DNA from: an uncultured virus (IMG/VR IMGVR_UViG_3300005534_000002)
Lineage: Duplodnaviria > Heunggongvirae > Uroviricota > Caudoviricetes
Virus record (IMG/VR): IMGVR_UViG_3300005534_000002
Length of the DNA: 20,000 nt
Strand: one strand, 5' to 3'
The translations under genes were made by a program, and so were the position numbers. The number at the start of each line of letters is the position of its first letter. The first letter of the stretch is position 1. Of this stretch, positions 1 through 20,000 are shown piece by piece. The notes below the pieces were generated by a model. It did not search any database and had not been told where the DNA came from. It worked only from the letters and a program-made list of their open reading frames with translations.

Positions 1-2
1 TC

Positions 3-545
3 GAAAGCAGCGGACGCTCCGATGCGGGCGAGACGGCCAGAGCTATGGGCTACCTGCTCACGTGGCAGGCCGAGCAGCAAGGCACTATGGTCGTCGCCAC
101 GGCGAACGACGTTCGGCAACTCCGACCCGAGCAGATTCGGGAAGGTCGATTCGGAGCGAAGATTTGGGTCGGGCTGCCCGAGCACGAAGACCGCAAAAAG
201 ATTTTCGGTGTTCATCTCCAGAAACGGGGACGAGCGCCAGGGCAGTTCAGCCTCGACAAGCTGGCCGAGATGTCCGAGCGTTTCTCCGGGGCCGAGATCG
301 AACAGGCGGTCAAGAACGCGCTGCTCTACGCCTTCATGGATGGTGGCGGGGAACGTGGTCTGTCTCCCGCAGACCTGGAGCGCGGAATCAAGGACATCAC
401 ACCGACCGGGCTCGTCAACAAGAAAGAGATTGACGACCTAGAGCGATGGGCCGAGGAAAAGCTGGGCGCTGTGAGCGCATCCAGCAAGGAACTGTCTTTG
501 ACGGGACAGCGGCCCGGATCGATCGCAGCCATCGAAGTGGCATAG
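3..545 (+). CDS. Ycf46-family AAA+ ATPase, C-terminal part (5' truncated by window)
   Basis: The frame is open from position 3 (ESSGRSDAGETARAMGYLLTW). It contains VVATAND (sensor I), LRPEQIREGRF (arginine finger) and FSGAEIEQAV (sensor II), all typical of Ycf46-like ATPases. Confidence 0.85.
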   Translation, partial: ESSGRSDAGETARAMGYLLTWQAEQQGTMVVATANDVRQLRPEQIREGRFGAKIWVGLPEHEDRKKIFGVHLQKRGRAPGQFSLDKLAEMSERFSGAEIEQAVKNALLYAFMDGGGERGLSPADLERGIKDITPTGLVNKKEIDDLERWAEEKLGAVSASSKELSLTGQRPGSIAAIEVA

Positions 546-553
546 GAGCGAAC

Positions 554-757
554 ATGGCTATCCATAAAGCGCAACTCATAGACAACGTGGACCTGTACCT
601 CGCGGCGAAGGCGCTCAGTCGATACGCTGTCCAGTTGGAGAACGAGATCAAGACGATGCCGCTGGGACGCGAGCGACGACGCAAGCAGGCGTTGTGGGCG
701 GATTGCACACGCGCGTCCTTCAAACTGTTCGCGGTTCTCGACACAGAGCAGGCGTGA
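554..757 (+). CDS. hypothetical protein (67 aa)
   Basis: AGGAG SD before ATG 554; fills the gap between neighbours. Confidence 0.7.
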   Translation: MAIHKAQLIDNVDLYLAAKALSRYAVQLENEIKTMPLGRERRRKQALWADCTRASFKLFAVLDTEQA

Positions 758-758
758 C

Positions 759-995
759 ATGACCAAACCACTGGAGGAGCTAGGACTCTACATCAAATGC
801 CGTCAGGCCGATGGCCGCGAGGAACATGTCACGGTGCTCAGCATCAGGTTTCACAGGGGTGGTTTCACCATCCGCAGCGGCCTGCTAGGCGGCTCATTCA
901 TAGAGACACGCGGCACCGGCTTGGCCGACACAATGGACGAGCACGGCAAGAAGCTACGACAAGATCAAATCTGGCGAAGGGATGAACCGCAATGA
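759..995 (+). CDS. hypothetical protein
   Basis: Starts 1 nt after the previous stop; ATGA overlap with the next ORF. Confidence 0.7.
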   Translation: MTKPLEELGLYIKCRQADGREEHVTVLSIRFHRGGFTIRSGLLGGSFIETRGTGLADTMDEHGKKLRQDQIWRRDEPQ

Positions 996-1231
996 ACAAC
1001 GAAGAGCGAATCAACGAAGAAGCACGACTCCTGGAGCACATATCCGTCGAGGTCAGCAAGGCGGTGTACGAACGGCTCGACCACACCACACGGAACGGGC
1101 GAACCATCGAAGTCGAAGGTCGCGCCCACAGATCATGCGTGATCCACACGCTCGACCCTGACGGGCAGCGTCGCAGCTATCGGGTCAGCGTGAACCAGGA
1201 AGTAGACCTGTACGAAAGGACTGACCAGTGA
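992..1231 (+). CDS. hypothetical protein
   Basis: ATGA and GTGA coupling to both neighbours. Confidence 0.7.
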   Translation: MNNEERINEEARLLEHISVEVSKAVYERLDHTTRNGRTIEVEGRAHRSCVIHTLDPDGQRRSYRVSVNQEVDLYERTDQ

Positions 1232-1647
1232 GCAAATACATGGAGTTCCCGGAAGCGCAGTTCAAGTCCAAGGCGCTTCTGCTCAACGCGCTGCATCAGC
1301 TTGGATGGACGCCAGAGCAGATCGAGGTCCACGGCACACCCGCGAACCTCGTCGGCTTTCAGGGCGACACCCGAGCAGACACAGCGGACATCATCATCCG
1401 CCGCAAGTTTATCGGCTCGCTCTCGAACGATCTGGGTTTCCGGTACGTCAACGGAGCGTACGTCCCGATCGTGAGCGAGTACGACAACCGCTACCTGCGA
1501 CGGCGGGCCGGCATGGAGCACGGCTTTGTGCCGACGCTGCGCCACGCCTACAACCAGGAGGTCGCCAGCGAGATCACGCGACGGCTCCGGGGCCGGCAAG
1601 TGACACAGCAACGGGGCAGCACGCGACAGACCGTCGTGAGCTACTAG
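1228..1647 (+). CDS. DUF1257 (Ycf35-like) domain protein
   Basis: Pattern LLLNALHQLGW...LVGFQGDTR...ADIIIRR...SNDLGFR...Y.PIVSEYD...Y matches DUF1257; sits with a Ycf46 AAA and DUF2997 as usual. Confidence 0.85.
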   Translation: MSKYMEFPEAQFKSKALLLNALHQLGWTPEQIEVHGTPANLVGFQGDTRADTADIIIRRKFIGSLSNDLGFRYVNGAYVPIVSEYDNRYLRRRAGMEHGFVPTLRHAYNQEVASEITRRLRGRQVTQQRGSTRQTVVSY

Positions 1648-1656
1648 GAGGGAATC

Positions 1657-1845
1657 ATGCCTACAGTGACATTCGAGAGCGATGCACGAACGGGTCAGAT
1701 GACCGTTGACATCAACGGGATCGTCGGCCCAGCCTGCGACAACATCCTGAAGCTGATCGAGGAGCTAACCGGCGCGCCAGGGACGATCGAGCAGAAACCC
1801 GAGTACCACCAGCGCGTCGTCAGCACACGGCGGGTCGGACGATGA
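1657..1845 (+). CDS. DUF2997 domain protein
   Basis: 62 aa with G.MTVD.NGIVGPAC...IEE..G...KPEY, the DUF2997 pattern; strong SD AGGAGGG. Confidence 0.85.
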   Translation: MPTVTFESDARTGQMTVDINGIVGPACDNILKLIEELTGAPGTIEQKPEYHQRVVSTRRVGR

Positions 1846-2285
1846 GCGACGAAGAGTTCAACGAGGAAACCTGGACCTACATCGGCAGGCGTACGCGGTA
1901 CGGCAGCGACAAGCTCTGCTACTGCTACCTTGACGAACAGGGACTGGAGCGTTCTTTCGCCAAGGGCAAGATCGGTGTCATCGGTGGCCGGTATAAGGCT
2001 CTAGTAAAGCATGACGGCGACCGCGTCCTTGTGCGTGGAACGTTCAAGTACGTGGACGACGGTGACAGGAGCGAGAACGATCCCGTCATCCTGGAATGGC
2101 TCACGCAGGACAACGCCGCGTACGACCTGGACTACGCACGCCGCGCCGAGCAGCGCGACATCAAGAAGATGCGCGCTCTGGGCAATCTCACCCTGGACGA
2201 GTTGAGCCAGGCCATGCGGAAACTCAGCGGCGACGAACGCAGGGCCATGCTCCTTCGGGTCTTTGAATACCTGATGAGGTACTAG
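1842..2285 (+). CDS. hypothetical phage protein
   Basis: ATGA overlap with DUF2997; 147 aa with natural composition. Confidence 0.8.
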   Translation: MSDEEFNEETWTYIGRRTRYGSDKLCYCYLDEQGLERSFAKGKIGVIGGRYKALVKHDGDRVLVRGTFKYVDDGDRSENDPVILEWLTQDNAAYDLDYARRAEQRDIKKMRALGNLTLDELSQAMRKLSGDERRAMLLRVFEYLMRY

Positions 2286-2287
2286 GC

Positions 2288-2509
2288 ATGGAAGCTGACA
2301 AGCCCATCGAAGTCGAGATTCGGCTACGGGAAAGAGCCACAGAAACAATGGCGAGCAGAGTCGCGGCGATCCTCCAGCACGACGTTGACGTCGAGTGCGT
2401 CCCGGCGTGCGGTCTGGCGATGCGTGCCTTGTTCGCTCTGTCCAAGGGTAACTTCCTGCAAGCGCGGCAACTACTCGAACGCGCAGAAAGAGAGCGAAAC
2501 AATGCCTGA
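2288..2509 (+). CDS. hypothetical protein
   Basis: Starts 2 nt after the previous stop and overlaps the next start. Confidence 0.7.
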   Translation: MEADKPIEVEIRLRERATETMASRVAAILQHDVDVECVPACGLAMRALFALSKGNFLQARQLLERAERERNNA

Positions 2510-3152
2510 GTTGATCTTCATTCAAGACGGAACCGGATCACTCACCGTCGAAGGTATGAGCGAAGCGGACTTCATGGCACTGGCGGCTGACCTGTTGCCG
2601 ACGCCGACCGAAGTGAACTGCGGTATCCCGCGCCGCAAGCTCGTGCCCGCACCGAGCGTCGGCAGTCTACGTGTCCACGCGATCTGGCATGGCAGTGTCG
2701 TGGAGGGTCCGGGCGTCCGCTCGGTGTTGCAAGTACAGGGTTGCCCCATCCGCTGCGCAGGGTGCTACGTGCCCGAAACGCACGCTGCGGGCACGGGCGT
2801 TACCATGTCCAGTGTCGATGCCGTCGCGTCCCTCTTGGACCCGTTTTTGAAGCGTGATGGCGTGACTGTTCTCGGTGGCGAGCCACTCGCTCAGGCGGAC
2901 GCGCTGCTGCCGGTTCTTGAATCGCTCGTGGCGTGGGGGGTCCATACGGTGCTGTACACCGGCTACACGATCGAGCGCATCGCGAAACACGGAACACCCG
3001 CACAGAAACGGTGCCTGCTACTAGCCGACATGGTCATCGACGGACCATACGTGAAAGCGTTGTCTGATGGCGCTGGCGAATGGCGCGGCAGCCGGAACCA
3101 GCGGGTCCTGAGCAAGACCGAGGTCCGGTCCCTGATGGGAGGAGCGTCGTGA
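2502..3152 (+). CDS. NrdG-like radical SAM (glycyl-radical activase family) protein with N-terminal extension
   Basis: GPGVR...QGCPIRCAGC (CxxxCxxC), GVTVLGGEP, YTGY, DMVIDGPY and WRGSRNQRV are NrdG-type motifs. ATG 2502 overlaps the upstream gene. Confidence 0.88.
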   Translation: MPELIFIQDGTGSLTVEGMSEADFMALAADLLPTPTEVNCGIPRRKLVPAPSVGSLRVHAIWHGSVVEGPGVRSVLQVQGCPIRCAGCYVPETHAAGTGVTMSSVDAVASLLDPFLKRDGVTVLGGEPLAQADALLPVLESLVAWGVHTVLYTGYTIERIAKHGTPAQKRCLLLADMVIDGPYVKALSDGAGEWRGSRNQRVLSKTEVRSLMGGAS

Positions 3153-3418
3153 AGGGCTACATCCACTTCCAGATGTTGAGCGACAGCATCGAAGTCCGCG
3201 TCACGAACGATCTTCACAGCCCAGGCCGGCGCTACTCCATCAGCACGAGTCGTCACAGGAGCTACCCGCCCATGCGCGCAGATGGATACGTTGCGCACGT
3301 AACGACGACATCTCCTAATCAGATGTTCACGGCAGGACCACGACGCACCAGACTCGGCGCGGTCATCGCTGCGCTCGAACAAATCGACTACTTTCACCAG
3401 GAGGAAGAGCGTGAATAA
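3149..3418 (+). CDS. hypothetical protein
   Basis: GGAGGAG SD; GTGA overlap with the radical SAM stop. Confidence 0.7.
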   Translation: MKGYIHFQMLSDSIEVRVTNDLHSPGRRYSISTSRHRSYPPMRADGYVAHVTTTSPNQMFTAGPRRTRLGAVIAALEQIDYFHQEEERE

Positions 3419-3692
3419 CAATCTGAAGGGGCGCGCCCTCAAGTTACCTGACTCGCGGGTCGGACGCATCGTGAACGCTTACGAAAAAGGACACCGGCTG
3501 GCGCTCGTCCTGGACATGAACCACGACTGCGCTGCCGTGTGGGCGGCTGACCGAACCAAGGGTGGTGGCATGGCGCAATTCAAAACGGAGCTATGTCGCC
3601 ACGATAACCCTCTGTGGTGGGGCGTGACTGGATGCGGTCAGCACACGCACTGTATGGGCTGTGGCGGCATAGTAGACCCGGAGAACATGTAA
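3411..3692 (+). CDS. hypothetical protein with C-terminal Zn-ribbon-like motif
   Basis: GGAGG SD; CRH...C...HCMGCGG near the C-terminus. Confidence 0.65.
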   Translation: MNNNLKGRALKLPDSRVGRIVNAYEKGHRLALVLDMNHDCAAVWAADRTKGGGMAQFKTELCRHDNPLWWGVTGCGQHTHCMGCGGIVDPENM

Positions 3693-4147
3693 TGAGAGAG
3701 GGTAGACTGCAACCCGAGAACGATCAAGAGTGCTCGATCGTGGACTACCTGCGGGTCATCGCGGACGGTATGCCGAACGCTCATCCCGACTTCCGGGCGC
3801 TGCTCGACAAGGGTCGGTTCTGGACACCGCAGCCGCTCCCGCGAGAGTACGAACTAGCTACGCCGAAACAGTGCTTCAAGAACGCGGGACAACTCAGCCT
3901 GGTCCACACAGAGCTTCGCTACTGCGAGGGCTACGCTCTCGGCTTTGTCATCCCGGTCCATCATGCGTGGCTCGTTGACGAGAGCGGCATGGTGATTGAC
4001 CCGACCTGGAGGATCAAGCCGCGCGGTCGCAAGAATGTTCATGATCCAGCCGACCTGGGCTACTTCGGGATCGTCTACGAGCAGGGACGGTTCTGGGAGA
4101 TAATCCGGCAACGGGGTCGTTGGGGCACACTCTTCGCATGGGGGTAG
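3692..4147 (+). CDS. transglutaminase/papain-like fold protein (putative Cys-His-Asp triad)
   Basis: TAATG coupling; motifs KQCFKNA, YCEGYA, HAWLVD, VIDPTW. Confidence 0.65.
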   Translation: MREGRLQPENDQECSIVDYLRVIADGMPNAHPDFRALLDKGRFWTPQPLPREYELATPKQCFKNAGQLSLVHTELRYCEGYALGFVIPVHHAWLVDESGMVIDPTWRIKPRGRKNVHDPADLGYFGIVYEQGRFWEIIRQRGRWGTLFAWG

Positions 4148-4161
4148 AAAGGGGCAGAAAC

Positions 4162-4428
4162 ATGGATGACCGATACTCACGTCCCGTAAAGATTTTCTGA
4201 GCAGTCGTCGTGCGGTACGGTCGTACCCTCGAAGACGGCTTCCTGCCTGTGTTCAGCGTGAACACCGAGGAAGAGGCGAAGCGACTGCTAGTGCTTGCCT
4301 GCCCCATCAACCTGGAGGGCGAGTATGTCGCGGCAGAGTTGGTCCACGAGCAGACCTTCGAGAACCTACAGGCGTTCAGCGACAGACTCGCATCAATCTG
4401 GCAAATGCTCAACAAGGACAAGCAATGA
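4162..4428 (+). CDS. 88-aa hypothetical protein with in-frame TGA at codon 13 (candidate selenoprotein or nonsense-mutated gene)
   Basis: Purine-rich SD (GAAAGGGG) precedes ATG 4162. MDDRYSRPVKIF-TGA(4198-4200)-AVVVRYGR... continues in frame to 4428, which couples to the next gene by ATGA. No SD precedes the alternative GTG 4210. Confidence 0.65.
4201..4240 (+). promoter_or_regulatory. bacterial SECIS-like stem-loop directly 3' of the in-frame TGA
   Basis: Lower stem AGTCGTC (4203-4209)/GACGGCT (4234-4240), upper stem GGTAC (4214-4218)/GTACC (4223-4227), apical loop GGTC (4219-4222), 18 nt after the TGA. Confidence 0.4.
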
Positions 4429-4778
4429 ACACCACGGAAACCAATCAAGCCAACCCGTACGCCGGCCTGGTTGAGCCACTGTACGCTCTCCAGGAGGAAC
4501 TGATTGACCAAGCTGACTACTTCGACATCGAGGCAGGTCGCTTACTCGGTGACGCGGGAGCCATAGACAGAAACGGGATCAAGGACGTGAACATGAAAAC
4601 ACGATTCATCCGCCTGCGTGAACAGGCAGACTACCTGCGCTACCACGCCCAGATCATCGAGAGCGCAGCCAAGATATGCGCTGGGCGCGGATCAGCAGCA
4701 GAACTGACACCCGCGCCGTTTGTCCTGCCAACCGGATGGACGGCGCTCCCATACTCATTCATGGAGTCGTGGGCATGA
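4425..4778 (+). CDS. hypothetical protein
   Basis: AAGGA SD; ATGA coupling at both ends. Confidence 0.75.
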   Translation: MNTTETNQANPYAGLVEPLYALQEELIDQADYFDIEAGRLLGDAGAIDRNGIKDVNMKTRFIRLREQADYLRYHAQIIESAAKICAGRGSAAELTPAPFVLPTGWTALPYSFMESWA

Positions 4779-4972
4779 GTTACTTTGCTGTAGGAACCAA
4801 GGTCAGGCTCAAGCTCAAGGTACACGGCCACAAGATACCCGTAGGGAGCGAAGGTATCGTAGCCAACAACGAAGACCGCGTCTACCTCGTGGTATTCCCC
4901 TCATTCAAGGGGCCTGTCAAGATTGCTTGCTTCGACTACGAGTTGGAGCGAGTCCCAAGAAAGGAAGACTGA
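4775..4972 (+). CDS. small SH3-like beta-barrel protein
   Basis: FAVGTKVRL...IPVGSEGIV...YLVVF...ELERV, a pattern typical of SH3-like phage proteins; ATGA overlap. Confidence 0.7.
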   Translation: MSYFAVGTKVRLKLKVHGHKIPVGSEGIVANNEDRVYLVVFPSFKGPVKIACFDYELERVPRKED

Positions 4973-5238
4973 TGAGCTACGTCGTGTATCGCGACGAACG
5001 CGATGACAAGTTTGAGCGATTAAGACGAATACAGGTCATCTACCATCACCCGGACGGGAGCGTGTACGCCGCCTACGACGACTCCGACCCAGCGGAAGGG
5101 CTTGTTCGGGACGTCATCGCAGCACTTCTGCGCGGGGCCATCAGGAGGCACCTCAACATGGGTCCATCTCAGAAGCTTGAAGACGAGCGCGTCACCGTGA
5201 GGGACTACCTCATGACAAAGGAAGGAGCAGAACAATGA
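4972..5238 (+). CDS. hypothetical protein
   Basis: TGATG coupling; AAGGA SD. Confidence 0.7.
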   Translation: MSYVVYRDERDDKFERLRRIQVIYHHPDGSVYAAYDDSDPAEGLVRDVIAALLRGAIRRHLNMGPSQKLEDERVTVRDYLMTKEGAEQ

Positions 5239-5819
5239 CCGCAGGAACCGTCGAGATCGACGGGAGACACCCATACCAGCGAGCGATCGAGTCTTGCCAA
5301 CGAGCCGTCGAAGCCGCAGAGGCGTACTACGAAGAGATACGCCGACAAAACGAGGCTGCCAAGGACAACCCTAAGACGCGCAAAAGCTGGCGTTCCCAGC
5401 AGGCGGGGGCGGCGCGGGCCGTTACCACCGCGAAGCGAAACCTAGAGAAAGCGGAGGCCGCGTACAAGTACAGCAGCATGTCGCTGAAAGAGGCTCACAC
5501 AGCGATCAGCGCCGAGAGTACCGAACAGCCTGGCTGTTCGGTACATTGGCTCTCCAGGCCGGTGAGTGACATCCAAAACAAGCTTTCCGAATGGCGGTTC
5601 ATCTGCAACAAGGTCATAAGCATGGCGAGCAACGTACCGCAAGACGCGAGCGACCTGTGGTGGTTGTACGGCGACCTTCAGATCGCCAGGGGCGACGTGC
5701 CGCCGACCGAGATCACAAACAAATTCGTGGAGACCAAAGCAGCTATCTTGCTCGACGCGGCAATGGACTTCCTCGAAACAACCGAGGAGCTTCCCTGTCC
5801 GAAACAGGAGACGATGTAA
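5235..5819 (+). CDS. hypothetical protein (helical/coiled-coil N-terminal half)
   Basis: AAGGAG SD; ATGA overlap; 194 aa. Confidence 0.75.
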   Translation: MTAGTVEIDGRHPYQRAIESCQRAVEAAEAYYEEIRRQNEAAKDNPKTRKSWRSQQAGAARAVTTAKRNLEKAEAAYKYSSMSLKEAHTAISAESTEQPGCSVHWLSRPVSDIQNKLSEWRFICNKVISMASNVPQDASDLWWLYGDLQIARGDVPPTEITNKFVETKAAILLDAAMDFLETTEELPCPKQETM

Positions 5820-6292
5820 TGGAAGAACAACCCATCTACCGCAGCAACCTTCACGGCAAGAGCACGTCATGGCGAACTGGCAGCCAGCGAGAAGTGCCCG
5901 CGATGTACGCACTCTCGCGCGAGGTCAGCAGCTTACTTGACCGTCTGGACTGGCGTGGTTCCAGGTCGTTTGCGTACGTTTCGGGCACCGAGCCAAAAGG
6001 GAACGCTCACTTCTGGGACGTCGGCGTGACGCTGCGATTGACCGTGCCGAACATGAGCGATCTGCCGGCGCTGTTGTCGTGGCTGATGGACTTCCCGTCC
6101 GACAGCGACAAGGCGTTTCAGGCCACACCACCGAACGAGCGCGACTACCGCATCGAGGCGAACATCGCGCGAGCCATCGAGCTTGGCCTGTTCTCCGAGG
6201 CGTGGCGCGACAACGCCCAACTCATGCTCAACGAGATTCGAGATAGCATCGCACGCCGAGCGTACGGCGCAATTACTGGAGAGAACCTGTGA
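5819..6292 (+). CDS. hypothetical protein
   Basis: AGGAG upstream; TAATG coupling at 5817-5821. Confidence 0.75.
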   Translation: MEEQPIYRSNLHGKSTSWRTGSQREVPAMYALSREVSSLLDRLDWRGSRSFAYVSGTEPKGNAHFWDVGVTLRLTVPNMSDLPALLSWLMDFPSDSDKAFQATPPNERDYRIEANIARAIELGLFSEAWRDNAQLMLNEIRDSIARRAYGAITGENL

Positions 6293-6900
6293 ACAACTAC
6301 GACAAAACAATTCGATCGCTGCTCCTCGCGGCCCCGCCCATCTACCGCAAAGTGTTTCGTCCTGACTGTAGCCTGGAGGGGACATGCATCGCCATCGAGG
6401 CGCTCGCCTACTTCGGCGTTCCGGCCACGGCGATGTCCGCGTCCCTCTGGGCGTTCAACCCATACGCCGTCAAGGTCGTGGAAACAGAGGGCTTGCTCAC
6501 GAGCGAGAATCCGAAAGCAGAGGAACATCTGGAAGCTGGCTACCACGCGGCATGGGTCGGAAAGACTGGCGACGTTGTACCGGGTCGCTGGGACGGCTAC
6601 CTCGTCATCGTCACGGACAAGCATCTTGTGGACCTGACCATCGGCAACGCGGGGGTGCCCGAGAAGGGACTGCCGTTGGCGGCGATGTCTCTGGAGCGTC
6701 CTGAAAGCTTCGATCAGCCGGCAGGCTACGAGCTACCGGGCGGCGCGAAGGTGCTGTACACGTTCTACCCGACCGACACCAGCTACAAGCAGGCGCGCAA
6801 CTGGAGCAAGGAACGACTCCAGGACGTGACCGGACTTGTCATCAGAGCCATGAAGGCGGTTCAGGTCCAGATGGAGGCCGAAGATGGCGCTGCGGTGTAA
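6289..6900 (+). CDS. hypothetical protein, possibly degenerate transglutaminase-like fold
   Basis: GGAG SD and GTGA overlap; PDC...LAYFGV.A...WDGYLV...LVDLT motif spacing. Confidence 0.7.
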   Translation: MNNYDKTIRSLLLAAPPIYRKVFRPDCSLEGTCIAIEALAYFGVPATAMSASLWAFNPYAVKVVETEGLLTSENPKAEEHLEAGYHAAWVGKTGDVVPGRWDGYLVIVTDKHLVDLTIGNAGVPEKGLPLAAMSLERPESFDQPAGYELPGGAKVLYTFYPTDTSYKQARNWSKERLQDVTGLVIRAMKAVQVQMEAEDGAAV

Positions 6901-7288
6901 GAACTGCGGGGAGCCGATCCGCAACAGCGACTGGACGCCGATCGTGTCGGACGGCACACGCTGGTGGCATGGCAACTGTGCCGACGCTGCGAACAGGCGC
7001 GTATCGACGTGCAGCCTACCGGCTGATGTCACCGACGCTGTTTCAGGCATCGCGCTTGCATTCATCCAGGTCAGCCCCACGAGCGGGTTGCCCGACCGAC
7101 TGATGGGCGCTATGGAGGCCAACGACCTGGACGAAGTTGAACACGTCAGCGCGCTCATGGTCGTGCGCATCGTGGCGTCTGGTAAGACATCGCTAGGGAA
7201 ACTCTGCGCAGAGCGATGGGCCGCAGCTTTCATCCCGCAGGAGGGGAATCGTGCAACAACCACGCCTGAAGCAGCGCCCGAGACTTAA
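6884..7288 (+). CDS. hypothetical protein with N-terminal Zn-binding motif
   Basis: GGAGG SD; CKNCGEPI...WWHGNC. Confidence 0.7.
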   Translation: MALRCKNCGEPIRNSDWTPIVSDGTRWWHGNCADAANRRVSTCSLPADVTDAVSGIALAFIQVSPTSGLPDRLMGAMEANDLDEVEHVSALMVVRIVASGKTSLGKLCAERWAAAFIPQEGNRATTTPEAAPET

Positions 7289-7424
7289 AACCAGACCACG
7301 GCTCAAGACCCAGCCGCGCCTGAAGCAGCTACCGCGAGTGGCGAGGATCGAGCGCCCTGAGCCTAAGCCGCCAGGTCATCTCTTCCTCGCGATCCTGCTA
7401 GTGCATCTGCTCCACCGTAGGTGA
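7251..7424 (+). CDS. 57-aa cationic peptide with tandem PRLK repeats and hydrophobic C-terminal tail (not in ORF track)
   Basis: SD AGGAGGGG then AATC-GTG. Translation: MQQPRLKQRPRLKTRPRLKTQPRLKQLPRVARIERPEPKPPGHLFLAILLVHLLHRR. The repeats are conserved in amino acids but vary at synonymous positions. Confidence 0.65.
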   Translation: MQQPRLKQRPRLKTRPRLKTQPRLKQLPRVARIERPEPKPPGHLFLAILLVHLLHRR

Positions 7425-8004
7425 CGAAGTTGTAGAACCGGGGCGGGGGGAGCGGTGCGGGCGCAGTGTGGTGCCACCGTAACCCTCGCCCCTTCACGAT
7501 CCGTCCGAAGGGGTCAAACTCAGCCTGAAAGGCGAGGTCGTTGAAGCCGTAGTAGGCGAAGACGCTGCCGTGCGTTGAGCCAGTCCGCTGGCTGTGGTCG
7601 CCGGCCTGAAAGTCGATGCGGTGGTCGGTGAAGCAGAGCAGCATGTCCCACAGTGGCTGAAACCACTTAGTATCGGTTGTGTGTGAGTTGACGAGCACGA
7701 TGCCGGCGAGGATGTTACCCTTGCGAATCTGGTCAACGAAGTGTTGCACAAACTTCCCGGCCAGGTTGCCGTACGGCGGATTGAGCCACACGGTCCCATG
7801 CCAGTCGTGCTTCAGCCCGTCGTCTTCAGCCGTGTAAATCTTGCGTGCTCTGACCGTCTCGTTTGCTTTCGGGCATGACGCCGGATCAAGGTCGATCACG
7901 CCACCGAACGTCGCGCGGGCTGCCTCGATGTACTGCGCGGGCGTGTACCACTCGTTCCCGCCTGATGCCACGATCCTTTGTGCGGCTGTCATCTGGCCGG
8001 TCAT
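7363..8004 (-). CDS. phage DNA N6-adenine methyltransferase (Dam-type)
   Basis: NEWYTP, IDLDPAS, DDGLKHDW.G.VWLNPPY catalytic motif. Confidence 0.92.
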   Translation of the reverse strand: MTGQMTAAQRIVASGGNEWYTPAQYIEAARATFGGVIDLDPASCPKANETVRARKIYTAEDDGLKHDWHGTVWLNPPYGNLAGKFVQHFVDQIRKGNILAGIVLVNSHTTDTKWFQPLWDMLLCFTDHRIDFQAGDHSQRTGSTHGSVFAYYGFNDLAFQAEFDPFGRIVKGRGLRWHHTAPAPLPPPRFYNFVTYGGADALAGSRGRDDLAA

Positions 8005-8156
8005 GGCAGATACCGGACGGCCAGCGCCAGGATGATAAGCACGACACCCGCGAGGATGTCTTCAACCGGCGTCACGCCATTGAGCAGGCGCGCCAGTTCC
8101 AATAGACCGTCTAGTAAGAAGCCGCATCCGATACCAGCTACAAAACTTGTGTTCAT
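8001..8156 (-). CDS. membrane microprotein C (51 aa, not in ORF track)
   Basis: GGAGG SD; MNTSFVAGIGCGFLLDGLLELARLLNGVTPVEDILAGVVLIILALAVRYLP; ATGA coupling to the methyltransferase. Confidence 0.75.
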   Translation of the reverse strand: MNTSFVAGIGCGFLLDGLLELARLLNGVTPVEDILAGVVLIILALAVRYLP

Positions 8157-8299
8157 GCTCTCCTCCATATGCAAATTACGATTGAAAGCAATAACAGTGC
8201 CAGGCCGCTCAGAACCTCCTCGGCTCTGGCATCTATCACGCAGGCCGCTACAAAGAACGCCATCGACGCTCCTGAGACATATCCCTCAAGACCGCTCAC
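8153..8299 (-). CDS. membrane microprotein B (48 aa, not in ORF track)
   Basis: GGAGG SD, GTG start; MSGLEGYVSGASMAFFVAACVIDARAEEVLSGLALLLLSIVICIWRRA; 4-nt overlaps on both sides. Confidence 0.75.
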   Translation of the reverse strand: MSGLEGYVSGASMAFFVAACVIDARAEEVLSGLALLLLSIVICIWRRA

Positions 8300-8433
8300 C
8301 GTCGCCTCCACAGGGCAATGACGATCGCGGCCCCGAGCAGAATAACAGCACCAATTACCTCTTGGTAACGCGAGGAGCTAAAGATCGCCGCAGCAAAGAG
8401 CGCCATCGCTCCTCCCGCGTAGTACTCATCCAT
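8296..8433 (-). CDS. membrane microprotein A (45 aa, not in ORF track)
   Basis: Starts 1 nt after the DUF1064 stop; MDEYYAGGAMALFAAAIFSSSRYQEVIGAVILLGAAIVIALWRRR. Confidence 0.75.
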   Translation of the reverse strand: MDEYYAGGAMALFAAAIFSSSRYQEVIGAVILLGAAIVIALWRRR

Positions 8434-8434
8434 T

Positions 8435-8791
8435 TTAGAAGTCCTTGCTCGTCACTATGCGCAGATCAAGGTGGGGATAGCACGCGCGTATGACCTTGAG
8501 TCGAAAGGGCCAGTCCTTCGGGATGAAGCCCTTAGTATCGACAAACCAGTTATCGTTGACCATGCCGAAGACCTTGAAGTCGGGTGTGTAGACACCGATC
8601 TTCGTGCCGTTGACAACCAGCGGTAAACGCTCTGGTTGCGGTATCCAGCCACGGATCACGCGCGCCTCTATCAAGAGATCGAGATGTTGAGCGTACCGCG
8701 CCTCTAGCTTGCTGTCGTAGACGCGACCTCTGTAGGTCGTCTTGATCGCTCTACTCTTGTTGCGTCGAGGCACGGTACGCTGCTGCGTCAT
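8435..8791 (-). CDS. DUF1064-family PD-(D/E)xK nuclease-like protein
   Basis: NK..A.KT...G..YDSKLEARY..L, YTPDF, VDTKG; TGATG coupling at 8791. Confidence 0.8.
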   Translation of the reverse strand: MTQQRTVPRRNKSRAIKTTYRGRVYDSKLEARYAQHLDLLIEARVIRGWIPQPERLPLVVNGTKIGVYTPDFKVFGMVNDNWFVDTKGFIPKDWPFRLKVIRACYPHLDLRIVTSKDF

Positions 8792-9108
8792 CACTTCATC
8801 CAGTTGAGCCGGTGGAATGTCGGCTCTGTGGTGCCAGGCACCAGGACGCCGTAGCATCCCTGGAACGCCTGCACGAGATCGTACGTCTTACGATTGAGCA
8901 CGACGTCTGTTACCGCACCACCGCACATGGCTCTGTGGTTCATCCACGCAAAGGCCATGACGCCAGGCTTGACGACCGCCATGCGGTGCTCCACGCGCCA
9001 GTGGTTCCAGGTCCGGTAGTCAAAGCCTCGCGACCCGGACGCTTCTGCGACGATCGCGACGAACTGGAAGAGCGCCAGGAAGAAGAAGCTGCGCAAGGCG
9101 AGAGTCAT
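8791..9108 (-). CDS. secreted or membrane-anchored hypothetical protein
   Basis: N-terminal signal-peptide-like MTLALRSFFFLALFQFVAIVAEA; ATGA overlap with the upstream gene. Confidence 0.7.
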   Translation of the reverse strand: MTLALRSFFFLALFQFVAIVAEASGSRGFDYRTWNHWRVEHRMAVVKPGVMAFAWMNHRAMCGGAVTDVVLNRKTYDLVQAFQGCYGVLVPGTTEPTFHRLNWMK

Positions 9109-9695
9109 GGCAGACACACGCGCACGGTGCGGTAGTCGTTTCCGAGTCCAAATGCGGCTGCCTGCGCCGGCCCTGTGACCCACACGTCAGCGTGCCGGTA
9201 CGGGTTTCCAGTCGGCCCTTCTCGATCGAGTCCAATGAGCCAGCCGACACCAGGGACGTAGACATGCGTGCCGAGCGGAACGTCGTAACCGACTGCGGTT
9301 TCGCCAGAGAAGACGTACTGGCCGCTGGCGGTGAGTCCTTGATCGTCGTACCACGTTACTTCCCAGGTATCGGAGTAACAGTTGGTGCCGAACGGGGATG
9401 GCGGCGGGGGTGGAGGGGCCTGGTAGTAGGTCGGAAAGCGAACAACAATGCGGACGTGGGGTGACTTCTGTTTCACGCTCGTGTGGAATCCGGTCACACG
9501 ACCCTTGGGATGCAGGATGCGGAAACGGTACCGCTCAACCTGCACCACTCTGGTGGCCGTCTCCCAGTCGAGATGCTGAACCGTTTTGGTCCAGTACAGG
9601 GCCTGCGTCTTTGCCTGCGCGCCTATCGGAGCCAGCGCGCCCGTCATCAGTAGACAGAACGCAAAGAGCAGAGCGACTACGTTGCGTACCTTCAT
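9105..9695 (-). CDS. secreted 3D-domain (MltA-like) cell-wall enzyme
   Basis: Signal peptide ending AQA, poly-Pro linker, then VTWY...GLTASG...TAV...PLGTHVYVPG.G....D..G.....ADVWV, the 3D-domain pattern; GAGGT SD. Confidence 0.75.
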   Translation of the reverse strand: MKVRNVVALLFAFCLLMTGALAPIGAQAKTQALYWTKTVQHLDWETATRVVQVERYRFRILHPKGRVTGFHTSVKQKSPHVRIVVRFPTYYQAPPPPPPSPFGTNCYSDTWEVTWYDDQGLTASGQYVFSGETAVGYDVPLGTHVYVPGVGWLIGLDREGPTGNPYRHADVWVTGPAQAAAFGLGNDYRTVRVCLP

Positions 9696-9850
9696 GCGGT
9701 GAACCTCACTGTTTGAATTTGGGGATTCCCCAGGGCAGTCTTCAGCAGTTCGCAAGCCGCTGCCAGGCTCGTTGTTATCAGGCTGAACCCGGAGACTGCA
9801 CCAACTGGCTCATCGCACAGTCGGTAGACAATCGAGATACGGATTGTCAT
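9692..9850 (-). CDS. hypothetical protein (52 aa)
   Basis: GGAGG SD; ATGA coupling at both ends; MTIRISIVYRLCDEPVG... Confidence 0.6.
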   Translation of the reverse strand: MTIRISIVYRLCDEPVGAVSGFSLITTSLAAACELLKTALGNPQIQTVRFTA

Positions 9851-11196
9851 GCAGCCTCCGGGCGAATGTCGGGATCGGTGCCCAGCCGACCTTCGACATC
9901 GCAGCCCGCCTTGTAGAGCAAGCCACGGTAAAACGCTTCGCCGTTGTGAATCGCTACCGGCTCGTAGCAGAACGGCCCATCTCCAGGGGTGTACGTGATG
10001 ACAGCGATGCCTTGCTGCCAGTTCTCCCATCCGGGGACGGGCTGACCGTAGACATCCTCGCCAGAGTTGGCCCCAGGCACGACACCATCCACACGGCAGA
10101 GGCAGCCCGGATTCGCGGCAAGGATCGTTCGTGGGCCGTAGCGAGTCCGCTTGGTGATCTCTGCCCACTCGCGTCGGTGATCGTGGCCGTAGATCGTACT
10201 GACACGCTCTTCGATGAGATATCTCTGGCTGTTTGCCCCTCGTCCTGCCTTGTCGCCGTGGACGATCTGTAGTCTATCCGAGAGCCAGATATTCTGCGCG
10301 GGGTAGCCAGCCAGGTAGTGAATGCCAAAGTCGTCCAGTCGGCACAAGTGAGGCACGCTCATAACCGGCCAGCCATCAGGCTGTTCGCCCTGTCGCAGAC
10401 CGAACGCAGCGAGAGCGTTGTCGATGATGTAGTTCGAGGCTCGCTTCTCGTGATTGCCCTCGATCCACTCGATGCGGCAACGAGCCGGCGCGGCACTGCG
10501 TAGCTGGGCCATAAAGCGTGTCAGGCGATCGACACTTGCCTGCGTAGTGCGCACAAACTTCGGTTGCTTGCGGTACTTACTTAGTTCTGGAAAGTCGAAC
10601 CAGTCGCCGTTGAGCGCGATTCGATCGGGCTTTACTTGAGATACGATCTGTAGCGCGACGTCCAGGGCCGCTTCGTCATGCGTCGGGTGAAGATCGTCGC
10701 AGCGACCGTAGTAATAGCCGACCTGTGCGTCTTGGAGCACGACACACGTTTCCATCCCGGACGGATGGATGGCGTCGCAGTCGATCGGATGCACGCTGTA
10801 TGACGGGCCAGGCTGCACGACGGGCCACGCAGGACCCTCAGCCCACTTCGGGGAGAGTATGAGGCTCGCAGCTTCCATGTGAACTTTCTGAGCTTCGTCG
10901 TTGGCGTCCTTGTAGAAGCCCTCCCACTCGTTGAGTCGGACTTTCTCCACCCTGCCGATGTCTTCGGGAGCAATGCCGGATCGTTCGAGAAGGTCTGCGA
11001 TGACACCGAGACGCTTGACGCGGGCTAGTTCCTCTGGCTCGTTCGCAGGATCAATGCGCATCGAGTTGACCTTGTTGCGGTAGCTGTCCCAGGTGCGGTC
11101 ACTGCCGCTCTGCCCGTACAACTCGCGTATGGTCAGTTCAGGATTGTCCCGGATGAATGCCTCTTCAGCCTCAGTCCAGGGGCGGGCAACTCTCAT
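9847..11196 (-). CDS. calcineurin-like metallophosphoesterase with N-terminal Myb/HTH-like segment
   Basis: DAQVG, NGDWFD, EGNHE, HGD, GHDHR motifs plus NPGCLCR and ENWQQG, as seen in phage phosphoesterases. Confidence 0.88.
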   Translation of the reverse strand: MRVARPWTEAEEAFIRDNPELTIRELYGQSGSDRTWDSYRNKVNSMRIDPANEPEELARVKRLGVIADLLERSGIAPEDIGRVEKVRLNEWEGFYKDANDEAQKVHMEAASLILSPKWAEGPAWPVVQPGPSYSVHPIDCDAIHPSGMETCVVLQDAQVGYYYGRCDDLHPTHDEAALDVALQIVSQVKPDRIALNGDWFDFPELSKYRKQPKFVRTTQASVDRLTRFMAQLRSAAPARCRIEWIEGNHEKRASNYIIDNALAAFGLRQGEQPDGWPVMSVPHLCRLDDFGIHYLAGYPAQNIWLSDRLQIVHGDKAGRGANSQRYLIEERVSTIYGHDHRREWAEITKRTRYGPRTILAANPGCLCRVDGVVPGANSGEDVYGQPVPGWENWQQGIAVITYTPGDGPFCYEPVAIHNGEAFYRGLLYKAGCDVEGRLGTDPDIRPEAA

Positions 11197-11198
11197 GA

Positions 11199-11432
11199 CT
11201 AACCCTTTCCGTCTAGCTGGCGCGCATCCCAGCGGGCCAGAGTGCGTGGCCGGTCGCGGATCATGCCGCCAGCCTCACCGCCACGGTAGGAGATGACGAA
11301 CGAGCACCCAGGATGTGACTTTCTCACCTGTCGCTCGAACTTCCCATAGTTGGTGCCCTCTTCGCTCTCGGCAATGACCTCTTCGGTGTCGTCGTCAATC
11401 GCTAACCACGTCCCGAAGATCGGAGCGCTCAT
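11199..11432 (-). CDS. hypothetical protein
   Basis: GAGG SD; ATGA coupling. Confidence 0.65.
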   Translation of the reverse strand: MSAPIFGTWLAIDDDTEEVIAESEEGTNYGKFERQVRKSHPGCSFVISYRGGEAGGMIRDRPRTLARWDARQLDGKG

Positions 11433-12055
11433 GTATTGCCTCTCGACAATTGTGACACAAGCTGCTCGTTAGCCTCCCTAAGTTGTCTCGTGGCGTAGCC
11501 CTTGAGCCAGGCCAGTTCCACCACGTCCGGGACATCCTTCCAGTAGCGAACCCGGCGCATGTGCTTCAGGTGTCGGTTGTAGGCATGATCGAACACGATC
11601 GGTGCCGTGCCTGATCCCACGAGCGATTCAAGGTTGGCGGGGCTGTCGTCAATCAGGGCGAATGCCCCAAGGCGTTCGCACGTCTCGACCTTCGGTGCCC
11701 AGGACCACTCGACGCTTTTGAAGTGATCGAGTAGCCCGTGTCTCTCCAGTAACTGCTTCGCCGTAGCCCGCATGTTCGGCGCGCGGTGTGACACGAGATG
11801 GAGCGTGTAGCCCATCAGGGTCAGGTAGCGCAATCCCTGTTTCGCTCCGGGCATCGCCGGCGACCGGGCCATGATGTCGTGGCTGTGGACGCAGTCGTGG
11901 AAACAGGTCTTGCAGATGTTGGTGAAGTAGTCCCACGAATCAGGCTCGCCGGCCTCGCAGACGTGGCCGTGCTTCTCGCGGTTCTTGTTGTAGTGATCGG
12001 CCCAGACCTCGTCATTCGAGATCAGGACACCGTCCATGTCGATGGCGAGGTTCAT
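11429..12055 (-). CDS. HAD-superfamily 5'(3')-deoxyribonucleotidase (NT5C-like)
   Basis: IDMDGVL (DxD), LVSHR, K, LIDDSPANL, VFDHAYNR. Confidence 0.85.
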   Translation of the reverse strand: MNLAIDMDGVLISNDEVWADHYNKNREKHGHVCEAGEPDSWDYFTNICKTCFHDCVHSHDIMARSPAMPGAKQGLRYLTLMGYTLHLVSHRAPNMRATAKQLLERHGLLDHFKSVEWSWAPKVETCERLGAFALIDDSPANLESLVGSGTAPIVFDHAYNRHLKHMRRVRYWKDVPDVVELAWLKGYATRQLREANEQLVSQLSRGNT

Positions 12056-12642
12056 AGCTTGCTCGCTTTCTCTCTGGCCTGGCGCATCATCCAGTCATCA
12101 GCGGTCGCCCTCTGGTATGGAACAAGGCGGTGCGCGATATCTCGTATGACGTCTGAGGTATCGGCCCAGAACGCCTCTCGCTCCTTCTCGTTTTCCGGCA
12201 CCTCCAGGTCCAGAGTCATCATCGGGCCGGCTAGCTCCCTATCCGATAGCGTGATGCTTGGGAACGGGACGATATTGTCCAGAGGGTCGCAGCTTTCGGG
12301 CATCTCCGTCAACATCGAGTGCAGGTAGCCCATGACGTTGAACATGAGCGCGCAGCACGCCTCCGCTTCGTCAACCGGCTTTCCGGTGGATCGGTCGATG
12401 GCTGAGTAGCCGCGATGCAGCTTCCACAGGTCCATGAAGTGCCGGAACGCCGATTTCAGGTAGACGGAGCGCGGCATCCCCTTCTGCCAGTTGTCCGACG
12501 CCCGCAGCTTCCCGTCCGCTTGCTTGCGGTGCTTGTGCATGTATCCGGCGAACGCTTCCAGGACGACCGGGGACAGAAATCCCTCGTAGTCCAGCTTGTT
12601 GGTGTCGTTGTCGCGTGTCGCGCCGGTTTCAAACTCTCTCAC
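12052..12642 (-). CDS. DUF5664-type dATP/dGTP diphosphohydrolase
   Basis: REFETGATRD...KLDYEGFL...DNWQKGMP...LKSAFRH...ALMFN. Confidence 0.8.
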   Translation of the reverse strand: MREFETGATRDNDTNKLDYEGFLSPVVLEAFAGYMHKHRKQADGKLRASDNWQKGMPRSVYLKSAFRHFMDLWKLHRGYSAIDRSTGKPVDEAEACCALMFNVMGYLHSMLTEMPESCDPLDNIVPFPSITLSDRELAGPMMTLDLEVPENEKEREAFWADTSDVIRDIAHRLVPYQRATADDWMMRQAREKASKL

Positions 12643-12725
12643 ACGTGGCCTCCCACTAGAGCACAGATCAACACGGCCACCATGATGATGGACGGAAGAA
12701 GAAGGAGCAGATCGTTTTCATGCAT
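12639..12725 (-). CDS. single-TM microprotein (28 aa, not in ORF track)
   Basis: GGAGGG SD; MHENDLLLLLPSIIMVAVLICALVGGHV; GTGA overlap with the DUF5664 start. Confidence 0.6.
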   Translation of the reverse strand: MHENDLLLLLPSIIMVAVLICALVGGHV

Positions 12726-12960
12726 GGGCACCCTCCAGGACTGCTGTATGGCCGCAAAACAAGCATCGAGACAACCCGTCTGCCTCACAGATGACTGCGT
12801 GTATGCATTCTTCGATGGGGTCGATTCTCAGGACGCTGGCAATTGCGCCTAGCCTGAGCGTCCCCCACAACCACAGGAGCTTCGGGCTGACCTCAAGAGC
12901 GGAACATCCGCACTTGCAGCCTACTTTGTTGCAGCTTACGCTGGCGTCTTCCACTGCCAT
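12718..12960 (-). CDS. Cys-rich hypothetical protein
   Basis: First ORF after the leftward promoter; CxxxxCxCxC and CLFCGH motifs. Confidence 0.6.
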   Translation of the reverse strand: MAVEDASVSCNKVGCKCGCSALEVSPKLLWLWGTLRLGAIASVLRIDPIEECIHAVICEADGLSRCLFCGHTAVLEGAHA

Positions 12961-12999
12961 CTCCGTTCCAGAAAGAGCGGTCTTCTGAGCGTTACGATC

Positions 13000-13028
13000 A
13001 CCCTATCATGAAACCAGGAGCGTGTCAA
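13000..13028 (-). promoter_or_regulatory. leftward sigma70-type promoter
   Basis: TTGACA (13028-13023), 17-nt spacer ending TGA (extended -10 TGn), TAGGGT (13005-13000). Confidence 0.75.
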
Positions 13029-13045
13029 CCCCCAAATTTTCGGTC

Positions 13046-13074
13046 TTGATCTGGGAGCGATACAGGAGTAAGAT
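13046..13074 (+). promoter_or_regulatory. rightward sigma70-type promoter
   Basis: TTGATC (13046-13051), 17-nt spacer, TAAGAT (13069-13074). Confidence 0.6.
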
Positions 13075-13099
13075 GAGAGCAGGCCGCTAGTTCCGGCCT

Positions 13100-13444
13100 A
13101 TGGGGGCTTCAGTGGCATCAACGTTTCTTGCACGGGTGACTGAGATCGACGGCAGGGTCACGCCGCTTAAGGTGCTTATCACCGAAGAGGACGAGACTGA
13201 GCCTGGCACGCCGCCAACGATCTTCATGTACACAAGCGATGACCAACCGATCGTGCTTGGCGTCCTGCGAGACGAGGACGCAGCGATGACTCTCGTGTCG
13301 ATCTTGGTCGCATTCGCGTGTGCCAACGTGGACGATGCCTGGCGCGCTAGCTCGCGTCAGGCGATCATCGACCGCGAGAACTCGTACCTTGCGCGTACGC
13401 GCGCGCACAAACTTAGAACAGAGGATGGCGGCAAGGACGACTGA
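13100..13444 (+). CDS. hypothetical protein (start may be GTG 13112)
   Basis: Lies just downstream of the rightward promoter; natural composition; GGGGG precedes GTG 13112. Confidence 0.65.
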   Translation: MGASVASTFLARVTEIDGRVTPLKVLITEEDETEPGTPPTIFMYTSDDQPIVLGVLRDEDAAMTLVSILVAFACANVDDAWRASSRQAIIDRENSYLARTRAHKLRTEDGGKDD

Positions 13445-13449
13445 GAGGA

Positions 13450-13523
13450 TGTCGTACGACAAACGAGAGCCTTATGTCGTGTCGTACGACAAACGGCGTA
13501 CGTTATGTAGTGTCGTACGACAC
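13450..13523. repeat. three copies of palindrome TGTCGTACGACA at 30-31 bp period (iteron/operator-like; putative replication origin)
   Basis: Perfect copies at 13450-13461, 13480-13491 and 13511-13522; both spacers begin AACG and end TTATGTnG. Confidence 0.85.
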
Positions 13524-13977
13524 GGTTCCCCCTCTCGGACTCTCCCCTTCCTAACCCTCCCTCCATCAGTAGACAATGATTCTCTGTACTCAAGTAACGC
13601 TTAGGAAGAGTAACGATAAGTACAGGTCTGACGTAGAAAGAAATACTCTTGAGTAGTTACTTAATCGCGCACTCGCGTGTAAGAGAGAAGATGAACGCCA
13701 GATTAAGATGTGTCAAGACGGCAGTCGTCAAGACCGATCTGTCGCTACCAAATTGCATCTGTACAAACCCGGAATGGCCTGATAGGGTGTGTCTATCCCC
13801 GCAATCTGGAGGAGAGAGGGCAGTGGGACAGCCTCCCCGGCACGGCCACCACATGTTGTGTCTCACAGTGCTTCGAGCCACAAGGGCTGCGAATGTCAAG
13901 CACTACTCGTCATTGACACGTCATATCGTGACTTCGTCTCAACAGCTTGCTACCCATATTCCGATCCGGAGGAAACC

Positions 13978-14844
13978 ATGACCGCCGACAAGCCGTTAAA
14001 CCTGTACCAGCGCATCGCTTCTCTCGCCACGAAAGTAGGCGACATTCAGGCGACGAGCCAGAACCAGTATCAAAAACAAGCGCTCGGGCGAGGGGACATC
14101 GAGAAGGCGATTCGCCAGCCGTTAGCCGAGGCCGGCATCGTGGTCATCCCCTCGCAGGCGAAGTTTCGGACCCACTATGCGTCACTTGCGAGTGAGGCGA
14201 CGAAAGACCTCGCTCCTGAGAGTGCAGTGTCGCCTGGCCTACACTGCCTGGACAAGAACAACTGGCAGGTGACGATCGCGTTCCGGCTTGTCAACGTGGA
14301 TGAACCGACCGACTATCTGGACATCTGGTGGAGCGACACCGGCTCGAACCCGGCTGCGGCTATCTCATTCACGGTGAAATCGTTTTACAAAGCACTGCTT
14401 CATCTGGACGACACAGACGACGAGGGAGATCGTGACAGCGCACGGCCTGCGTCACAGCCGCGCCGCGAACGACCCGCGCAGCAACCACACACTCGAAAGC
14501 CGCAGGAGGCGACTGCAAGCCCGCCTCCTGCGGCAACCTCCTCGCCGCCCGCTCAGGAACAGCCAGCGGCCAAACCTGCTGCGTCCACGTACGTTCCCAA
14601 GGCGGCTAACCCCATCTCGGACATCATGATCGCTATGGGCGAGATCGCGAAAAAGCGCGCGGCTGCCGGCTTGGAGATGGCGACGCTCAAGCTAGTCAAG
14701 CAGGACTGCCTGACCTCGCTGGGACTACCTGACCCCATCAGTGAGTTGCCCGAGGCCGACCTGGACAAAGTCCGGGAATGGATCGCGATTAAGCTGACGG
14801 ACCTGACGCTCTACGAGCAAGATGAACTGTCCGACGCTGCTTGA
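13978..14844 (+). CDS. ERF-like single-strand annealing protein
   Basis: GGAGG SD; NLYQRI...N.YQK...DI..AIR..LAEAGIVVIP...FRLVNVD.P...AISFTVK......L....DD, followed by a Pro/Ala-rich linker. Confidence 0.65.
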   Translation: MTADKPLNLYQRIASLATKVGDIQATSQNQYQKQALGRGDIEKAIRQPLAEAGIVVIPSQAKFRTHYASLASEATKDLAPESAVSPGLHCLDKNNWQVTIAFRLVNVDEPTDYLDIWWSDTGSNPAAAISFTVKSFYKALLHLDDTDDEGDRDSARPASQPRRERPAQQPHTRKPQEATASPPPAATSSPPAQEQPAAKPAASTYVPKAANPISDIMIAMGEIAKKRAAAGLEMATLKLVKQDCLTSLGLPDPISELPEADLDKVREWIAIKLTDLTLYEQDELSDAA

Positions 14845-15650
14845 TCGTGGCTCGATCGCAGACTCCGTCAATCCGGTCGCACTGCGACCTCGCGCAGCAT
14901 CCCAAGCTGATGGACCTGTGTGACTGGCTGGGCGTGCGCCGACCCGAAGCCCTGGGGATCATCCATCTCCTGTGGCATTGGGCAGCCCGCCACAGCCCAC
15001 TAGAGGGCAAGGTCACGATTGACCGGGAAAAGCTGGCTAAGGCCCTGTTTTGGACCGGAGAACCGGACTTGCTCTGGCGGGCGCTGATCCACTGCGAGTG
15101 GATGGACGAGTGGCCGAACGGCGACGTATACGTTCACGAGTGGAAGCTCTACGGTGGCGCGGACGAAGCTATCGAAAAGAAAAGGACGTATGACCGAGAA
15201 CGTTTGCGGATGCTGCGCCAGCAGGAACAGCTTTCCCTTGAGCCACCGACGCCAACGACGCTGTCAGTGACGCCCGCTGGTGACGAAGTAATGCGGGTCT
15301 ACGCTACGCTCAAGGGTGACAGCCCTGCACTTCCCAATGACCTGAAGCGCATCGAGCGCACGATCGAGAAGTACCCGAAACAAGACCCGTACGACGTGGC
15401 GCTCAGCTACGTCGCCTGGCAGATCAAGGTCGCGGAACAGTGGCGTGAGTTTCAGCGTGGCCTGAAGCCGCATACTGACGTCGTCGCGGGCTGGATGAAC
15501 CAGATGCGGATGCATCACGAACGAGGTTGGTCCCTGCGCGACGGCCACAAGAAATCGCGTGGCGACACGATCAAGCTGACGCCCGATGACCTGGCGCGGT
15601 ATCACTCAGACAACACCGCGCAGCGGGAGCTACTCAATGCCGCACATTGA
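14841..15650 (+). CDS. phage replication initiator / replisome organizer-like protein
   Basis: HPKL..L...LGV...EALGIIHLLWHWA winged-helix-like N-terminus, VHEW, YDRERLR; located directly upstream of DnaB. Confidence 0.7.
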   Translation: MIVARSQTPSIRSHCDLAQHPKLMDLCDWLGVRRPEALGIIHLLWHWAARHSPLEGKVTIDREKLAKALFWTGEPDLLWRALIHCEWMDEWPNGDVYVHEWKLYGGADEAIEKKRTYDRERLRMLRQQEQLSLEPPTPTTLSVTPAGDEVMRVYATLKGDSPALPNDLKRIERTIEKYPKQDPYDVALSYVAWQIKVAEQWREFQRGLKPHTDVVAGWMNQMRMHHERGWSLRDGHKKSRGDTIKLTPDDLARYHSDNTAQRELLNAAH

Positions 15651-16998
15651 CTTCCCAAGTCAGTTCGACAAAGAGGCTGAAGAAGCCGTGCTCGGGTCGT
15701 GCTTGATCGACCCGCGCGCCGGTGAGTACACGCTGGCGACGGGACTCGAACCGAAGGACTTTTTCCTGGAGTCGAACCAGGCCATCTTCTACGCGATACG
15801 TTCGCTCGTAAACCGTGGCGTCGCGCCCGACTTCGTGACCGTCACCGACGAGATGGACAAGACTGGCAGTCTGGCCGAGATCGGCGGGACCGGCTATCTG
15901 TCAGCCCTGGTGCTGATGGTGCCGTCGTCCTTCAACGCGGTACATTACGCGAGTATCGTCCACCGCATGAGCCTCGAACGCCAGCTTGGGAAGGCGGGCT
16001 TTGATCTGCTCCAGGCTGCGGCAGACGCCGACGAAGGCTTGCCGCTCAGGGCGAGAAAGCTGCACAGCGAGATAGGACGCATCACTCGCGGCCTGCAAGA
16101 ACGAACGCTCAAGGACGAGATGCAGGCGGTCTACGACACGACGCTCAAGCGCATCACTGGCGAGTTGAAGGACGAAGTGATCCGCACCAGCATGACACGC
16201 CTCAACAAACTACTTCAGGGAGGGCTGCGTCGAACCGACTTCACGGTCGTTGCCGGACGAACCTCTCAGGGTAAGACCGCTCTCGCGGCGACAATCTTAC
16301 ACCACATTTCAGTTGTGTCGAAGCTCCCATGTGTGCTCTACTCGTACGAGATGGCACCAGCACAGATGATGCAACGCCTCGTCGCCCTTCGTTCAGGCGT
16401 CCCGCTACGGCTCATCCGCGAGGGAGACATTCAGGATGACCACTTGTTGAACCGCGCGACAATCGCTCTGGCCGAGATTGCGGACAGCCCCCTGGTGATC
16501 GTTTCAGCCGCAGGGTGGAACATTGAAGAGATCGCGGCGCACGCACAGACTCTGGCGCGGCAGGCTCCGCTGGCTGTGGTCGCTATCGACTACTTACAGC
16601 TTGTGGCCGTATCGCCTGACTTGCTCAAAGCAAACCGCGCGACTCAGGTATCCGGCGTGACTGCCGGCGCGAAGCAGTTAGCAGAACGTCTGAACGTCAA
16701 CGTCCTGGGCCTCTCTCAGCTAAATCGTCTGGTTGAGATACAGGATCGCGAACCGGAACTATCTGACCTTCGAGAATCGGGCGGCATCGAACAGGATGCG
16801 AACCAAGTCCTGTTTGTCTATGACGCTCCCAAGAAGGAACAAGCGACCATGCCAGAGGGCTATTTCGCCAAGATACTCAGCTTACAGAAGGATCGCAACG
16901 GCGAGTGCGGCAAGACTGAGGTTTCGTACTTCGGCCCGCTCACGCGCTTTGTAGACTATCCCTTACCGAAGAATGTGATCTATGCGCAAGCCAGCTAA
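15637..16998 (+). CDS. dnaB: replicative DNA helicase, DnaB family
   Basis: EAEEAVLGS, Walker A AGRTSQGKT, SYEM, IDYLQL, LSQLNR, SDLRESGGIEQDA, KDRNG. Confidence 0.95.
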   Translation: MPHIDFPSQFDKEAEEAVLGSCLIDPRAGEYTLATGLEPKDFFLESNQAIFYAIRSLVNRGVAPDFVTVTDEMDKTGSLAEIGGTGYLSALVLMVPSSFNAVHYASIVHRMSLERQLGKAGFDLLQAAADADEGLPLRARKLHSEIGRITRGLQERTLKDEMQAVYDTTLKRITGELKDEVIRTSMTRLNKLLQGGLRRTDFTVVAGRTSQGKTALAATILHHISVVSKLPCVLYSYEMAPAQMMQRLVALRSGVPLRLIREGDIQDDHLLNRATIALAEIADSPLVIVSAAGWNIEEIAAHAQTLARQAPLAVVAIDYLQLVAVSPDLLKANRATQVSGVTAGAKQLAERLNVNVLGLSQLNRLVEIQDREPELSDLRESGGIEQDANQVLFVYDAPKKEQATMPEGYFAKILSLQKDRNGECGKTEVSYFGPLTRFVDYPLPKNVIYAQAS

Positions 16999-17632
16999 GA
17001 AAGAGCCGTGGTCGCGGGACGAAGACCTGACCCTGGTCGAGAACGTTCACCAGCTAAACCACGAGAATTACACCAAGTTTCTACCTGGGCGAACGATCAA
17101 GGCTATCCGCGCCCGCATCAGAACGCTCGGGCTACAGGGCGCGGCGGCGACGTTCAACGGCTACTCGTATACAACCACCGAACTGGCGGCGATCCTTGGA
17201 GTGCCACGACGAACTCTTTGGCGTTGGGTCCTATCAGGCATGTTCAAGGACGTGGATCGCTGTCCGGTGCTCGACAACGCCGCCCAGAGAGACAACCCCG
17301 AGGCGCGATACCGCATACCAACAGCATCGGTGGACGAGTTTCTGACCGAGTACCCGATGCTCTTTTCAGTCAAGACGTTTCCGCCGATGCAGAAGGGAGG
17401 CGTAAATCATCGGCAGACGCTCATCGAGGCCATGCCAGACTCCTGGGTCACTGTGCCGCAAGCCGCCCGCATACTCGGGTGGGCCAACCGCACGGTGACA
17501 GCGTGGGCAGCGGAAGGGAAACTCCCTGGCCGTCGCGTGCTCGGAGTCTGGTACTTCAAACGCTACGCAGTGGAAGACCTACGAGTCAGGAGATTCAGGC
17601 ATGATTCAGACCGATCAACTCGCGCTGCTTGA
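16982..17632 (+). CDS. multi-HTH DNA-binding protein (Myb-like plus two excisionase-like HTHs)
   Basis: WSRDED...RTIKAIRAR...LGL; YTTTELAAILGVPRRTLWRW; VTVPQAARILGWANRTVTAWAAEGKLPG.R..G.W. Confidence 0.8.
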   Translation: MRKPAKKEPWSRDEDLTLVENVHQLNHENYTKFLPGRTIKAIRARIRTLGLQGAAATFNGYSYTTTELAAILGVPRRTLWRWVLSGMFKDVDRCPVLDNAAQRDNPEARYRIPTASVDEFLTEYPMLFSVKTFPPMQKGGVNHRQTLIEAMPDSWVTVPQAARILGWANRTVTAWAAEGKLPGRRVLGVWYFKRYAVEDLRVRRFRHDSDRSTRAA

Positions 17633-17918
17633 CCCGGTAGCGACGGCTAACGTCCTTCAGCGGGTGGCAAACGAGCGCGCTCGTCAGGATGACAAATGGG
17701 GCCAGCAGGACCACGACCCAATCGTCTGGCTCGCCATTCTCGGAGAAGAGTTTGGCGAAGCATCCCAGGAAAGTCTGCGCGTTCTGTTTGACGACGACAG
17801 CAGAGCAGCGGCCAAGCATTTCCATCACCTAATCGAAGAACTGCTCCAGGTCGCGGCGGTCGCTGTGGTCGCTGTTGAAGCCTTGGAGCGCCTCTACCGA
17901 CCGATTATCGAAAGGTAA
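17601..17918 (+). CDS. MazG-like nucleotide pyrophosphohydrolase
   Basis: ERARQDDKWGQQDH...WLAILGEEFGEA...EELLQVAAVAV. Confidence 0.75.
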   Translation: MIQTDQLALLDPVATANVLQRVANERARQDDKWGQQDHDPIVWLAILGEEFGEASQESLRVLFDDDSRAAAKHFHHLIEELLQVAAVAVVAVEALERLYRPIIER

Positions 17919-17923
17919 GCAGC

Positions 17924-18301
17924 ATGATCGACACGTCAGTGACAACCCTCGCAGTCGGCGTCCCGACCATCATCGGGCTCGTCCAGGTCGCGAAGCAGAT
18001 TGGCGTCCCGAACCGTATCGCTCCGCTCGTGAGCATCCTGTTTGGCATCCTCGCCGGCCTGTACTACTACCAGTCGTCGTTCGCGACGAACTGGCCGAAC
18101 GGCATCGTGTTTGGCATCTCGCTCGGACTCTCCGCATCCGGCCTCTACGCTGCGGCGACAACCGCATCAGGCGGCGTGGACATTCCGACGCTCATCAAGG
18201 GCATCAAGCCGACCAAGACCGATCCGACCGTGACGCCGGCAGGTACGCGAACGCTCGATCCGACGCCAACTCCACCGACCACGACGGGGCCAACCCAATG
18301 A
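17924..18301 (+). CDS. holin-like membrane protein with Pro/Thr-rich tail
   Basis: VPTIIGLVQVAKQIG.P.R..PLVSILFG...GI..GLSASGLY; hydrophobic segments typical of phage holins. Confidence 0.75.
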   Translation: MIDTSVTTLAVGVPTIIGLVQVAKQIGVPNRIAPLVSILFGILAGLYYYQSSFATNWPNGIVFGISLGLSASGLYAAATTASGGVDIPTLIKGIKPTKTDPTVTPAGTRTLDPTPTPPTTTGPTQ

Positions 18302-18540
18302 AGATGACCGTCGATACAGAGGCGATGACCGTTCACGTCGAAGACGGGGACAGTCATGTGACCGTGGAGTGGCCGGTCTACTACGACGCCGTCGAGCACA
18401 CTCGCAACAATCCGAACTGGCAGTCCGACGTCGCGCTCATGTTCGAGATGCGTGTCGGGCAGTTGATCCTCGACGCGGCCAAGCTGCACGTCCAGGACGA
18501 AGCCGACAACGCCTCACGAATCATCAGCATCGCAGCATAG
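18298..18540 (+). CDS. hypothetical protein
   Basis: ATGA overlap with the holin; MKMTVDTEAMTVHVEDG... Confidence 0.7.
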   Translation: MKMTVDTEAMTVHVEDGDSHVTVEWPVYYDAVEHTRNNPNWQSDVALMFEMRVGQLILDAAKLHVQDEADNASRIISIAA

Positions 18541-18548
18541 GAGAGCAC

Positions 18549-18920
18549 ATGAGCAGTCTCGCAGAAGCAGAAATCATCGGCAACCTCGGGCGCGATCCCG
18601 AGATGCGCTACACGCCTAACGGCAAGGCTGTCACCAACTTCTCGGTCGCTGTGAATAGCAACCGGAAAGATGATGACACGGTCAAGTGGTTCGAGGTACA
18701 GTGCTGGGACAAGCTCGCTGAAACCGCCAACGCTTACCTTGCCAAAGGCCGGCAGGTGTTCATACGCGGCGACTTAGAGCTACGGACCTGGCAGGACAAG
18801 CGCACCGGCGAGACGCGGGCAGCAATTCGGATCACCGCCCAAACGCTCAGGTTCCTCGGCTCTAAGCAGGACAAACCAGACGCAGCGTCGGGCGACTGGT
18901 CCGACGAAGACACATTCTAG
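18549..18920 (+). CDS. ssb: single-stranded DNA-binding protein
   Basis: IIGNLGRDPEMRYTPNGKAVTNFSVAVN...W..LAE....YL.KGRQVFI.G; acidic tail DEDTF; AGGAG SD. Confidence 0.95.
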   Translation: MSSLAEAEIIGNLGRDPEMRYTPNGKAVTNFSVAVNSNRKDDDTVKWFEVQCWDKLAETANAYLAKGRQVFIRGDLELRTWQDKRTGETRAAIRITAQTLRFLGSKQDKPDAASGDWSDEDTF

Positions 18921-18932
18921 AAAGGACACGCC

Positions 18933-19220
18933 ATGAGCTACCAGATCATCGTAGGAACACACAACGACCCAATCTCGCTGCATCAATTCAATGAGGCAGT
19001 GGACGATGCGCCTGTTCTGTATCAGGAGGTGACCACCAGTCAGGACCGAAGCGACATTGCCGCCGTGAAGGACGCGCTCAAGGCTCTCGGGTCGCGCGTT
19101 CGCCACACGCACGCTTTCGGCAACGCCAGCGGGCACCTTCTCAACGGCAACGACTATCGCAGCGGATACGGCGGAATGTCCGTCAATGTCGGCGGTGTGG
19201 ACAAGGAAGTCGTGCCGTGA
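18933..19220 (+). CDS. hypothetical protein
   Basis: AAAGGA SD. Confidence 0.7.
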   Translation: MSYQIIVGTHNDPISLHQFNEAVDDAPVLYQEVTTSQDRSDIAAVKDALKALGSRVRHTHAFGNASGHLLNGNDYRSGYGGMSVNVGGVDKEVVP

Positions 19221-19375
19221 GCATCGTGCGACAGCTATTCAACAAGCTCAGGTGCCGTCTTCGTGGCGGGCATGTGCCTGACTGTCACGGTATATCGTTC
19301 GGCGGTCAGATCGTGCTCTGCCGCGATTGCAAGCACTTCATCGGCGTGGTGCCGTACAAGGGGCGAGAGAGATGA
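19217..19375 (+). CDS. Zn-finger microprotein (52 aa, not in ORF track)
   Basis: GTGA and ATGA coupling; MSIVRQLFNKLRCRLRGGHVPDCHGISFGGQIVLCRDCKHFIGVVPYKGRER. Confidence 0.65.
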   Translation: MSIVRQLFNKLRCRLRGGHVPDCHGISFGGQIVLCRDCKHFIGVVPYKGRER

Positions 19376-19575
19376 TGCGGACGATCGAGAGACTACTGGC
19401 GCGCAGCGGGGCCGTGTGCCTCTTGCGTGGCTTCCACGAGTGGGAGCCTGTCCTGGTGTACATCCAAGACGGCGTTGTGTTCGGCTTGGATGTATACCAG
19501 AGCGAGAACCGTAAGGTGTGTATCACCTGTGGTAAGGACGGCGGTCGCTTGCGGAAATTCGAGTACCCGTCATGA
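19372..19575 (+). CDS. Zn-finger microprotein (DUF1660-like)
   Basis: CLLRGFHEW...CITCGK; ATGA coupling at both ends. Confidence 0.65.
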   Translation: MMRTIERLLARSGAVCLLRGFHEWEPVLVYIQDGVVFGLDVYQSENRKVCITCGKDGGRLRKFEYPS

Positions 19576-19763
19576 AAGACAACGGCCCCTCCGAGAAAGA
19601 GATCGAAGAGGCGATTGCGCGGGCTGAAGCGAAGAGCAAGGGCGTCGCGATGAACCGCCGCGAACGACGAGCCTATGCCAGCGGTGGGCGCAAGAGTGCC
19701 TACGACCAATCAATTTGGCATAGGATGACGACCAAAGAGAAGCGCCAGAGAAAGGCGGCATAG
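19572..19763 (+). CDS. small basic hypothetical protein
   Basis: ATGA coupling; MNRRERR motif common in small phage proteins. Confidence 0.65.
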   Translation: MKDNGPSEKEIEEAIARAEAKSKGVAMNRRERRAYASGGRKSAYDQSIWHRMTTKEKRQRKAA

Positions 19764-19764
19764 C

Positions 19765-20000
19765 GTGGACGACTCTGAGGGTCGGGTCAGCCAGTTAACG
19801 CTTAAGTACGAGCGACACTTCCTAGATTGCGACGGCTGCAATTACTCCGCCCCAGAAGGCTTCGTCCTGGTGGGATGGCACGCAAACCTCTCGCTCTGCC
19901 TTGAGTGCTTCGCTGCGCTACCCGACACAACCCAGCGGCTTGTCCTGGAAGGCATCGAGCTACTCGACAGGAAACGCACTGAAGCGACAAACACGCACAT
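19765..20000 (+). CDS. Zn-binding hypothetical protein, 3' truncated by window
   Basis: GTG 1 nt after the previous stop; frame open to the window end; CDGC...CLEC. Confidence 0.6.
   Translation, partial: MDDSEGRVSQLTLKYERHFLDCDGCNYSAPEGFVLVGWHANLSLCLECFAALPDTTQRLVLEGIELLDRKRTEATNTH

Follow-up and report, generated by a model that had tools for sequence, protein, structure and literature searches.

An in-frame TGA and a conserved SECIS-like hairpin in a phage gene family: a candidate bacteriophage selenoprotein

The locus and its reading frame

The window analysed here is a stretch of 20,000 nucleotides (GC 59.5%) from an uncultured virus of the Caudoviricetes (IMG/VR record IMGVR_UViG_3300005534_000002), and it represents a phage replication and nucleotide-metabolism region with genes for a DnaB-like helicase, an SSB, an Erf-like protein, Dam, a resolvase, an NrdG-like radical-SAM protein, a metallophosphoesterase and NT5C. 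The NrdG-like ORF (2385-3152, + strand), a radical-SAM activase by its matches (Fer4_12, 4e-27; PHROG anaerobic ribonucleotide reductase small subunit), belongs to the same gene string, some 1 kb 5' of the candidate gene; the window shows no class III reductase. The gene under study occupies positions 4162 to 4428, and its features are as follows.

4149-4154, + strand: Shine-Dalgarno-like AAGGGG, 7 nt upstream of the ATG at 4162
4162, + strand: start codon ATG, the first of 12 codons before the TGA
4162-4197, + strand: the 12 codons ahead of the TGA (MDDRYSRPVKIF), belonging to the proposed selenoprotein, with their last residues in the predicted strand beta-1
4198-4200, + strand: in-frame TGA, the proposed selenocysteine codon (residue 13), with TGA in 67 of 67 distinct family sequences and Cys in 7 of 18 sense-codon homologs
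4201-4425, + strand: remaining 75 codons (AVVVRYGRT...KDKQ), including the near-invariant Cys47 (4300-4302)
4204-4236, + strand: SECIS-like hairpin, with an interrupted lower stem (4204-4212/4228-4236) and an upper stem of 5 bp (4214-4218/4223-4227)
4210-4212, + strand: GTG taken as start by a table-11 gene caller, giving a truncated 72-aa ORF; inside the hairpin, 10 nt past the TGA
4219-4222, + strand: apical loop GGUC, nt 22-25 counted from the U of the UGA (G23, U24), 18 nt past the TGA
4426-4428, + strand: true stop TGA, overlapping the ATG at 4425-4427 of the next ORF (4425-4778)

The original prediction had described an ATG at 4162, a TGA at 4198-4200, a frame open to 4428 and a hairpin with a GGUC loop, and all of these are present in the sequence; the coupling to the next gene that it had also proposed corresponds to the overlap between the terminal TGA and the ATG at 4425. 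After the first TGA the frame stays open for 75 codons more, up to the TGA at 4426-4428, and translation under table 11 yields just a 72-codon ORF from the GTG at 4210. A start at another ATG of the same frame, at 4138, would overlap the upstream ORF, which ends in TAG at 4145-4147, and would lengthen the protein by eight residues; the ATG at 4162 is favoured because of its better Shine-Dalgarno sequence and because the family usually has 11-18 codons before the TGA. The opposite strand carries a TTG-started ORF of 165 codons over the whole gene (4014-4511, - strand), which is probably not a gene, since the pattern of third-position variation among relatives fits the + frame.

A second, independent assembly from the same sample as the window is identical over positions 4000-4500 at a depth of about 21, which rules out an assembly slip at the TGA. 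The sequencing runs listed as containing the sequence comprise one DNA run, which is probably the source, and no RNA run. TGA is an ordinary stop codon in this phage, since it ends 20 of the 39 window ORFs (including four of the eight Pfam-matched ORFs whose stop codons were checked) as well as the candidate gene itself. Thus, the earlier statement that TGA is not recoded genome-wide, as it would be under tables 4 or 25, holds for this phage.

Conservation of the TGA and of the hairpin among relatives

A protein search returned 21 homologs, all of them gene-called from just past the TGA column. At the DNA level, 79 loci were compared, drawn from 19 viral contigs, one genome contig, 58 metagenome contigs, the viral locus L106 and the window; some of them are the same contig in two collections, and the set contains 67 distinct segments of 123 nt. 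The family is carried by uncultivated phages of soil, sediment and groundwater, and DNA and protein searches of 50,697 phage records gave no match to the gene. Its neighbours differ between loci: out of 12 window ORFs, only that at 3614-4147 was matched, in three loci and, since the neighbouring genes are not conserved, the context gives no indication of function.

The TGA, its flanking peptide and the hairpin occur in 78 of the 79 family loci, the window included. The stop codon at this column is TGA in all 67 distinct sequences and TAA or TAG in none, and the terminal stops of the same 67 ORFs are TGA (46), TAG (8) and TAA (8), the other five being cut off by a contig end. Inspection of codon 13 in homologs, which had been proposed as a check, thus finds the TGA retained throughout the 67 distinct sequences, together with a conserved and covarying hairpin. 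Before the TGA there is a conserved [R/G]P[I/V]KI[F/Y] motif that varies mainly at third codon positions, and after it a conserved A-V-x-V-R-[Y/F]-G. Moreover, nearly all 67 relatives have an in-frame ATG or GTG 10-30 codons upstream of the TGA, mostly with a Shine-Dalgarno-like motif.

The sole family locus without a stop at this column has CGA instead (L017:2940-3060); its unrelated upstream sequence resembles the 3' part of some other gene that is read in another frame, and the locus keeps the hairpin (CTTCC-GGTC-GGAAG). In two further loci (L070:1215-1574 and L072:523-726), about 45-60 conserved residues are followed by unrelated sequence, and these are probably frameshifted or decaying copies.

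More distant homologs were reached by a profile search against 1.84 billion representatives, which gave 315 matches, and 18 of the best 150 are continuous through the TGA column. In these 18 sense-codon homologs the column holds Cys in seven, His in three, Trp in three, Thr in two, and Leu, Ala and Gly in one each, the Cys forms showing unambiguous motifs such as KIF-C-AV. Cys at codon 13, which had been named beforehand as a supporting finding, is the commonest residue (7/18), and 11 of the 18 have another one. A commonest partner residue of Cys is the classical signature of a selenoprotein, and the 11 non-Cys forms indicate that residue 13 is dispensable in some lineages. Two of the three Trp forms are on contigs of about 1.4 kb and may be TGA codons read under table 4 by the gene caller. 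The His forms (P0029, P0033, P0091) make up a subclade in which U-A is replaced by H plus an insertion of about 15 residues (GGGYGSAKSTPDHWRE-like), and in a quick tree of 76 sequences, which is largely unresolved, this subclade is nested among TGA forms near that of the window (SH-aLRT 98). Scans of viral contigs with single sense-codon proteins (Cys and Thr forms) returned TGA forms only, or nothing, and a degenerate DNA pattern with TGB at the Sec column had no matches.

Within the window, the hairpin by itself is weak evidence that lies within chance, and the comparison with relatives is decisive. Folding of 66 nt gives -24.6 kcal/mol (z -1.9), and 7 of 200 shuffled sequences fold equally well. 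A loose bacterial SECIS geometry fits 407 of the 634 TGA triplets in the window, 115 of them with an energy as good as that of the candidate, while a strict version (at least 5 bp, spacing 18-19, GGU/GU loop) is passed by seven of the 634. The pattern TGA-N18-GGTC was seen seven times in the window against 3.2 expected.

The bacterial SECIS consensus (of the bSECISearch type), as quoted in a 2026 review of prokaryotic selenoproteomes, has a loop of 3-9 nt with a G in its first two positions, an upper stem of 4-16 bp, a spacing of 16-37 nt and a minimum free energy of -7.5 kcal/mol or below (PMC13188914). The window and 66 of the 67 relatives have this geometry, which as a model is loose, given the proportion of window TGAs that also pass; in 47 of the 66 relatives passing, the best hairpin stands at the same 18-nt spacing. 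The 42 nt past the UGA fold at -16.8 kcal/mol in the window and at -7.5 kcal/mol or below in all 67 sequences, a comparison in which the limits of the published element may differ, and the window's upper stem alone contributes -4.9 kcal/mol.

Across a 66-sequence alignment, 76.8% of the cells of a 6-pair helix are paired, and in four of the six helix pairs both partners have changed in a compensatory way. Covariation scores 0.353, compared with 0.160 in shuffled alignments (0 of 500 as high) and with at most 0.143 for helices slid by one to three columns. A hairpin, defined as at least 5 bp closing a loop of 4-5 nt that starts at nt 22, occurs in 55 of the 67 relatives and in only 324 of 6700 (4.8%) synonymous recodings of the same peptides. 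Codon choice follows the same lines: the codon of the loop residue Gly20 (nt 22-24) is GGT in 56 of 67 sequences, compared with 14 of 66 for the next conserved Gly, and the Tyr/Phe codon just before Gly20 nearly always ends in C. Swaps in the helix track amino-acid changes (RYGRT, RFGRS, RFGPK), and this coupling implies that the RNA constrains the protein. Several divergent members (L066 and L067 among them) keep a hairpin with a GGUC loop that has moved 5 nt downstream. Moreover, a search for TGA, hairpin and open frames on both strands of 422,322 bases of retrieved loci found 62 instances, all of them family members.

Taken together with the recoding comparison, these alignments show that the hairpin is under selection as RNA, beyond the coding constraint, and the SECIS-like hairpin that had been predicted directly past the TGA is thus conserved and covarying among relatives. 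RNAalifold gave no consensus pairs on the 66-sequence alignment, probably owing to a subclass in which the 3' arm is shifted by one base. An Rfam scan of positions 4100-4500 (E <= 10) returned one irrelevant weak match and no SECIS family.

Decoding of the TGA

Several observations bear on whether ribosomes pass the TGA. In the codons at +1, +2 and +4 (GCN, GTN, GTN), positions 1-2 do not vary at all (entropy zero) and position 3 reaches 1.6-1.9 bits. Codons -5 to -2 behave in the same way, and this third-position variation on both sides implies that ribosomes read the two flanks of the TGA in a single frame. No ATG, GTG or TTG occurs in the first seven codons past the TGA in 20 of the 67 relatives, and in some the first start codon comes only 15-43 codons past it, well within conserved sequence. 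An AlphaFold2 model, computed from a 58-sequence alignment with Cys substituted for the TGA residue, reached a pLDDT of 93.3 and a pTM of 0.82, and in it residues 9-14 form an integral beta-strand (mean pLDDT of 96 for residues 11-20). It is very likely, then, that the UGA is recoded.

The reading that we regard as probable is that 4162-4428 is one gene encoding an 88-residue selenoprotein of an apparently new family, which would be made by means of the host SelB machinery. Ribosomes would start at the ATG at 4162, and the hairpin past the UGA at 4198-4200, with its apical GGUC at nt 22-25, would act as a bacterial-type SECIS. This putative element would recruit the host SelB-GTP-Sec-tRNA(Sec) complex, selenocysteine would be inserted as residue 13, and translation would go on to the TGA at 4426; in cells lacking SelB, tRNA(Sec) or selenium, only a peptide of 12 residues would result. 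An 88-aa selenoprotein of an unknown family was what the original prediction had put forward, and the conserved TGA, the covarying hairpin, the Cys homologs and the AlphaFold strand all lend it support; each computational check suggested with it that was run agreed with it.

The components for such decoding would have to come from the host, since no Sec machinery was found in the virus records. There are no tRNA genes in the window, and five large virus records of a fragmentary nature (G003-G007) contain no tRNA-Sec, suppressor tRNA, selA, selB or selD; in G001, where selB only was looked for, there is none. A virus record of 152.9 kb that carries a family member (L095/L101; G004:C1:147873-152928) has at least 13 tRNA genes, including Ser (three), Leu (three), Tyr, Ile, Arg, Lys and Gln, and no TCA anticodon occurs in this cluster. 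One family locus (L020) is found in a metagenome-assembled genome titled Xanthobacteraceae (MAG G002), on a contig of 67.8 kb that appears wholly phage-like (36 of its 74 ORFs were scanned, with matches to Mu F, baseplate J, a methylase and DUF5131), and its binning is weak evidence for a host. Neither a selB above the cut-off nor a tRNA-Sec was found in this MAG, and selB is present in 30 of 81 sampled genomes of Xanthobacteraceae. The DnaB-like helicase was tried as a pointer to the host and set aside, its best identities of about 31-34% being to phages of many hosts and thus uninformative.

Programmed read-through of the UGA without selenocysteine comes closest to the selenoprotein reading, and we consider it rather unlikely. 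A near-cognate tRNA (e.g., tRNA-Trp, Cys or Arg) or a suppressor would decode the codon, and the hairpin would boost read-through independently of SelB or slow release factor 2, setting a fixed ratio of the 12-residue peptide to the full-length protein. All the evidence for translation through the TGA fits this explanation equally well, and the Trp at the column in three homologs, the tolerance of several residues there and the lack of detected Sec machinery in MAG G002 are in its favour. However, it leaves unexplained why GGUC stands at nt 22-25 as in fdhF and why its U is held by a synonymous GGT codon. Moreover, the commonest sense residue is Cys (7/18) and not Trp, two of the three Trp forms are the possible table-4 calls on contigs of about 1.4 kb, and the surroundings of the tRNA matches in the virus records yielded no suppressor tRNA.

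A quite improbable alternative divides the locus into two cistrons, in which a conserved leader of 12 codons would end at the TGA and a protein of 72 residues would be reinitiated at the GTG at 4210, the hairpin masking this start as long as the leader has not been translated. It agrees with the gene callers, which place the start past the TGA, with the position of the GTG inside the stem and 10 nt beyond the stop, and with a start codon within seven codons past the TGA in 47 of the 67 relatives. Nevertheless, leader translation followed by reinitiation is disfavoured by the other 20 relatives, which have no such start, by the stretch between the TGA and any start, where the amino acids (A-V-x-V) are conserved and third codon positions vary freely, by the 18 homologs continuous through the column among the best 150 of 315 matches, and by the AlphaFold model, in which the last residues of the supposed leader form a core strand at a pLDDT of 96; it also gives no reason for the exclusive use of TGA. 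Finally, an artefact (a nonsense mutation, a sequencing error or phage-wide use of TGA as a sense codon) has a negligible probability, and only the stop codon as such speaks for it; the TGA recurs in 67 distinct sequences drawn from many assemblies, the second assembly is identical, and TGA ends 20 of the 39 window ORFs, including four of the eight Pfam-matched ORFs checked; the first two of these causes, which had been kept as a real alternative when the gene was proposed, are excluded by the conservation.

The protein family and comparison with known systems

Residues U13, A14, V15, V17, G20, G26, L28, V30, A39 and L42 are invariant in the family, and C47 is nearly so. None of 58 members matched Pfam, no match was found in PHROGs or among PDB sequences, Foldseek gave none at E <= 0.001, and VIA-align reached a best Z of 4.2, with no convincing fold match. 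A large subset of the family has a CxC motif (CRC, CDC, CEC, CSC, CTC) within the C-terminal 10-20 codons (L003, L008, L010, L014, L045, L049, L061, L067, L069 and L074/L075, among others), which is absent from the window's protein. In these members, the C-terminal CxC together with Sec13 and Cys47 would provide four potential metal or redox ligands. The product may be a small redox or metal-binding protein, possibly acting through Sec13 and Cys47; no other part of the case is as weak as this one.

A more far-reaching reading, which we put forward tentatively and hold to be possible though doubtful, would make this a widespread phage selenoprotein family with a new fold, in which Sec13 and Cys47 (joined in a subfamily by the C-terminal CxC) make up a redox or metal centre and protein output is gated by the selenium or SelB status of the host. 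The gating is suggested by the position of the Sec codon, 13 codons into an early gene. If it were true, infection would read out, and depend on, the Sec machinery of the host.

The selenoprotein reading itself, if true, would mean that phages exploit the Sec machinery of their hosts, and that standard gene callers systematically shorten this family: the first 21 homologs, without exception, and most of the best 150 of the 315 profile matches start past the TGA. It would also provide a small fold, so far undescribed, in which Sec lies close to the N-terminus, as well as a compact natural SECIS that has the loop and spacing of the E. coli fdhF element and should thus be directly testable in E. 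coli. Moreover, the gene could mark phages whose host uses selenocysteine.

The mechanism is of a known kind, and what appears to be new is the protein family, set apart by the Pfam, PHROG and PDB comparisons, together with its phage setting. Selenocysteine use is on record for bacteria, archaea and eukaryotes, and also for a small number of eukaryotic viruses. A full-text literature search, which worked mostly at the level of abstracts, found no report of a bacteriophage selenoprotein, and neither the main text of the 2026 review of prokaryotic selenoproteomes (PMC13188914) nor that of the BSepDB paper, which covers 111 families (PMC13326102), contains the word phage, virus or viral.

The closest known counterpart of the phage element is that of fdhF in E. 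coli K-12, where codon 140 is a TGA followed by GGUC at nt 22-25, counted from the U of the UGA. Set side by side, the loops are the same in letters and in positions, and the likeness to fdhF that had been pointed out before is thereby confirmed; furthermore, both are coding-region hairpins directly past the UGA, with a stem reaching towards it. The conserved bases are U17, G23 and U24, with U17 and G23 as SelB contacts, according to PMC8659212. In a minimal SECIS of the fdhF type, G23 and U24 stand in the apical loop of a stem-loop at about nt 15-31. The phage family retains G23 and U24. The bulged U17 of fdhF is not conserved in it, and nt 17 of the window is a paired G; in its minimum free energy fold C16 is unpaired, and most relatives have instead a continuous helix of 7 bp. 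Formate dehydrogenase genes with one in-frame TGA (L111 and L113, from two Xanthobacteraceae genomes) have a bulged U17, with G23 and U24 in the loop. In addition, the phage protein is unrelated to that of fdhF, the upper stem is longer, Sec would lie 13 residues from the N-terminus, and the gene is phage-borne.

Among viruses, selenoproteins include the glutathione peroxidase homologs of the molluscum contagiosum and fowlpox viruses of eukaryotes. Like the gene proposed here, these are virus-borne and rely on the Sec machinery of the host. However, they have a SECIS of the eukaryotic 3'-UTR type and belong to a known enzyme family, whereas the phage gene has a SECIS-like hairpin of the bacterial kind inside its ORF and no convincing match in Pfam, PHROGs or the PDB. 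Among phages, the A1 protein of Q-beta is a low-frequency extension of the coat protein, made by reading a leaky UGA as Trp, and is thus likewise a phage protein obtained through UGA read-through. To our knowledge, this read-through involves no SECIS-like hairpin. In contrast to A1, the family described here has its conserved domain after the UGA and, directly behind that codon, a hairpin with a loop of the SelB type.
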